Assembly (NCBI GenBank): GCA_965243395.1 | Contig: CBDEUS010000001.1 | Span: 736,001 to 800,000 of the forward strand | Length of the DNA: 64,000 nucleotides | Reading direction: 5' to 3' | Origin: Gammaproteobacteria bacterium | GTDB taxonomy: Bacteria; Pseudomonadota; Gammaproteobacteria; UBA4575 | Shown here: in pieces, positions 1 to 64,000 of the stretch | Layout of the letters: every line of letters starts with the position of its first letter | Position numbering within the stretch: the first letter of the stretch is position 1 | Program-made: the position numbers and the translations under genes | Notes under the pieces: model-generated | What the model was told of the DNA's origin: nothing | Seen by the model: only the letters and a program-made list of their open reading frames with translations | The model's database searches: none

Positions 1-606
1 TTAATTGAAGTGTCACCAGGTGAAGTGGCAGGTATTAAAAGTGCAACTATAAAATTTGAAGGAGATTATGCTTTTGGTTGGTTACGAACAGAAACAGGAG
101 TGCACCGACTTGTTCGAAAGTCTCCTTTTGATTCTGGAAACCGCAGACATACATCTTTTGCAGCGGTATTTGTTTCTCCAGAAATAGATGACGATATTGA
201 AATTGATATTAACCCTGCAGATTTGCGCATTGATGTTTACCGAGCAAGTGGTGCCGGAGGGCAGCATGTAAATAAAACGGAATCTGCTGTAAGAATTACA
301 CATTTGCCAACCGGCGTTGTGACACAATGTCAAAATGATCGTTCACAACATAAAAATAAAGATATAGCAATGAAACAACTTAAAGCAAAACTTTATGAGT
401 TGGAGATACAAAAAAGACAAGGTGAACAGCAAGCAGTAGAAGATAGTAAAGCGGATATTGGATGGGGGAGTCAGATACGTTCATATGTGCTGGACCAGTC
501 GCGAATAAAAGATTTACGTACCTCTGTTGAAACGGGCAACACTCAAGCAGTATTAGATGGTGATTTGGATCAGTTTATCGAAGCCAGCCTTAAATCGGGA
601 TTATAA
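1..606 (+). CDS. prfB: peptide chain release factor 2 (3' part; starts before the window)
   Basis: SPF stop-recognition motif (RKSPFDS), GGQ motif ([17 protein letters not shown]), WGSQIRSY; directly upstream of lysS. Confidence 0.98.
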
Positions 607-620
607 ATAGTTAACTTAGT

Positions 621-2111
621 ATGTCAGAAGAAAATAATATTAGTGAACAGGAAGAAAATAAACTGATTGCGCAGCGACGTGCAAAGTTAAATGAGTTGCG
701 TAATAAAGGAAACGCTTACCCGAATGTATTTAGGCGTGACAGTTATGCACAAGACTTGCAAGAACAATTTAGTGCTAAAACAAAAGAAGAACTTGCAGAG
801 TTAAATCAAATTGCAGCCGTTGCCGGGCGCATCATGGCAAAACGAGGACCGTTTCTTGTCTTGCAGGACATGTCCGGTCGTATTCAGTCGTATATAGATC
901 GCAAAAGCCTAGATAAAGAACTAGTAAAAGAAATTGATACTTGGGATATAGGGGACATTATTGGTGTAAAGGGACCCATAAGTAAATCTGGTAAAGGTGA
1001 TCTATATGTAAAAATAGAATCCGTATTATTACTAACTAAATCATTGCGGCCTTTACCTGAAAAATTTCACGGCTTAACAGATCAGGAACTACGTTATCGC
1101 CAGCGCTATGTAGATCTAATCATGAATGAAGACACGCGTAGTGTCTTCAAAATGCGAACTAAGATTATTCAATATATTCGTGATTTTCTAACTGAACGCA
1201 GGTTTACTGAAGTTGAAACACCCATGATGCAGGCTATTCCTGGCGGTGCGGTCGCTCGTCCATTTGAAACGTTTCACCATGCGTTAGATATTCCCTTGTA
1301 TATGCGCATTGCGCCAGAATTATATTTGAAGCGCCTCGTAGTAGGTGGAGTGGAGCGTGTATTTGAAATTAATCGCAGTTTTCGTAATGAGGGTTTATCT
1401 ACTAGACACAACCCAGAATTTACCATGGTGGAGTTCTACCAAGCATATGCAGACTATCATGAGTTAATGGATTTAACTGAAATACTCATGCGAGGACTTT
1501 GTAATGATGTATTAGGAATAACATCTATACAGTATGGTGATGAAACATATAACTTTGACAAACCCTTTACACGCATGACGGTTAAAGAATCTATTTTGCA
1601 TTTTAATCCGAATATAACGGAAACAGATATTGATGATGTAGAGAAAGCTAAAAATGTTGCTGAAACGCTCAGCATACCCATTAAGGATGCTTATGGTTTA
1701 GGTAAAATTCAAATTGAAATTTTTGAGAAGACGGTAGAAGAAAAACTCAAAGATCCAACTTTTATTACCCAATACCCAACTGAAGTATCACCTCTTGCAA
1801 GAAGAAGTGATGAAGACCCTTTTGTTACGGATCGATTTGAATTTTTTGTCGGTGGTCGAGAAATTGCCAATGGTTTTTCTGAATTAAACGATCCTGAAGA
1901 TCAGGCAGAACGTTTTAAAAAACAAGTTATAGAAAAAGATGCTGGTGATGATGAAGCCATGCATTACGATGAAGATTATATTCGTGCATTGGAATATGGT
2001 TTACCACCTACAGCAGGCGAGGGAATTGGAATTGATCGATTAGTGATGTTGTTTACGAATACGCATAGTATTCGCGACGTGATTTTATTTCCGCATATGC
2101 GTCCTGAATAG
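621..2111 (+). CDS. lysS: lysine--tRNA ligase (class II)
   Basis: [47 protein letters not shown]...[10 protein letters not shown]. Confidence 0.99.
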
Positions 2112-2115
2112 TTTC

Positions 2116-3159
2116 TTATTGCTCCATATCTAAAGAATAAGGTAATGACTCGTGAAAAATCTTACCACTATTCTTTTCTCCAAGATGTAAATCATCTGCG
2201 TTTTCTTTCGCTGTGCGTAATACTGTTAGAGCGGAGCAATTATTTTCATTTATTTTATGTGCAGTAACGATTTTGCCTACTGGCTGGTCACCATCCGATT
2301 TAGAATAAACATTATCACCTGCTAAAGGACATTTGGTGTCGTCAATTTTTATACGATACATTCGACGATTCGGTTTTCCCAAGTAATGCGTGCGAGCAAC
2401 GATTTCTTGTCCTGGATAGCATCCTTTTTGAAAATTTACACCATCAATTAGTTCTAGATTTACCATTTGCGGAATAAAGGCTTCACTGGTTACAGAAGTT
2501 ATTTGTGGGATTCCATCTTGGATATCAAATATTTCCCATATTGAAGAATTCGCTAGTGTTACTTGTTTGGAAATATCATTCCAAATGTTTATTGCACGAT
2601 CTACTTTGCAGATAAATAGATAACGCAAATTTAGACTAGGTATTTTAATAACTGTTGAATCAGAAATTTGTGTAACCTGATTATTTTCTTTTAGTGGAGT
2701 TAGATTAACTGTACTAAGAATCTCATCAGAGCCAGGACCCGCTAGACCAAATACAACATACTCATCAGAGACGTCCTTTAACTCAACTTTAGCCATCAAT
2801 TTAAACATGTTGAGTTTTTTTAAAGTAATTTCAATCGTATCTTTGTGTAGTAATAGAAAATAATTTTCACTTTGTTTGAAAACACGAAATATCGATAGCA
2901 TTCTTCCTTTGGGATTACAGTAACTACTCAGTTGACTCATGTCAGAAGTAATTGCGTTAAAATCATTAGTAAATTGTCCATGCAAAAAGCTTTGAGTCTC
3001 TTCACCACTCGCTTGTATGATTCCTAAATTTGATAAGTCACATAAATAGGTACTTTCGGTACTGAAGCTCAAATTTTCCGTGTCAGAGAAAGAAACAAGT
3101 CGATCATTGTCTAATACAGCACCGCGCTTTACTAAATATTCTTGCCAGATGTTGTTCAT
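2116..3159 (-). CDS. ygfZ: folate-binding Fe-S/tRNA-modification protein YgfZ
   Basis: Signature KGCYPGQEIVAR; GcvT-like N-terminus. Confidence 0.95.
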   Translation of the reverse strand: MNNIWQEYLVKRGAVLDNDRLVSFSDTENLSFSTESTYLCDLSNLGIIQASGEETQSFLHGQFTNDFNAITSDMSQLSSYCNPKGRMLSIFRVFKQSENYFLLLHKDTIEITLKKLNMFKLMAKVELKDVSDEYVVFGLAGPGSDEILSTVNLTPLKENNQVTQISDSTVIKIPSLNLRYLFICKVDRAINIWNDISKQVTLANSSIWEIFDIQDGIPQITSVTSEAFIPQMVNLELIDGVNFQKGCYPGQEIVARTHYLGKPNRRMYRIKIDDTKCPLAGDNVYSKSDGDQPVGKIVTAHKINENNCSALTVLRTAKENADDLHLGEKNSGKIFHESLPYSLDMEQ

Positions 3160-3419
3160 AATAAGTTGCTTAAATTTCAGTCAAAATAAATAAATCGTAC
3201 ATTTAATTAGGTTTTAGGGTACTTAAATTATTGCAAATCATAGAATTAAATTCATTTAAGCGATTGTTATTGTTCACATTTCTTTAGAGATATGTTCAAT
3301 ATCCAGTGTCAATCGGGTAGTATTCAGACCATAATAAATCGATTTCATCACCTCTACTAAATGGATGTTTAAATAAGTATTTCCAGAGGTGTACTAGCAA
3401 GCAATGTAAGAGGAGTTAC

Positions 3420-3803
3420 ATGGCGAATAATCAACGGCCATTATCGCCACATTTGGGAATTTATAAATGGCCTTTAGCCATGGCGATTTCGATTCTTCAC
3501 CGAATTACCGGTGTAGCCCTAGCAGTTGGCGCTGTATTGATGGTTGCTTTATTTGTAGCCATAGCCTCTGATCCCGAATGTTATGAATGGATGCGATCAA
3601 TACTTGCGGGCAAAATTGGTAAATCATTTTTATTCCTTTGGACAATTGCACTTTTTTTGCACCTATTCAACGGCATACGACATTTGTTTTGGGATGCTGG
3701 CTACGGGTTCGATAAACAAACAACATTTAACTCTGGTGTTTACACTCTATTAGCAACCGTAGCATTGACTGTTGCAGTATGGGGTGTCGCATATTTTTCT
3801 TAA
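3420..3803 (+). CDS. sdhC: succinate dehydrogenase cytochrome b556 subunit
   Basis: RPLSPHL, SILHRITG, HLFNGIRHLFWD; SD AAGAGGAG at 3408-3415. Confidence 0.97.
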   Translation: MANNQRPLSPHLGIYKWPLAMAISILHRITGVALAVGAVLMVALFVAIASDPECYEWMRSILAGKIGKSFLFLWTIALFLHLFNGIRHLFWDAGYGFDKQTTFNSGVYTLLATVALTVAVWGVAYFS

Positions 3804-3813
3804 AAACTAAATT

Positions 3814-4185
3814 ATGTCATTACGAACTCCATTATCTGAGGCCAAAGGATTAGGATCTGCAAAAGAGGGTGCTAGTCACTGGTGGCTGCAAAGATTAACT
3901 GCAATTGCATTAATTCCTCTAGCCATTTGGTTGGCGTTTGCAGTAGCTAAGTTAGGAAGCGCAGATTATGAAACTGTAGTTGCCTGGCTTTCAAGCCCAT
4001 ATGTTGCAGTCGCACTAATTATATTTGTTGTAGCGACGTTTTATCACACGCAACTTGGTTTACAAGTAATTGTTGAAGACTATGTTCATGGTTGGTTGAA
4101 AATAGTGACTTTGGTAATAATTAATTTTCTATGCATCGTATTAGCGGTAATTGGAATTGTTGCACTACTTAAAATCTTTTTATAA
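3814..4185 (+). CDS. sdhD: succinate dehydrogenase membrane anchor
   Basis: GLGSAKEGASHWWLQRLTA, HTQLGLQVIVEDYVH. Confidence 0.97.
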   Translation: MSLRTPLSEAKGLGSAKEGASHWWLQRLTAIALIPLAIWLAFAVAKLGSADYETVVAWLSSPYVAVALIIFVVATFYHTQLGLQVIVEDYVHGWLKIVTLVIINFLCIVLAVIGIVALLKIFL

Positions 4186-4194
4186 AAACTAACG

Positions 4195-5985
4195 ATGAGT
4201 AAAGCTTACAATATTATTGAGCATGCCTATGATGTAGTAGTTGTAGGTGCAGGTGGTGCAGGATTGCGCGCAACTTTAGGTATGGCAGTCAGTGGTTTGT
4301 CTACTGCATGCATTACTAAAGTATTTCCTACAAGAAGCCACACAGTAGCGGCACAAGGTGGAATGAGTGCGGCACTGGGTAATATGGGCGAAGATGATTG
4401 GCGTTGGCATATGTACGATACCGTTAAAGGTTCGGATTGGTTAGGTGACCAGGATGCAATTGAATATATGTGTCGGGAAGCGATTCCGGCAGTGGTCGAG
4501 CTTGAACATTATGGTGTGCCATTTTCCAGAACCGATGCGGGGAAAATTTACCAACGGCCATTTGGTGGAATGACTACTCACTATGGTGAAGGTATAGCAC
4601 AGCGAACATGCGCTGCAGCAGATCGAACAGGTCATGCAATTCTGCATACGTTATACCAACAGTCTTTAAAACATAATGCTGAGTTTTTTATTGAATATTT
4701 TGCAACTGATTTATTGATGGATGACGATGGTAGTTGTAAAGGTGTAATGGCGTGGGACTTGGCAACAGGTGATTTGCATATCTACCGTGCACACATGGTT
4801 TTGCTTGCTACGGGTGGTTACGGACGGACTTATTTTTCGTGTACGTCTGCGCATACCTGCACGGGTGATGGGAATGGGATGGTATTGCGAGCAGGGCTTC
4901 CTCTGCAGGACATGGAATTTGTGCAGTTTCACCCAACTGGAATTTATGGCGCAGGTTGCCTTATTACAGAAGGTGTGCGAGGTGAAGGGGGTTACTTAAC
5001 AAATTCTGATGGTGAACGTTTTATGGAACGTTATGCACCTAATGCTAAAGATTTAGCATCACGTGATGTTGTAAGCCGATCCATGACCGTTGAAATTAAT
5101 GAAGGTAGAGGGATCGGAGAAGAAAATGATCATATCCATCTACACTTGGAACATTTAGGTGCGGATTTGATTAATGAAAAACTCCCCGGAATTGCCGAGT
5201 CTGCCAGAATTTTTGCGGGTGTAGATGTCACAAAAGAACCGATACCGGTTATACCAACCGTGCACTACAACATGGGCGGTATTCCAACTAATTATCATGG
5301 CGAAGTGGTGACATTAAACAATGGTGATCCGGATACAGTTATTCCAGGTCTGATGGCTATTGGCGAAGCTGCTTGTGTATCCGTGCATGGTGCTAATCGT
5401 TTAGGTTCGAACTCACTACTTGATTTGGTTGTATTTGGTAGGGCGGCTGCCATTCGAACATCCGAGCTCGTTAAACCCAAGCAAGCTCATAGCGAATTAA
5501 AGAACGGTGCAGTAGATAAAGTTTTAGATCGCTTTGATAAATTACGACATGCAAACGGCAGTGTGGCGACAGCCGACTTGCGTTTAGAAATGCAAAAGAC
5601 GATGCAAAATCATGCTGCTGTATTTCGAACTGGGGAATCTATAGAAAAAGGTTTGCAAAAGCTTAAAGTATTGAATGATCAAATGGATGATCTAAAAGTT
5701 ACAGATCGCTCTATGATCTGGAATACGGATTTAGTTGAAACTTTAGAACTCACTAATTTAATGCCACAAGCCTTGGCTACTGCACAATCGGCATTAAATA
5801 GAACTGAAAGTCGTGGCGCACAAGCGCGTGATGATTATCCTGAACGTGATGATGACAATTGGATGAAGCATACTCTAGTCTCAGTGGACTCTAAAGGAGA
5901 CGTTACAATCGATTATCGTCCAGTGCATATGTATACACAAACAGATGATGTGGAAGTGATTCCACCTAAAGCAAGAACCTATTAA
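4195..5985 (+). CDS. sdhA: succinate dehydrogenase flavoprotein
   Basis: GAGGAG FAD motif, [10 protein letters not shown] covalent FAD His, [11 protein letters not shown]. Confidence 0.99.
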
Positions 5986-6006
5986 ATTTTATATTGAGTA
6001 ATTTAT

Positions 6007-6789
6007 ATGGCGCAATTTACTTTACCTGCTAATTCTGTTGTCAAACCAGGCAAAACCTTTAAATGCCCAACGAATAGTAACAATATTAAAAAAGTAACTG
6101 TATATCGTTACGAGCCAGACACTGGAGAAAATCCTCGTACGGATACTTATGAAGTGGATATGAATGACTGTGGCCCAATGATTTTAGATATCCTTATCAA
6201 AATCAAAAATGAAATGGACCCTACGTTAAGTTTTAGGAGATCTTGTCGAGAAGGTATTTGTGGATCATGTTCGATGAATATCAACGGTTCAAACACACTC
6301 GCATGCACGAAAGCGGTTGATGATTACAATGGGGATTTAAAAATTTATCCTTTACCACATTTGCCAGTGGTAAAAGACTTGGTAGGTGATTTAACAAATT
6401 TTTATGCGCAATACGCATCTGTAAAACCCTGGATGCAAGCGGATACTCCACCACCGCCTGATCGTGAGCGATTACAATCCAAGGAAGATCGCGAAAAGTT
6501 AGAAGGGCTAGAAGAATGTATTTTATGTGCTTGTTGTTCTACAAGCTGTCCAAGCTATTGGTGGAATAGTGATCGGTATTTGGGTCCAGCCACTTTATTG
6601 CAAGCATATCGGTGGATAGCAGATAGTCGTGATGAAGCGACAGGAGAACGCCTAGATGAGCTAGAAGACCCATTTAAATTGTATCGCTGTCATACCATCA
6701 TGAATTGTACGAATACATGCCCTAAAGGATTGAATCCAGCAAAAGCAATTGCAGAAATTAAAAAATTGATTGCCGCCAGAAGAAATTAA
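6007..6789 (+). CDS. sdhB: succinate dehydrogenase iron-sulfur subunit
   Basis: [34 protein letters not shown]. Confidence 0.99.
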
Positions 6790-6794
6790 AACGA

Positions 6795-7028
6795 TTGCCT
6801 GAAAATGTTAACAAATTAGCATGGCGCTGCCGACGCGGCACTAAAGAATTAGATGTTTTAATGCAAAAATTTCTTAATAATTTCTATCTATCTGCTCCTG
6901 AAGAATTACAACAAGCCTTTGAGCGTATGCTGGATATGCAGGATCCAGAATTATATGATTTACTTATAGGACGACAACCTTCTTCGGATCATGCGATAAA
7001 TAAAGTGATTGAATACATCTACCGCTAA
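6795..7028 (+). CDS. sdhE: FAD assembly factor SdhE (YgfY)
   Basis: WRCRRGTKELD motif; follows sdhB; TTG start. Confidence 0.93.
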   Translation: MPENVNKLAWRCRRGTKELDVLMQKFLNNFYLSAPEELQQAFERMLDMQDPELYDLLIGRQPSSDHAINKVIEYIYR

Positions 7029-7440
7029 TGTCAATTTGATTTTAAAACCTTCCAGGGTTTTATTACTAGTTTTTAGTTTTCTCTATTTGCTAGCAATTAT
7101 CTCAGTACTTTTATTATCAGTGCATGTGTGGATAAAAGTGTTATTTATAGTTTCCATCATATTGATGGGTTATTTTCAAATTAAACAATATGCATTGCTT
7201 GTTTCAAAGGATGCAATTAGACTCTTAAATTGTTCTTCCAAAAATAAATGTAAGCTTGAGCTAAATAACAAACATCGTTATTTAACAAGTATTGTTTCTG
7301 CTAATTGGTTGTTTAACTATTTTGCGGTAATAGTTTTGCAAAGTAGCACAAAAAAGTTTAGCGTCATTATCGCAAAAGATGCTTTGAGTCAAGAGCAATT
7401 CTATACATTGCGTTTATACCTTCGGTCTTTAAATAATTAA
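7009..7440 (+). CDS. ygfX: YgfX/CptA-family inner membrane protein
   Basis: Two N-terminal TM segments, C-terminal 'DALSQEQFYTLRLYL', usual position overlapping sdhE. Confidence 0.7.
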   Translation: MNTSTANVNLILKPSRVLLLVFSFLYLLAIISVLLLSVHVWIKVLFIVSIILMGYFQIKQYALLVSKDAIRLLNCSSKNKCKLELNNKHRYLTSIVSANWLFNYFAVIVLQSSTKKFSVIIAKDALSQEQFYTLRLYLRSLNN

Positions 7441-7583
7441 CGATAAGTAAAACAAATTTCACTCGTTTTCAACTTTGTGAGAGACTTCAAATTATGCAAA
7501 AATGAATTTGCATAAAACGTATAACGACTATTTTGAAATTTTATTAATCGAGGTAGTGGACAAACGCATGCCACATTAGTTAA

Positions 7584-8129
7584 ATGAAACTACACCTTCA
7601 ACAAGGACGAATTCTCGCGCCACCTTTGCCGAATTCTTTTGCAGGGTTGATGGAGATGTACGAAGGTAATTATATTCGCTTGCGTAAATTATTAGGTGAT
7701 AAAGACAATATACCGGCAGTAGCAGTATCTCGTGTTGCTAAGGGTATGGATTTATATCTACAGGTATTGGATCAAACCAAATATACATCCACTATAGCTT
7801 TGACCTATTATTTTTCGGATGCTGATCAGGGTTTTCTGGCGTACCCGAACCTCAAAATTAGGCTCTATTATGATGCCCTTCAAGCCGAAGTTATGAGCCA
7901 GGCTTATCGGCGTAGAGACCCTAATTTCCATGCTTTCAATTATTCTCATGACCCATCGTTACTAAAAAGATGGCGTATGAATCGCTTTTTGTTCAAGTGG
8001 TTAGCCTATTGTGGGCGCCAAGGACATACCTTCCATCTCGCTGATGTTCTGCCTAAAAATCAACTGATTACAAATAATGTGGAAATTCCATTGCAGGGCA
8101 GTCTTACTTCCAGTACCATATTTGAGTGA
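7584..8129 (+). CDS. DUF1249 (YqiB-like) protein
   Basis: MYEGNYIRLRKLL, RLYYDALQAEV and MNRFLFKWLAYC resemble DUF1249 motifs. Confidence 0.8.
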   Translation: MKLHLQQGRILAPPLPNSFAGLMEMYEGNYIRLRKLLGDKDNIPAVAVSRVAKGMDLYLQVLDQTKYTSTIALTYYFSDADQGFLAYPNLKIRLYYDALQAEVMSQAYRRRDPNFHAFNYSHDPSLLKRWRMNRFLFKWLAYCGRQGHTFHLADVLPKNQLITNNVEIPLQGSLTSSTIFE

Positions 8130-8299
8130 GTAAGTTATCTATATGGTATAACTTCCTGATATATAAGAATAAAAATAATTCTCAGAATTTGGCTCAGTCG
8201 ACATTTTCATTGTGTTTGTTGGTGTTAAAATAACCGCAAGATTAGTGGTTTTGGTGACTAGACCAAATTTTTGCCATTCAAGGTAGAAGGTGAAAGATT

Positions 8300-8773
8300 A
8301 TGAAACTCTCAACAAAAGCCCGTCATGCGATTACTGCAATGATGGATTTAGCAATTAATGATAATTATAAGCCCGTAACACTGGCCGACATTTCCCAGTG
8401 CCAAGGTATTTCCTTGTCTTACTTAGAACAGTTATTTGCAAAATTACGTAAAAACGGTTTAGTTGTAGGTGTGCGTGGACCTGGTGGAGGCTATCGTCTA
8501 TCTCGTTCACCCAATGAGATTTCAGTTGCACAAGTTATTTCAGCAATTGATGAAAACGTACAGCCGCAACAAGAAAACTCAGAGTTGTCTGTACAATTTG
8601 ATGATCGTTGCATTACTCATCAAATTTGGGATGAGCTAAGCGCTAAGATTTACAACTATTTAGATAATGTTTCATTAGGTGAATTTACTCAAAAGCCTGA
8701 GTATCAGGCATTACGCCAACAAGCTACCGGTGGTAACCGTAGCCATATGTTTCCTAAACGTACGGCAGCTTAA
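8300..8773 (+). CDS. Rrf2-family regulator, IscR-like, lacking two of the three cluster Cys
   Basis: VTLADIS..QGISLSYLEQLF.KLRKNGLV..VRGPGGGY.L is near-identical to IscR; only CxxH remains in the ligand loop. Confidence 0.9.
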   Translation: MKLSTKARHAITAMMDLAINDNYKPVTLADISQCQGISLSYLEQLFAKLRKNGLVVGVRGPGGGYRLSRSPNEISVAQVISAIDENVQPQQENSELSVQFDDRCITHQIWDELSAKIYNYLDNVSLGEFTQKPEYQALRQQATGGNRSHMFPKRTAA

Positions 8774-8791
8774 ATTGAGCTAATATTCATG

Positions 8792-8820
8792 AAAAGCCCA
8801 CTTTATAGTGGGCTTTTTTT
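8792..8820 (+). terminator. intrinsic terminator after the Rrf2 gene
   Basis: AAAAGCCCACT-TTAT-AGTGGGCTTTTTTT. Confidence 0.9.
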
Positions 8821-8912
8821 ATGTCCATTCACTATGTTCACAGTGAGATAAAACGCTTATTATTAGCGTAACAATAACAATAAATAATGATAAGAAAATA
8901 GGAGAAGCGGCT

Positions 8913-9770
8913 ATGATGCAGCAAGTCACAGTTGATGGGTTGGATATCAACATAAATATTGAAGAGAGTGGCAGTGGAGATACCACGTTGCTAATGGTGC
9001 ATGGTATTCCTACCAATGCGAGATTATGGAGACATGTACAGGCTATGCTTCCACAATATCGTACCCTCGCTATGGACATGGTGGGTTACGGCCAGTCCGA
9101 CATGCCGTTAGATAAGTTTAAGCATTCGTTCATGAACCAAGCGGAGGCCTTGAAAGGGGTTATCGAAGGTCTTGGTTTAAAAGGTAAAGTCATTCTGGTA
9201 GCTCATGATCATGGTGGTGGAGTCGCGCAAGTATTTGCGAGTAAATATTGCGACTATATTTCCCGTCTTGTTTTAATTAATCCTGTATGTTTTGACCAAT
9301 GGCCAGTGTGTGAAGTTGAAGCCTTGGCAGGGTTAGATGGTGCACCGGATGAGGTATTAGAGATGGCACTAGGGCAGGCAGTAGCTGGATTTCCGGCCTT
9401 GATGCGAATGGGTAGCTATGATGGATCACCCTTTACCGATAAGAACTGCAAACAAAATTATTTACAGTTTTGGGGCCGAGGACCGGGGATGACCGGGTTT
9501 AAATCCTTAATCCGCATTGCTGCTGATCCACAGAATTCTGACACCGATGTTGATCATAGTAAGATTACCTGTCCTACCATGGTGATGTGGGGTGTGGCAG
9601 ATAACTTTATGTCATGCACGGCAGCAGAAAAACTTAAAGAGAGAATCAGTGGCCCAACCCGTGTGCAATACTTAGAACGTGCTGGACACTGGGTCCAGGA
9701 AGATCGTCCGGACGAAGTTGCAAAATATATTAATGACTTTGTAACAGAATGGGCAGGTGTAAATTTATAG
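8913..9770 (+). CDS. alpha/beta hydrolase (epoxide hydrolase/haloalkane dehalogenase superfamily)
   Basis: HGIPT oxyanion motif, GYGQSD, nucleophile AHDHGGG, catalytic His in AGHWVQED; SD AGGAG. Confidence 0.85.
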   Translation: MMQQVTVDGLDININIEESGSGDTTLLMVHGIPTNARLWRHVQAMLPQYRTLAMDMVGYGQSDMPLDKFKHSFMNQAEALKGVIEGLGLKGKVILVAHDHGGGVAQVFASKYCDYISRLVLINPVCFDQWPVCEVEALAGLDGAPDEVLEMALGQAVAGFPALMRMGSYDGSPFTDKNCKQNYLQFWGRGPGMTGFKSLIRIAADPQNSDTDVDHSKITCPTMVMWGVADNFMSCTAAEKLKERISGPTRVQYLERAGHWVQEDRPDEVAKYINDFVTEWAGVNL

Positions 9771-9800
9771 AGCTCCCAGTTCATAAATGCGAGTATAAAG

Positions 9801-9825
9801 AAAGGGCCTCAATTGGCCCTTTTTT
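9801..9825 (+). terminator. intrinsic terminator after the hydrolase gene
   Basis: AAAGGGCC-TCAATT-GGCCCTTTTTT. Confidence 0.88.
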
Positions 9826-9868
9826 ATTTCTGTAGTGCTTGTTAGCTTAATTCTCAAAGATTGAATAG

Positions 9869-10333
9869 ATGAAAGTATTGGTTGTGTTAACAATTCTTGG
9901 TGCAGGAATAGTGACTGGCTTATTATTTGCGTTTTCAAATTTTGTTATGAGCGCATTGAAAGATTTGCCAAATGACAAAGGCATGTATGCAATGCAGCAA
10001 ATCAACAAAAAGATAATAAATCCAATATTTATGTTTTTTTTTCTGGGCACTCCAATTTTATGTATTTTTATTCTTTTTCAAACCCTCTCTGATTTTAAAT
10101 TTACAAACGATATATACTTAACTATCGGCGCATTTGCTTATTTGTTAGGCTCATTTGGAATCACCATGTTATTTAACGTTCCTTTAAACAATCAGCTAGA
10201 GACAACCAACAGTTCTGATGCAGATACTGTGTGGCCTGACTATCAAAATCGATGGCAAAAATGGAATCACATAAGAACTTACGTCGGCATAGTAGCCATT
10301 TTACTACTGTCAGTCGGACTCGCATTAATTTAG
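9869..10333 (+). CDS. DUF1772 / anthrone oxygenase-family membrane protein
   Basis: GLLFAFSNFVMSAL, AMQQIN, TMLFNVPLNNQL, WQKWNHIRT. Confidence 0.85.
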   Translation: MKVLVVLTILGAGIVTGLLFAFSNFVMSALKDLPNDKGMYAMQQINKKIINPIFMFFFLGTPILCIFILFQTLSDFKFTNDIYLTIGAFAYLLGSFGITMLFNVPLNNQLETTNSSDADTVWPDYQNRWQKWNHIRTYVGIVAILLLSVGLALI

Positions 10334-10405
10334 GTTGCTAGCCTTTTGTATTAAACGCTAGAGTAAGTTTTTACAGCATCTTTATCTAGTTCTGGAATTA
10401 ATTAA

Positions 10406-11167
10406 ATGAATATTAAAAGTATGTCAAATACTGTACGTAGCTTGTTTCTTTCTTTATTACTTTTGCTAATTTATGGTTGTGCCACTTCTAATATTCCAAC
10501 TAATTCAGTTGTTATAGGATCTAGTCCAAACCTCCCTGTAGGTTTGAAAGAAATTAATGATTCTTATTGGTGGAGATGTAAATTCATAATAAACTGGCCA
10601 ATTGATGAGGAACCTAATTGGGCAGTAGACTATCTACTTGCTCATGCGGTGGTATCCCCGGTCTTATCTAAAAATTCAGATAAAATTTCGTATTGGCGAT
10701 TTCATCGTAGAGCAGCCCGTGATAAATCAGGGCATATGTTTTCTTTTATTTTTTATAGTGACCCAGAAACTGCATCTTCTGTGTTTTCTTCCATTAATAA
10801 TAATTTAATGTTGAAAGCCTCGGTTGAAAACAATCTTGTTCAAAAAGTCTATACGAGTGACACAAAAAATCCAAAGCATCACAGTATTAGTGCTACTAGT
10901 GATAAAAATTGGTCACCAGAAATACAAAAATACTGGCCTTCATATATTATGGGTGTGAGCGCACTTTGGCTTGGCCTAATTATTGAGGATATGCAACATG
11001 CTTCTCAAACATCTGATGATATACATTTATTGTTGGAAGAATATCGTCAAGTAGAGTCGAATATTGTAGATAAGTGGGAAAAAGAAGGTCAACACGCTTT
11101 TTTTCATCATATGAGCGCTATATTTGGATATCAACCAATGCTGATCAAAAGAGAAATAATATTTTAA
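10406..11167 (+). CDS. hypothetical lipoprotein
   Basis: Hydrophobic signal ending in lipobox IYGC; conserved-looking YWRFHRRAARD.SGH.FSFIFY. Confidence 0.75.
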   Translation: MNIKSMSNTVRSLFLSLLLLLIYGCATSNIPTNSVVIGSSPNLPVGLKEINDSYWWRCKFIINWPIDEEPNWAVDYLLAHAVVSPVLSKNSDKISYWRFHRRAARDKSGHMFSFIFYSDPETASSVFSSINNNLMLKASVENNLVQKVYTSDTKNPKHHSISATSDKNWSPEIQKYWPSYIMGVSALWLGLIIEDMQHASQTSDDIHLLLEEYRQVESNIVDKWEKEGQHAFFHHMSAIFGYQPMLIKREIIF

Positions 11168-11217
11168 TTTTGCAATTGAGATTAATATTTGTAAATCAAT
11201 ATGCAGATCATCATATG

Positions 11218-12189
11218 TTACAAAAGGTCTTTAACTGCATCCCTTTCTTCGAGCAACTCTTTTTCTGTCGCTTTCATCATTTCGATACTGAAATCATCTT
11301 GGTTTAAACCTTGTATTACATCGTAGTTTCCGTTGTGACAAACCACTGGGAAGGAATACATAAGGCCTTCTGCAATTCCGTAATCACCTTTAGAGATCAT
11401 ACCCATACTGACCCAATCATTTGTTCCTTGCACCCAGTCTCTCATATGATCAATTGCAGCAGATGCAGCTGATGCGGCAGATGATGCGCCACGTGCATTG
11501 ATAATTTCTGCGCCACGTTTTTGAACCTTTGGCATAAACTCATCTTTGTACCATGCATCGTCTACAAGTGATTTAGCATCTTTTCCATCTACTGTGCAGT
11601 GGCTAATATCTGGATATTGAGTAAGCGAATGATTACCCCAAACCACCATTTGTTTAATCCCAGTTACAGCAGCGCCTGTTTTTGAGGCAAGTTGACTGAT
11701 GGCTCGGTTGTGGTCGAGTCGCATCATCGATGTGAATTGGGAAGGATCTAAATCAGGTGCATTATTACAAGCGATGAGTGCGTTTGTGTTAGCCGGGTTT
11801 CCTACAACTAATACTTTTACATCTTTAGAGGCATTGTCATTGATGGCTTTGCCTTGTGGGCCAAATATTTTGCCATTTTCACTAAGCAGATCAGCCCGCT
11901 CCATGCCTTTAGTTCTAGGTTTTGATCCAATAGATAAAACATAATCCACATCACCAAACCCTTCATTTGTATCTGCTGTGCAAACAATATCTTCAAGAAG
12001 GGGAAATGCACAATCTCGCAATTCCATTTCAACTCCTTTTAGAGCATCTAATGCCGGAGGTATTTCGATTAGTTTTAGAATTACAGGTTGATCAGTGCCC
12101 AACATATTGCCTGCGGCAATCCTAAATGCTGCGGCATAACCGATGTTTCCTGCAGCGCCTGTAATCGCAACTCTTACTGTTTGCTTCAT
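11218..12189 (-). CDS. mdh: malate dehydrogenase (type 2, cytosolic-like MDH)
   Basis: [33 protein letters not shown]. Confidence 0.97.
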
Positions 12190-12213
12190 TTATTTCTCCT
12201 TAGTAAGCAAAAA

Positions 12214-13314
12214 TTAATTTGGTTGATGTTGTTTTTCTAAATATTCGTGTGACTGCATTTCAGTGAGACGACTTGTAGTGCGCTCAAATTCTTCTTTTAA
12301 ACGTGTACCAGCATATAGTTTATCGGGTGTAGCTTCTGCTGACAAAATAAGTTTTACATTTCGGTCGTAGAATTCATCTATCATAGTAATAAACCTTCTT
12401 GCTTGATCATCTTTTGCATTAAAGATTGGCACATGCGAGAGTAAAACTGTATTAAATTCCCTCGCTATTGCAATATAGTCAGAGGCACTTCTGGGCCCGT
12501 CGCATAATTCTTTAAAATCAAACCAAGCAATCCCGTCTGCATGACGTATAGACTGTATTTCGCGGTTGTTTATTTTCAGCTTTTCCCATGATTCATTGCT
12601 ACGCTCAGTAGCAAGGTTTAAGAAGCTGTGTTCTAACCAATCATGTGAGTCCACATCAATTGGAGAATTATACAAGTCATTTTTTTGTAAAAATTCAAAT
12701 CGATGATCAATTTCTCCGTCGAGATGAATGATTTTAGTATGTTGTTGTAATAATTCGATGGTCGGCAAAAAACGCTCTCGTTGAAGGCCATCTTTGTAAA
12801 GCAGACTAGGCTCTACATTTGATGTTGCTATCAAAGCGACATTATTTTCGAATAAACCTTCAAGTAAGCCTGCAAGAATCATGGCGTCACCAATATCGTT
12901 TACAAAAAATTCGTCAAAGCAAAGTACCTTAGCTTTATCAGAAAATTCTTTTGCAACAAGCTTAAGTGGATCGGGTTGATCGCGATAATTTTTAAGCATT
13001 ATATGGGCTTGATCCATAAAGCGATGAAAGTGTAAGCGAAGTTTGTCCTGAAAATGTAGATTGGAAAAAAACAAATCCATCAGAAAAGTTTTACCGCGGC
13101 CGACGCCACCCCATATATAAAGCCCTTGGATACTACGTGTATTCGAATTTCGAGACAAAAATGTCGTAAACCGATCAATGATGGTCGAATCTTCAGGATT
13201 TTCAGAGCTAAGCTCATCATGCAGCGCCTGTAATGCTTGAACCACTTTTTTTTGGTTGGGGTCCTCGACTAGCTCATTTCCATCCAGTAGAGCTTGGTAA
13301 ACTGATTCAATCAT
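12214..13314 (-). CDS. zapE: AFG1/ZapE-family ATPase
   Basis: GLYIWGGVGRGKTFLMD, CFDEFFV.DIGDAM, RFITMIDEFYD. Confidence 0.95.
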   Translation of the reverse strand: MIESVYQALLDGNELVEDPNQKKVVQALQALHDELSSENPEDSTIIDRFTTFLSRNSNTRSIQGLYIWGGVGRGKTFLMDLFFSNLHFQDKLRLHFHRFMDQAHIMLKNYRDQPDPLKLVAKEFSDKAKVLCFDEFFVNDIGDAMILAGLLEGLFENNVALIATSNVEPSLLYKDGLQRERFLPTIELLQQHTKIIHLDGEIDHRFEFLQKNDLYNSPIDVDSHDWLEHSFLNLATERSNESWEKLKINNREIQSIRHADGIAWFDFKELCDGPRSASDYIAIAREFNTVLLSHVPIFNAKDDQARRFITMIDEFYDRNVKLILSAEATPDKLYAGTRLKEEFERTTSRLTEMQSHEYLEKQHQPN

Positions 13315-13579
13315 TATTATTCTTATGTACGCTCAGTTTTTAAAATGAGCGGTAAAACTCAATTAACCAGTATAAATATAAATCCTGTCCATAGGATGAA
13401 ATTGCAGAATAATTCCATCTATATTGACCAAATATCAATCAATTGGATATTTGGCTAATTTAAAAAATATAGATTAATCAGAGTACTTGGCAAATATTGG
13501 TATAACAAATTGTCACAAAAGTGCCAAAAATTGTCGTAATTTATAGGGTTATTTGCGCAAAATATAGCTCGAATATCGT

Positions 13580-13592
13580 TAAGTCCTTGATA
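13580..13592 (-). promoter_or_regulatory. IHF binding site
   Basis: Minus strand TATCAAGGACTTA is an exact match to WATCAANNNNTTR, about 20 bp upstream of a -24/-12 promoter. Confidence 0.7.
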
Positions 13593-13611
13593 TTTAAAAG
13601 AATACAAATTT

Positions 13612-13627
13612 TGGCATCAATTATGCT
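13612..13627 (+). promoter_or_regulatory. sigma54 (-24/-12) promoter
   Basis: TGGCATCAATTATGCT: GG at 13613-14 and GC at 13625-26 have the invariant spacing; predicted start about 13638. Confidence 0.7.
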
Positions 13628-13637
13628 TACTATATCT

Positions 13638-13736
13638 ATGAGCCTCTCAACATGATGCAAATATCCTCTATTTGAACATGTTGTTATTCTCGACTCCTCC
13701 TGGATTCGGCCGCCCTATATTGGCGGCCTTTTTTTT
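13638..13736 (+). ncRNA. candidate sigma54-dependent small RNA with anti-SD motifs
   Basis: Promoter, then hairpin CAACATG/CATGTTG plus CAAATA/TATTTG with loop TCCTC, then single-stranded CTCCTCC, then GC-rich terminator; no ORF. Confidence 0.65.
13708..13736 (+). terminator. intrinsic terminator with no upstream + strand CDS
   Basis: GGCCGCC-CTATATT-GGCGGCC-TTTTTTTT. Confidence 0.9.
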
Positions 13737-13806
13737 GCCTCATAAACTATATCTCTAGTAGCGCTAAGGGCTTCTCCTAGGTTCGGCTTTAGCGAATAAT
13801 TGCATA

Positions 13807-14868
13807 ATGTCTTTGGGTCCTCTCATGGTTGATCTTAGTGCAGATACTGTCTGTGCTAAGGAACGAGAATTGCTTTTATCACCACATGTGGGTGGTGTAA
13901 TTTTATTTAGCCGAAATTTTTCCACTATCGAAAAACTCACTGCATTAATCGAAGAGATTCATGAAATTCGACATCCACGTCTCCTAGTTGCTATTGACCA
14001 AGAAGGTGGGCGTGTGCAACGTTTGCGCGAAGGCTTCACACAATTGCCAGCAGTGAGATTATTAGGTGAGATTTATAATGATGAACCTACTCGTGCGGTT
14101 GAACTTGCGACTATAACTGGCTGGTTAATGGCTTCTGAATTAAGAGCTATTGGTATCGATTTTAGTTTCACTCCAATTTTAGATTTGGATCATGGCATAA
14201 GCCAGGTTATTGGTGATCGTGCATTTCATAAAGACCCTGAAGTAGTTTCTATAATCGCAGCTAAATATGTTCATGGTATGCGCAAAGCTGGCATGCAGGC
14301 CGTTGGCAAACATTTTCCCGGTCATGGTGCCGTAGTTGCAGATTCACATATTGATTTGCCCACAGATGATAGAGACTTTCAAGATATCTCTTTGCAAGAT
14401 TTAGTTCCTTTCCAACGCATGATAGATAATGGTATAGCCGGTATTATGAGTGCGCACGTTGTCTATGAAAAAATAGATTCTGAAATTGCGACGTTTTCTA
14501 AATTATGGTTACAAGAAGTGTTGAGAAAACAAATGGAATTTAAAGGTGTGATATTCAGCGATGACTTAAGTATGAAAGCCGCTCATTGCAATGAAGAAGA
14601 TAGTGAAGATTACTTATTACGTACACAAAGAGCTTTAGATGCTGGTTGTGATATGGTTTTGATTTGCAACTCTAGTGATAATGCATGCATGGTAGCAGAT
14701 CAATTGAATAACTATAACAATCCTGCTTCGCAAATGCGTTTAACACGCATGCATGGTGGGAAAGACCCAGTTTCATATGAAAATTTACGAAACTCTAAAG
14801 CCTGGCAAGCAGCTGTCAAAAAAATTGAATCTTATCAAGATTCACCTTATGGTGAACTAACACTGTAA
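13807..14868 (+). CDS. nagZ: beta-N-acetylhexosaminidase
   Basis: IDQEGGRVQR, KHFPGHG...ADSH, IFSDDLSM. Confidence 0.96.
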   Translation: MSLGPLMVDLSADTVCAKERELLLSPHVGGVILFSRNFSTIEKLTALIEEIHEIRHPRLLVAIDQEGGRVQRLREGFTQLPAVRLLGEIYNDEPTRAVELATITGWLMASELRAIGIDFSFTPILDLDHGISQVIGDRAFHKDPEVVSIIAAKYVHGMRKAGMQAVGKHFPGHGAVVADSHIDLPTDDRDFQDISLQDLVPFQRMIDNGIAGIMSAHVVYEKIDSEIATFSKLWLQEVLRKQMEFKGVIFSDDLSMKAAHCNEEDSEDYLLRTQRALDAGCDMVLICNSSDNACMVADQLNNYNNPASQMRLTRMHGGKDPVSYENLRNSKAWQAAVKKIESYQDSPYGELTL

Positions 14869-14881
14869 TAAATTAAAAAAC

Positions 14882-16000
14882 ATGAATAGTATCGATCTTG
14901 CAAGCCTGTTTGGCGACTCAAGTTTAGCAATGTATTTTAAACCTTGGGTGCTTCAGGTTTTTATCGTGGTTTTAAGTGTATTACTTATAAATTTTGCATT
15001 TAAAATCTTTTTAAAAAAGCTAGCCTCAAGAGCAGAGAAAACGGCAAATCCTTGGGATGATTCATTCATTCAAGCAGCAAATAAGCCTTTCCGCGTTTTG
15101 ATTTGGATAATCGGAATATTGTTTGCAGCTGAAATAGTTGCAAGTCGAAGTGAAGCGGAAATTTTTCGTGCAATAGAACCAATTAGAAATGTAACTATCA
15201 TTGCTACTTTGGGATGGTTTTTGATTCGCTTTGTTAAAGAATTTGAAAAAGCCTATGTCTACAGGCAGCATCAAAAAGGTAAGTCGGTAGATTTAACGAC
15301 TACACATGCCCTGGCAAAATTAGTTCGCGCATCCATATTTATTACGGCCGCATTAGTGATGATGCAAACTCTAGGATTTAGCATTTCGGGTGTATTAGCC
15401 TTTGGTGGCATTGGTGGTATTGCAGTGGGGTTTGCAGCAAAAGATTTACTCTCAAACTTTTTTGGTGGGCTTATGATTTATTTAGATCGTCCGTTTAAAG
15501 TTGGGGACTGGATCCGTTCACCTGATAAAGAACTAGAGGGTACAGTAGAGGAAATTGGCTGGCGACAAACGCGAATTCGCACGTTTAGCAAGCGACCTAT
15601 TTATGTACCTAACTCAATTTTCATGAATATAATTGTTGAAAATCCGTCACGGATGTCTCATAGGAGAATCTACGAGACTATAGGTATTCGTTATGACGAT
15701 ATTTCAGTTATGGACAATATTGTAAATGATGTAAAAGAAATGTTGGTCAATCATGACGAAATCGATACTAACCAAACTATGATTGTTAACTTTAATGAGT
15801 TTAATGAATCGTCGGTTGACTTTTTCATATATACATTCACAAAGACTACAAATTGGATCAGATTTCACGAAGTCAAACATGATGTATTGTTAAAAGTTTC
15901 AGAAATTATTGAAAAACATAGTGCTGAAATTGCTTTCCCAACACGTGTCTTGCAAATAGAAAATGAAAACTCTAGTGCATTGAACCTTACTAATTCTTAG
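14882..16000 (+). CDS. small-conductance mechanosensitive channel (YnaI/MscS family)
   Basis: GGIGGIAVGFAAKDLLSNFFGG, DRPFKVGDWI, EIAFPT. Confidence 0.93.
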   Translation: MNSIDLASLFGDSSLAMYFKPWVLQVFIVVLSVLLINFAFKIFLKKLASRAEKTANPWDDSFIQAANKPFRVLIWIIGILFAAEIVASRSEAEIFRAIEPIRNVTIIATLGWFLIRFVKEFEKAYVYRQHQKGKSVDLTTTHALAKLVRASIFITAALVMMQTLGFSISGVLAFGGIGGIAVGFAAKDLLSNFFGGLMIYLDRPFKVGDWIRSPDKELEGTVEEIGWRQTRIRTFSKRPIYVPNSIFMNIIVENPSRMSHRRIYETIGIRYDDISVMDNIVNDVKEMLVNHDEIDTNQTMIVNFNEFNESSVDFFIYTFTKTTNWIRFHEVKHDVLLKVSEIIEKHSAEIAFPTRVLQIENENSSALNLTNS

Positions 16001-16012
16001 TCGAATAGATTC

Positions 16013-16579
16013 ATGGAAGATTTATCTCATAATAAGATTTTACAAGTACGCAAAAATGCGGATGAACTCATTTCAGAACAAAAAATTAATCAAGCTATAG
16101 ATAAAGTAGCTACTCAAATTGAAGACACGATAAAAAATGAGGTTCCAATATTTTTATGTGTAATGAAAGGTGGGTTGATGTTCACCGCAGCATTAATGCA
16201 ACGTATAAAGTCTCCATTAATCTTAGATTACGTGCATGTAGATCGATATCGGAATAAAACGCATGGAAGCAGTATACATTGGCATAAAGAACCAGATGCA
16301 AATTTGAAGGGAAGGTTAGTTGTTATTATTGATGATATCTTGGATGAAGGTTATACCTTGCAAGAATTGATTGCTTATTGCCATACAAAAGGTGCCAAAA
16401 AAATATTGTCTGCAGTTTTATTAAAGAAAAAACTTGCAAATGTATCTGTTGATATTGAACCAGATTTTCTAGGGATGGAGGTCGTTGATCGTTACGTATT
16501 TGGCTGGGGAATGGATTACAAAGGATATTTACGTAATCAGTCATCCATTTATGCCATTGATGAAAATGATGGTACGTAA
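16013..16579 (+). CDS. hpt: hypoxanthine-guanine phosphoribosyltransferase
   Basis: VMKGG, PRPP loop VIIDDILDEGYTL, YVFGWGMDY. Confidence 0.92.
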   Translation: MEDLSHNKILQVRKNADELISEQKINQAIDKVATQIEDTIKNEVPIFLCVMKGGLMFTAALMQRIKSPLILDYVHVDRYRNKTHGSSIHWHKEPDANLKGRLVVIIDDILDEGYTLQELIAYCHTKGAKKILSAVLLKKKLANVSVDIEPDFLGMEVVDRYVFGWGMDYKGYLRNQSSIYAIDENDGT

Positions 16580-17317
16580 ATGACCAAGCTGGCAATAATT
16601 GGTGGCACTGGGCTTACTTCAATGGATGACCTCCAAGTCACAGAGAGACATGATGTTTTAACGCCCTATGGTGAAACAAGTGCTTTACTACTCGAGGGTG
16701 AATTAGCCGCAAAAGAAGTTGTATTTCTTGCTCGACATGGAAGCGGGCATACGATACCGCCACACAAAATTAATTATCGAGCCAATATTTGGGCACTAAA
16801 AAGCATAGGTGTTACAGATGTTATTAGTGTGGCTGCAGTGGGCGGGATCCATGCAGAGATTCCTCCTGAGAAAATAGTTATCCCAGATCAAATCATTGAT
16901 TACACCTATGGAAGACAACATACTTTTTTTGAAGATGATTTATCCGAGGTAACACACATCGATTTTACATATCCATATCATGAATCACTCAGACAAAAAC
17001 TAATTCAAGTATCAATAAACTTAAATTTAGATGTGTATCAAGGCGGTGTGTATGGAGTAACACAGGGTCCTCGTTTAGAAAGTGCTGCAGAGATAATGCG
17101 CTTAGAAAAAGATGGTTGCGATATCGTAGGAATGACCGGGATGCCAGAAGCTGCATTAGCAAAAGAACTGGAATTAAATTATGCCTGCTGTGCGTTGTGC
17201 GTAAATTGGGCAGCCGGGAAAATAGAACAAGAGATTACTATGGATGAAATTCTCATATCTCTTAAACAAGGGATGGAGTCGGTTAAATCTATTTTAGTAT
17301 CAATACTTTCTACATGA
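16580..17317 (+). CDS. S-methyl-5'-thioinosine phosphorylase (MTAP/PNP family)
   Basis: IIGGTG, ARHG..H..PPHKINYRANI, QGPRLE, VGMT; VNWAAG (Asn) in place of the MTAP DYD suggests 6-oxopurine specificity; nagZ...csiV-mfd synteny as in Pseudomonas. Confidence 0.85.
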   Translation: MTKLAIIGGTGLTSMDDLQVTERHDVLTPYGETSALLLEGELAAKEVVFLARHGSGHTIPPHKINYRANIWALKSIGVTDVISVAAVGGIHAEIPPEKIVIPDQIIDYTYGRQHTFFEDDLSEVTHIDFTYPYHESLRQKLIQVSINLNLDVYQGGVYGVTQGPRLESAAEIMRLEKDGCDIVGMTGMPEAALAKELELNYACCALCVNWAAGKIEQEITMDEILISLKQGMESVKSILVSILST

Positions 17318-17492
17318 CCGCAACGATTAACATGGATAGTCTAAGTGCGAAATTTATATCTATCATGGAATTTACAGTAGATGAGTAATTTATTGCTTAA
17401 TCATGATGCCGAGATTTCGGCAAAGTCTTTAAACATTTTCATAAAAGGTAGATTTTAGTATTTAAAAAATTTTATATATGAAGGATGGTTAT

Positions 17493-17933
17493 ATGTCTTC
17501 AAAAGCAACAGCTTTATTAATCGGTGGATTTTTACCTGCGTTTATTTATGGCGCGTCAGCTATTTTCCAAAAATTCAGTACAAGCGCAGGTATAAGTATT
17601 TCAACGTATCTTGTAGCAGTCGGGATAGGGGTTGCAATCGCAGGATTAGGTTTTTATTTGTTTGACAATACGGTCCCTTTTTCAATAAAAGCTAGCTCAT
17701 ATGCAGGTTTATTTGGGTTCACATGGGGGATAGCAAGCGGATTAGTAGCCTATTCACTTCTTCATTTTAATATACCAATTTCTCAACTGGTTCCTCTATA
17801 CAATATGAACACCTTGATTGCTGTGTTACTCGCATTGGTTATTTTTAGCGAATGGAAAGATTTGCATACCGTAAAATTATTAGCTGGTAGTATGTTAATC
17901 GTAATTGGTGCTATTTTTGTAGCAAATGCTTAA
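17493..17933 (+). CDS. small EamA/DMT-like membrane protein
   Basis: About five TM helices, 'ISQLVPLYNMNTLIAVLLALVIFSEW'; start chosen at MSSKA (ORF track starts 17478). Confidence 0.65.
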   Translation: MSSKATALLIGGFLPAFIYGASAIFQKFSTSAGISISTYLVAVGIGVAIAGLGFYLFDNTVPFSIKASSYAGLFGFTWGIASGLVAYSLLHFNIPISQLVPLYNMNTLIAVLLALVIFSEWKDLHTVKLLAGSMLIVIGAIFVANA

Positions 17934-18008
17934 ATAAGTATGCCCGCTATCAGTCGGTAGAAATTAAAAGTATCAACTGTCTTTAAAATTCTTGGATCAT
18001 CTATGCGT

Positions 18009-18671
18009 TTATTCTTCTATAGGTCTAATTTCTATAAGAATTCCAAGATAAGGGTGATCAATATAATGTAGTGTTTTGCTACGCATTTTGCGATGAGACT
18101 TGATAGGGAAGTCTGCTAACACACGATTCCGACCTAATGCATCCCCAGAAGAAATCGTAAATGTTTTTCTATAGACTAAATCTGTATATAGGTGTAAGAA
18201 GCGCCCGAGGACAATTTTAACCGTACCATCTAATTCATTTACTGGATGGTTAATAGGAATTTGCTGATCACTAAAACTTGCTTGTGCAAACGATCTTTCT
18301 TTAAATTCATCTTTATAATTTTTCCCTGCATGTATACGTACAGCAATTGCATCTTCTTTAGCAAGCCCAGGTTGCAACCATGCTATGTGTTTTAGAACTC
18401 TATAGTTACCAGAGTTGTTCAAAGCTTTGGCTTTGCCGCTAAGTTGAAAGATATCGGCATCTAAGGATATGAAACCATTAGAACTGGATTCATTTAGAAC
18501 CATTGCACCTTGCAAATCAGGAATTACGGCTCGATTGGAAATATGCACAGATTCACTACCACCTTGTAAGTTCGCGAAAAAAATCATTTCAACAATATAA
18601 TCCTTGCCGAAAGCGCTTTGTGAAGCAATAAAAGCAATAAAAATCAGAAGTATTTTAATTGAATAGCGCAT
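18009..18671 (-). CDS. CsiV-family peptidoglycan-binding protein
   Basis: Signal peptide, YIVEMIFF, HIAWLQP, LDGTVKI..GRFLH, MRSKTLHYIDHP..GIL; directly downstream of mfd. Confidence 0.85.
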   Translation of the reverse strand: MRYSIKILLIFIAFIASQSAFGKDYIVEMIFFANLQGGSESVHISNRAVIPDLQGAMVLNESSSNGFISLDADIFQLSGKAKALNNSGNYRVLKHIAWLQPGLAKEDAIAVRIHAGKNYKDEFKERSFAQASFSDQQIPINHPVNELDGTVKIVLGRFLHLYTDLVYRKTFTISSGDALGRNRVLADFPIKSHRKMRSKTLHYIDHPYLGILIEIRPIEE

Positions 18672-18678
18672 ATTTAGG

Positions 18679-21600
18679 TTAAGCAGCTTGTTTTAGTTGT
18701 AGATCATTTAATAGATTCACAATTGTGTCAATTCGTTCCTCAATATTCTCTGTTTCTGTGTAAATTGTTAGTTTTTCAGAGCCATCAAGCTTATAGGTCT
18801 CGGGTTGCTCCAGAATTAATTCTAATATTTTTGTGGTATCAATATTTGGTGATTTGCCAAAGTGAATGCGTGCTGTTTCATGGCTCATTTCTATCCTGGA
18901 AACTCCAAAATCACTTGCTAACAGTTTAAGATGAGTAACGCGGAATAGGTTTTTAGCAAATTCTGGTAACAATCCATATCGATCAATTAGTTCAATTTCT
19001 AAATCATCCAGATCATCATCGCTCTTGGCGCTGGCAATGCGTTTATACATTACCAACCTGGCATGTATGTCAGGTAAATAATCGTCTGGTATCAAAGCCG
19101 GGACGCCGAGATTTACTTCAATTCCATGGTCCATAGGCTGGTCGAGATCAGGTATTTCTCCTGCTTTCAGTGCTTCAACGGCTCTGGCCAGAAGTTCATT
19201 ATATAAAGTGAAACCTACTTCATGAATTTGACCACTTTGCTCAGCACCTAATAGCTCTCCCGCACCCCGAATTTCAAGGTCATGTGTTGCGAGAGTGAAG
19301 CCCACACCTAAATCTTCTAACGATTCAATTGCCTCAAGACGTTTAACTGCGTCTGCTGTCATGGCTGGTTTGGGGGGAGCAATGAGATAGGCATATGCAC
19401 GGTGATGAGAGCGGCCGACACGACCACGGATCTGGTGCAATTGTGAAAGGCCTAGCTTATCTGCGCGATTGATAATTATAGTATTCGCTGTTGGGATATC
19501 GATTCCGTTTTCAATAATAGTTGTGCAAACTAAAATGCTGAAACGTTGATGATAAAAGTCAAGCATCACTTGTTCTAGTTCTCGTTCAGGCATTTGTCCG
19601 TGTGCGATACGAATTGTGTTATCAGGTAAAAGTTGTTGAATATCTTTAGCTACTTTTTCAATTGTTTTAACTTCATTATGTAAGAAAAATACTTGCCCGC
19701 CTCGTTTCATTTCGCGCATACAGGCTTCTTGAATCATGGTGTTATTCCAGGTACCTACAAATGTTTTAATTGCAAGACGTAGATTAGGAGGTGTAGCAAT
19801 AATTGACAGATCACGTAAACCACTCAATGACATGTTTAAAGTTCTCGGAATAGGAGTTGCTGTTAAAGTTAACACGTCAACTTCGGTGCGCATTTTCTTT
19901 AAAATTTCTTTTTGACGAACTCCAAAACGTTGTTCTTCGTCAACAACAATAAGTCCTAAATTTTTAAACTTAATGGCAGAATTAAAAAGTTTATGTGTAC
20001 CAATGACAATATCGACACTGCCTTTTTCTAATCCTGCTAATACTTCTTTTTGTTTTTTTGCTGGTACAAATCTGGATAAAGTTTCTATTTGTATAGGTAA
20101 ATCTGCAAAGCGATCATTAAAGCTTTGAAAATGTTGTGAGCTTAAAAGAGTAGTGGGTACTAATACAGCAACTTGTTTACCAGCATTAGCTGCTATAAAT
20201 GCTGCACGCATCGCCACTTCAGTTTTGCCAAAACCCACATCACCACATACTACGCGATCCATCGGACGAGAAGATTCCATATCACTCATTACGTCTTCAA
20301 TTGCTTTTAGCTGATCAGGAGTTTCTTCATAGGGGAAGCTGTTGCTAAATGCATTGAACTCAATGGCATCTATTTTATAAATAAAGCCTTGTTTGGCTTC
20401 GCGTCTTGAATAAATATCTAACAACTCTGCCGCTACATCACGCGCACGTTTTGCTGCACGGCGTTTTATGTTTCTCCAGGCATCTCCGCCTAAGTGATGT
20501 AAGGGTGCATTCTCTTCAGATGCTCCACTGTACCTGCTAACCAAATGCAATGACGACACGGGCACATACAAAATATCGCCATCTGCATATTCAAGAATAA
20601 GAAATTCGGTATCTGTGCCACTTAAGCTAAGCGTTTTTAATCCTTTGTAGCGACCCACGCCATGATCTTCGTGTACAACCGGAGAACCTTCACTCAGGTC
20701 AGATAAGTTTTTGATTAGAGATTCGGCATCGCGTATCTGTCTGCGGCGACGTCTCTTTTGCTTTGCTTTGGCACCGAATAAATTACTTTCAGAAATTATG
20801 GCAATATTTTCTTGCTCTAGTAACAGACCATCATCGATTGGTCCAATAGTAATGGCCAACGAAAAATTATTTTCAAGAAATTCATTCCATGAGTCGACGA
20901 TAGTTGGCGTTATATTAAAACCTTTAAGGACATCCAAGATGTATTCACGTCGACCTGCTGATTCAGCTAAAAATAATATTTTTTTATTGCTCGACTGGAT
21001 GAAACGTAACAGCTCGCTTGCGGGATCTTTGATTCTCGAATTAATAGTAAGAGTAGGTAGGGCGTGAGCATCAAAGTTGTATTGATCACGGTGTAATTGT
21101 TCTATTTCATATTGTTGAATTTTAATCGTATTGAATTTATAAAGATTCTTTTCAAAAAAATCTGTCGAAATCCAAAGTTGTTTTGGGTGAAGAGGAGGTC
21201 TTTCTAAATCGTATTTTCGTTGTTCGTATCTGTAGAAAACATCGTTTTCAAAATCTGTGGCAATATCCGGAATATCTTCGATCATTACTAATTGAGTGTT
21301 CTCTGGAATGTAATCAAAGAAGGTGCTTGTTTCTTCGCAGAACAATGGCAGGTAATATTCAATGCCAGCAGGGAGATTATTGTTACTAACCCCACGGTAA
21401 ATCACACTTTTGTTGGGATCGCCTTCAAACTGAATACGGTAATTTTGTCTAAATCTTTTGACGGCATCGTCGTCGGTTGGAAATTCGCGTGCAGGTAAAA
21501 CCTGAAATTCGTTTATTTTTTCTATAGAAACTTGTGTTTCTGGATTGAATATACGAATTGTTTCGATTTCATCATCAAACAAATCAATTCGATAGGGTTG

Positions 21601-22134
21601 GTTAGATCCCATTGGAAACAAATCAATGATTGAACCGCGCACGGCAAATTCGCCATGACTCATTACTTGAGATACGTATTGATAACCTGCCTTGGCAAGT
21701 GTTTGTTTGAAGGTTTCTAAGTGAAGCTGATCATTTACTTTTAGATCTAATGTCTGACCTAATATGAAGTCTTTTGAAGCCAGTCGGGATAATATAGTGC
21801 CTGCAGATATAATAAGTGCACCTTGTTGAGTGTTCGGTAATGCACTTAGAGCCAGAATACGGTCAGAAATAATATCCTCATGCGGTGAAAAAACATCATA
21901 AGCGAGTGTTTCAGTATCAGGAAAAAGGTAAACATCTATTTTTTGATCACAAAAAAACTTTAATTCACTTTCCAGTATGTGCGCGCTTTGAATATCAGGT
22001 GCAATAATCAAGGTGAGCCCCATAAATTGCTCAATCGCTTTTGCGAGCGCTAAACCTTTGCTGCATCCATAAGTGCGTCCCCAAGTTACATGGGAATGCT
22101 CTTTACAAGGAAGAGGTGGGTTAAAAATACTCAT
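18679..22134 (-). CDS. mfd: transcription-repair coupling factor
   Basis: UvrB-like N-terminus, CGDVGFGKTEVAMRAAF, DEEQRFG, TATPIPRT, TRCF C-terminus. Confidence 0.99.
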   Translation of the reverse strand: MSIFNPPLPCKEHSHVTWGRTYGCSKGLALAKAIEQFMGLTLIIAPDIQSAHILESELKFFCDQKIDVYLFPDTETLAYDVFSPHEDIISDRILALSALPNTQQGALIISAGTILSRLASKDFILGQTLDLKVNDQLHLETFKQTLAKAGYQYVSQVMSHGEFAVRGSIIDLFPMGSNQPYRIDLFDDEIETIRIFNPETQVSIEKINEFQVLPAREFPTDDDAVKRFRQNYRIQFEGDPNKSVIYRGVSNNNLPAGIEYYLPLFCEETSTFFDYIPENTQLVMIEDIPDIATDFENDVFYRYEQRKYDLERPPLHPKQLWISTDFFEKNLYKFNTIKIQQYEIEQLHRDQYNFDAHALPTLTINSRIKDPASELLRFIQSSNKKILFLAESAGRREYILDVLKGFNITPTIVDSWNEFLENNFSLAITIGPIDDGLLLEQENIAIISESNLFGAKAKQKRRRRRQIRDAESLIKNLSDLSEGSPVVHEDHGVGRYKGLKTLSLSGTDTEFLILEYADGDILYVPVSSLHLVSRYSGASEENAPLHHLGGDAWRNIKRRAAKRARDVAAELLDIYSRREAKQGFIYKIDAIEFNAFSNSFPYEETPDQLKAIEDVMSDMESSRPMDRVVCGDVGFGKTEVAMRAAFIAANAGKQVAVLVPTTLLSSQHFQSFNDRFADLPIQIETLSRFVPAKKQKEVLAGLEKGSVDIVIGTHKLFNSAIKFKNLGLIVVDEEQRFGVRQKEILKKMRTEVDVLTLTATPIPRTLNMSLSGLRDLSIIATPPNLRLAIKTFVGTWNNTMIQEACMREMKRGGQVFFLHNEVKTIEKVAKDIQQLLPDNTIRIAHGQMPERELEQVMLDFYHQRFSILVCTTIIENGIDIPTANTIIINRADKLGLSQLHQIRGRVGRSHHRAYAYLIAPPKPAMTADAVKRLEAIESLEDLGVGFTLATHDLEIRGAGELLGAEQSGQIHEVGFTLYNELLARAVEALKAGEIPDLDQPMDHGIEVNLGVPALIPDDYLPDIHARLVMYKRIASAKSDDDLDDLEIELIDRYGLLPEFAKNLFRVTHLKLLASDFGVSRIEMSHETARIHFGKSPNIDTTKILELILEQPETYKLDGSEKLTIYTETENIEERIDTIVNLLNDLQLKQAA

Positions 22135-22383
22135 ATTGTGCTGGACAACTTAAGAATAAAGTTTGGCTAAATTGGGCGGCTATGGGCTAAAAGGCACGAC
22201 ATTCTACTCATTGTACGAATAGGCTTAAACCTTGAATTTGCAGTAAATAATCTTCCATGCTGATCGCCTATCATCGACCTAAGGCTATCATTCGTCGCTT
22301 CTAAGCCGCCACGTGTTAAGATCTCTGTGTAATTAATGAGTTACCCATCTTAACCTATATTTTTCCTTAACTATTAGAAAGCT

Positions 22384-23022
22384 ATGCGCACAGAGGAGGT
22401 AAGCGTACTCAGGGCACTTGATTTGAAGTGTGTAAAGGGCAGTACAGAACTATTCTCCGATATTCATTTCCAAATTGAATCGGGTGAAGCTTTAGTTGTA
22501 GAAGGCAGTAATGGCAGTGGTAAAACCAGCCTGTTAAGGATTCTGTGTGGTTTTAATTATCCTGCAGAAGGCGAAATAAGCTGGTGCGGAAAACCAATAG
22601 ATGGGCATGAAGATTATCAGCAGCAAATTTCGTATATAGGGCATGCTTCCGGAGTTAAGTTAGATTTAACAGTCTTAGAGAATTTGATGTTTGCGCAGCG
22701 ATTAGTGGGTTCTGATCGAGAAGAGAGTGAAGTTAAAAACATAATTCGTTCTGTCGGACTGTTTAAGCAACGTAATGTGTTGACACGAAAGCTATCTGCA
22801 GGCCAAAAACGTAGAGTGGCATTGGCACGCTTACAGTTGGAAGAAAGGAAACTATGGATTTTAGATGAACCCCTTACTGCTTTAGATAAAGATTTTGTAA
22901 CTGATTTTGAAAACGTTTTGAAAAAACATTTAGAAGATAACGGCATGTTAGTGGTAACCACACATCGTGAGTTATTACTTCCCGATGCTCTAACGAAGCG
23001 AATTAAATTATCTACATCATAA
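22384..23022 (+). CDS. ccmA: heme exporter ATPase CcmA
   Basis: GSNGSGKTSLLRILCG, LSAGQKRRVALARL, WILDEP. Confidence 0.96.
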   Translation: MRTEEVSVLRALDLKCVKGSTELFSDIHFQIESGEALVVEGSNGSGKTSLLRILCGFNYPAEGEISWCGKPIDGHEDYQQQISYIGHASGVKLDLTVLENLMFAQRLVGSDREESEVKNIIRSVGLFKQRNVLTRKLSAGQKRRVALARLQLEERKLWILDEPLTALDKDFVTDFENVLKKHLEDNGMLVVTTHRELLLPDALTKRIKLSTS

Positions 23023-23025
23023 ACA

Positions 23026-23694
23026 ATGTTAAGTGCACTTATAACTATTATCAGACGCGACTTGCTTGTAGCATTCAGGCGTCGTGCAGAATTAGTCAAC
23101 CCAATTCTATTTTATGTAATTGTTATAACATTATTTCCATTGGGCGTGAGCCCTGATCATGAGTTTCTCAGTAAGCTTGCACCCGGTGTTGTATGGGTAG
23201 CCGCTTTACTTGCAGCACTTATTTCGATGGAAAGTATATTTCGCCAGGATTTTGATGACGGGAGTGTTGAGCAATTGTTTTTAAGTCAACATCCGCCCAC
23301 TTTATTGATATTAGGAAAGGTTATCGCACATTGGTTGATTACGGGCCTACCTATGTTGGTGATTGTGCCCCTTATGGCTTTACTCTTATATATACCTGAA
23401 CAAGCTATTCCTACTTTATTCTTCACTGTATTAATCGGCACACCGATACTCAGCTTAATTGGCGCTATTGGGGTTGCGCTTACAGCGGGATTGCGCGGTG
23501 GAGGTGTACTGTTGGGCTTATTAGTATTGCCACTATATATACCCGTTTTGATTTTTGCCTCTGCTGCTGTGAGTACTGCGATAGAAGGATTGCCATCTTC
23601 TGGACATTTAGCAATGCTGGGGTCAGGTTTAATTCTGGCACTTATATTAGCTCCGCTTGCTATTAGTGCTTCATTAAAAATTAGTATGAATTAG
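23026..23694 (+). CDS. ccmB: heme exporter permease CcmB
   Basis: FRQDFDDGSVEQ, LPLYIPVLIF. Confidence 0.96.
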   Translation: MLSALITIIRRDLLVAFRRRAELVNPILFYVIVITLFPLGVSPDHEFLSKLAPGVVWVAALLAALISMESIFRQDFDDGSVEQLFLSQHPPTLLILGKVIAHWLITGLPMLVIVPLMALLLYIPEQAIPTLFFTVLIGTPILSLIGAIGVALTAGLRGGGVLLGLLVLPLYIPVLIFASAAVSTAIEGLPSSGHLAMLGSGLILALILAPLAISASLKISMN

Positions 23695-23696
23695 TT

Positions 23697-24434
23697 ATGT
23701 GGGCATGGTTTCATAAATTATCTTCGCCAAAGTACTACTACGAGTGGGCAGGCAAATGGCTGCCATGGTTGTCCAGCATAACCGTTATCTTAATGGTTGT
23801 TGGTCTTTATTGGGGATTGGTGATTGCACCCACGGATTATCAGCAGGGTGAGTCTTACAGGATCATCTATATACATGTGCCCGCGGCATGGATGTCTATG
23901 TTTGTTTACGTGGTTATGGCTGTTGCTGGATTTGTAGCTTTGGTATGGAAAACAAAAATTTCAGAAATCGTCGTGTCAGAGTGCGCAGTTATTGGTGCTA
24001 TGTTTACAGCACTAGCACTTATTACAGGAATGTTGTGGGGTAAACCCACATGGGGTACTTATTGGACGTGGGATGCAAGACTTACTTCTGAATTAATTTT
24101 ATTATTTTTGTATTTTGGTGTCATCGCGCTTTATTCCTCTATAGAAGATAAGCGTGTGGCGGCAAAAGCGGCTAGCATGTTAGCTATTGTCGGGGTGGTA
24201 AATATTCCAATCATTCATTATTCCGTAACATGGTGGAATTCTTTGCATCAACCCAATATGGACATTATCTCAGACAAACCCTCTATGGATCCAAGTATGT
24301 TGTGGCCACTATTGGTTATGGCTACTGCATTTAAAATTTATTTTGTTTGGTTGTTATTCATTCGTATTCGAAATGAGATTATTTCTCGAGAACGCTCTAC
24401 TAATTGGGTCAGAAAGTTAATTGCGGAGAGTTAA
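23697..24434 (+). CDS. ccmC: heme exporter CcmC
   Basis: YIHVPAAW, WWD motif WGKPTWGTYWTWDARLT. Confidence 0.97.
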   Translation: MWAWFHKLSSPKYYYEWAGKWLPWLSSITVILMVVGLYWGLVIAPTDYQQGESYRIIYIHVPAAWMSMFVYVVMAVAGFVALVWKTKISEIVVSECAVIGAMFTALALITGMLWGKPTWGTYWTWDARLTSELILLFLYFGVIALYSSIEDKRVAAKAASMLAIVGVVNIPIIHYSVTWWNSLHQPNMDIISDKPSMDPSMLWPLLVMATAFKIYFVWLLFIRIRNEIISRERSTNWVRKLIAES

Positions 24435-24436
24435 TT

Positions 24437-24586
24437 ATGCAAGAATTTTTCTACATGGATGGTAAATGGATGTTTGTATGGGGTTCTTATGGAATTACAT
24501 TTGTGGCGATGGTGTTCAGCATTGTTTTTGCCAGTCGTCGCAAGAAACAACTTGCTAGAGAAATTGAAGAGAGTCTTGAAGAATAG
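24437..24586 (+). CDS. ccmD: heme exporter CcmD
   Basis: MQEFFYMDGKWMFVWGSYG, single TM plus basic tail, between ccmC and ccmE. Confidence 0.88.
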   Translation: MQEFFYMDGKWMFVWGSYGITFVAMVFSIVFASRRKKQLAREIEESLEE

Positions 24587-24597
24587 GAATTATTTTA

Positions 24598-25059
24598 ATG
24601 AGAGCGAAAAGAAAACAACGTTTAATATTTGTCACTATTCTCTTACTTGGATTCAGTGCGGCAACAGCACTTGGAGTTTATGCTATACAAAAAAATAAAA
24701 CCTACTTTCATACCCCGGCAGAATTTGCTGCAGGAACTGTTCCTCAAGATCAACTTATTAGAGTAGGTGGCCTGGTGGTAGAAGGAAGTGTGAATCGTTT
24801 TAATGATGGCGTTACAACTGAATTTGATTTAACGGATACTACAGGCACTGTAACTGTGCGTTATAAAGGTCTGCTACCCGATTTATTTAGAGAAGGTCAG
24901 GGCATTGTAGCGCAGGGTAAATTGAATAATGAGGGCATTATTGTTGCTCAAGAAGTTTTAGCTAAACATGATGAAAACTATATGCCGCCTGAGGTTGCAG
25001 AAGCATTGAAAGCTTCAGGTGCTTCACACCCTGAAAACATTCCTAAGAATAACTATTAA
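24598..25059 (+). CDS. ccmE: heme chaperone CcmE
   Basis: LPDLFREGQG, LAKHDENYMPPE. Confidence 0.97.
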   Translation: MRAKRKQRLIFVTILLLGFSAATALGVYAIQKNKTYFHTPAEFAAGTVPQDQLIRVGGLVVEGSVNRFNDGVTTEFDLTDTTGTVTVRYKGLLPDLFREGQGIVAQGKLNNEGIIVAQEVLAKHDENYMPPEVAEALKASGASHPENIPKNNY

Positions 25060-25076
25060 TAACACGATCGTCATTT

Positions 25077-27074
25077 ATGATTCCTGAAATTGGACATTTC
25101 GCGTTAGTAATCGCTCTTTGTTTAGCGCTTGTGCAAACAATCGTTCCTATTCTAGGTGCACAAACACAAACCAGCCAATGGATGGCTGTGGCAAAGCCGG
25201 TTGCTCGTGGTCATTTTCTCTTTCTAATTATTTCTTACGCTTGCTTAACTTATAGTTTTATAAAGTCAGATTTTTCAGTTTTGTACGTGGCGAATAATTC
25301 GAATACTGCCTTGCCTATATACTATAAAATTTCTGCTGTTTGGGGTGCACATGAAGGCTCGTTATTGCTTTGGGTGTTAATGTTAGGTGCGTGGACCTAT
25401 GCAGTGACCATTTTTAGTCGTAGCTTGCCAAATGACATGGTGGCACGTGTAATAGGCATCATGGGTTTTGTAAGTGTTGGGTTTCTTTTATTTACATTGC
25501 TTACTTCTAATCCATTTGAAAGAATTTTCCCTGTTCCATTTGAAGGCCGAGATTTAAATCCATTGTTGCAGGACCCAGGGTTAGTTATTCATCCTCCTAT
25601 GCTGTATATGGGATATGTAGGATTCTCAGTCGCCTTTGCATTTGCAATTGCTGCCCTGCTAGGCGGCAAATTGGATTCAGCGTGGGCACGCTGGTCGCGC
25701 CCCTGGGTTACATTTGCTTGGGTTTTCTTAACCATTGGAATCACATTAGGAAGCTGGTGGGCTTATCACGAACTCGGCTGGGGTGGCTGGTGGTTCTGGG
25801 ATCCGGTAGAAAATGCCTCGTTTATGCCTTGGTTAGTTGGCACTGCATTAATTCATTCACTAGCCGTTACGGAGAAACGTTCCAGTTTTAAAAACTGGAC
25901 GGTATTGCTTGCAATATTAGCGTTTTCATTAAGCTTGTTAGGTACTTTCTTGGTTCGCTCGGGTGTCTTGGTATCAGTACATGCGTTTGCAACAGACCCT
26001 GCGCGCGGTGTGTACATCCTAATGTTCCTAGCTGTTGTTATAGGGGGTTCTTTATTGCTGTATGCAATCCGTGCACCAAAAATTAAATCTATTGGACAGT
26101 TTGAGTTAGTGTCACGCGAGACAGCATTGTTACTTAACAATGTGCTCTTGTTGGTAGCCATGTTCACTATCTTAGTGGGCACGTTATATCCATTGTTTTT
26201 AGATGCAATGAATGCTGGGAAAATTTCTGTTGGACCACCATACTTCAATGCAGTGTTTGTACCATTAATGTTGCCATTAGTGTTGGTAGTAGGAGTCGGG
26301 CCTTTTTTGAGATGGAAAAAAGCAACTCTTGCTGACACGTTAAAAAAATTAATTAAAATTTTTATTATTGGGTTAATTATTGGAATTGGATTGCCATTTT
26401 TAATAGCTGGCAAGACATCAATACTTGTTGTCCTAGGTATTACATTAGGAGGTTGGTCTATTTTTTCTGCAGTCTATTATTTACTTAAGAATTTAAAGCG
26501 TAGTGACTCTAAACAGAGTGCAATACAACACCTTAAAAAAATTCCTCGTGCGACTTATGGAATGACGCTAGCGCATATCGGCATAGGAATTTTTGTGTTT
26601 GGTGTTACGTTTGTAAATGCTTTCGAACAGGAAAAAGAATTGCCGATGAAAGTTGGTGAGAAAGTAGAAATGGCAGGCTATGAGTTTAGGTTCAATGGCG
26701 TAAGAACAGTACAAGGACCTAATTATTCATCTAAGATGGGGTCAATAGATGTGTATAAAAACAATAAACCTGTGGCTAAACTTTTCCCTGAAAAGCGTAC
26801 ATATCTGGTACAACAAAACCCTATGACTGAGGCTGGGATTGATAGCGGGTTCTTGAGAGACGTATATGTTTCATTGGGTGAACAAATAAATAATGAAGCA
26901 TGGGGAGTACGTCTGTATTACAAACCTTTTATTCAATGGATTTGGTTGGGTGCAGGTTTGATGGCATTAGGTGGTCTACTTGCCGCACTAGATCGTCGCT
27001 ATCGCCTTAAAATAAAACGTGAGAAGGTGGAGCAATCTGTTAAGAGCAAAGAAGCCGCAATAGCTACTTCTTAA
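25077..27074 (+). CDS. ccmF: heme lyase CcmF
   Basis: MIPEIGH, HPPMLYMG, WGGWWFWDPVENASFMPW. Confidence 0.98.
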   Translation: MIPEIGHFALVIALCLALVQTIVPILGAQTQTSQWMAVAKPVARGHFLFLIISYACLTYSFIKSDFSVLYVANNSNTALPIYYKISAVWGAHEGSLLLWVLMLGAWTYAVTIFSRSLPNDMVARVIGIMGFVSVGFLLFTLLTSNPFERIFPVPFEGRDLNPLLQDPGLVIHPPMLYMGYVGFSVAFAFAIAALLGGKLDSAWARWSRPWVTFAWVFLTIGITLGSWWAYHELGWGGWWFWDPVENASFMPWLVGTALIHSLAVTEKRSSFKNWTVLLAILAFSLSLLGTFLVRSGVLVSVHAFATDPARGVYILMFLAVVIGGSLLLYAIRAPKIKSIGQFELVSRETALLLNNVLLLVAMFTILVGTLYPLFLDAMNAGKISVGPPYFNAVFVPLMLPLVLVVGVGPFLRWKKATLADTLKKLIKIFIIGLIIGIGLPFLIAGKTSILVVLGITLGGWSIFSAVYYLLKNLKRSDSKQSAIQHLKKIPRATYGMTLAHIGIGIFVFGVTFVNAFEQEKELPMKVGEKVEMAGYEFRFNGVRTVQGPNYSSKMGSIDVYKNNKPVAKLFPEKRTYLVQQNPMTEAGIDSGFLRDVYVSLGEQINNEAWGVRLYYKPFIQWIWLGAGLMALGGLLAALDRRYRLKIKREKVEQSVKSKEAAIATS

Positions 27075-27083
27075 AGAATTAAT

Positions 27084-27617
27084 ATGTTCAAGTATCTTCT
27101 TCCGGTTATATTATTTTTTGTGTTATGTGGATTTTTATTTATCGGGCTTTATAAAGATCCATCAAAAGTTGATTCTCCACTAATAGGTAAACCCGCTCCT
27201 GAATTTTCGTTACCAAGGCTTGAACAACCCAATGATCTTATATCTGAAAAAGAATTTCTTGGGAAAGTATCTATATTGAATGTTTGGGGGACTTGGTGCT
27301 TTGCTTGTAAACAAGAACATCATATTTTACTGGATTTGGCAAAAAGAAATGTAGCACCTATATATGGACTTAATTATAAGGATGATACCGAACAGGCAAA
27401 AATGTATTTGCGAGATTTTGGAAATCCTTTTGTGAGTAATGCGGTAGATCAGTCAGGAAGGGTTGCGATTGATTGGGGTGTTTATGGAGCACCCGAGACA
27501 TTCATTTTGGACAAAAAAGGAATTATACGACACAAACACATAGGACCTCTTACTATAGAAGATGTTGAGGGCGAAATACTACCTCTTATTCAAAACTTGA
27601 AAAATGAAGCATCATAG
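27084..27617 (+). CDS. ccmG: thiol:disulfide interchange protein CcmG/DsbE
   Basis: WGTWCFACKQEH, GVYGAPETF. Confidence 0.96.
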   Translation: MFKYLLPVILFFVLCGFLFIGLYKDPSKVDSPLIGKPAPEFSLPRLEQPNDLISEKEFLGKVSILNVWGTWCFACKQEHHILLDLAKRNVAPIYGLNYKDDTEQAKMYLRDFGNPFVSNAVDQSGRVAIDWGVYGAPETFILDKKGIIRHKHIGPLTIEDVEGEILPLIQNLKNEAS

Positions 27618-28068
27618 AGTTTGTCAATTCATATTTGCAATAAGCATTGCATTGGCTTTTCAGTTTGCAAGCGCTGAACTGATAACGGTAGCCCCTGAGC
27701 ATGAAGAACGTTACCACGAGTTGTTAAGCGAATTGAGATGTCTGGTGTGTCAAAACCAGACTATTGAAGAATCAAATTCTGAATTGGCCATCGATTTGCG
27801 TTTGGAAGTCAACAAAATGTTGATGCAAGGTGCTACGGATCAAGAAATTATTGATTTTATGGCGGATCGATACGGTGATTTTGTTTTATACAGACCACTT
27901 GTACAGCCTAAGACCTATTTATTATGGTTTGGTCCCTTTGTTTTTTTGGCAATAGTTTTATTGCTTGTATTAATATTTCTGAAAAAACATAAACCTACTT
28001 CGAGCGCACAGCTTTCAGATGATGAAAAACAAAAGCTCGACTCAATATTAAAACAAACTAAAAAATAA
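27604..28068 (+). CDS. ccmH: cytochrome c biogenesis protein CcmH
   Basis: LRCLVCQNQ, RYGDFVLYRP. Confidence 0.95.
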   Translation: MKHHRVCQFIFAISIALAFQFASAELITVAPEHEERYHELLSELRCLVCQNQTIEESNSELAIDLRLEVNKMLMQGATDQEIIDFMADRYGDFVLYRPLVQPKTYLLWFGPFVFLAIVLLLVLIFLKKHKPTSSAQLSDDEKQKLDSILKQTKK

Positions 28069-28073
28069 ACTAA

Positions 28074-29315
28074 ATGGCTATTTTTTGGATTATATGTAGT
28101 TTATTAATTATTGTTGCATTAATCATTGTAATGCCTGCATTGCTTTCTAAAGAAACAGCAAAAGATATAGATCGTAAAAAAATCAATCGAACGGTTTTTG
28201 AAAAAAAATTAATTGAACTTGAAAATGATCGAAATAATGACTTGATTGATCAAGAGCAGTATTTGATTGCTAAAACGGATCTTGAAAGGTCATTGCTGGA
28301 CGACTTAGAAAACCAACAAGAATTAACCGTTAAAACAAATAATAAGTTATTACCTATAATTGTTCTAATAGCGCTTCCTGTTGTTTCTGTATTTACCTAT
28401 TTAAAACTTGAAAACGGACTACAATCGTTAGATCCGGAATTTGAAAATACCCTCGCAGCGCAACAATCTGGCCAACCTGCTTCGATTGAAGAGGCTATAT
28501 CAAAACTAGAAGAAAAAGCAGAAAAAGATCCAGACAATCTTGAAAATTGGAATATGTTAGGTAGGTCTTATTTGGTTACCAAACGATTTGATGACGCGGT
28601 GAAAGCCTACTCAAAGGCAAATGAAATAACAAATGGCGCAGATCCTAATATTCTAGTTTCATATGGCGAAGCGAAGGTTTTTGCAGCAGAAAATAAGTTT
28701 GACGAAGATTCTATGTCTTTATTTTCGAAAGCATTACAAATACAGCCGAACAATGAACGTGGACTTTGGTATGCAGGAATGGCTGCTTACCAATTACAAG
28801 ATTATAAACAGTCTGTGGAATATTGGGAGAAGTTGATCCAACAGGTACCTGATGACCAGGCAGAAGTTAGGACAGCTCTTGGTAAGTATTTAGATGATGC
28901 AAAGCAAAAAGCCGGAATTGAAATTGCAGAAGCAACTGAATCAAGTTCTGAGTCATCAGATAACAATAAAGCAAAGGTTGTAGTGAACGTTTCTTTAAGT
29001 GATGAACTGCTCAAAAATACTGTGAACTCTGACACACTGTTTATTTACGCGAGAGCTATGAATGGTCCGAAAATGCCTTTAGCCCTAGTTAAAATGACCG
29101 CTGGAGATCTGCCTACTACTGTAACCCTGGATGATTCTGTTTCAATGATGCCTAGCATGACCTTATCCAGCATGGACCAGGTTGAGATTATCGCTAGAAT
29201 TTCTAAGTCAGGACAAGCGGTTATGCAAACTGGGGACAAATTTGGAAGCGTTCAGTCTGTGAGTACGAATCAGTCTGAGACAGTGGATGTTGTGATAAGT
29301 GAGTTAGTGCCTTAG
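28074..29315 (+). CDS. ccmI: cytochrome c biogenesis TPR protein CcmI/CycH
   Basis: N-terminal TM, TPR repeats, C-terminal GPKMPLA...ARISKSG domain. Confidence 0.93.
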   Translation: MAIFWIICSLLIIVALIIVMPALLSKETAKDIDRKKINRTVFEKKLIELENDRNNDLIDQEQYLIAKTDLERSLLDDLENQQELTVKTNNKLLPIIVLIALPVVSVFTYLKLENGLQSLDPEFENTLAAQQSGQPASIEEAISKLEEKAEKDPDNLENWNMLGRSYLVTKRFDDAVKAYSKANEITNGADPNILVSYGEAKVFAAENKFDEDSMSLFSKALQIQPNNERGLWYAGMAAYQLQDYKQSVEYWEKLIQQVPDDQAEVRTALGKYLDDAKQKAGIEIAEATESSSESSDNNKAKVVVNVSLSDELLKNTVNSDTLFIYARAMNGPKMPLALVKMTAGDLPTTVTLDDSVSMMPSMTLSSMDQVEIIARISKSGQAVMQTGDKFGSVQSVSTNQSETVDVVISELVP

Positions 29316-29359
29316 TTATTTTTGTCTAACTCTCTTTAAATTAAGGATAATTAGGGAGT

Positions 29360-30247
29360 TTGTACATGTTTTTATTAGCGAACATTTTACTTTTAAGTGG
29401 CATTTGTTTGTTTGCTGCTTCTTTGTTTGCAGTTCAGCAATTAATTAAAAAATTACCGCAAGGTGAAGTTCGAAATAATTGGAAAATTCTTTCTTTCTTT
29501 ATAGCGGGTTTTGCTGTTGGTTATGCAGCTTATATGTTTATGCTAATAACCGGTAAACTTGTCCTAGCTAGCATTAATTTCCCTGCCGTCTGTTTTGTAG
29601 TTTCGGCTTTTGTTCTATTGCTTTGTTTTCTAACTTATCAAACTACTAGAGATATTCGTTTAGCAATTGCTCTGGACCAGGCAAGCATCATTGATCCGGT
29701 TTTAGAGATTTATAATCGTCGTTATTTCGATCGTAGGATTGATGAAGAGACTCAACGTTCACGTAGATACAATCAGCCATTATCAATCATTCTTTTTGAG
29801 ATTGATCAGCTTCAATCGATTATTAACAATCAAGGTAGTTTGGTAGCTGACGTTGTGTTGCGCAAAGTAAGCGACTTTTTAGTTGGATCTGTTCGTTCAT
29901 CAGATATTGTTGCACGATATGATGACCACAAAATTGTAGTAGCAACTACGCAAACTGAGCCTGATATGGCCATTATGTTAGCGGATCGCTTGCGAGCAGA
30001 GGCTGAAAAGCTTGAAATACTACCTAACAGTGAACAAAAAGATTTAGATGCACTACATATTACTGTTACCGCGGGTGTATCTTGTGTAGAAGAAAGAATC
30101 AAAAACGGGTTTGATTTAATGGATGTAGCAGAAAAAGCTATTATGCGCGCGGATTCTAATGGACGTAATCGTGTATATGCTTATGATCCGTCTGACATTG
30201 TAGTGTCAGAGCAAACGGAGCAAACGATTGAGGCTGCTGCAGCATAA
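29360..30247 (+). CDS. membrane-anchored degenerate GGDEF protein (probable c-di-GMP receptor)
   Basis: Three TM helices; DPVLEIYNRR; I-site RSSD; active-site position reads YDDHKI; GRNRV; SD AGGGAG before TTG. Confidence 0.85.
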   Translation: MYMFLLANILLLSGICLFAASLFAVQQLIKKLPQGEVRNNWKILSFFIAGFAVGYAAYMFMLITGKLVLASINFPAVCFVVSAFVLLLCFLTYQTTRDIRLAIALDQASIIDPVLEIYNRRYFDRRIDEETQRSRRYNQPLSIILFEIDQLQSIINNQGSLVADVVLRKVSDFLVGSVRSSDIVARYDDHKIVVATTQTEPDMAIMLADRLRAEAEKLEILPNSEQKDLDALHITVTAGVSCVEERIKNGFDLMDVAEKAIMRADSNGRNRVYAYDPSDIVVSEQTEQTIEAAAA

Positions 30248-30402
30248 GTAAACATCTATAACTTCATTCACACCTTACTCGGCTGCTTCTAAATAGTTAG
30301 GCTAATACCGATTTTTCTTAGTCTTAAAGACTGTTTATCATCCCTAATTCTTTAACTTGCTTGCTATAATAAGCTGGCAATGTTGATTTGAGGGGTGTAG
30401 AG

Positions 30403-30654
30403 ATGACCAAGCTAGATCTATTACAGCTTTTAGGCTGGTGTTCACTGATTTATATCGCAATTTTGTTCCTATGGATCGCTATGCTTACTTGTTGTCGTGC
30501 GTGGATGTATCGTTTGCATGGCAGATGGCTTGCTATGTCTGAGGAAAAATTTAATCAAATACATTATGCGTTGATAGGTCTTTATAAGCTTATCATCATT
30601 GTCTTTTTTCTTGTGCCTTATATAGTGTTACGAGCACTCTCATCTGGTATTTAA
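30403..30654 (+). CDS. small membrane protein (DUF6868-like)
   Basis: LGWC..I...L..W......WMYRLHGRW...EE.F..IHY..IG.YK....F..VPY pattern. Confidence 0.7.
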   Translation: MTKLDLLQLLGWCSLIYIAILFLWIAMLTCCRAWMYRLHGRWLAMSEEKFNQIHYALIGLYKLIIIVFFLVPYIVLRALSSGI

Positions 30655-30655
30655 A

Positions 30656-30886
30656 ATGTTATTCAAGGGAATTATATTCACTCTAATATTTGTTTTGTTT
30701 ATATCGCGTTTAATCCCAAAATATATAGAGTTTCGTGAAACCAATATTGTGAATCTTCTCGGCGTAAATTGGGAAGGTAATACGGCATTATTAGTATTAT
30801 TTGGTGTTATGTTACTTGGAATTGCTGTTCTAGCAATTGCTTTGCAAAGTTTTTTTCTTTATTTTACTGGCACAAATAAAGAATAA
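30656..30886 (+). CDS. hypothetical two-TM membrane protein
   Basis: 76-aa ORF abutting the previous stop, two hydrophobic helices. Confidence 0.55.
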   Translation: MLFKGIIFTLIFVLFISRLIPKYIEFRETNIVNLLGVNWEGNTALLVLFGVMLLGIAVLAIALQSFFLYFTGTNKE

Positions 30887-30888
30887 AG

Positions 30889-31776
30889 TTAATCATCGAT
30901 TAAACGTTTAGATAAGTTTTGATACGCATCAATTCGACGGTCACGTAAGTAAGGCCATAGTTGTCGGGTTTGCTCTGTTTCGCTTAAATCTATTCTGCAA
31001 AATACAGTTTCAGCATTTGATGGGGATGCTTGTTTTATAACTTTACCTAGAGTATCGGTGATGAAAGACTGTCCCCAAAAATCTATACCTTTTGATTGAC
31101 CTGAAGGATCTTTTTCAAAACCCACTCTATTGGCACATATTAAAGGTAAATTATTCGCTATCGCATGGCTTTGTTGAATGGTTTGCCAGGCGTCGAATTG
31201 ACGCTGTTGTTCTACTTTATCATCGCCCGGGTCCCAGCCAATTGCGGAAGGATAAATTAGCAATTGAGCTCCCGCAAGTGCCATTAAACGCGCGGCTTCC
31301 GGAAACCATTGATCCCAACAAACAAGAACGCCTAGTTTTCCTATTGTGGTTTGGATCGGTGCAAAACCTTGATCACCAAATGCAAAGTAATATTTTTCAT
31401 AATAACCGGGATCGTCTGGAATATGCATTTTTCGATATGTACCTGCAAGACTACCATCACTATCCAGCACTACAGCAGTATTGTGATAGAGCCCTTCAGT
31501 ACGTTTTTCAAAAACAGAACCCACAATAACAACTTTATGTTGCTTAGCCGTCGTTGCTAAAAGATTTGTTAGAGGGCCTGGAATAGGTTGCGCCAAACTA
31601 AAATGATGTGTGGATTCTTCCTGGCAAAAATACAAACTACTATGTAATTCACATAGAATAACTAAGTCTGCACCTTTTTTTGCAGCAGCACTAATTTGAC
31701 CGAGACTATAATCTACATTTTGTTGGTAATCCGAGCTCATTTCTTGTTGAACTAGTGCTACATTGATAGAGCTCAT
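30889..31776 (-). CDS. aguB: N-carbamoylputrescine amidohydrolase (CN hydrolase)
   Basis: YRKMHIPDDPGYYEKYYF, VCWDQWFPEAAR; coupled to agmatine deiminase. Confidence 0.9.
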   Translation of the reverse strand: MSSINVALVQQEMSSDYQQNVDYSLGQISAAAKKGADLVILCELHSSLYFCQEESTHHFSLAQPIPGPLTNLLATTAKQHKVVIVGSVFEKRTEGLYHNTAVVLDSDGSLAGTYRKMHIPDDPGYYEKYYFAFGDQGFAPIQTTIGKLGVLVCWDQWFPEAARLMALAGAQLLIYPSAIGWDPGDDKVEQQRQFDAWQTIQQSHAIANNLPLICANRVGFEKDPSGQSKGIDFWGQSFITDTLGKVIKQASPSNAETVFCRIDLSETEQTRQLWPYLRDRRIDAYQNLSKRLIDD

Positions 31777-32819
31777 CTTAAAAATCCTTGAGGAATTTGC
31801 ATAGAAGTACAGTGTATCCCGCCATATTGTTGAATCAAAGTTGTACTTTCAATATCAATGATTTCTCGTGTTGGGAAACAATCATCAATGGTTTTTAGTG
31901 CGATATTGTCATGTTTATCATTAAAAACGGGCACGAATACATGCTGATTAGTAATTAAAAAATTCACATAGCTTGCAGGTAGCCTTGTATTATCATGTGA
32001 AATTGCTGAAGGTAAGGGAATTGGCACGAGCTCAAGGTTATTAACAAGTTGACGCTTAATTGAGTGTAACTGCTGCTTTAAATTAGTTAGTGCATCAAAA
32101 TTTTCATCAGAAGAGCTCGTAGTGGATGAATGTACAATAATATCATCTGCACAAAAGCGAGCTAAATTATCAATATGTCCATCTGTATCATCTCCTGTTA
32201 AGCGAATTTGATTGATCCAGAAAATATTTTTGCTGCCAAACCACCTTCTGAAGTTACTTTCTAAGGCTGATAAAGTTATATTATTAGGTGATCTACCACG
32301 TTTAAAACACTCGCTTGAGCTTAAAAGACAACCTTGATCGTTAACTTCAATATTTCCTGCTTCCAATACGAAATCAATATCTATCAATTCAGAATTTAAG
32401 TTTAGTTTTTCATGCAACGCATAATTGAAGACATTGTCTTTATCATATGGATACTTTTTTCCCCATGCATCAAATTTAAAATTTAATATCACATTTCCAG
32501 TTTCAGTTTTCACACACACGGGACCATAGTCACGCACCCAAGTATCATTGCTTGTTATTTCAATAAATAAAATATTGTCGCTAGTTATTCCATTGTTTGA
32601 TAAACATTTTTGTATATGACTAATGTGTTCTTGGTCATACGCAATTAACATTATTTTCTGTTGCTCGCAGATATAGCGGCTAAGCTCGACGTATGTTATT
32701 TCAATTTTTTGCAGTAGGTTTTCATTGTTAGAATTTCCCCAGTCAGAATGAATATGAGGCCAAACAAGGATAACAGCATCTTGACGCACCCATTCGGGCG
32801 CGAGACGGTAAAAAGTCAC
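31773..32819 (-). CDS. aguA: agmatine deiminase family protein
   Basis: PEW...WPH..SDW, NDTWVRDYGP, DDTDGHID, PASYVNF, GGIHCTSMQ. Confidence 0.92.
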   Translation of the reverse strand: MTFYRLAPEWVRQDAVILVWPHIHSDWGNSNNENLLQKIEITYVELSRYICEQQKIMLIAYDQEHISHIQKCLSNNGITSDNILFIEITSNDTWVRDYGPVCVKTETGNVILNFKFDAWGKKYPYDKDNVFNYALHEKLNLNSELIDIDFVLEAGNIEVNDQGCLLSSSECFKRGRSPNNITLSALESNFRRWFGSKNIFWINQIRLTGDDTDGHIDNLARFCADDIIVHSSTTSSSDENFDALTNLKQQLHSIKRQLVNNLELVPIPLPSAISHDNTRLPASYVNFLITNQHVFVPVFNDKHDNIALKTIDDCFPTREIIDIESTTLIQQYGGIHCTSMQIPQGFLR

Positions 32820-32876
32820 GGTTTTTTAATAAAGCTTTTTAGATAAGCTTTATTTTGCGAGTAGATTCTTTATGAA

Positions 32877-33155
32877 TCAATGAGCAACTGAGTGGATAAC
32901 AATATTATTTTCAAAGAAAACAGAATAATTACTATAGTTCCAGCGATAAATTGCGGGTTGTCCCACCGGGCCCTCTTTAGAAGATGGCTGACCAAATTTA
33001 GATTCTACCTGCGTCTTTGAGAGTCCTCGATGCGGCATACTAGAATTTATTACCACTTGTGCGGCACTACCAGGTGTCTTCACTACCTGAGCATTTACCT
33101 GTAAGGTGCTAATGGCAAGGAAAAAGGTGATTAATGAACTAATAAATATGCGCAT
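32877..33155 (-). CDS. small exported protein, SmpA/BamE-like fold
   Basis: Signal peptide from MRIFISS; RGLSKTQVESKFGQP...VGQPAIYRWNY...VFFE...VIHSV. Confidence 0.7.
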   Translation of the reverse strand: MRIFISSLITFFLAISTLQVNAQVVKTPGSAAQVVINSSMPHRGLSKTQVESKFGQPSSKEGPVGQPAIYRWNYSNYSVFFENNIVIHSVAH

Positions 33156-33383
33156 AGATCTAAGGTCCTGATTAAGCTTTGTTAGATCATAACACTGACA
33201 AATATTCACGGAAACGTAAGTCAGAGGCATGCACGATAATTGTTGAGTTTTTACAGACTAAGGGTTATTAGGATACTGCCGCAAGTGCTAACACTAAGTT
33301 TAAACAGGCATTTAATTCCATATATTTCAATATATTGCATTATTTACTTAAACTGTTTTAATTCAATTTAAAAATCACACTTA

Positions 33384-34631
33384 ATGTTCAGGCCTCTCGA
33401 ATTATTCATCGGTTCCCGGTATTTACGAGCTAAACGTCGTAATCATTTTATTTCTTTTATTTCATTCATTTCTGTTTTCAGTCTTGCACTTGGAATCACT
33501 CTAATCATCACTGTTTTATCTGTGATGAATGGTTTTCAGTTCGAAATTAAGGATCGAATTCTTAGTATGACTGCTCATGCCACGGTGTTAGAGCTTGATG
33601 GGAAATTAAGTGATTGGAAGAAGGTTGAGGATGAGCTTAAAGATCAGCCCGAAATAAAAGGTTCTGCTCCATATGTGCAAGGCCAAGGAATGATTGTGCA
33701 TGGTAAGCAAGTGACTGGAGCCATGTTAAACGGAATTGATCCGCAACTTGAAAGCAAAGTATCTAGAATTGGTGAACACCTTCAGAATGTGCAATTGGAT
33801 GTACTTAATCCTGGTGAGTTTGGCGTCTTGTTGGGTGCTGATTTAGCGAACTACTTGGGAGTGGATGTGGGTGAAAAGATTACCGTTATTACACCGGAAG
33901 CTACGGTAACACCGGCCGGAATTGTTCCTAAATTTAGAAGATTCACTGTTATGGGCACTTATTCGGTGGGTATGCCGCAATATGATCGCAATACAGCAGC
34001 TATTCATATTGAAGATGCAAAACGTTTGTTTCGTTTAGGTGATTCGGTTACTGGCTTACGATTAAAATTTGAAGATTTGTTTGATGCACAAGAAATTACT
34101 TATCAACTTCGTAATATACTAGGAGGCACCTACTGGGTAACAGATTGGTCCTACCATAATAGGAATTTTTTTCGTGCATTAAAAATGGAAAAAACAATGA
34201 TGTTTATTATAACGATCATCATTGTTTTCGTTGCTGCATTTAATATCATTTCAATGTTAGTGATGGTGGTTACGGAGAAACAAAGTGATATAGCAATCAT
34301 GCGGACTTTGGGTGTTTCGCCAAAAAGCATAATGGGAATTTTTATTGTGCAAGGAACTGTAATCGGCTTGGTGGGAACTCTTTTAGGTGCGTTGGGCGGA
34401 GTGTTGCTCGCTTCTAATCTAGAAGCTTTGGTTCGTTTAGTTGAAAAAATTCGTGGCGCGAAGTTTCTTTCACCAGACATTTATCCAATTAGTGATTTCC
34501 CATCAGACGTGGTTCCAAGTGAAGTTATCGCTATTTGTATGATTGCTTTTATTATTACAGTACTTGCAACAATTTATCCAGCGTGGAAAGCAGCACGTAC
34601 TCAACCGGCTGAAGCCTTAAGATATGAATGA
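33384..34631 (+). CDS. lolE: lipoprotein-releasing ABC permease LolC/E
   Basis: MFRPLELFIGSRYLRAKRRNHFISFIS, SVMNGF, ATIYPAWKAARTQPAEALRYE. Confidence 0.93.
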   Translation: MFRPLELFIGSRYLRAKRRNHFISFISFISVFSLALGITLIITVLSVMNGFQFEIKDRILSMTAHATVLELDGKLSDWKKVEDELKDQPEIKGSAPYVQGQGMIVHGKQVTGAMLNGIDPQLESKVSRIGEHLQNVQLDVLNPGEFGVLLGADLANYLGVDVGEKITVITPEATVTPAGIVPKFRRFTVMGTYSVGMPQYDRNTAAIHIEDAKRLFRLGDSVTGLRLKFEDLFDAQEITYQLRNILGGTYWVTDWSYHNRNFFRALKMEKTMMFIITIIIVFVAAFNIISMLVMVVTEKQSDIAIMRTLGVSPKSIMGIFIVQGTVIGLVGTLLGALGGVLLASNLEALVRLVEKIRGAKFLSPDIYPISDFPSDVVPSEVIAICMIAFIITVLATIYPAWKAARTQPAEALRYE

Positions 34632-34643
34632 GGTTGTGCATTT

Positions 34644-35318
34644 ATGAGCATCGTCCTGCAATGTGAAAATTTAGCCAAAACTTATGATACAGGCCCGATG
34701 CCTGTGGAAGTGCTGAAAAACATTGATTTCAGTGTCGAAGAGAAAAGTAGAGTGGCCATTGTAGGTGCGTCGGGTAGTGGTAAAAGCACGCTCATGCATC
34801 TTCTTGGAGGCTTGGATATTCCAACTGAAGGCATGGTAAAAGTCTGTGGCAAAGACATGTCTGCTTTATCTGACAAGGCAAGAGGTGATTTACGCAATCA
34901 ATCTTTAGGGTTTATATACCAATTTCACCATTTACTTCCAGAATTTAACGCACTAGAAAATGTTGCGATGCCTTTATTACTGCGTGATGGTTCAGTAGAA
35001 GAGGCTAGTGATAAAGCTAAAGAGATGTTATCAAAAGTAGGATTAGCGAATCGAGTAATGCACAAACCCGCCGAATTGTCGGGTGGCGAAAGACAACGCG
35101 TAGCTATTGCAAGAGCGTTAGTAACACATCCAAAGGTAATTTTGGCGGATGAGCCAACAGGTAATCTTGATCGTAAAAATGCAGTACAAGTGCAAAATGA
35201 AATGTTAGAGCTTAATAGTGAACTGAAGACGGCGATCGTCATTGTTACTCATGATTCGAGTGTAGCGAAGTCTATGGATGAAATTTACACTTTAGAAGAT
35301 GGAATTCTTGAGCGCTGA
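34644..35318 (+). CDS. lolD: lipoprotein-releasing ABC ATPase
   Basis: GASGSGKSTL..LLGGLD, GFIYQFHHLLPEF, LSGGERQR. Confidence 0.96.
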   Translation: MSIVLQCENLAKTYDTGPMPVEVLKNIDFSVEEKSRVAIVGASGSGKSTLMHLLGGLDIPTEGMVKVCGKDMSALSDKARGDLRNQSLGFIYQFHHLLPEFNALENVAMPLLLRDGSVEEASDKAKEMLSKVGLANRVMHKPAELSGGERQRVAIARALVTHPKVILADEPTGNLDRKNAVQVQNEMLELNSELKTAIVIVTHDSSVAKSMDEIYTLEDGILER

Positions 35319-35467
35319 TAGTGCAAACTCACAATTAACTACCATCGAGTTTAAATTGTGCAGTCTATAACCAGAAAATGCCTGTTTAAAAATATTTTGG
35401 ATTCGATATAATCGAATTTATCAATTATTCGAAACTTTATTCCTAATAAAATAGTCATAATCCCTAA

Positions 35468-35686
35468 ATGAGCGAAGAATATGAAAACTTAGATGGGGAA
35501 GATACTGTCATTTTGAATCGACAAGGTTGGAATTTTGTGACTTCATATAAATCCAGAGAGGGTGGCACGGGCTCAACGGCATATAACTCAGCGCTAGAAA
35601 AAGCTCATACCATTGAGCGGCCTACAGGAATTCGCACTCTAGCTGATGGTAATTACACCATATTCGAAGTTTGGGAAAAATGGTAA
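35468..35686 (+). CDS. hypothetical 72-aa protein
   Basis: ATG ORF filling the lolD-DUF2062 gap, protein-like composition; no family recognised. Confidence 0.5.
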   Translation: MSEEYENLDGEDTVILNRQGWNFVTSYKSREGGTGSTAYNSALEKAHTIERPTGIRTLADGNYTIFEVWEKW

Positions 35687-35721
35687 AGCTATAGAATTAA
35701 TTAAGCTCAATAAACTTTAAA

Positions 35722-36240
35722 TTACTTCTTCTGTTTACGTAGTTTTCTTTTATTCCAGAAAGAAACTACACGAATACGCCATAAAATTCTTACCACAATA
35801 AAGCCAAATAACCCGGCTGTGGTTCCAGCAAACAAACAGCCGACTAAAAAGGGCTTCCAGCGCTCGCGTAATTCCGTAAATAACCAATTTAAACTTAATT
35901 CAAAATCAAACGGGCCTAAATGTGTGTCTGTTAAAAATGCTCCTATTTTATATGCCATAAAAAACAAAGCTGGCATGGTGATAGGGTTAGTGATCCAGAC
36001 TAATACAACAGATATGGGAAGATTGCACCTGAAGATAATGGCAAGGCCAGCTGCTAAAACCATTTGAAACGGAATTGGAATGAATGCGCAGAACAATCCA
36101 ATAGCACATGCACCGGCCACAGAGCGTCTGCGCATATGCCATAAGTTCTGATCATGGATAAATTCGCCAAAAATACTAAATGATTTTTCATCCTTAAAGT
36201 TTTGTTTGGAGAAAAACTTTTTTAGAAAATTTTTTGGCAT
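35722..36240 (-). CDS. DUF2062 membrane protein
   Basis: LWHMRRRSVAGACAIGLFCAFIPIPFQM, WITNPITMP; usual neighbour of comEC. Confidence 0.9.
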   Translation of the reverse strand: MPKNFLKKFFSKQNFKDEKSFSIFGEFIHDQNLWHMRRRSVAGACAIGLFCAFIPIPFQMVLAAGLAIIFRCNLPISVVLVWITNPITMPALFFMAYKIGAFLTDTHLGPFDFELSLNWLFTELRERWKPFLVGCLFAGTTAGLFGFIVVRILWRIRVVSFWNKRKLRKQKK

Positions 36241-36316
36241 ATAGCTTTATATCGGCAACTAGCTTGTTTAATTAAGTTAGAATATAAAATAATAATATCT
36301 GGTTGGTGTTACATAA

Positions 36317-38626
36317 ATGCTCAAGGCCGCAACCGCATTTTTACTTGGCGTAGTTATTCTAACAGTGTTCACTACATTGCCGCATGTATATTGGGCCATC
36401 GGATTTGTGCCGGTAATCATAATTTACTATAAATATCCAAGTTTCAAATGGGCACTTTGTTTGCCACTAGGTTTCTTTTGGGCATTGCTTCATGCGTATA
36501 TTAATTTGTACCCTGAATTGGATAAGTCGCTTGAAGGTGAGGACCTGGAGGTATTGGGGAAAATTGTATCTATTCCAAATGTGCAAGAACGAAGCACAAG
36601 ATTTGAATTTGCCATTCATGCTGCACATAGAACTGGAATAAATGAGTCTCTAATATTACCTGAGAAGGTAAGATTAAACTGGTATGGCAATGTTCCTTTA
36701 TTGCAATTAGGTGAAATTTGGCAATTAAGAGTGCGTCTGAAGCGTCCTTGGGGTTTTGCTAATCCTGGGTCATTTGATTATGAAAAGTGGTTATTCGAAC
36801 ATAAAATTCGTGCCACAGGATATGTAAGAACAAAAGGCAATATATATAGAGTTAAAGAAACCAGCATCTTAAACCCCGGTTATTACTTCAGGGGTGCATT
36901 AAACAATAGACTTGATGCCAATGCTGACAAGCACTCTAACGTTATTAAAGCTTTAGTGTTGGGCGAACGCGGACAAATGGATTCTAGTCAATGGCAACTT
37001 TTAACACAAACTGGCACAAATCATTTATTGGCGATTTCAGGTCTGCATATAGGAATTGTGTCAGGCTTTGTTTATTTTATAGTTGTTTGGTTGTGGAAAT
37101 TCAGTGAAAAACTTTGTATACGGATTCCCGCTCAGCGCATAGCGGCAATTTTCGCAATACTAGCCGCAGTGTTTTATGCAATGCTTGCAGGTTTTTCTAT
37201 TCCCACTCAACGTGCCATGGTTATGGCAACGGTGGTATTTCTATCAATCTATACTATGCAATCTTTTCGTCCTTGGAATATTTTATCGCTTGCACTGTTG
37301 TGCGTATTAATACTAGACCCTTTTTCAGTCTTAGCTCCAGGGTTTTGGCTATCGTTTTTAGCTGTAGCCATTATTTTAATATCAGTAAGAGACAAAGCAG
37401 CATCAAAAGCTAGAGGCTTTCAAATTGCTAAAATGCAATTTGTATTAGCATTAGGGTTGTTGCCTGTAACATTGCTGTTTTTTCAGCATGCCTCTTTAGT
37501 TTCACCAGTGGCAAATTTATTTGCTGTGCCTTGGGTAAGTTGTTTGGTTGTACCATTCTCTCTTATAGGGTCATTGCTTTTATTTGTGAATGAATCACTT
37601 GGCTCATGGATATTAAATGTGGTGAATATTTCATTAGATGCCTTATGGTGGGTTTTAAGCGCATTGCAATACTTACCTTTTGCAAGTTTAAAACATGCTG
37701 TACCAGACTGGACATTGATACCGGCAGTATTTGGAATATTATTATTACTTGCTCCTAATGGATGGCCCAAAGCATTAAGTGTTGTGTTGCTGAGTCCATT
37801 AGTGTTTGCAAAACCTTTAGCAACGTTTGATACAGATCTTAAATTGTCTGTTTTAGATGTAGGACAGGGAACAGCTTTAGTCATACAAGTGGGTGGGAAT
37901 GTGTTGATATATGATACAGGTCCAAAATTCAGTAGCAGTTTTAATGCAGGTGAAGCTCTAGTAGCAAAGTACTTACGTGAAAAAGGATTGAGCAAAATAG
38001 ATAAATTAGTAATAAGTCATGGAGATAAAGATCATGCGGGAGGATTAGAAGGTTTGCTAGCTAATATTAAAGTCAAGCATATGATTGCAAACCAAACGGA
38101 TGGCTATCGACATGAGAATCTACAAGCATGTAGAGAAGGTATGAGTTGGATATGGAGCAGGGTTGAATTTAAGTTTTTGCATCCAAGCAGAAATATTGCT
38201 GATGGGAATATTGGAACTCTCTCAAAAAATAATAGTTCATGTGTATTACGCATTAGTCATCCTTCAGGGAGTATTTTATTAACTGGAGACATTGAACGTG
38301 CGGTGGAAAGGAGTTTAGTCAAACAAAAGCCGGAATTGTTAAATGTGGACATCTTAATCGCGCCGCACCATGGTAGTAATTCATCCTCAACCACGGCATT
38401 TATACAGGCCACTAGTCCAGATTATGTCGTATTTACCACTGGTTATAGAAACCCCTATGGTTTTCCCGATGAAAAAGTAGTATCACGCTATGAAAAGATT
38501 GGAAGCCACTTAGTAAATACAGCTATGCAGGGTATGATTAGTTTCAAAATTTCTGATAAAAATGGATTGCAATTACAGCCTGGATATCGTGAACTGCGAC
38601 AGCGCTTTTGGCACACTGAGCCCTAA
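36317..38626 (+). CDS. comEC: DNA internalisation competence protein ComEC/Rec2
   Basis: NPGSFDYEKW, HLLAISGLHIG, DVGQG, SHGDKDHAGG, PHHGS. Confidence 0.96.
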   Translation: MLKAATAFLLGVVILTVFTTLPHVYWAIGFVPVIIIYYKYPSFKWALCLPLGFFWALLHAYINLYPELDKSLEGEDLEVLGKIVSIPNVQERSTRFEFAIHAAHRTGINESLILPEKVRLNWYGNVPLLQLGEIWQLRVRLKRPWGFANPGSFDYEKWLFEHKIRATGYVRTKGNIYRVKETSILNPGYYFRGALNNRLDANADKHSNVIKALVLGERGQMDSSQWQLLTQTGTNHLLAISGLHIGIVSGFVYFIVVWLWKFSEKLCIRIPAQRIAAIFAILAAVFYAMLAGFSIPTQRAMVMATVVFLSIYTMQSFRPWNILSLALLCVLILDPFSVLAPGFWLSFLAVAIILISVRDKAASKARGFQIAKMQFVLALGLLPVTLLFFQHASLVSPVANLFAVPWVSCLVVPFSLIGSLLLFVNESLGSWILNVVNISLDALWWVLSALQYLPFASLKHAVPDWTLIPAVFGILLLLAPNGWPKALSVVLLSPLVFAKPLATFDTDLKLSVLDVGQGTALVIQVGGNVLIYDTGPKFSSSFNAGEALVAKYLREKGLSKIDKLVISHGDKDHAGGLEGLLANIKVKHMIANQTDGYRHENLQACREGMSWIWSRVEFKFLHPSRNIADGNIGTLSKNNSSCVLRISHPSGSILLTGDIERAVERSLVKQKPELLNVDILIAPHHGSNSSSTTAFIQATSPDYVVFTTGYRNPYGFPDEKVVSRYEKIGSHLVNTAMQGMISFKISDKNGLQLQPGYRELRQRFWHTEP

Positions 38627-38671
38627 ACTATAAATTCTAAATAAAAGTAAAATCTCAAGGAGTTACTCTAA

Positions 38672-39289
38672 GTGTATGAAATTGTGAAAGCCGGTGGTTG
38701 GTTAATGCTACCCATCATCGCTGCATCTATAGTTGCCTTGGCCATAATCATTGAGCGTTTTTGGACCTTGCAAAAAGAGCGTGTGGCACCGAAATATTTA
38801 GCGGCCAAAATTTGGCAATGGAGCAAAGAGGGGAAGCTAGATGAAAATCGTATTTTGCAAATAAGAAAAAGTTCTCCTCTAGGCAGGATTCTCGCTGCAG
38901 GTCTCCTTAATAAGAATTTTGATCGCGAAATTATGAAGGAAAGCATTGAAGAAACTGGACGCCATGTGGCTTATGAACTGCAACGCTTTTTGAACACCCT
39001 GGGTACTATTGCCGCTATTTCACCTTTGCTAGGGCTTTTGGGAACGGTTATTGGCATGATTCAAGTATTTAGTGTGATTACTAGTGTAGGTGTGGGTGAT
39101 CCAGGCGAGCTTGCGGGTGGAATTTCAAAAGCTTTGATTACTACAGCAGCAGGCTTGAGTGTTGCGATTCCAAGTTTAATCTTTGTGCGTTACTTTCGAA
39201 GGAAAGTAGATGGCTTGGTAGTCGGTATGGAAGAAGAAGCAATTAAATTGGTCGAAGTCATGCATGGACAGCGTAAAGCTCAATCCTAA
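38672..39289 (+). CDS. exbB: MotA/TolQ/ExbB proton channel
   Basis: LGTIAAISPLLGLLGTVIGMI, GISKALITTAAGL. Confidence 0.9.
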   Translation: MYEIVKAGGWLMLPIIAASIVALAIIIERFWTLQKERVAPKYLAAKIWQWSKEGKLDENRILQIRKSSPLGRILAAGLLNKNFDREIMKESIEETGRHVAYELQRFLNTLGTIAAISPLLGLLGTVIGMIQVFSVITSVGVGDPGELAGGISKALITTAAGLSVAIPSLIFVRYFRRKVDGLVVGMEEEAIKLVEVMHGQRKAQS

Positions 39290-39304
39290 ACATAAGTTTC
39301 CAAT

Positions 39305-39718
39305 ATGAATTTTACTCGTGCTGAAGAAGATCGTTTGGATGTAAACATTACGCCGTTAATCGATGTGGTGTTTTTGCTTTTGATATTTTTCATGGTGACC
39401 ACTACGTTCAATCAACAAGCGGAACTGCGCGTAGACTTACCCGAGGCATCTTCTGAGGAACAGGCATTAGATATTATTCCTATTGAAATTACTATTGACC
39501 CATCAGGCAACTATTTCGTTAATGGCCAAGGGCTTACCAATAATCAGGCCAATACGTTATATCAGTCATTACAGAAAATTGTTGGAGATGATAAAGAAAA
39601 AAGTGTCATAATTCGTGCTGATGCATCAACTCCTCATCAAGCAGTGATTACGGCAATGGATATGGTGTCAAAAGTAGGTGTTTCGAAATTACGGATCGCG
39701 ACTTCAAAACCTCAATAA
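39305..39718 (+). CDS. exbD: ExbD/TolR protein
   Basis: NITPLIDVVFLLLIFFMVTT, IRADA..PHQAV. Confidence 0.9.
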   Translation: MNFTRAEEDRLDVNITPLIDVVFLLLIFFMVTTTFNQQAELRVDLPEASSEEQALDIIPIEITIDPSGNYFVNGQGLTNNQANTLYQSLQKIVGDDKEKSVIIRADASTPHQAVITAMDMVSKVGVSKLRIATSKPQ

Positions 39719-39738
39719 CGAACTTCATTACATCTTCA

Positions 39739-41508
39739 ATGGCCGAACAAGCCACAAACCCATCCGGTTGGAAAATCTATCGTAGATTACTTAGCTACAC
39801 TTTTAGTAAATGGCAATATTTGCTATTGGGTTCATTAGCGTTGCTGGTTTTTTCTGGAATGGATGCGCTAATGGCCTATTTGCTAGGGCCATTTATTGAT
39901 AGCTCTTTTGTTGATAAAGAATTCAATGAAATTAAATGGATCCCAATCGCTTTACTGGCAATTATCGTTATACGGGGTGTGGCTAATTTTATAGGCACGT
40001 ATTTAATTGGTTATGTTGGCGCTCATGTAGTTAAAACTCTACGCAAAGATATGTTTGATCGGGTACAGTTTTTGCCGGCGAACTATTTCGACCACCAGGC
40101 AACAGGCACACTGTTATCAAAGTTTTCCTATGATGTAGAACAGGTAACGGGTGCCGCTGTAAAGGGTTTACGCAGCTTGGTAGAAGACACTTCCAAGATA
40201 ATTTTTCTTTTAGCAGTGATGTTTATCAATAATTGGAAGCTAACTTTAATATTTGTCATTGTTGTGCCATTTATTGCAGCCGTTGTCGGTTATACCAGTA
40301 AGTTATTCCGAAAATTCAGTGAGAAAATGCAAAAGTCTGTGGGCAAAATCACTCATATCGTTGAAGAAAGTATTATCGGCCATCGAATCGTTAAAATTTT
40401 TGGTGGACAACAATACGAAATTGATAAATTTGAGCATGCTAATGAGCGTTTTCGTCGCAACAATATACGCAAGATAGTTACCAAAGCTGCAAGCACTCCG
40501 GTTATTCAAATGCTCGTGGGATTTGTATTAGTGGCAGTATTGGCGATAGCCGCACAACCACAAATTGCAACTGAGGAAACAGCTGGTGGGTTTGTGAGTT
40601 TTATAGTTGCTATGGTATGGATTTTAACTCCAGCAAGAAAGCTCACTTTGCTTAATGAGATTCTACAAACTGGCATTGCTGCAGGCCAGAGCGTGTTTGC
40701 TTTAATTGATTCCGAAAAAGAAAAGGACACTGCAACAAAAAACTTGTCTACATGCAAAGGAAGAATTGAATATAAGAATGTATGTTTCAAATATGAAACA
40801 CGTGATGCTAAAGCATTGGAAAACATTAGTTTAACAGTTGAACCGGGCGAAACAGTTGCCTTTGTTGGTAAATCAGGAAGTGGTAAAACCACTATTGTAA
40901 ATATTTTGCCAAGATTTTATGAAATTGATGAGGGCACTATTACCATTGACGATATAAATATTTCAGATTTAAGTTTGACATCGTTGCGAGATCAAATAGC
41001 GATTGTGAACCAGGATGTTACGTTGTTTAACGACACCATTGCCAATAATATTGCGTATGCACAAAATTTAGATGCAAATGATAATCGCGTGTTGCAAGCA
41101 GCAAAAGCCGCACAAGTTTTAGAGTTCACGGATAAGCTTCCTGATCGATTGCATGCTTTAGTAGGCGAGAATGGAGTATTGTTGTCTGGTGGTCAACGGC
41201 AACGCATCGCCATTGCAAGAGCTCTATTAAAAGACGCGCCAATTTTAATTTTAGACGAAGCGACTTCATCATTAGATACTGAATCAGAGCAATATATTCA
41301 AAAAGCGTTAGAAGAACTGCAAAAAAATCGCACTACTTTGGTTATCGCACATAGGCTTTCAACAGTTGAGAATGCAGATCGTATAATTATGATGGACAAG
41401 GGGCAAATAGTTGAAGTTGGAAGTCACCAAGAGCTACTTGAAGTAGATGATGCCTATGCATCGTTATATAAAATGCAAGTCAGTAAACCCAGTATGGCAG
41501 AAGTTTGA
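39739..41508 (+). CDS. msbA: lipid A flippase
   Basis: ABC TM plus NBD, GENGVLLSGGQRQR; upstream of lpxK. Confidence 0.96.
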   Translation: MAEQATNPSGWKIYRRLLSYTFSKWQYLLLGSLALLVFSGMDALMAYLLGPFIDSSFVDKEFNEIKWIPIALLAIIVIRGVANFIGTYLIGYVGAHVVKTLRKDMFDRVQFLPANYFDHQATGTLLSKFSYDVEQVTGAAVKGLRSLVEDTSKIIFLLAVMFINNWKLTLIFVIVVPFIAAVVGYTSKLFRKFSEKMQKSVGKITHIVEESIIGHRIVKIFGGQQYEIDKFEHANERFRRNNIRKIVTKAASTPVIQMLVGFVLVAVLAIAAQPQIATEETAGGFVSFIVAMVWILTPARKLTLLNEILQTGIAAGQSVFALIDSEKEKDTATKNLSTCKGRIEYKNVCFKYETRDAKALENISLTVEPGETVAFVGKSGSGKTTIVNILPRFYEIDEGTITIDDINISDLSLTSLRDQIAIVNQDVTLFNDTIANNIAYAQNLDANDNRVLQAAKAAQVLEFTDKLPDRLHALVGENGVLLSGGQRQRIAIARALLKDAPILILDEATSSLDTESEQYIQKALEELQKNRTTLVIAHRLSTVENADRIIMMDKGQIVEVGSHQELLEVDDAYASLYKMQVSKPSMAEV

Positions 41509-42482
41509 AATTAGATAGCGAAAAACTCTGGTATACAAATAATATTTTATCTACTTTGTTGTTGCCTTTGTCATGGGTATTTCGGCTAGTAGCATTTATT
41601 AGGCGCATCTTTTATACAATCAGTACGTCCAACTCTGGATTAGAGGGGGTGTGTGTAATTGTTGTTGGTAATATAACGGTGGGTGGAGCTGGGAAAACGC
41701 CTTTTGTATCTTACTTGGCGAAGTACTTATTATCACATGATATTAAGGTTGGAATTATCTCTCGTGGTTATAAACGCAATGAGAATTCGCTCATAGAAGT
41801 TTTGTCTGATAGCGATGTAGAGTCTGTGGGGGATGAAGCATTAATGCTCAAACGGCAAACCACTTGCCCAGTTGCAGTGGCAGCAAGCCGGTTTGAGGCC
41901 GCCAGCTACTTAAAAGAGAAATATAAGCTTGATGTGATTATCTCCGATGATGGCTTGCAGCATTATCAACTGCCAAGAAATATTGAAATTGTCATTGTTG
42001 ATGGTGAAAGAGAGTTTGGTAATGGTAGATGTTTACCGGCAGGACCCTTGAGAGAGCCGGTATCTAGGCTACAGGCCTCAGATATCGTAATCTGTAATGG
42101 TGAGAATCAAGCTTATGAATATCAATATCATAGGGTTAGTAATGATGTAATTTCGCTAAAGAAGGGTATTTCTGCAAAGCCGTTGGAGTATTTTCTTGGT
42201 TCAAAAGTACATGCTGTTGCGGGAATAGCTCACCCAAAACGCTTTTTTACTATGCTGGAGAATGCAGGTATCGAAATTATCCCACATCCTTTTGATGATC
42301 ATCATTACTTTAGTCGTTCTGATATTGAATTTAATGATGATTTACCCATTCTCATGACCGAGAAAGATGCCGTAAAATGTATGCAGATCGCTAGGGATAA
42401 TACCTGGTATGTTCCTATTTCAATTGTACCCAATGAAAAATTGAATGGACGACTTACTAAATTATTCGAGGACATTCGCTAA
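41505..42482 (+). CDS. lpxK: tetraacyldisaccharide 4'-kinase
   Basis: [35 protein letters not shown]. Confidence 0.97.
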
Positions 42483-42676
42483 TGGATATGCAATTGCTTG
42501 ATATATTAGTCTGCCCGGTTACAAAAGGGCCGCTTAAATATGATAAGGATCAACAAGAATTAATTTCTACATCAGCACGTCTCGCGTATCCGGTTCGTGA
42601 CGGTATTCCTGTTATGCTGGAAGATGAAGCACGTTCGATTACTGATGATGAGTATGAAAAATATAAGGCTATGTAG
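42482..42676 (+). CDS. ycaR: Trm112-family protein YcaR
   Basis: [26 protein letters not shown]. Confidence 0.93.
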
Positions 42677-42717
42677 TCTTACTTAAATCAAAAACAAAAT
42701 TCTTCAAGGTAAAATTT

Positions 42718-43452
42718 ATGTCGTTCAAGGTGGTGATCCCTGCACGCTATGCTTCAACGCGACTTCCAGGTAAATCTCTATTAAAAATAAAAAATAAACC
42801 TATTATTCAATATGTGTATGAAAATGCATGCCAAAGCGGCGCTGATGAAATTATTATTGCCACGGACGATGAACGTATCGCAGACGTAGCAGATGCATTT
42901 GGCGCCAATGTTTGTTTGACATCCACTCAGCATCAATCGGGTACGGATCGAATTGCTGAAGTCGCAAACAAAATAGCCTGGGATGATGATACTGCAATTG
43001 TTAATGTGCAAGGCGATGAACCGCAAATGCCTTCACAAAATATTAAGCAAGTTGCAGAGAATTTAATGCAAAACAAAAATATTAGTATATCGACCTTGTG
43101 TACAGCTATTACTAACCATAAAGATTATGAAAATCCTAATATAGTGAAAGTGATTTTTGATTTAAATAACCATGCATTAAATTTCAGTCGTAAGGTTGAA
43201 AAACTAAATTGTAAAAACCCTGTCACTGATCTTGAAAGCGTATATAGACATTTAGGAATTTATGCTTATCGTGTTGGTTTTTTAAACACCTTCACTAACC
43301 TTGCCCCGTCGTCACATGAAAAGAAAGAATCATTAGAACAATTAAGAGCATTGCAAAATGGCTATGTGATTTATGTAGAAGAATGTCTTAGTCCAACGGG
43401 AATTGGTGTTGATACACAGGAAGATTATGAATCTTTACAAAAGTTAATGTAA
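42718..43452 (+). CDS. kdsB: CMP-KDO synthetase
   Basis: IPARYASTRLPGK, SGTDRIAE, NVQGDEP, RHLGIYAY, ESLEQLRAL. Confidence 0.97.
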   Translation: MSFKVVIPARYASTRLPGKSLLKIKNKPIIQYVYENACQSGADEIIIATDDERIADVADAFGANVCLTSTQHQSGTDRIAEVANKIAWDDDTAIVNVQGDEPQMPSQNIKQVAENLMQNKNISISTLCTAITNHKDYENPNIVKVIFDLNNHALNFSRKVEKLNCKNPVTDLESVYRHLGIYAYRVGFLNTFTNLAPSSHEKKESLEQLRALQNGYVIYVEECLSPTGIGVDTQEDYESLQKLM

Positions 43453-43459
43453 TTCAGCT

Positions 43460-44056
43460 ATGAAATGGAAAATTAATAACAAAGTGCGAAACTACGATGG
43501 GCACTTTAAAGTTGATCAATTCGTTCTCCAACATGAGCTGTTTGCGGGAGGTATGAGTAAAGACATAGTTCGCGAGAGAGTTACAAGAAAAAATGCTGTA
43601 GCCGTGCTTCCTTATGATCCTGAACGTGATGAGGTTGTACTAGTGGAGCAATTTAGAGTCGGTGCGATTGATAATAAAGAGTACCCTTGGTTAATAGAGA
43701 TAATCGCTGGGTTAGTAGAAGAAGGCGAAGAATATGAGGAAGTTGCGATTCGCGAAGCTATTGAGGAAGCTAATTGTAAAGTAAGTAATCTTCGTCATGT
43801 TAGTTCTTTTTTTCCAACCCCTGGTGGATTTGGAGAGGTATCACATGTCTATATTGGTAAAACGGATACCACGAACTTAGGAGGAATATGTGGTTTAGCA
43901 GAAGAAGGTGAAGATATACGTGTTCATGTCGTTTCATCTTCCAATGCAATAGATATGCTTCTAAGCGGTAAAATCTGCTCAGCTATTTCAATGATTGCAC
44001 TTTATAATTTTATGCAGATACGCGAAACGCTTAGAAAAGATTGGAAGATAGGTTAG
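43460..44056 (+). CDS. nudF: ADP-ribose diphosphatase (Nudix)
   Basis: VLPYDP.RDEVVLVEQFR, Nudix box, EEGEDIRVHV. Confidence 0.9.
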   Translation: MKWKINNKVRNYDGHFKVDQFVLQHELFAGGMSKDIVRERVTRKNAVAVLPYDPERDEVVLVEQFRVGAIDNKEYPWLIEIIAGLVEEGEEYEEVAIREAIEEANCKVSNLRHVSSFFPTPGGFGEVSHVYIGKTDTTNLGGICGLAEEGEDIRVHVVSSSNAIDMLLSGKICSAISMIALYNFMQIRETLRKDWKIG

Positions 44057-44058
44057 GT

Positions 44059-44940
44059 TTACTCTAATTCAACCCTTAAATAAATTGTACATTGCAAATC
44101 TTTTGAGTCACGAGAGGTACTGAGGATGCCACTATCCTTAGATTTTGCATTTGTATCAATTCCACCTATTTGTATCCACTCGCCAAGTTTTGCTTCTACA
44201 ACCGTAGACGCTTCTTGAACATCAACTGTGCCTCTATAGCCATCACTGGTGTAGCTATAATCATCGCTAGTAGTTCGATAATGAGGTTGTATTTGTAAAG
44301 AAACGTTCCCGCTGCCTGTAAGTCTAGGAGTAACATAAAAGCCACTGGTGATATCTTGATAATCTACACTGTCATAAACCGATACACCGTAGCGATGGCG
44401 AATTATCGTGCGATGCTCGTATGGTCGAATTTGACCTGCAGTGATAAATGCTTGCCCGCCTTCAATGACACGAATCATGTGCTCGCTGTTGTTTCTAGAA
44501 CGGTTCTTTGTACTGTTAATACGTACTTTGGTTCCTTCTTCACGTGGAGGACGATCACCGACTACGACATTGACGTCATCATCAATTTCATAATTACCTG
44601 AAGCATTAAGATCGGTAGAGCGAGATTCAGCATCAATATTATTTCTGACTTTGATAATTAAATTACGAGGTGCTTTGTCCATGACATTAAGCAAACGTGT
44701 TACCTGTTCCAATGTATTTGCATCAGTGCGTATGAATAATTGAAAACCTGTGCCTGTAATTGCATCGTTTGGTTTTAACATGGGTTTGATTACAGGGATG
44801 ACTTCTTCAGCAGGACGATTTTTCAAATCAATTATTTGTAGAGGATCATTCTGGTCTGCAATCGAAGTTCCAATAACTAACAAACAAAATGAAATGAGTA
44901 TAATCTGAGTGGAAATGAGTGTGGTTTTAGTTAAATACAC
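44059..44940 (-). CDS. short secretin-like protein (secretin N-domain plus partial beta region)
   Basis: Signal peptide, IIDLKNRPAEEVIP..KPML, GFYVTPRL, LGEWIQIGG; probable GTG start at 44940 overlapping the upstream stop. Confidence 0.7.
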   Translation of the reverse strand: MYLTKTTLISTQIILISFCLLVIGTSIADQNDPLQIIDLKNRPAEEVIPVIKPMLKPNDAITGTGFQLFIRTDANTLEQVTRLLNVMDKAPRNLIIKVRNNIDAESRSTDLNASGNYEIDDDVNVVVGDRPPREEGTKVRINSTKNRSRNNSEHMIRVIEGGQAFITAGQIRPYEHRTIIRHRYGVSVYDSVDYQDITSGFYVTPRLTGSGNVSLQIQPHYRTTSDDYSYTSDGYRGTVDVQEASTVVEAKLGEWIQIGGIDTNAKSKDSGILSTSRDSKDLQCTIYLRVELE

Positions 44941-45458
44941 AATCTTCTGATCTCCGAGTCTTGTTGACTTAGCTCCCAAATAGACTTAAATGTTTCCACA
45001 AGTTCTTTAGATCTCTCATAGTCACAAAAGTTTACTTCTGCTTCATACAAATCAGCCTTTTGATTTAGTATATAGCCCATAGAATCAACCACAACGAATG
45101 CCTGATTAAATTGTGCATAGTCGTTACAAATGGTACGTATTTCAATTTTAGATGATACACGCTGGCTTAAATTTAATACCCGATGATTATTTTTGACAAC
45201 AGCTTGCGTGTCGTGAATGAGCACTCTGATTTTTGCGGTTTTATTACGGCGTATAAATTCGGAAGCATTCTCTATAAAATCTTCTTTGCTGTAAATTAAC
45301 GGGTCAAGTTGACGGCTCAGAATAACAACATCCTTTTGAGCGGAGGAGAGTAGTTTTAAAATAGCATCGTGGTTCAATTGACGTGTATCGACAGTGAGGC
45401 ATTCGCTCGTGACCCCGATAATGAAATTTCTGAAATAGTTATCCTTAGAAACTCCCAT
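44931..45458 (-). CDS. conserved hypothetical protein (possibly DUF7931-like)
   Basis: LSRQLDPLIYS, IRVLIHD...VV...HR...LSQR.SSKIEIR, F..IWE pattern. Confidence 0.65.
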   Translation of the reverse strand: MGVSKDNYFRNFIIGVTSECLTVDTRQLNHDAILKLLSSAQKDVVILSRQLDPLIYSKEDFIENASEFIRRNKTAKIRVLIHDTQAVVKNNHRVLNLSQRVSSKIEIRTICNDYAQFNQAFVVVDSMGYILNQKADLYEAEVNFCDYERSKELVETFKSIWELSQQDSEIRRLCI

Positions 45459-45767
45459 TTATATTAACCTTTTAATAGTCCTTGATTTAAAGTATTTAGG
45501 TCGCTCTGTATATAAAGTATAAACCAGTAGTTAAGGAATCGCAGAGTGAATAAATTTCAGTCTAAATTTACACGTTGGGAACTATGCTTTCCTTAAATAA
45601 TCCAATGAGTTCGATAGGTGAGGAGAGATTATGTTAATGGAATTTGTGGTCATATCGCGTATAGTGATTCAATAAATCACGCTTGAAATATAAAAATTCC
45701 TCAGTAAAATTTTCCCGCCAAGTTTGTATGGGAAAGGGTTTTCCCTATATTTAGCATTAACCTAACC

Positions 45768-46490
45768 ATGATAAAGATAAATAATCTAAGTAAAAAATTT
45801 GGTCATTTAACTGCTGTTGAAAATATATCTTTTCAGGTAAAGCCTGGAGAAGTGTTGGGCTTTTTAGGGCCTAATGGTGCAGGTAAATCCACCACAATGA
45901 AAATGATTACAGGTTTTCTGGCTCCTACAGCGGGTGAGATCGAAGTATGTGGCTTTAATGTAAACGATAAACCTATTGAGGCTAAAAAACGCATTGGTTA
46001 TTTGCCTGAAGGTGCACCCAGCTATGGTGAGATGACGCCACTACAATATTTAGAATTTATTGCGCAAGTAAGGCAACTTAGCGGGCAGAAGAAAATAGAT
46101 CGTAATAAAGAAGTTATTGAGCGGTTACACTTAGATAAAGTGCTCAACCAATCTATTGATACATTATCAAAAGGTTTCAAAAGAAGAGTGGGTCTGGCCC
46201 AGGCAATTTTACATGATCCAGAAGTATTAATTCTTGACGAACCTACGGATGGTTTGGATCCTAATCAAAAATTTGAAGTACGAGAGTTAATCAAAAGTAT
46301 TTCACCGGAAAAAGTAATTGTAATCTCAACACATATTCTTGGCGAAGTGGATGCAATTTGTTCACGTGCAATTATCATTGCAGATGGAAAGATTTTAGCA
46401 GATGACACTCCTGAGGGTTTAAGAAGTAAATCTTCAAGTGACAAGATGGATGATATCTTTCGTGAAATAACCAGTGGAAAAATTTCTTAG
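45768..46490 (+). CDS. ABC transporter ATPase (GldA-like)
   Basis: GPNGAGKSTTMKMITG, LSKGFKRRVGLAQA, DEPTDGLDPNQ. Confidence 0.92.
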   Translation: MIKINNLSKKFGHLTAVENISFQVKPGEVLGFLGPNGAGKSTTMKMITGFLAPTAGEIEVCGFNVNDKPIEAKKRIGYLPEGAPSYGEMTPLQYLEFIAQVRQLSGQKKIDRNKEVIERLHLDKVLNQSIDTLSKGFKRRVGLAQAILHDPEVLILDEPTDGLDPNQKFEVRELIKSISPEKVIVISTHILGEVDAICSRAIIIADGKILADDTPEGLRSKSSSDKMDDIFREITSGKIS

Positions 46491-46499
46491 CAACTAATC

Positions 46500-47234
46500 A
46501 TGCAAAATATCATTACTATTTTTAAACGAGAGCTTAGTAGTTACTTCGCAACACCTGTAGCTTATGTATTTATCGTTATCTTTTTAATCATGAGTGGCGC
46601 ACTTACATTTTATCTGGGTAACTATTTTGAACGTGGTCAAGCAGACTTAAACCCATTTTTTCAATTTCATCCCTGGCTGTATTTATTTTTAGTGCCTGCA
46701 ATTGCCATGCGTTTATGGGCTGAAGAGCGCAAGACAGGAAGCATTGAATTATTAATGACACTGCCCATATCGATTGGGCAATCTGTTGTAGGTAAATTTT
46801 TAGCGGCTTGGGTGTTTATCGGTATTGCATTAGTTCTAACTTTTCCAATATGGATTACAGTTAACTATTTAGGCAGCCCTGATAATGGTGTGATACTGGC
46901 CGCTTATATAGGTAGTTTCTTAATGGCTGGCGGATTTCTTGCAATCGGTTCGTGTATTTCGGCAATGACCAAAAACCAAGTTATTGCATTTATTATTACA
47001 GTGGTAATTTGTTTCTTGTTTTTATTAGCTGGATCACCACTTGTATTGAATTTCTTTAAAGCCTGGATACCACAAAATATTGTTGATGCAATTTCGTCTT
47101 TAAGCTTCTTAACGCACTTTATCTCAATTGCTAAAGGCGTTATCGATATACGCGATATTATTTACTTTTTATCTTTAATAGGATTTTGGTTGTACGCCAA
47201 TACTATTATTGTTGAGCTAAAAAAAGCAGATTAA
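46500..47234 (+). CDS. ABC permease (GldF-like)
   Basis: RELSSYFATPVAYVF, MRLWAEERKTGSIELL. Confidence 0.9.
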   Translation: MQNIITIFKRELSSYFATPVAYVFIVIFLIMSGALTFYLGNYFERGQADLNPFFQFHPWLYLFLVPAIAMRLWAEERKTGSIELLMTLPISIGQSVVGKFLAAWVFIGIALVLTFPIWITVNYLGSPDNGVILAAYIGSFLMAGGFLAIGSCISAMTKNQVIAFIITVVICFLFLLAGSPLVLNFFKAWIPQNIVDAISSLSFLTHFISIAKGVIDIRDIIYFLSLIGFWLYANTIIVELKKAD

Positions 47235-47237
47235 GTT

Positions 47238-49133
47238 ATGGCAATGCAGAAAACTAAATCAGTCACCATAGTTGGTTTAATTGTATTAGCCATATTATTT
47301 TTAGTAATCAATATGGTGAGCAATAATTTATTCACCAGTTCTCGTATTGATCTCACAGAGAATGAACTTTACACCTTGACAGATGGCACGCGTAATATAG
47401 TCAATGATATTGACGAGCCCGTCACCGTATATTTATTTTATTCAGATAAAGCCAGTGAAGGCGTACCCCAATTACGTATCTATGCAACACGTGTAAAAGA
47501 ATTACTAAAAGAATATGAGCAGTTGTCCAATGGCAATGTAGCGCTCAATATTGTCGACCCGGTACCGTTTTCTGAAGAAGAAGACCAGGCGGCGTCATTT
47601 GGATTGCAAGCGATTCCCGTTGGTACTGGAGATAATATTTACTTTGGTTTGGCAGCAAGTAATGCGGTTGGAGATATAGAAGTAATTCCTTTCTTCCAGC
47701 CTCAGCGTGAACAATTCTTAGAATATGATGTAAGCAAATTACTTTACAACTTAACCCATCCTAAGAAAACCGTAGTAGGGCTTATCACACAATTACCTAT
47801 GTTTGGTGGTTTTGATATAGAAACTACTCAAATGACTAAAGAGTGGGCCATCATCGCTCAAATGCGCCAGCTTTTTGAGTTGAAGCAACTTGATATTACA
47901 ACTGATGTGATTGATGAAGATGTAGACCTTCTAATGGTTGTACACCCAAAGAATTTATCTGAACCCACTCAGTATGCGATTGATCAGTTTGTAATGCGTG
48001 GGGGCAAAGCTATGTTTTTTGTTGATCCACATTCTGAAATTGATACTCCTGTACGCCAACAAAACTCGCCATTAGAAGTTGAGGGCGGGCGTACTTCGAG
48101 CCTAAAAAGATTATTTGATGCCTGGGGAATTGAATTTGACACAACTAAAGTAGTGCTTGATCGTAAGTATGCATTAACTGTAGGTGGAGGCCAACAAGAG
48201 GCAAGACATTACGGCTTACTTGCTATCACAAATGAAAATATTGATTCTGAAGATGTTACCACCTCAGAACTTGAAGTGATCAGTATGGGGGTTGCGGGTG
48301 CTATCAGTGCAAAAGAAAGTTCCTCCATTCAATTTACACCAATCGTAACCTCTAGCGATGACGTGGCATTAATTGATGCATCACGTTTTCGTTTTCTACC
48401 TGACTTAAGCCAGCTAAGTGAAGGTTTTGAGCCAACAGGAGAGCCATTTACATTTATTGCACGTGTGCAAGGCAAACTTCAGAGTGCATTTAAACAAGGT
48501 AGACCGATGATGTCTGACGCTCAGGATGTAGATGAATCTAAATATGGAGAACATCTAGAAGATACTAAAGAAGATGCAAATTTATTTATAGTAGCCGATA
48601 CCGATATGTTAAGTGATCGCATGTGGGTGCAAGTACAAGAATTTTTTGGGCAACAAATTTTTAATGCATGGGCCAATAATGGTGATCTTGTTATTAATAC
48701 TGTTGATAATTACGCAGGTAGCAGTGACCTAATTGGAATTCGTGGAAGGGAAACCTCAACACGCCCGTTTGAATTAGTAAATGATCTTCGTTTAGCAGCA
48801 GATCAAAAGTTCCGGTCTAAAGAACAAAGATTACAATCAGAATTAGCTGAAACTGAACAAAAGCTTGTTGAGTTACAAAAAGCGCGTGATGATAGTGATG
48901 AACTTGTGCTCTCGCCAGAACAGGAAGCGGAAATTAAAAGATTCCAACAAGAGAAATTCAAAGTTCGCAAAGAATTGCGTCAAGTTAGACATAGCTTAAA
49001 TCAGGATATTGAAAATTTAGGAACTAAATTAAAATTTATCAATATTGGTTTAGTACCGATTATTATTTCTATTTTCGCACTAATTTTATTAGTTATTCGT
49101 TCAAGAAAAAGAAAACGTGCTCTTGGAGTATAG
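47238..49133 (+). CDS. GldG-family ABC auxiliary component
   Basis: RIDLTENELYTLT, FLEYD, IDQFVMRGG...FVDP, C-terminal coiled coil plus TM. Confidence 0.9.
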   Translation: MAMQKTKSVTIVGLIVLAILFLVINMVSNNLFTSSRIDLTENELYTLTDGTRNIVNDIDEPVTVYLFYSDKASEGVPQLRIYATRVKELLKEYEQLSNGNVALNIVDPVPFSEEEDQAASFGLQAIPVGTGDNIYFGLAASNAVGDIEVIPFFQPQREQFLEYDVSKLLYNLTHPKKTVVGLITQLPMFGGFDIETTQMTKEWAIIAQMRQLFELKQLDITTDVIDEDVDLLMVVHPKNLSEPTQYAIDQFVMRGGKAMFFVDPHSEIDTPVRQQNSPLEVEGGRTSSLKRLFDAWGIEFDTTKVVLDRKYALTVGGGQQEARHYGLLAITNENIDSEDVTTSELEVISMGVAGAISAKESSSIQFTPIVTSSDDVALIDASRFRFLPDLSQLSEGFEPTGEPFTFIARVQGKLQSAFKQGRPMMSDAQDVDESKYGEHLEDTKEDANLFIVADTDMLSDRMWVQVQEFFGQQIFNAWANNGDLVINTVDNYAGSSDLIGIRGRETSTRPFELVNDLRLAADQKFRSKEQRLQSELAETEQKLVELQKARDDSDELVLSPEQEAEIKRFQQEKFKVRKELRQVRHSLNQDIENLGTKLKFINIGLVPIIISIFALILLVIRSRKRKRALGV

Positions 49134-49157
49134 ATAAAAACGTTCCGCAATTCGGAT

Positions 49158-51682
<2,525 letters not shown>

Positions 51683-51719
51683 TCATAAGAGGTGTATCAA
51701 AACAATAAGAGACTGAGAA

Positions 51720-53108
51720 ATGAGTGAGAATTTCAGAACAGAAAAGGACAGCATGGGTGAACTCAAAGTGCCTGCAGATGCACTATATGGAGCACAAACT
51801 CAAAGAGCTGTAGAAAACTTTCCAATTAGTGGCTTGGTTATGCCAAGACAATTTATACGTGCATTAGGATTAATTAAGACCGCATGTGCTGGGGCAAATA
51901 CCGAATTAGGATTGATGAGCAATGAAGTTGAGTCGGTCGTAAAGCAAGCCGCGATGACCGTAGCAGCAGGTGATTATGACGATCATTTTCCCATTGACGT
52001 TTTTCAAACCGGTTCTGGTACTAGCACCAATATGAATGCTAATGAGGTGATTGCCCACTTAGCCAACAATTTAAGTGATACTGAAGTACATCCTAACGAT
52101 CATGTGAATATGAGCCAAAGCTCAAATGATGTTATTCCAACTGCGATTCACGTGAGTGCTTGCTTGCAAATTGAAGAAGAACTTAAACCCGCACTGGCAC
52201 ATTTATTTAGCACTCTAAAAAATAAATCCGCAGAATGCGAAAAGTATGTAAAAACAGGCCGCACACATTTGATGGATGCAATGCCCGTTACTATGGGGCA
52301 AGAAATAGATGCTTGGGCACAACAAATAGAGTATGGAATTCAGCGTATTGATGATTCACTAAAACGCTTACGCCAACTTGCGCAAGGGGGTACTGCGGTA
52401 GGCAGTGGAATTAATGCAGATGAAAAATTTGGCGACTTGGTTGCAAAAGAACTTACAGTTTTAACCAATGTTAAATTTGAATCCAAACCTAATAAATTTG
52501 AAGGTTTAGCCAGTCAAGATTCAGCAGTTGAAATGAGCGGCCAGCTCAAAGCACTTGCTGTGAGTTTAATGAAAATTTCAAATGACTTACGTTGGATGAA
52601 CTCTGGCCCTTTAGCAGGTTTGGGCGAAATAGCATTACCGGCGTTGCAACCTGGCAGCAGCATCATGCCAGGGAAAGTTAATCCCGTAATACCTGAAGCC
52701 GTTGCAATGGTAAGCACACAAGTTGTTGGTAATGACACAACTATAACCATGGCTGGTCAATCTGGTTTGTTTCAATTAAATGTGATGTTGCCTGTTATTG
52801 CATTTAATTTGCTACAAAGTATTCAGCTTATAACCAACTCATGTAAAGTCTTAGCAGACAAGGCCATTAAAGGTTTCACAGTGAATGAAGAAAACCTTCA
52901 AGCCGCTTTAGCAAAGAATCCTATTTTGGTAACTGCCATGAATAGAGTGATCGGCTATGAAAAAGGTGCAGCCATCGCTAAAGAGGCCTATGCTTCAGGC
53001 CGTCCCATTTTTGATGTGGCAAAAGAAATGACAGATTTAAGTGATGAGCAAATTAAAAAACTCTTAGATCCGGCTGCATTAACAAAAGGTGGAATACAGG
53101 AGGCATAA
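51720..53108 (+). CDS. fumC: class II fumarate hydratase
   Basis: QTGSGTSTNMNANEVIA, GRTHLMDA, GSSIMPGKVNP. Confidence 0.95.
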   Translation: MSENFRTEKDSMGELKVPADALYGAQTQRAVENFPISGLVMPRQFIRALGLIKTACAGANTELGLMSNEVESVVKQAAMTVAAGDYDDHFPIDVFQTGSGTSTNMNANEVIAHLANNLSDTEVHPNDHVNMSQSSNDVIPTAIHVSACLQIEEELKPALAHLFSTLKNKSAECEKYVKTGRTHLMDAMPVTMGQEIDAWAQQIEYGIQRIDDSLKRLRQLAQGGTAVGSGINADEKFGDLVAKELTVLTNVKFESKPNKFEGLASQDSAVEMSGQLKALAVSLMKISNDLRWMNSGPLAGLGEIALPALQPGSSIMPGKVNPVIPEAVAMVSTQVVGNDTTITMAGQSGLFQLNVMLPVIAFNLLQSIQLITNSCKVLADKAIKGFTVNEENLQAALAKNPILVTAMNRVIGYEKGAAIAKEAYASGRPIFDVAKEMTDLSDEQIKKLLDPAALTKGGIQEA

Positions 53109-53134
53109 GCTTTCTGTAATTCGCACATTGGTGC

Positions 53135-54736
53135 ATGATGTCTCTTTCGCTGAACTGGCAGAACATTGCTTTGTCAGTGATAGTATGTGCATCTATAATT
53201 ATATTAATATATGCAATTCGCAAGCTATTGCAGCTAAGAGAGATTCGCAAAGAAAATAAAAAACTTAATCTGCTTACTTATCTTTCGCCTATATTACTTT
53301 TTTTCTTTATTTATTTATTTTACTTATCGCTCACACAAACATTAGAACCTATTTATTATTTCGTAGTGATCTCTGCATTTATCACTGCAGTGTTTGTGAG
53401 TTTTGCTATACAAACGCACTATGAAACGGCCGTTTCATTAACTAAATCAAAAGCGCTAGAACATTACTATGCTACGCATGATGATTTAACCGGATTGCCT
53501 AACCTAGGTTTTTTTAATGATCAACTTGAAAAAACGTTAGGAGTATCGCGCAGAGAAGACGATGAATTTGCACTGCTCTTTATCGGGTTAAATCGTTTCA
53601 AAGTGATTAACGAAACATTGGGTTATTTTGTGGGTGATGCTATTTTAAGTGAAATTGCAAACCGTATTCGTTCAGCGCTGAGAAAAACAGATTTAATTGC
53701 AAGATTAGGCGGAGATGAGTTTGCGGTACTTATTAATCCAGTATCAGCTCAGGGCCACATACATACCATTTCTAAAAATATTGCAGAATCCATTCAGGAA
53801 CCTTTGGCGGTGGAAGGCAAACCCACTGATGTGGGCGTTTCTATTGGTGTAGCGATTTATCCTAAGCATGCAAATAACAGTATTGAGCTGATTGAAAAAG
53901 CGCGTAATGCCATGATGGCATCTGAAAGATACGGGCGATCCGTGTTTATTTATGATGAAAATGCGGTTGATAACCAGATTGAAGACATCCAAATTATTGG
54001 CATGTTGCAACGTGCAATTCAAAAAGAACAACTCCTTGTTCTTTATCAACCTCAAGTACGATTAAGCGATGAAAAAGTAATTTCAGCCGAAGCTTTAATT
54101 CGATGGCAACATCCAAATTATGGATTACTCGACCCGGGTAGATTTATACCTTATGCTGAAAAGGCTGGCCTGATATTTGAAATTAATCTTTGGTTGCTTA
54201 AAAAAATCGTTGCATTGCTAGAAAACTGGCATAAGAAAAATCTTCTACTACCTATTGCATTTAATATCACTGCCAATGGGTTTTTGAACAAAGATTTTCA
54301 ACGTGAGCTTAATGCACAGCTTAAAGATCATCTGTGGTTAGCAAAAAACCTCAAAATTGAACTTACAGAAACATCCAGTATTGATCACGTCGAGGAAATT
54401 CATGAATCCATGCTTAATTATAAAAAGCGCGGCCTGAGTTTCAGCTTAGATGATTATGGAACCAAACATGCATCACTCGAGTATTTAAAGCGCTTGCCGT
54501 TTGACGAATTAAAAATTGACCAATCTTTTATGGTCAATGCTGCAACCGATGAAGACAGTAAAGCTATTATTCAACATGCGCAAGAAATTGCACGGCAATT
54601 GAAACTTTCTACCACAGCCGAAGGCATTGAAAATGAAGAGGTCTTAAAAATTGCAAAACAGGCTGGAATCAATAACGGTCAAGGGTATCATTTTAATTCT
54701 GCACTTGATGTGCATGCAATTGAGAAAATAATTTGA
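53135..54736 (+). CDS. membrane-anchored GGDEF-EAL protein (probable phosphodiesterase)
   Basis: Three TM; HDDLTGLPN; RKTD I-site; RLGGDEF; EALIRW, IELTE, LDDYGT, LKIDQSF, AEGIE, QGY. Confidence 0.92.
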   Translation: MMSLSLNWQNIALSVIVCASIIILIYAIRKLLQLREIRKENKKLNLLTYLSPILLFFFIYLFYLSLTQTLEPIYYFVVISAFITAVFVSFAIQTHYETAVSLTKSKALEHYYATHDDLTGLPNLGFFNDQLEKTLGVSRREDDEFALLFIGLNRFKVINETLGYFVGDAILSEIANRIRSALRKTDLIARLGGDEFAVLINPVSAQGHIHTISKNIAESIQEPLAVEGKPTDVGVSIGVAIYPKHANNSIELIEKARNAMMASERYGRSVFIYDENAVDNQIEDIQIIGMLQRAIQKEQLLVLYQPQVRLSDEKVISAEALIRWQHPNYGLLDPGRFIPYAEKAGLIFEINLWLLKKIVALLENWHKKNLLLPIAFNITANGFLNKDFQRELNAQLKDHLWLAKNLKIELTETSSIDHVEEIHESMLNYKKRGLSFSLDDYGTKHASLEYLKRLPFDELKIDQSFMVNAATDEDSKAIIQHAQEIARQLKLSTTAEGIENEEVLKIAKQAGINNGQGYHFNSALDVHAIEKII

Positions 54737-54783
54737 ATGTAGCTTAAAAATTATTGCTAATTTTATGAGATGACTATGCTTAA

Positions 54784-54813
54784 AATTACGCCCAACAAAT
54801 GTTGAGCGTAATT
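54784..54813. terminator. hairpin between convergent genes (probable terminator)
   Basis: AATTACGCCCAACA-AA-TGTTGAGCGTAATT imperfect inverted repeat. Confidence 0.6.
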
Positions 54814-54849
54814 GTATTAAAAGCTATTTAATAAGAAATTATTAAATAG

Positions 54850-55374
54850 TTATTCGCCAGAGGTTAGGGCAGCACCAACTTTACCAGAGATCATTCCGAG
54901 AATTGCACCAACTACAAGTGATACAACAACAATAATTAACGGATTTGTTAGGCTTGCGGAAGTTAGTGATCCCATTGTGAGTGCATCGGGTGTTTGTAAT
55001 GAATAACCCGCGACACTAGCATATCCCAAAACTGAAGCCGGAATTGAAGAGAAGATTTCGATATGTGCCAATAAACACATTATCAAAACAGTTACGCCTA
55101 CAACAATTCCCGCCCAAATTGGTAAGGAAAGAGTATTTGCTAATGGAATGCCTAGGATTATTAATAATGCAATCCAGGCAATTACTGCACCAAGAACGCT
55201 GCAGACAATAGTATTTTGTAATGCTTTACCGTCACCACCAATTGCAAAAAAGCATGCCCATGCGATAAACACGACCCAAATTAATACAATTCCTGACAGT
55301 GGACCAAGACATAATGCAGCGGCGATACCGCCTAAAACACCTATGCTCACTGATAATGCAACAAGACTTTTCAT
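54850..55374 (-). CDS. DUF1097 membrane protein
   Basis: WVVFIAWACFFAIGG, IPASVLGYAS; strong SD GGGAGGAG. Confidence 0.85.
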   Translation of the reverse strand: MKSLVALSVSIGVLGGIAAALCLGPLSGIVLIWVVFIAWACFFAIGGDGKALQNTIVCSVLGAVIAWIALLIILGIPLANTLSLPIWAGIVVGVTVLIMCLLAHIEIFSSIPASVLGYASVAGYSLQTPDALTMGSLTSASLTNPLIIVVVSLVVGAILGMISGKVGAALTSGE

Positions 55375-55472
55375 GATTAGCTCCTCCCGTAGGTGAGAAA
55401 TTGATTTTTATAATTAGTATTCGAGCTAGCTAAGATTTGTACTTGGCTTAGTTCAAGTAAGCACCTTACCTA

Positions 55473-55489
55473 TGCACCATAATTGTGCA
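55473..55489. promoter_or_regulatory. NtrC-type binding site upstream of the DUF1097 gene
   Basis: TGCACCA-TAA-TTGTGCA, one mismatch to TGCACCA-N3-TGGTGCA. Confidence 0.6.
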
Positions 55490-55817
55490 AGCAAAATTCT
55501 AATAATATCTGTAGTTTTTGAAACGTTTTTCATGAAAAGTCATAACAAATTAGTTCAAAAGCTAGTAATTTCCTCTTAAGCATACATTTTTGTAAATTAT
55601 CCATATTCAGTGTGTGTAAATTAAAGTCAATAGTTAGCTGTAAAATCCAATTAACGTAATTGGCAATCAAATAGGTAAAATAGTGCGCTAAAAATAATTT
55701 CGCCCTAAAAACATGGGTTCAATTTTTACAGTACTGATCAAATAATTTAGAAAGAAGCAAACTGGGCACGATCATTAATAGATAAGCGGAACTTAGGTTG
55801 GATAATTAGATTTCTAA

Positions 55818-56615
55818 CTAGGAATAGATCGATAACCAATATCCACCCCAAATTATTAGAGCTACTCCCGTTATCATTCTAGTAGCCGTAGGCGAAATAG
55901 GTAAAACTTTTTCAAGTAATACAAAAATTGTTATGAGTATGACCCAAAGCATATTCATGACACCCACTGCAAACAAAATTAGCATTAATGCCCAACAACA
56001 ACCGACGCAAAATAGTCCGTGATGTAAGCCCATTTGTAATGCACCCATGTTTCCATCCTTCCATGCAGTCATAATAAATCCAATGGGTGTTCGGCATTGG
56101 TTTAGGCATACATCCTTAAGGGGTGTGAATTGATAAATTCCCGCGACAATTAGTATGCCTCCGCTTAACAAATAACTGCGGCTGTCCATCATAGGATCAA
56201 GCAAACCTCTTTCATGCAATGGCCATTGAATAAGGCTCACCACAATACTAAATACCCCCCAAGCCAATAGGTAACCTAATAAAAATAACCACGTAGGCGC
56301 ATAAGGTAACTGTTTTAGTTTTTTACTTTTGTTCACTGTAGCGAACATCGTAACCATAGGAACAACAGTGGGCGTCATCATGGCGACCATCATGGTGAAC
56401 CACATAAAAAACAGCATGAAAAAGTCATAACCGGTCCAAGGTCTTGTTCCGCTACGTGGAGGCATCCACATTTCTACCAAGTGCATGTTTTGCATGGCCC
56501 AGGCCATATAAAACATATAGGCCCAACCTGCTGCCGCCACTAAAAATAAGCCAGTAAGAATTATTTTTTTATCTTTATGACTCAATTGGCCAGATATTGC
56601 CGTATTATTAGTCAT
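55818..56615 (-). CDS. DUF2182 predicted metal-binding integral membrane protein
   Basis: MW.TMMVAMM.P, GIYQFTPLKDVCLNQCR.P, GLFCVGCCWALM, GVMN..W, LEK. Confidence 0.92.
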   Translation of the reverse strand: MTNNTAISGQLSHKDKKIILTGLFLVAAAGWAYMFYMAWAMQNMHLVEMWMPPRSGTRPWTGYDFFMLFFMWFTMMVAMMTPTVVPMVTMFATVNKSKKLKQLPYAPTWLFLLGYLLAWGVFSIVVSLIQWPLHERGLLDPMMDSRSYLLSGGILIVAGIYQFTPLKDVCLNQCRTPIGFIMTAWKDGNMGALQMGLHHGLFCVGCCWALMLILFAVGVMNMLWVILITIFVLLEKVLPISPTATRMITGVALIIWGGYWLSIYS

Positions 56616-56687
56616 AATTTATAGAGAGTTTCTTAAGCTTTTATATATAATGATTATTATCCATTATTACTAGAGTAGGGTACGTAC

Positions 56688-57293
56688 ATGGCAATTTCAA
56701 ACTGGAAAGTTGAAGGAAAATATTTTGAATCATGTAATTGTGAAAATTTATGTCCATGCATTTTATTAAAAGACCCTACTGAAGGCTTTTGTGAAGCTAT
56801 GGTGGGTTGGGAAATTGAAAAAGGTCATTGTGAAGACGTATCTTTGGATGGAGTTAAAGTTGGTGTTTGGCTGCATGCTCCGGGCAACTTAACTGAAGGT
56901 AACTGGAAACTTGCCTTATATGTGGATGAAAGTGCAAGTGAAGAACAGTTTAATGCAGTTTGTTCATTATGGAGCGGTGAAGGCGGTGGTCATTTAGGTG
57001 TAATAGCAGGTCTTGTTGGGGAAGTTATGGGCGCAGAGAAAGCCAAGATTTCATTTGAATATAGTGATAATAAAAAACATTTAGTCATTGAAGGCGTGGG
57101 TGAGAACGAAATGGAACCCATGGAAGGAGCTGATGGCAGGAATGTGATTGTGACGGACCCACCATTAGCAGTTGCACCTAATAATCCAATTACGGTACAT
57201 GTTTCTACTAACGCACACTATGATGGCCACGGGCACACTTGGAAGCAAAGTGGTAAAGCTGGATTAGCGTCACCGTTTCAATACGGACCTTAA
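56688..57293 (+). CDS. DUF1326 protein
   Basis: G.YFESCNC...CPC.....PTEGFC, PGNL.EGNW...LYVDE.A. Confidence 0.92.
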   Translation: MAISNWKVEGKYFESCNCENLCPCILLKDPTEGFCEAMVGWEIEKGHCEDVSLDGVKVGVWLHAPGNLTEGNWKLALYVDESASEEQFNAVCSLWSGEGGGHLGVIAGLVGEVMGAEKAKISFEYSDNKKHLVIEGVGENEMEPMEGADGRNVIVTDPPLAVAPNNPITVHVSTNAHYDGHGHTWKQSGKAGLASPFQYGP

Positions 57294-57412
57294 ATTTCAA
57301 ACTTAACTTTTGATTGGCTAAGAGAATTTTCTTAGGGAATTGCTTTGCTTAAAAAAAGGAAGCAAGAGGAACAAGAAAGACAATAGAAAGTGGAGTTGGA
57401 AAAGAGGTTATC

Positions 57413-57503
57413 TATCTGGCAATCCCGCTGTCTTAGAATTCTTGCTTCCTTAGACCGGTAATTTTGCGCCCCTAGTTTTCACTAGGTTTGCCTTTTTCAG
57501 TAA
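57413..57503 (-). ncRNA. c-di-GMP-I (GEMM-I) riboswitch aptamer
   Basis: Minus strand CTGAAAAAGGCAAACCTAGT-GAAA-ACTAGGGGCGCAAAATTACCGGTCTAAG...AAGACAGCGGGATTGCCAG: GGCAAACC, GNRA-capped P2, GCGCAAA, CCGG.CTAA receptor, GCGGG.TTGCC; P1 CTG/CAG; G at the Vc2 G20 position. Confidence 0.92.
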
Positions 57504-57650
57504 GTTTTATTACCTCAAATTATTAATACACTACAAACTCTATCAAATTATATTAATTATGTGTATGGGGTTTACTTACGCATCTATTTATTTCAGTGAG
57601 TTACATTTGTTAAAACATGTTAATTAAATATAATCTTAATGAGCGGAGCT

Positions 57651-58544
57651 TTAAGGTATTGAATCTGTCTCGGTAAGAGTTGCTTCCGGTGTTTGTTGAA
57701 CTTTCTTTTCTCTCAGGATAATAATGCCTGCAACAATAATAAGCAGTGCTCCAGAAATTGTTATTAATGTCACCAACTCACCCCAGAATACCCAACCAAT
57801 AATTGCGGCAAATAAAATGGAAGAGTAGGTAAAAGGAGCAATTCTACTTGCGGGAGCAAGAATGTAGGATTTTGTAAGTAATAGTTGTCCTACGGTGCCG
57901 AAAGTACCCAATAGTAATAAAATAAACCATTCTTTATTGGTCGGGTTTTGCCAAAACCAAAATAATGGAAAAGCGGACACGGTTAAACTGATTAATCCAA
58001 AATAAAAAACAATTCTGCTTGTTGGCTCGCTAGCAGACATTCTTCTAATCGTAACTTTTGCAAGTGCAGCCAATGCACCGCCTAACAAGCCCACAAGTGA
58101 TGCAATATGGATAGTGCCGGTTGGTTTCAAGACTAGAATCACACCCAAAAAACCAATCATGACTGCCATGATCACTCTTAATGATATGTATTCGCTTAAC
58201 CATATAAAAGCAATGATAGGTATGAAAAGTGGAGCGCTGATTTTCAATAGCATCGCATCAGCGAGTGGCAGCTCAGCTAATGCATAAAAAAAACAATACA
58301 TCGCTGACACACCGGCTAAAGATCGTAAGAAATGCCAACGGATGTTGTCGGTTTTAAGTGTGTTAATTCCTAATTTAAATATAAGTGGTAATAAAACGAT
58401 TAATCCAAACAAGTTTCGAAAGAATACAACATTTTGACTAGGAAGATTGTCAGAAAGCAGTTTTACTAATGAGCCCATACCTACAAAGCATAGTTCTGCA
58501 AGCATTGCAAAAATGCAGCCAAGAATTAAATTATTTTTTTGCAT
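57651..58544 (-). CDS. DMT/EamA-family transporter
   Basis: Ten TM, FFRNLFG, LPLADA, APLF...A..WLSE, APFTYSSILFA; start taken at MQKNN. Confidence 0.9.
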   Translation of the reverse strand: MQKNNLILGCIFAMLAELCFVGMGSLVKLLSDNLPSQNVVFFRNLFGLIVLLPLIFKLGINTLKTDNIRWHFLRSLAGVSAMYCFFYALAELPLADAMLLKISAPLFIPIIAFIWLSEYISLRVIMAVMIGFLGVILVLKPTGTIHIASLVGLLGGALAALAKVTIRRMSASEPTSRIVFYFGLISLTVSAFPLFWFWQNPTNKEWFILLLLGTFGTVGQLLLTKSYILAPASRIAPFTYSSILFAAIIGWVFWGELVTLITISGALLIIVAGIIILREKKVQQTPEATLTETDSIP

Positions 58545-58581
58545 AAAAAAAAAGCCCTTACAGTATTTGCACTGTAAGGGC
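58545..58581 (-). terminator. intrinsic terminator of acnA
   Basis: Minus strand GCCCTTACAGT-GCAAAT-ACTGTAAGGGC followed by nine T. Confidence 0.9.
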
Positions 58582-58605
58582 ATATTCAAAGTTAGTTGCA
58601 AAAGT

Positions 58606-61266
58606 TTATGCAGCCAGTTGTCTTAATACATAATGCAGAATACCACCATTCTGGTAGTACTCTACTTCTTGGGGAGTATCAATACGAACTTTCACATCGA
58701 AAGACTTTTCGCTGCCATTATCGGATTTTGCCGTTACCGTGACAGATTTTGCTGCACCGTTTTGCAAGCCTGTGATGCTGAATACTTCTGTGCCAGTTAA
58801 ACCTAAGCTCTCTGCATTGTCGCCATCATTGTATTGCAGTGGCAGGATACCCATGCCTACCAAGTTTGAGCGGTGAATACGTTCATAGCTTTCCGCGATG
58901 ACTGCGCTAACTCCTTGAAGGCTAGGTCCTTTAGCCGCCCAATCTCGGGATGAGCCTGAACCATATTCTTTGCCCGAAAGAATAATGGTTGGAACATTTT
59001 CATCCTTATATTTCATTGCAGCATCATAAATCGACATCTGCTCACCACTAGGTTGGTGAATTGTGACACCACCTTCGGTACCCGGTGCGAGTTTATTGCG
59101 TAAGCGAATGTTTGCAAAGGTACCGCGCATCATGACTTCATGATTACCACGGCGCGAGCCGTAGGAATTGAAATCTGCCGGGCTTACCCCTTGTTCAATT
59201 AAATACTTTGCGGCAGGGCTATCAGGGGCAATGGCACCTGCAGGAGAAATATGATCGGTTGTAACTGAATCGCCTAAATAGGCAAGTACTCGTGCTCCGT
59301 GTATATCAGAAACATCTCCAACTTCTGCTGTCATACCTTCAAAATAAGGAGGATTGTTGATGTAAGTGGAGTCATCCCATTGATAAAGATTGGTGTTAGC
59401 AGCATCTAAATTATTCCAGTTACTTTCGCCATGGAACACATCTTTATACGACTCAATGTATTGTTCAGTAGTTAAGAAATTTGAAACGATTTCTGTGACT
59501 TCTTGTTGAGTTGGCCAGATATCTTTTAGAAAAACTGAATTGCCGTCCTTGTCTTCTGCAATAGCTTCATTGTAGACGTCGATATCCATTCGACCTGCAA
59601 TGGCATAAGCGACAACCAGGGGAGGAGATGCGAGATAATTCATACGAATTAAGGCATGCACACGTCCTTCAAAGTTACGGTTACCGGATAATACTGATGT
59701 GGTGACTAAATCATTTTCCGTAATGGCATTTGCTACAGGTTCAGGAAGTGGACCAGAGTTTCCGATACAGGTTGTGCAGCCGTAACCAACTACATGAAAA
59801 CCTAATTCTTTCAAATCATCCATCACGCCGGCATTTTCTAAATATTCTGTAACCACGCGTGAACCAGGGGCGAGAGATGTTTTTACCCATGGTTTTACTT
59901 TTACACCTAATGCAGCTGCTTTGCGTGCAACTAAACCTGCTCCTAGCATTACACTAGGATTAGAAGTATTTGTGCAAGATGTGATGGCTGCTAATACTAC
60001 AGCACCATCTGATAATGTTTCTTTATTACCATTAATTTCAATTTCAACACTGCCTGCACTTTGTATATCACGCTCTTCTTTCAGGGCGGCAATATCTCTT
60101 TCAAATGCAGGTTTTGATTCGCTAAGTGAAATGCGATCTTGAGGACGTTTAGGACCAGAGATACTAGGAACCACATCGGCAAGATTTAATTCAATGTGTT
60201 CGCTAAACTCGACACCTTCTCGAACACCCTCGCGCCACATGCCTGTTTCTTTTGCGTAAGCTTCTGCTAAGGCGACGGCTTGTGCGTCACGCCCAGTTTG
60301 TTCTAAGTATCGAATTGTTTCAGCATCAATTGGGAAGATGCCACAGGTTGCACCGTATTCAGGAGCCATATTGGCAATGGTTGCACGGTCTGCAAGAGGT
60401 AACACATCTAAACCATCACCGTAAAATTCTACAAATTTACCTACAACGCCATGTTTGCGTAGCATTTCTACAATAACAAGTACCAGGTCAGTTGCGGTCG
60501 AGCCTTCGGGTAATTTACCAGTTAGTTTAAATCCAACTACTTTTGGAATAAGCATTGAGATGGGTTGACCTAACATTGAAGCTTCAGCCTCAATACCGCC
60601 AACTCCCCAACCAAGCACACCTACACCATTAATCATAGTTGTGTGCGAATCAGTGCCGACTACAGAATCAGGATAAGCTTGTGTGGCTCCGTTTGCATCT
60701 TTAGAAAATATAACGCGGGCTAAATATTCTAAATTGACTTGGTGAACGATTCCGGTACCTGGAGGGACAACTTTAAAGTTTGAAAATACATTTTGGCCCC
60801 ATTTCAAAAATTGATAACGTTCTTTATTACGATTGAACTCTAGTTTTTCATTTAGATCCATAGCTGAATCTGAACCAAAATTGTCTACTTGAACTGAATG
60901 GTCAATGACCATTTCTGCTGGTTGTAATGGATTAATTTTTTCAGGGTCGCCACCAAGTCTTTTCATTGCGTCACGCATAGCTGCTAGATCAACTACACAA
61001 GGCACACCTGTGAAGTCTTGCATCAATACGCGTGCAGGACGGAAGGCAATTTCCTTACTAGGTTCTGCTTTGGCATCCCAATTTAAGATGGCTTCGATAT
61101 CTTCTTTAGTAACCGTTTTGTTGTCTTCATAACGTAGAAGATTTTCAAGTAGGATTTTTATGGAATAGGGTAGACGCTCAGCTTGAGGTAATTTACCTAC
61201 ATTAAATATTTCATAGGATTGTCCATTCACATCTAGGCTGGATTTGGTGTCAAAACTGTTACTCAT
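58606..61266 (-). CDS. acnA: aconitate hydratase A
   Basis: [48 protein letters not shown]. Confidence 0.99.
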
Positions 61267-61407
61267 TCAAGCTTCTCCGCAATACGATTTATTTTGTCTA
61301 ATTTTAACTTTAGCTGGGGTCAAAAAGGAGCGTGATTATCAAGCATTTCCTATTAAAGCGGAACTGCCTGTAAGTGGTAATCAAGTTAAAATCAGCCCAG
61401 AGCCAGA

Positions 61408-62037
61408 TTAGACAGTTGAGCTACGCTCCATATCGTGGATGTTGTTAAGTAGCGATTTTCGGCCTAACAATAGGGTCCAGCGCTTTCCATTAGCTTGTTT
61501 CCATAAAACGATAGCACGTATGCCAGCTAAAAGTAGTGCACGTATTTTACTGGCGTTGTTATCTGTTTTTAAATATACCGGATCTCCTTCAATGATCACT
61601 TTGGGCCCTAAAGGGCTGATATATTCGCGATAAAGTTCGCCAAGATCTTGGGTGATATCTTCCAGTGATTCTTCAACTGAATCATATTGATTGTTAATGC
61701 GCTCAAGCTGACTTGATAGTGAATTCACAGTATTACCGCTTACAGCAAATTTGGAAGCGAGATACATAAGATTAATTGCATAGCGTGTTCGTTCGATAGC
61801 ATGTTTCTCATTTTTACTTTGTAGCGCTATTTTTAAGGTTTGAATGCCAAGCTGAAGATTTTCTATGGAACCATAAACATCGAGATAGTTAGCTGGATTG
61901 AGTTTTAAGACGCTAGCAATGGTAGGTGGCATACATGAATGACTACTATCTCCTTCCCACGCAATATTTTGCACTAATGCAAGAGACTGATATAAGCCAG
62001 TAAGTGCGATAGTTTGATCTTGGGTAATGGTAAACAC
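61408..62037 (-). CDS. hflD: high-frequency lysogenization protein HflD
   Basis: ISPLGP...I.G....L......KIRALLLAGIRA.VLW.Q..G.RW; downstream of mnmA. Confidence 0.93.
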   Translation of the reverse strand: MFTITQDQTIALTGLYQSLALVQNIAWEGDSSHSCMPPTIASVLKLNPANYLDVYGSIENLQLGIQTLKIALQSKNEKHAIERTRYAINLMYLASKFAVSGNTVNSLSSQLERINNQYDSVEESLEDITQDLGELYREYISPLGPKVIIEGDPVYLKTDNNASKIRALLLAGIRAIVLWKQANGKRWTLLLGRKSLLNNIHDMERSSTV

Positions 62038-62046
62038 GTAAAAATC

Positions 62047-63132
62047 TTAGTTATATCTTTTGTTAATAATACCACCGCCAAGGCAGATATCATCTTGATA
62101 TAGCACAACACTTTGTCCTGGAGTAATTGCCCATTGAGACTCATCAAAAACGACTTCATAGTTTCCATTGTTAAGACATTTGATAGAGCAGGCTTGATCT
62201 TTTTGTCTATAGCGAGTTTTGGCTTTTAATTTTTCGATTGAATTAGGCTCTTGTTCACTAATCCAATGAAAATCTTGTGTGATTAGTTTTTTATGGAATA
62301 AAGACTCATGCTCTCTGCCTTGGACTACGTATAAAACATTTGAATGAATATCTTTTTCCGTTACATACCAAGGTTCTTCCGAATGCTCTCGTTGCCCGCC
62401 AATCCCTAAACCTTGGCGTTGGCCAATGGTATAAAACATTACGCCTTCATGTTGCCCTATGACTTCTTCATTTAATGTTCTTATCTCACCATGTTTTGCG
62501 GGAATGTAGTTTTGCAAGAAGTCTTTGAATTTTCGTTCGCCAATAAAACAAATTCCGGTGCTGTCTTTTTTATCATATGTGTCGAATTGATTTCGTTGAG
62601 CAAGCTTTCGAACTTGAGACTTTTCTAGTCCACCAATAGGAAATAACGATTTAGCTAATTGTTGTTGATCTAGAGTATGCAGGAAATACGACTGATCTTT
62701 ATTTTCATCTAGGGCCTTGCACAAAGTGTTTCCTATATTAGAGTGAGTACGATTTGCATAATGTCCAGTGGCGATAAAGTCTGCATCTAAGTTGATTGCG
62801 TGATCTAAGAAGGCTCGAAATTTAATTTCCTTGTTACAAATAATGTCAGGGTTGGGGGTGCGGCCAGCTTTGTATTCCGTCAAGAAATATTCAAACACCC
62901 GGTCCCAATATTCACTGGAGAAATTAACGGTGTGTAGTTTGATTCCTATTTGAGTACAAATTTTTTGTGCATCTGCTAAATCAATTGCTGCAGAACAATA
63001 TTCTTCGTCATCATCTTCCTCCCAATTTTTCATAAACAAGCCTTCCACATGGAAACCTTGTTCCGTTAAAAGGTAAGCTGCGACAGAAGAATCTACACCG
63101 CCAGACATACCAACAATAATTTTGGAAGCCAT
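62047..63132 (-). CDS. mnmA: tRNA 2-thiouridylase
   Basis: [42 protein letters not shown]. Confidence 0.99.
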
Positions 63133-63167
63133 GGCTTATGAAACCATAAAATATGGTTGTATGAGAA

Positions 63168-63626
63168 CTACCAATGTTGATGAATATCACGAAGCATATT
63201 TAGATCATGCCGTTTTCCATTTAAATAATCATTCAAGCTTTCTGTAACCATTGTGCTTCGTATTCTTGTTTCAGGTAGTGCAAGGATGTCATTTTTATCG
63301 TGCCAATCTGCATTTAATATCCCGTCATCAAGTTTTGTAGATACTTGATGATCACTACAACTTCCACAGAATGTAAAACGCAAAAAGGTTTCATCTTTAC
63401 GTGGATGTTGCCAACGATATATACCGACCAGAGCAGATGGGTAAAATTCCCAACCAGTTTCTTCTAAGGTTTCGCGTTGCGCAGCTTCTATGAGTGTTTC
63501 ACCTGCTTCCCAATGACCCGCAGGTTGGTTAAGGACTGCTATTCCTTCAACCATTTCTTCTACAAGTAAAAATTTTTGATCACGCTCAATTACTGCAGCT
63601 ACAGTGATATGTGGTTCCCATTTCAT
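63168..63626 (-). CDS. nudJ: Nudix hydrolase NudJ
   Basis: PHITVAAVIE, NQPAGHWE.GE....AA.RETLEETG; upstream of mnmA. Confidence 0.88.
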   Translation of the reverse strand: MKWEPHITVAAVIERDQKFLLVEEMVEGIAVLNQPAGHWEAGETLIEAAQRETLEETGWEFYPSALVGIYRWQHPRKDETFLRFTFCGSCSDHQVSTKLDDGILNADWHDKNDILALPETRIRSTMVTESLNDYLNGKRHDLNMLRDIHQHW

Positions 63627-63918
63627 AATTTAGATTGAATTTTGCGGCACAAATCCGGTGTTTTGAGAATATGTAAAATACTAATATTTATTAAATTTAA
63701 TCGATGAACAGTATATTATAATTTATATATTTCAATAGTTTATAATAACTATTTAAATAATATTATTGATTATGCTTGAAACGAACTCAAAATACACCAA
63801 TATTGGTATGTATTACACATTATCATTTAGTAGGCCAAATAGGGCGTTTTAGATATTGTAGCTAGGCTACAAAATAGTGCTGTATATAATATTAACGTAA
63901 TTGCTTTATACATTGAGT

Positions 63919-64000
63919 ATGTCTGATCAAGAACAACCTCGCCATGACGAAGAATTGCTCGTACAAGAGGCGAAACCGAAGGTTAAAAAGCCTCAGATGT
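63919..64000 (+). CDS. clpS: ClpS adaptor (N-terminal fragment, runs off the window)
   Basis: Read by eye: MSDQEQPRHDEELLVQEAKPKVKKPQM, the typical ClpS lead-in before Y.V.L.ND; usual synteny near nudJ/mnmA. Confidence 0.7.
   Translation, partial: MSDQEQPRHDEELLVQEAKPKVKKPQM

Follow-up and report, generated by a model that had tools for sequence, protein, structure and literature searches.

Related small RNAs in other bacteria

Few small RNAs (sRNAs) are known to depend on sigma-54, and these include Qrr, GlmY/Z, NrsZ, and CrcZ. Each has shown how translation can be made to respond to a two-component signal. The Qrr sRNAs of Vibrio, which depend on sigma-54 and LuxO, are about 100 nt long, belong to the Hfq type, and are transcribed from a -24/-12 promoter with activator sites, in the form of 13–15 bp dyads, located upstream. 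Their single-stranded seed is invariant, and some genomes contain several copies. A second relevant group comprises NfeR1 and similar sRNAs of alpha-proteobacteria, in which anti-Shine-Dalgarno (anti-SD) motifs (CCUCCUCCC) are displayed repeatedly, both in a loop and within single-stranded sequence. Non-coding regulation linked to sigma-54 and NtrC is also represented by NrsZ in Pseudomonas, GlnZ in enterics, and MmgR in Sinorhizobium. NrsZ is a processed repeat RNA encoded downstream of ntrBC, GlnZ is derived from a 3′ UTR, and MmgR (Rfam family RF00519) contains CUCCUCCC-type motifs. GlnZ and NrsZ have been termed RpoN-dependent sRNAs (PMC9731577). The Betaproteobacteria toxic small RNA family (RF02278; ncS03/05/27/62 of Burkholderia cenocepacia) consists of short, terminator-ended RNAs whose cloning in E. 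coli is toxic, according to their published description, and for which no function in Burkholderia is known (PMC4603805).

Judged by comparison across genomes, the gene described here represents a genuine family of sigma-54-dependent sRNAs, its transcription being predicted, and constitutes a new family of a known kind of regulator. It lies in a window of 64,000 nucleotides, the whole stretch of DNA that was analyzed, from the genome of an uncultured gammaproteobacterium (G000). Like the Qrr sRNAs, the RNA is about 100 nt long, with a -24/-12 promoter, upstream dyads, an invariant seed, and multiple copies in some genomes. However, the sequence of its seed differs from that of Qrr, and no LuxO equivalog was found among the seven PF00158 proteins of G000, for which the best LuxO model scores are 230–373 bits (top score 372.9) against a cut-off of 800. 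Compared with NrsZ, GlnZ, and MmgR, the RNA lacks NtrC boxes upstream, and it resembles neither the processed repeat RNA of NrsZ nor the 3′ UTR-derived GlnZ. The repetition of anti-SD motifs seen in NfeR1 recurs in the family, in which sequence types A–D are distinguished, with UCCUC and CUCCUCC in type A and CUCCUCC twice in type C, whereas the sequences and lineages are unrelated and the promoter type differs.

A search of Rfam at gathering thresholds over the whole window returned a single match, a c-di-GMP-I riboswitch at 57415–57502, and none at the RNA locus. A permissive search (E≤10) gave 13 matches, among which the Qrr model was absent. The best of these at the locus was RF02278, at 29.4 bits where the gathering score is 50, and the second was suhB/MmgR (RF00519), to which the RNA aligns weakly, at 20.6 bits where the gathering score is 41. 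Since no match at the locus reaches its gathering score, the RNA belongs to no described Rfam family, in agreement with the first-pass annotation, which had not recognized the sequence as a named one. The match to RF02278 spans 13691–13735, and the two RNAs share a layout in which CUCCUCC is followed by GGAUUC and then by a GC-rich terminator. Yet this likeness is limited to the 3′ 45 nt of the RNA, the 17-nt internal hairpin of RF02278 (closed by UCC...GGA) is replaced by 1 nt, and the lineages differ. We also know of no sigma-54 promoter among the described features of RF02278. RNAs of types B, C, and D gave no match in Rfam at E≤0.1, save for terminator-only likeness.

Genomic context and anatomy of the RNA gene

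The RNA gene occupies the intergenic gap of 492 bp between zapE and nagZ. The divergent neighbor zapE, encoding an AFG1-like ATPase, is located at 12214–13314 on the minus strand (Pfam PF03969, 1.2e-119), and its synteny with the RNA is conserved. Downstream, nagZ, encoding a GH3 protein, lies at 13807–14868 on the plus strand (Pfam PF00933, 7.6e-81), in the same orientation as the RNA, an arrangement shared by types A, B, and C. A gene for an MscS-type channel comes after nagZ. On the plus strand no gene precedes the RNA, in line with the first-pass annotation, which had noted none upstream that needs the terminator found there, and re-reading of the window placed the promoter, hairpin, seed, and terminator of that annotation exactly where they had been described.

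The predicted sRNA of about 99 nt extends over 13638–13736 on the plus strand, its start being taken from the promoter and its end from the U-tract of the terminator. A covariance model of the family scores 112.3 bits on G000 at C1:749640-749736, corresponding to positions 13640–13736 of the window, and G000 contains one copy. The RNA begins with a nearly invariant 5′ end, GAGCCUCUC (13640–13648), which in most members starts 0–3 nt past the predicted transcription start. This is followed by a 5′ hairpin at 13648–13683, composed of outer arms CAACAUG (13648–13654) and CAUGUUG (13677–13683), inner arms CAAAUA (13658–13663) and UAUUUG (13669–13674), and the loop UCCUC (13664–13668). All 34 distinct 5′ parts are predicted to fold into a hairpin. 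The seed region UUAUUCUCGACUCCUCCUGGAUUC, 24 nt in length (13684–13707), contains the anti-SD core CUCCUCC at 13694–13700; over 34 sequences, its positions are all invariant or nearly invariant. A terminator scan called the Rho-independent terminator at 13708–13736, with seven G-C pairs, a 7-nt loop, and U8; the arms GGCCGCC/GGCGGCC lie at 13708–13728 and are followed by T8 at 13729–13736.

A stretch of 109 nt folds at -32.4 kcal/mol, with a z-score of -5.3, and none of 200 shuffled sequences folded equally well. In the predicted ensemble, the mean probability of being unpaired is 1.00 for the hairpin loop and 0.58 for CUCCUCC. Thus, of the exposed CU motifs that had been proposed, that in the loop is fully free in silico, whereas the CUCCUCC core is just partly unpaired. 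The reading frame that opens at the AUG at 13678 runs for 27 codons in type A and meets a stop after 9 in type B. This difference bears out the earlier description of the unit as ORF-less, and the comparison indicates that this is an sRNA gene without a conserved ORF.

The sigma-54 promoter

The consensus of sigma-54 promoters is TGGCAC-N5-TTGCW. A -24/-12 promoter, TGGCATCAATTATGCT, is located at 13612–13627 on the plus strand, with its GG at 13613–13614 and its GC at 13625–13626, and predicts a start at about 13638. Examination of 51 distinct sequence contexts separated 45 full-length members from six that have no such promoter. The promoter (TGG-N9-TGC, consensus spacing) is present in all 45 full-length members, where GG and GC are fixed and the letters of the spacer vary freely. 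In 43 of these the TGG stands 27–28 nt ahead of the conserved GAGC, and in the remaining two the distance is 25 and 34 nt. It is also kept in the GC-richer variants from metagenomes and in divergent members from small genomes. This conservation of letters and spacing supports the sigma-54 promoter that had been proposed from the single sequence. Of the six promoterless contexts, five are truncated extra copies and the sixth is an unrelated locus. The conserved part of the RNA thus starts where the promoter predicts transcription to start.

The gene rpoN is present in G000 (229 bits) and in 40 of 41 genomes of the family, including those of genera in which the RNA was not found. A -24/-12 site was also seen in G000 at C2:914022, at the start of rpoN.

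RNA structure and the CU-rich seed

The terminator is 97.1% paired over 39 sequences, and compensatory changes, affecting both sides, occur in five of its eight pairs. The structure as a whole surpasses 500 of 500 shuffles in cells paired and in covariation score, as well as all slid registers. The Hfq-type terminator noted in the first-pass annotation is thus both found and covarying. In the hairpin, the outer stem reads CAACAUG/CAUGUUG or is replaced by compensated versions, namely CAGCA/UGCUG, CAGCAUGGC/GCCAUGUUG, and AAAAAGCAUG/CAUGUUUUUU. Remodeling of the stems distinguishes types A–D from one another and from the divergent members. The hairpin persists in spite of four different stem sequences, and the apical stem is rebuilt from unlike sequence in each of the four types.

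The constant, invariant CU-rich part of the RNA is UUAUUCUCGACUCCUCCUGG, and CUCCUCCUG is found in every copy, however divergent. On either side of the core, UUAUUCUCGA and UGG vary no more than CUCCUCC itself does in types A–D. The loop behaves differently: it displays UCCUC in type A and GACUCCUCC in type C, where CUCCUCC takes the place of UCCUC, and the CU motif is absent from the loop of type B. Since the motif differs between types or is missing, the second anti-SD site is lineage-specific. Conservation of the hairpin and of the single-stranded CU motif, both described in the first-pass annotation, was observed, but the UCCUC loop that had been noted alongside them is a property of one lineage (type A).

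Distribution and conservation of the RNA

Within the family, BLASTN detected the RNA in 24 of 36 genomes; in 24 genomes drawn from 24 other families of the class, it detected none. A covariance model built from 34 sequences (R1) identified 35 carriers among the 55 other family genomes, the family being equal to the whole order in the reference set. The carriers belong to seven of 11 genera: 14/14 genomes in g1, 2/2 in g9, 15/16 in g7, and 1/1 each in g2, g6, g8, and g11. The model did not find the RNA in g3 (0/13), g4 (0/1), g5 (0/3), or g10 (0/2). Among the reference genomes searched, the RNA family is, by these comparisons, confined to one order or family of uncultured Gammaproteobacteria. 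An additional match in G012 (36.9 bits) was taken as unrelated, as it has no sigma-54 promoter and lies at the end of an ORF.

Public data broaden this sample. An exact 23-mer of the RNA occurs in 28 species-representative public contigs, all from metagenome-assembled genomes labelled Gammaproteobacteria, Thiotrichales, or Pseudomonadota. The complete locus was recovered on four long, DNA-like contigs of a single sample, which may be the source of the window, and in no RNA run. A scan of metagenomes with a 16-mer yielded 14 family members among the first 100 loci, most matches of this length being due to chance; loci L168–L187 were screened by regular expressions alone. GC-richer variants recovered in this way define type C (L084 and L150; 48–49% GC) and type D (L118 and L153; 57–61% GC).

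In an alignment of 34 sequences, 45 of 100 columns are invariant and 20 are nearly so. The order zapE-RNA-nagZ persists where ZapE is 49–52% and NagZ 52–57% identical, and in genomes with ZapE about 50% identical the RNA itself retains 72–77% identity. Conservation across genera, brought out by the BLASTN and covariance-model searches that the first-pass annotation had recommended, extends to the whole unit including its promoter, which implies that the features are more than chance.

The persistence of the RNA beside nagZ raises the question of whether it acts on this gene. The RNA could be a leader or attenuator of nagZ (and mscS), driven by sigma-54 with regulated read-through, in which case the 100-nt RNA would be either a by-product or an RNA derived from the leader that has acquired another function. 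The RNA is directly upstream of nagZ and co-oriented with it in types A and B, and also on type C contigs on which NagZ is 52–57% identical; furthermore, a promoter scan called no sigma-70-like promoter between 13737 and 13806. However, no alternative antiterminator pairing was seen for the GC stem of 7–8 bp with its U8, the sequence past the U-tract is not conserved, and the complement of the invariant CU-rich stretch is absent from the start region of nagZ. In G001, G028, and G022, moreover, a stretch of 2.5–8 kb with unrelated accessory genes stands between the copy with the sigma-54 promoter and nagZ, and on type D contigs nagZ was not found within the stretch examined. A leader function is thus considered decidedly unlikely, and a separate trans-acting RNA is preferred.

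The accessory genes inserted at this locus include those for a ThsB-like TIR protein, DUF3455, an AbiEii-like protein, a TetR regulator, cytochrome P460, and an IS3-type transposase. After each inserted block comes an incomplete RNA copy that keeps the hairpin pairing, seed, and terminator and lacks the promoter and 5′ end. These partial copies may be differently regulated paralogs, duplicated remnants of the insertion site, or both. Because partial 3′ copies lacking the sigma-54 promoter and 5′ end flank the inserted blocks in G001 and G028, the conserved block could be regarded mainly as an attachment site or recombination hot spot for small accessory islands, with its RNA-like features secondary. 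This is barely credible, given that the copy is single and uninserted in G000 and in most other genomes, that no integrase accompanies the copies (the IS3-type transposase in G028 being the sole such gene), and that an attachment site would leave the fixed promoter distance, the covariation of the stems, and the conserved 5′ end unexplained. Insertion at the locus is nevertheless compatible with an RNA gene that doubles as an insertion site.

Upstream elements and candidate activators

Two further elements lie upstream of the promoter. An enhancer-like block, TTGTCACAAAAGTGCCAAAAATTGTCG, is located at 13510–13536 (about -128 to -102) and consists of the dyad TGCCA-N5-TGTCG and a TTGTCAC half-site; it is conserved in type A genomes and occurs once in G000. 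Between this block and the promoter is an IHF-like site, TAAGTCCTTGATA, at 13580–13592 (about -58 to -46), which fits the IHF consensus. The corresponding TAAnnnnTTGAT/CTGAA sequence is kept at about -50 in types A, B, and C and is a putative IHF site. More generally, a dyad block at about -90 to -125 is conserved upstream of the promoter. A dyad with at most two mismatches occurs at -89 to -123 in 32 of 45 upstream regions, although these sequences are related and the counts are not independent; shuffles of single sequences reach at most two mismatches at a frequency of about 0.05.

The layout suggests that an enhancer-binding protein at the upstream dyads (13510–13536) would activate the sigma-54 promoter (13612–13627), and that a spacer bent by IHF (13580–13592) probably bridges the two. 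The seven PF00158 proteins of G000, six of them canonical, are NtrC, a flagellar pair, two PAS-domain proteins, PilR, and an NtrX-like protein in which the GAFTGA motif was not seen. Orthologs of the NtrX-like regulator also occur in genera without the RNA, and it was set aside as uninformative with regard to distribution.

The best candidate in the window's genome is PilR, which is proposed tentatively and at somewhat less than even odds. The response regulator in question is identified as PilR by its pilS-pilR-pilA cluster. In each of the 12 genomes inspected, the pilA gene beside pilSR has a -24/-12-like site with TGACA-N5-TGTCA upstream of it. In a hand alignment of the two regions from G000, the block upstream of the RNA (TTGTCAC-AAAAG-TGCCA-AAAAT-TGTCG) matches the pilA block at 21 of 28 positions. 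A relaxed form of the dyad, TGNCAA-N3-TTGNC[AG], occurs seven times in G000, and only the copies at pilA and at the RNA are within 300 bp of a -24/-12 site. The phyletic pattern points in the same direction, as PilR orthologs (at least 66% identity) are encoded in 25 of 35 carriers, with a partial one in another (G019), and in none of the 20 genomes that lack the RNA. Nine carriers are without a PilR ortholog, namely G008 and eight genomes of g7, and the dyads of type B read TGGCA-N5-TGCCA, unlike the pilA dyad.

These exceptions bring NtrC into consideration as the activator of the RNA promoter in place of PilR. In G027 and G020, each 100% complete by markers, the PF00158 matches are NtrC and an NtrX-like protein in which GAFTGA was not seen, leaving NtrC as the sole canonical activator, and both genomes retain the RNA and its promoter. 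In these two genomes, as in G000, the NtrC score exceeds the NCBIfam equivalog cut-off. Yet where glnA promoters were inspected (G000, G027, G034, and G036), they bear canonical GCAC-N7-GTGC NtrC boxes, whereas such boxes are absent upstream of the RNA, where the conserved dyads differ in spacing and sequence; NtrC is also encoded in genera without the RNA. NtrC is therefore retained as a fallback, and its role at this promoter is judged unlikely. The remaining probability falls to another activator, or to one that changes between lineages.

Proposed mode of action and candidate targets

In the reading preferred here, which is given a probability of roughly 0.6, the RNA would be a trans-acting anti-SD regulator of about 99 nt expressed from the sigma-54 promoter. 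Comparison establishes the gene, its promoter, its structure, and the conservation of its seed; its transcription, activator, Hfq dependence, repressive effect, and targets are inferred. The CUCCUCC core and its flanks would pair with extended Shine-Dalgarno regions of the GGAGGAG type and so, assisted by Hfq, keep ribosomes from binding to a limited set of mRNAs. By analogy, it is most likely that the RNA works like other anti-SD repressors of the Hfq type, and repression by this mechanism is plausible. An hfq gene is present in G000 (PF17209, 102.4 bits, C2:1052405-1052590), as is a gene for CsrA; ProQ was not found in this genome. The invariance of about 25 nt could instead stem from protein binding.

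Potential targets were sought in several ways. GGAGGAG is rare in G000, with 121 sites on both strands, 28 of which are found 2–12 nt before a possible start codon of an ORF of at least 50 codons. Many of the plausible starts preceded by GGAGGAG appear by eye to encode signal-peptide-like N-termini, including two Peripla_BP_6 proteins (C2:1005172 and C1:591754), a dihaem cytochrome c (C1:941295), and the DUF1097 protein of the window. The Shine-Dalgarno match at the DUF1097 gene that had been put forward earlier does exist, as ACGGGAGGAGCUAAUCAUG precedes a membrane-protein ORF of 174 aa at 54850–55374 on the minus strand; this gene and sdhC, the in-window targets named in the first-pass annotation, are putative. 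Conservation of target sites was not found to extend beyond a generic strong Shine-Dalgarno sequence. Across 56 genomes, complements of the 16-nt seed with at most two mismatches matched essentially only the RNA gene itself, and scans of G000 for exact complements and by duplex energy were noisy, with internal false starts among several of the top matches.

Three individual candidates were rejected. The best extended match, GGGGAGUCGAGUAAU upstream of mnmG, is shared by G000 with its closest relative alone, and the likely true start is located downstream of it. In G008, the gene that comes after nagZ carries a 14/16 complement that G000 does not have. As for a conserved target in the pilA leader, GGAGUCG is carried by type A genomes and is missing from type B.

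The scarcity of extended complementarity makes room for a less specific function, in which the RNA is a general decoy that mimics the anti-SD sequence of 16S rRNA and damps all mRNAs with a strong Shine-Dalgarno sequence, as proposed for the 'toxic small RNAs', or titrates a protein such as Hfq. The invariant core is indeed a plain anti-SD heptamer for which no longer conserved target was found, and the sub-threshold likeness to RF02278 covers CUCCUCC...GGAUUC and the terminator; members of that family are toxic in E. coli, according to its description (PMC4603805). A pure mimic, however, would not need the flanks UUAUUCUCGA and UGG, which are equally invariant in types A–D, and the RNA is unlikely to be a CsrA sponge, as GGA occurs once in type A and not at all in type B. 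A general decoy is consequently regarded as quite unlikely, and seed pairing with a limited set of mRNAs as the preferred mode of action.

Implications

The locus offers a clean case, obtained by comparison alone in an uncultured lineage, of a complete enhancer-IHF-promoter layout joined to an invariant seed, and the covariance model is ready for use in annotation. A broader scenario can be drawn, although it is on the doubtful side: phosphorylated PilR would switch on pilA through sigma-54 and at the same time fire the anti-SD sRNA, shutting down translation of envelope and periplasmic proteins with strong Shine-Dalgarno sequences; lineages that lost pilSR would have rewired the RNA to another input, and its 3′ half would double as an insertion point for small accessory or defence islets. 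Among the titles and opening lines of abstracts retrieved in a search of the literature on PilR/PilS and sRNA regulons, none describes a PilR-dependent sRNA. Should the link to PilR prove false, the RNA would be an ordinary addition to the anti-SD sRNAs. Should it prove true, pilus sensing would be tied to post-transcriptional control, and the RNA would be the first sRNA controlled by PilR.

Accessory Genes Between the sRNA and nagZ

In three relatives (G001, G028, and G022), the interval between the predicted sigma-54-driven sRNA and nagZ is filled by variable accessory genes (L223, G001:C1:983800-988900; L323, G028:C9:462500-472300; and L324, G022:C1:846000-852000, respectively). Across these intervals, the accessory set includes a ThsB-like TIR protein, DUF3455, an AbiEii-like nucleotidyltransferase, and a TetR regulator, together with cytochrome P460, a hemerythrin-like protein, an IS3-type transposase, and unassigned ORFs. 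Partial 3′ copies of the sRNA flank the accessory blocks in G001 and G028, and no tyrosine integrase was seen. The arrangement looks like an insertion hot spot at which the 3′ half of the sRNA is duplicated.

The covariance model of the sRNA family also gave a weak match of 36.9 bits in G012, another relative (L221, G012:C8:85303-85391), composed of ACUCCUGAAUUGG and a terminator. This match lies at an ORF's 3′ end, has no sigma-54 promoter, and is probably unrelated.

Other Conserved and Regulatory Elements

Within the window, a c-di-GMP-I riboswitch aptamer occupies 57415-57502 on the minus strand (score 83.3 bits; gathering threshold 35). The region upstream of mnmG (L251-L280) has a conserved element containing CAGTACAAT in different genera of the family, among them the GC-richer g3.

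Elsewhere in the window's own genome (G000), the pilA promoter region (L225 1922-2233, C2:987921-988232; also seen in L311-L322) has an unusual yet conserved -12 region, TGGCAYGATATCTGTA/CTGAA instead of TTGC, and is followed by a highly conserved leader of ~200 nt with a GGAGUCGUUAAAGACUUC hairpin. Two Peripla_BP_6-type binding-protein genes, one per contig (C1:591754 and C2:1005172), share near-identical start regions (GGAGGAGTACACATG), and their products are identical over the first 30 residues.

A second -24/-12 site, TGGCACAACGCTTGCT, is found outside the window (L224, G000 C2:355675-356200), oriented divergently from glnA and its NtrC boxes. Downstream lie a 46-codon membrane-like ORF and a non-coding stretch of ~350 nt, which closes with a terminator immediately ahead of glyQ. 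The arrangement may represent a unit for a small protein or RNA under NtrC control.

Follow-up and report, generated by a model that had tools for sequence, protein, structure and literature searches.

A c-di-GMP-I riboswitch with no gene behind it: a candidate self-contained RNA gene from a gammaproteobacterial family

We report a c-di-GMP-I riboswitch that heads no gene, on the minus strand of a 64-kb stretch of a gammaproteobacterial genome (64,000 nt, referred to here as the window). We give an even chance to the reading that the element is neither an mRNA leader nor debris and is instead a self-contained RNA gene with a c-di-GMP-gated terminator; c-di-GMP here probably controls an RNA instead of a coding gene. 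The features of the locus are collected in Table 1. A sequence-only reading of the same DNA had described the aptamer as an orphan, which holds, but had overlooked the expression platform formed by a switch helix and a U7 tract.

Table 1. Features of the riboswitch locus in window coordinates
Feature	Position	Strand	Remark
c-di-GMP-I (GEMM-I) aptamer	57415..57502	-	Rfam RF01051, 83.3 bits, full length
Promoter-like region	57537..57546	-	TAGAGT 57542-57537 at the family -10-like position; TTGATA 57546-57541 as alternative -35-like hexamer
AATAAT, alternative -10-like hexamer	57519..57524	-	putative transcript start near 57512
Switch helix 5' strand AAGGAAGCAAGA, apical part of aptamer P2	57440..57451	-	pairs with 57367-57356 in the MFE fold
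Linker, 47 nt	57368..57414	-	pyrimidine-rich, C 30 %, G 6 %
Switch helix 3' strand UCUUGCUUCC, anti-aptamer	57358..57367	-	complements P2 apex 57449-57440
U7 tract directly 3' of the helix	57351..57357	-	intrinsic-terminator-like site together with the helix
DUF1326 gene	56688..57293	+	PF07040, E 1.1e-48; convergent; stop 57 nt past the U tract
EamA/DMT gene	57651-58601 (listed ORF)	-	Pfam; upstream of the aptamer
PpoB2/DUF2182 gene	55818-56615	-	Pfam; next sense gene, start 56615, 800 nt away
GGDEF-EAL gene	53135-54736		Pfam; 2.7 kb from the aptamer
DUF1097 gene			Pfam; further neighbour

The aptamer is the sole Rfam match at the gathering threshold across the 64 kb. It scores far above the cut-off of 35 bits (E 6.4e-15), aligns over model positions 1-87 of 87 with no truncation, and ranks third among the 21 copies scored with the Rfam model. 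The ligand-contact bases fit the consensus: G at 57492, 'CGCAAAA' (the A after 'CGC') and 'UGCC' (the 3' 'GCC'). The G at 57492 is the base aligned immediately 5' of the first paired 'GC', in a column that we take to be that of G20 of Vc2. G20 (Vc2 numbering) contacts one guanine of the ligand and is an A in cGAMP-sensing relatives (PMC6140456). The covariance model thus confirms, as the sequence-only reading had it, a well-formed GEMM-I aptamer with G at the position that selects c-di-GMP; we regard the element as a genuine c-di-GMP-I aptamer and predict that it binds the ligand. Matches to Plastid-psbA-3 (24.4 bits) and MIR528 (19.6 bits) at 57352-57451 lie far under their cut-offs and were set aside as generic hairpin resemblance.

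No sense ORF or ribosome-binding site lies directly downstream of the aptamer. The 121 nt between it and the DUF1326 stop at 57293 contain, on the minus strand, no ATG or GTG and no frame led by a Shine-Dalgarno sequence, in agreement with the earlier claim that no ORF precedes this stop codon; the distances stated earlier for the next sense gene and the GGDEF-EAL gene are likewise all correct. The only ORF of at least 30 aa that starts downstream is a TTG frame at 57300, antisense within DUF1326, and two small sense ATG frames begin at least 250 nt downstream, inside the DUF1326 antisense, with no Shine-Dalgarno-like sequence. A small hydrophobic ORF in convergent or overlapping position, the hallmark of type I toxin-antitoxin loci, is absent at the window copy. 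On the upstream side, an ATG at 58544 and the aconitase terminator at 58581-58554 suggest that 58544 is the true start of the EamA gene. The genome consists of two contigs of 1.28 and 1.30 Mb with 38 % G+C, and its terminators include canonical ones, such as that following the aconitase gene.

What follows the aptamer is a strand complementary to the aptamer itself. The apical part of P2, GGAAGCAAGA (57449-57440), is the exact complement of the 10-mer at 57367-57358; TCTTGCTTCC and its complement occur at one site each in the 64 kb, 2 matches compared to 0.19 expected. The MFE fold of the window RNA pairs AAGGAAGCAAGA with UCUUGCUUCCUU at -36.4 kcal/mol, compared to -28.0 kcal/mol for a fold constrained to the Rfam aptamer structure. 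Because aptamer fold and switch helix use the same P2-apex bases, they are mutually exclusive. Blocking the 3' strand of the helix costs 7.7 kcal/mol in the window copy, which is the family minimum, and up to 17 kcal/mol in others. The arrangement, a G+C-containing helix of 10-12 bp that shares bases with an aptamer and runs directly into U7, has the look of an intrinsic terminator. The helix is no compact hairpin, enclosing about 72 nt, far above what is usual; a simple terminator scan did not flag the site, and the 251-nt region folds no better than shuffled sequences (z = -0.53).

The aptamer and its 3' extension recur as a unit. Four GEMM-I aptamers are present in the genome: two lack the 3' unit and head ORFs in the classical manner, while the window copy and a copy on contig 2 are paralogs that share both parts. 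Using the contig-2 unit as query (E <= 1e-10) against 56 genomes of the bacterial family, we found the unit, about 180-200 nt long, in 19. It is present in 14 of 14 genomes of the window's genus (g1, G000 excluded), in both genomes of g9 and in the single genomes of g6 and g2; none was found in g3 (0/13), g7 (0/16), g5 (0/3), g10 (0/2) or the single genomes of g4, g8 and g11. For comparison, one of 16 genomes from other families of the class matched, weakly (E 6e-5) and within the aptamer part. A scan of metagenomes gave 8 further loci, 4 of them new variants, and the family now counts about 30 sequenced members in four genera with 1-2 copies per genome. All 20 loci scanned, from relatives and from the genome's own paralogs, contain a GEMM-I-clan match. 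We also considered a mobile or phage origin and rejected it: the unit had 0 matches among viral contigs, and no flanking repeats were noticed on reading the loci. In a tree of 24 units, 17 form a type A clade (support 94/88); the window copy is not among them but belongs to a basal grade, and its end branch, at 0.29, is the longest.

The conserved block has defined ends. It spans query positions of about 15-214: it begins some 45 nt ahead of the aptamer, and similarity stops where the CCUUGCUUCC word ends. With variable ORFs downstream and a -10-like box upstream that may belong to a promoter, this is what would be expected of a stand-alone sRNA. In an alignment of the 24 units, the 10-bp helix GGAAGCAAGG/CCUUGCUUCC has 99.2 % of its cells paired, compared to 33-54 % after shifting the 3' partner by 1-3 columns, and the long-range helix is present in the MFE structure of all 24 units as well as in the RNAalifold consensus. 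Eight of the ten pairs are invariant. The other two positions change on both sides, in 4 cells, G-C being replaced by A-U: the two G019 copies share one of these changes, and the window copy and G007_b share the other, at the adjacent position, where it forms the A-U pair at the inner end of the window's switch helix. The covariation score of 0.077 (shuffle mean 0.058) was attained by none of 500 shuffles; two both-sided pairs were attained by 61 of the 500, so that the evidence from covariation is modest. A second, inner helix, ACAGCG/CGCUGU, has 80 % of its cells paired and is not kept in the window copy. The P2 apex is normally variable in the c-di-GMP-I aptamer class, and its near-invariance in this family is best explained by pairing in the switch helix.

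The U tract behaves differently from the helix. In the window copy 7 of the first 8 nt are T, compared to 1-6 of 8 in the 23 other copies. Termination at U7 is therefore not a mechanism of the whole family, and intrinsic termination looks like a speciality of the window copy. Since conservation extends to the helix but not to the U tract, the function shared by the family should be conformational switching, which could perhaps mark or protect the 3' end of the RNA. Between aptamer and helix, the linkers measure 47-57 nt with 25-37 % C and 6-15 % G in all 24 copies. Compared to the other copies, the window copy is 82-92 % identical in the aptamer and 41-55 % in the linker, and one metagenome variant carries extra CCCATT repeats there. 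Judged from these alignments, it is the composition of the linker rather than its sequence that is conserved. By general rules, such a composition would suit a spacer without structure, a loading site for Rho, or a single strand that resembles an anti-Shine-Dalgarno sequence.

Upstream of the aptamer, all 29 units examined have a TAnAnT hexamer 38-44 nt before the 'CTG'; in the window it reads TAGAGT and lies at -42. In 27 of the 29 the hexamer is accompanied by a TGTGN word at -75 to -81 from the CTG, mostly as TGTGA-N6-(C/T)TCAA; the window copy and one metagenome copy are missing the TGTGA word. If transcription starts about 7 nt past the hexamer, the TGTGA site would be centred near -41.5. 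A site centred near -41.5 is the geometry of class II CRP/FNR-dependent promoters, and the genome has four CRP/FNR-type HTH genes. In the window, TTGATA-16-AATAAT matches a sigma-70-like promoter at 10 of 12 positions, a match that is weak on its own because 10 promoter-like sites were found in the region compared to 7.1 expected.

The genes around the unit vary among loci. Upstream, they differ from locus to locus and are often divergent. Downstream, the first neighbour is convergent DUF1326 in the window, convergent DUF455 in G007_b and G009, and elsewhere a convergent glycine-zipper protein (G019_a), a metalloprotease (G022), a member of an uncharacterised family of about 125 aa (G015_b) or, at nine type A loci, an ORF of 24-25 aa. 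Sense neighbours are katG, about 270 nt past the unit (G000 contig 2, G012), a globin, DUF2845 or isochorismatase gene 256-436 nt away (G041, G015_a, G001) and genes of the ~125-aa family 56-135 nt away (G003_b, G019_b). We looked for an excess of convergent neighbours: of 24 loci, 15 have a convergent first neighbour and 7 a sense one, while 2 are unclear. The loci being related, this is no convincing excess over chance. In 9 genomes of the genus the type A paralog faces the 24-25-aa ORF (MYDxIYLI..VIWSN) convergently; this ORF matched no NCBIfam or Pfam family. No Pfam family was found for the ~125-aa proteins either; their nearest Atlas clusters are unnamed hypothetical proteins, with Pfam-bearing clusters scoring below 0.9, and a confident structure model (pLDDT 84.9) is all-helical, with no PDB match at E <= 0.001.

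At the locus of the window copy, the unit appears to be a newcomer. None of nine loci with an EamA orthologue (75-86 % identity) carries any Rfam match, riboswitch included. The closest relative (aconitase 98 % and DUF1326 96.5 % identical) keeps the order HflD-Acn-EamA ... DUF1326-PpoB2, and the 2.2 kb between EamA and DUF1326 are occupied there by ppa (inorganic pyrophosphatase), an SbtA-type transporter gene (sbtA) and a P-II gene, with no riboswitch. The flanks of the window unit match no other genome searched, and its presence at this locus is specific to this genome. The lack of a riboswitch at EamA loci and the other genes in the closest relative indicate a lineage-specific arrival at a variable site. 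From this comparison, the unit is not the remnant of a leader whose own downstream gene was deleted here, and the suggestion that it is a relic of gene loss finds no support at this locus. The rejection applies to the locus and not to the whole lineage, since two related copies do head a sense gene.

Taken together, these results suggest the following mechanism for the window copy. Transcription would start from the unit's own promoter, near 57530 or 57512, and the aptamer would be transcribed first, about 60 nt ahead of the competing strand. Past the C-rich spacer, UCUUGCUUCC would invade the P2 apex to form the helix, followed by U7. In the ligand-free state, the exposed apical loop would nucleate pairing with UCUUGCUUCC, the helix would form, and release at U7 near 57351 would yield an RNA of about 160-180 nt ending short of DUF1326. 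With c-di-GMP bound, P2 would be locked in the aptamer fold and the helix blocked; the polymerase would then read through the 57 nt to the DUF1326 stop and proceed antisense into the 3' end of the gene. Among the options listed by the sequence-only reading, an antisense or stand-alone regulatory RNA is favoured, by membership in a conserved family with a conserved promoter-like region and varied flanks; that it is aimed at DUF1326 would hold only if the terminator is read through. The missing TGTGA word, the longest branch and a locus unique to this genome could mean that the window copy is weakly expressed or decaying.

One alternative, possible though rather unlikely in our judgment, is that the function lies in the short RNA itself, as an sRNA that acts in trans or buffers ligand and for which read-through into DUF1326 is irrelevant. 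In a closed form its 3' end would be locked onto P2; in an open form a CU-rich, anti-Shine-Dalgarno-like tail would be free. By moving the RNA from one form to the other, c-di-GMP could alter its stability, its partners (such as mRNAs, Hfq or Rho) or the free ligand pool. Conservation that stops exactly at the helix, with unrelated partners downstream, would be expected of such an RNA, as would a linker whose composition is kept while sequence and length drift; the genome encodes Hfq, Rho and CsrA, and merRNA (PMC3627812) and the sRNAs bearing Vc2 (10.1101/617340) are described precedents. However, the RNAalifold consensus supports neither linker-mRNA pairing nor pairing of the leader (GAGGAG) with the linker, for which several options of 4-5 bp can be found by eye. 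The type A P2 apex, GCAAGGAU, is in our assumption CsrA-like, yet the apical GGA that suggests CsrA binding is missing from the window copy and other basal copies (G007_b, G009, G003_b and G019 lack it), and we rejected a CsrA sponge. Less likely still, the window copy would be a decaying or neutral paralog: a cis-acting promoter-riboswitch cassette would have landed between EamA and DUF1326 without cargo and would now be inert. In favour of this, the copies G003_b and G019_b sit 56-135 nt upstream of homologous ~125-aa genes; two more copies adjoin the same gene family in other orientations, and the window copy lacks TGTGA, has the longest branch and is specific to this genome at its locus. 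Decay sits badly with an aptamer that ranks so high among the copies scored, with a helix kept through a both-sided change, with a perfect U7 and with divergence that is concentrated in the linker instead of being uniform. Moreover, two species (G007_b, G009) have both retained, in shared synteny, another copy that has no sense ORF close downstream.

We consider it improbable that the unit is a Rho-dependent switch of opposite polarity, in which c-di-GMP would leave the 3' domain single-stranded for Rho to terminate and the ligand-free helix would hide part of the site; in the window copy both ligand states would then terminate. By general rules a C-rich linker would fit a Rho loading site, and the linkers are C-rich and G-poor in all 24 copies aligned here, with the window's genome at 38 % G+C; most copies are missing the U tract, and the genome has a rho gene. 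Rho-dependent riboswitches are known in Proteobacteria (PMC5499598, PMC10946432). Against this, the C-rich stretch is only about 57-65 nt long, and U7 in the window favours intrinsic termination in the ligand-free state. A role as a 3'-UTR element of the upstream EamA gene, one of the options of the sequence-only reading, or as a mere terminator between convergent genes, is very improbable. Read-through from EamA is possible, in that no terminator-like site lies between its stop at 57651 and the aptamer, but the genes that precede the unit in relatives are unrelated and often divergent, and it has its own promoter-like motifs there, which disfavours a 3'-UTR role, and the EamA orthologue loci are without the unit. 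As a terminator for the opposite direction, the hairpin on the plus strand has no U tract after it.

Gene-less c-di-GMP riboswitch RNAs are already known as a kind, from merRNA, Vc2 and C. difficile. In C. difficile, the c-di-GMP-I riboswitches cdi1_4 and cdi1_5 have their own promoter and precede the antitoxin RNAs RCd11 and RCd12; a terminated RNA of about 140 nt and a read-through antisense RNA of about 400 nt are described (Peltier 2020, PMC7699646). The likeness lies in a class I aptamer with its own promoter at the head of a noncoding antisense RNA with short and read-through products, all of which would apply here by inference, and in the type A (main) paralog being convergent with a tiny hydrophobic ORF. 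The C. difficile elements differ in belonging to prophages of a Firmicute, in a terminator that is described as conventional, and in a second, stronger promoter that makes the functional antitoxin; most such switches there are turned off by ligand. By contrast, it is DUF1326 and no small toxin-like ORF that lies opposite the window copy, whose terminator strand reaches back over about 72 nt to pair with the P2 apex. A review passage also mentions an orphan C. difficile c-di-GMP-I riboswitch with no known function (PMC11477304).

In Bdellovibrio bacteriovorus, merRNA is a riboswitch-bearing noncoding RNA proposed to be a c-di-GMP reservoir (PMC3627812), and it resembles the present family in placing a c-di-GMP riboswitch inside a noncoding RNA with no conserved downstream ORF. 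However, merRNA is 445 nt long, massively expressed and found in Bdellovibrio only, and its reservoir role rests on abundance, whereas the unit described here is about 180 nt, occurs in 1-2 copies per genome in four genera, and is known from sequence. Vc2 of Vibrio cholerae stabilises sRNAs that carry it at their 3' end in a c-di-GMP-dependent manner (bioRxiv 10.1101/617340), and is likewise a gammaproteobacterial GEMM-I element that defines or protects the 3' part of sRNAs depending on ligand. Vc2 also occurs ahead of tfoY, and the sRNAs that carry it stop immediately past the aptamer, whereas the present family has a conserved 3' domain of 60-70 nt and usually no close sense gene downstream.

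Antisense output under riboswitch control has parallels with other ligands. In Listeria, a B12 riboswitch controls the antisense RNA AspocR. An S-box-controlled antisense RNA is reported for the ubiG operon of C. acetobutylicum (cited in PMC3627812). In both, as would be the case in the window, a riboswitch decides whether an antisense RNA extends over a convergent gene; they differ in ligand and have been tested experimentally, whereas the antisense output here is deduced. Finally, Bc1 of Bacillus thuringiensis, a c-di-GMP-I riboswitch with a long expression platform (PMC11218506), is also a GEMM-I element whose platform is uncommonly long and where transcription can stop at more than one point, but it precedes a coding gene, and its two terminators are local and of typical form. 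A search of the article texts of the open full-text literature found no description of the present family. What appears to be new is a conserved gammaproteobacterial family that spans several genera, its switch helix on the P2 apex, a C-rich linker conserved in composition and a CRP/FNR-type promoter layout.

A riboswitch is defined through the gene it heads, and gene-less c-di-GMP aptamers have so far been a few single-lineage curiosities of unknown function, such as merRNA and the C. difficile orphan. For annotators, the present case is a caution that a missing downstream ORF does not necessarily denote a relic. The family also offers natural variants, among them the window copy, whose U tract is perfect, copies followed by a sense gene, and others opposite the tiny hydrophobic ORF; these variants could be used to test a second-messenger aptamer as the sensor domain of a small or antisense RNA. 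More speculatively, and with a likelihood that we place low, we hypothesize that a promoter-riboswitch cassette has turned into a free-standing family of c-di-GMP-sensing sRNAs. The ligand would flip these RNAs between two states: a closed one, in which the P2 apex holds the 3' end, and an open one, whose CU-rich, anti-Shine-Dalgarno-like tail of 50-65 nt would act in trans on RNAs or proteins, or would extend antisense over the opposite gene, the tiny toxin-like ORF at the main paralog and DUF1326 here. If this were true, c-di-GMP would gain a post-transcriptional regulon by way of an RNA receptor.

Contigs of DNA run X1 end or fork within the window aptamer (57403-57502), and their loose ends match the paralog on contig 2 of the same genome. 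These breaks are an assembly-graph repeat and do not mark a biological joint.

In the closest relative, whose locus lacks the riboswitch, the gap between EamA and DUF1326 (L025:4934-7140) is occupied by three genes that are missing from the corresponding site in the window: one for inorganic pyrophosphatase, one for a bicarbonate transporter of the SbtA type, and one that is P-II-like. DUF1326 and PpoB2/DUF2182 usually occur as a gene pair. Here they are divergent with 72 nt between them (55818-57293), and the closest relative likewise transcribes them divergently. On the other side of the unit, the strong terminator of the aconitase gene falls within the TTG-extended EamA frame, so that the true start of EamA is probably the ATG at 58544 rather than 58601.

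Coordinates of the terminator, the small hydrophobic ORF and the ~125-aa family members.
Feature	Location	Strand	Remark
Aconitase gene terminator, strong	window 58554-58581		12-bp stem and T run
24-25-aa hydrophobic ORF	L074:3591-3665 (G000, the window's genome, contig 2: 391590-391664)	+	convergent with type A riboswitch RNA
24-25-aa hydrophobic ORF, further loci	L079, L081, L077, L078, L082, L084, L085, L087, L101, L104
~125-aa family member	L095:1068-1463	-
~125-aa family member	L097:946-1308	-
~125-aa family member	L098:1676-2101	-
~125-aa family member	L105:2176-2577	+
~125-aa family member	G000 contig 2: 1103956-1104312

Nearly all of the units scanned for promoter motifs (27 of 29, for example those at L075 and L078) carry TGTGA-N6-(C/T)TCAA 37 nt 5' of a -10-like hexamer, a spacing that we take to be the class II geometry of a candidate CRP/FNR-type activator site. 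The window copy has a degenerate version (TGCGT...) at the equivalent position, about 57565-57580. Four CRP/FNR-type HTH genes are found in the window's genome.

Units also vary within the transcript. A metagenome variant of one relative's unit (L107, compared with G003_b) has additional CCCATT repeats in the linker, from which we infer that linker length varies by repeat slippage. At the column we equate with G20 in Vc2 numbering, the alignment of units shows A for G ('GAGC' versus 'GGGC') in the type A units of two relatives, G005 (L082) and G006 (L085). Vc2 with the same G20 to A change is reported to bind both c-di-GMP and cGAMP (PMC6140456), and the ligand specificity of these two units may therefore differ from that of the others.

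Four basal-type units adjoin a gene of an uncharacterised, all-helical protein family of ~125 aa with three conserved Cys, the motif MPSPKYFEQ.AV.SRKEK.YENEIAIC and no match in Pfam. The gene lies sense downstream of two units, convergent to one and divergent from one; among 30 other fetched loci of the family, only two have the aptamer. In one relative a family gene directly follows the EamA orthologue; it is the last gene of an operon in which a hybrid histidine kinase is encoded together with two receiver genes.

Type A units face a 24-25-aa hydrophobic ORF (MYDxIYLI..VIWSN.KK.) preceded by a strong ribosome site, GGAGG. Its stop lies 50-70 nt past the unit in nine genomes of the genus, and the two occur together in at least four distinct gene contexts. 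In two genomes (G000 and G012) katG separates them; the ORF is interrupted by an in-frame stop beside one copy (G007_a) and has no ATG in another genome (G011). With the ORF as a putative toxin, this convergent arrangement is similar to that of type I toxin-antitoxin loci and of the riboswitch-antitoxin RNAs of C. difficile.
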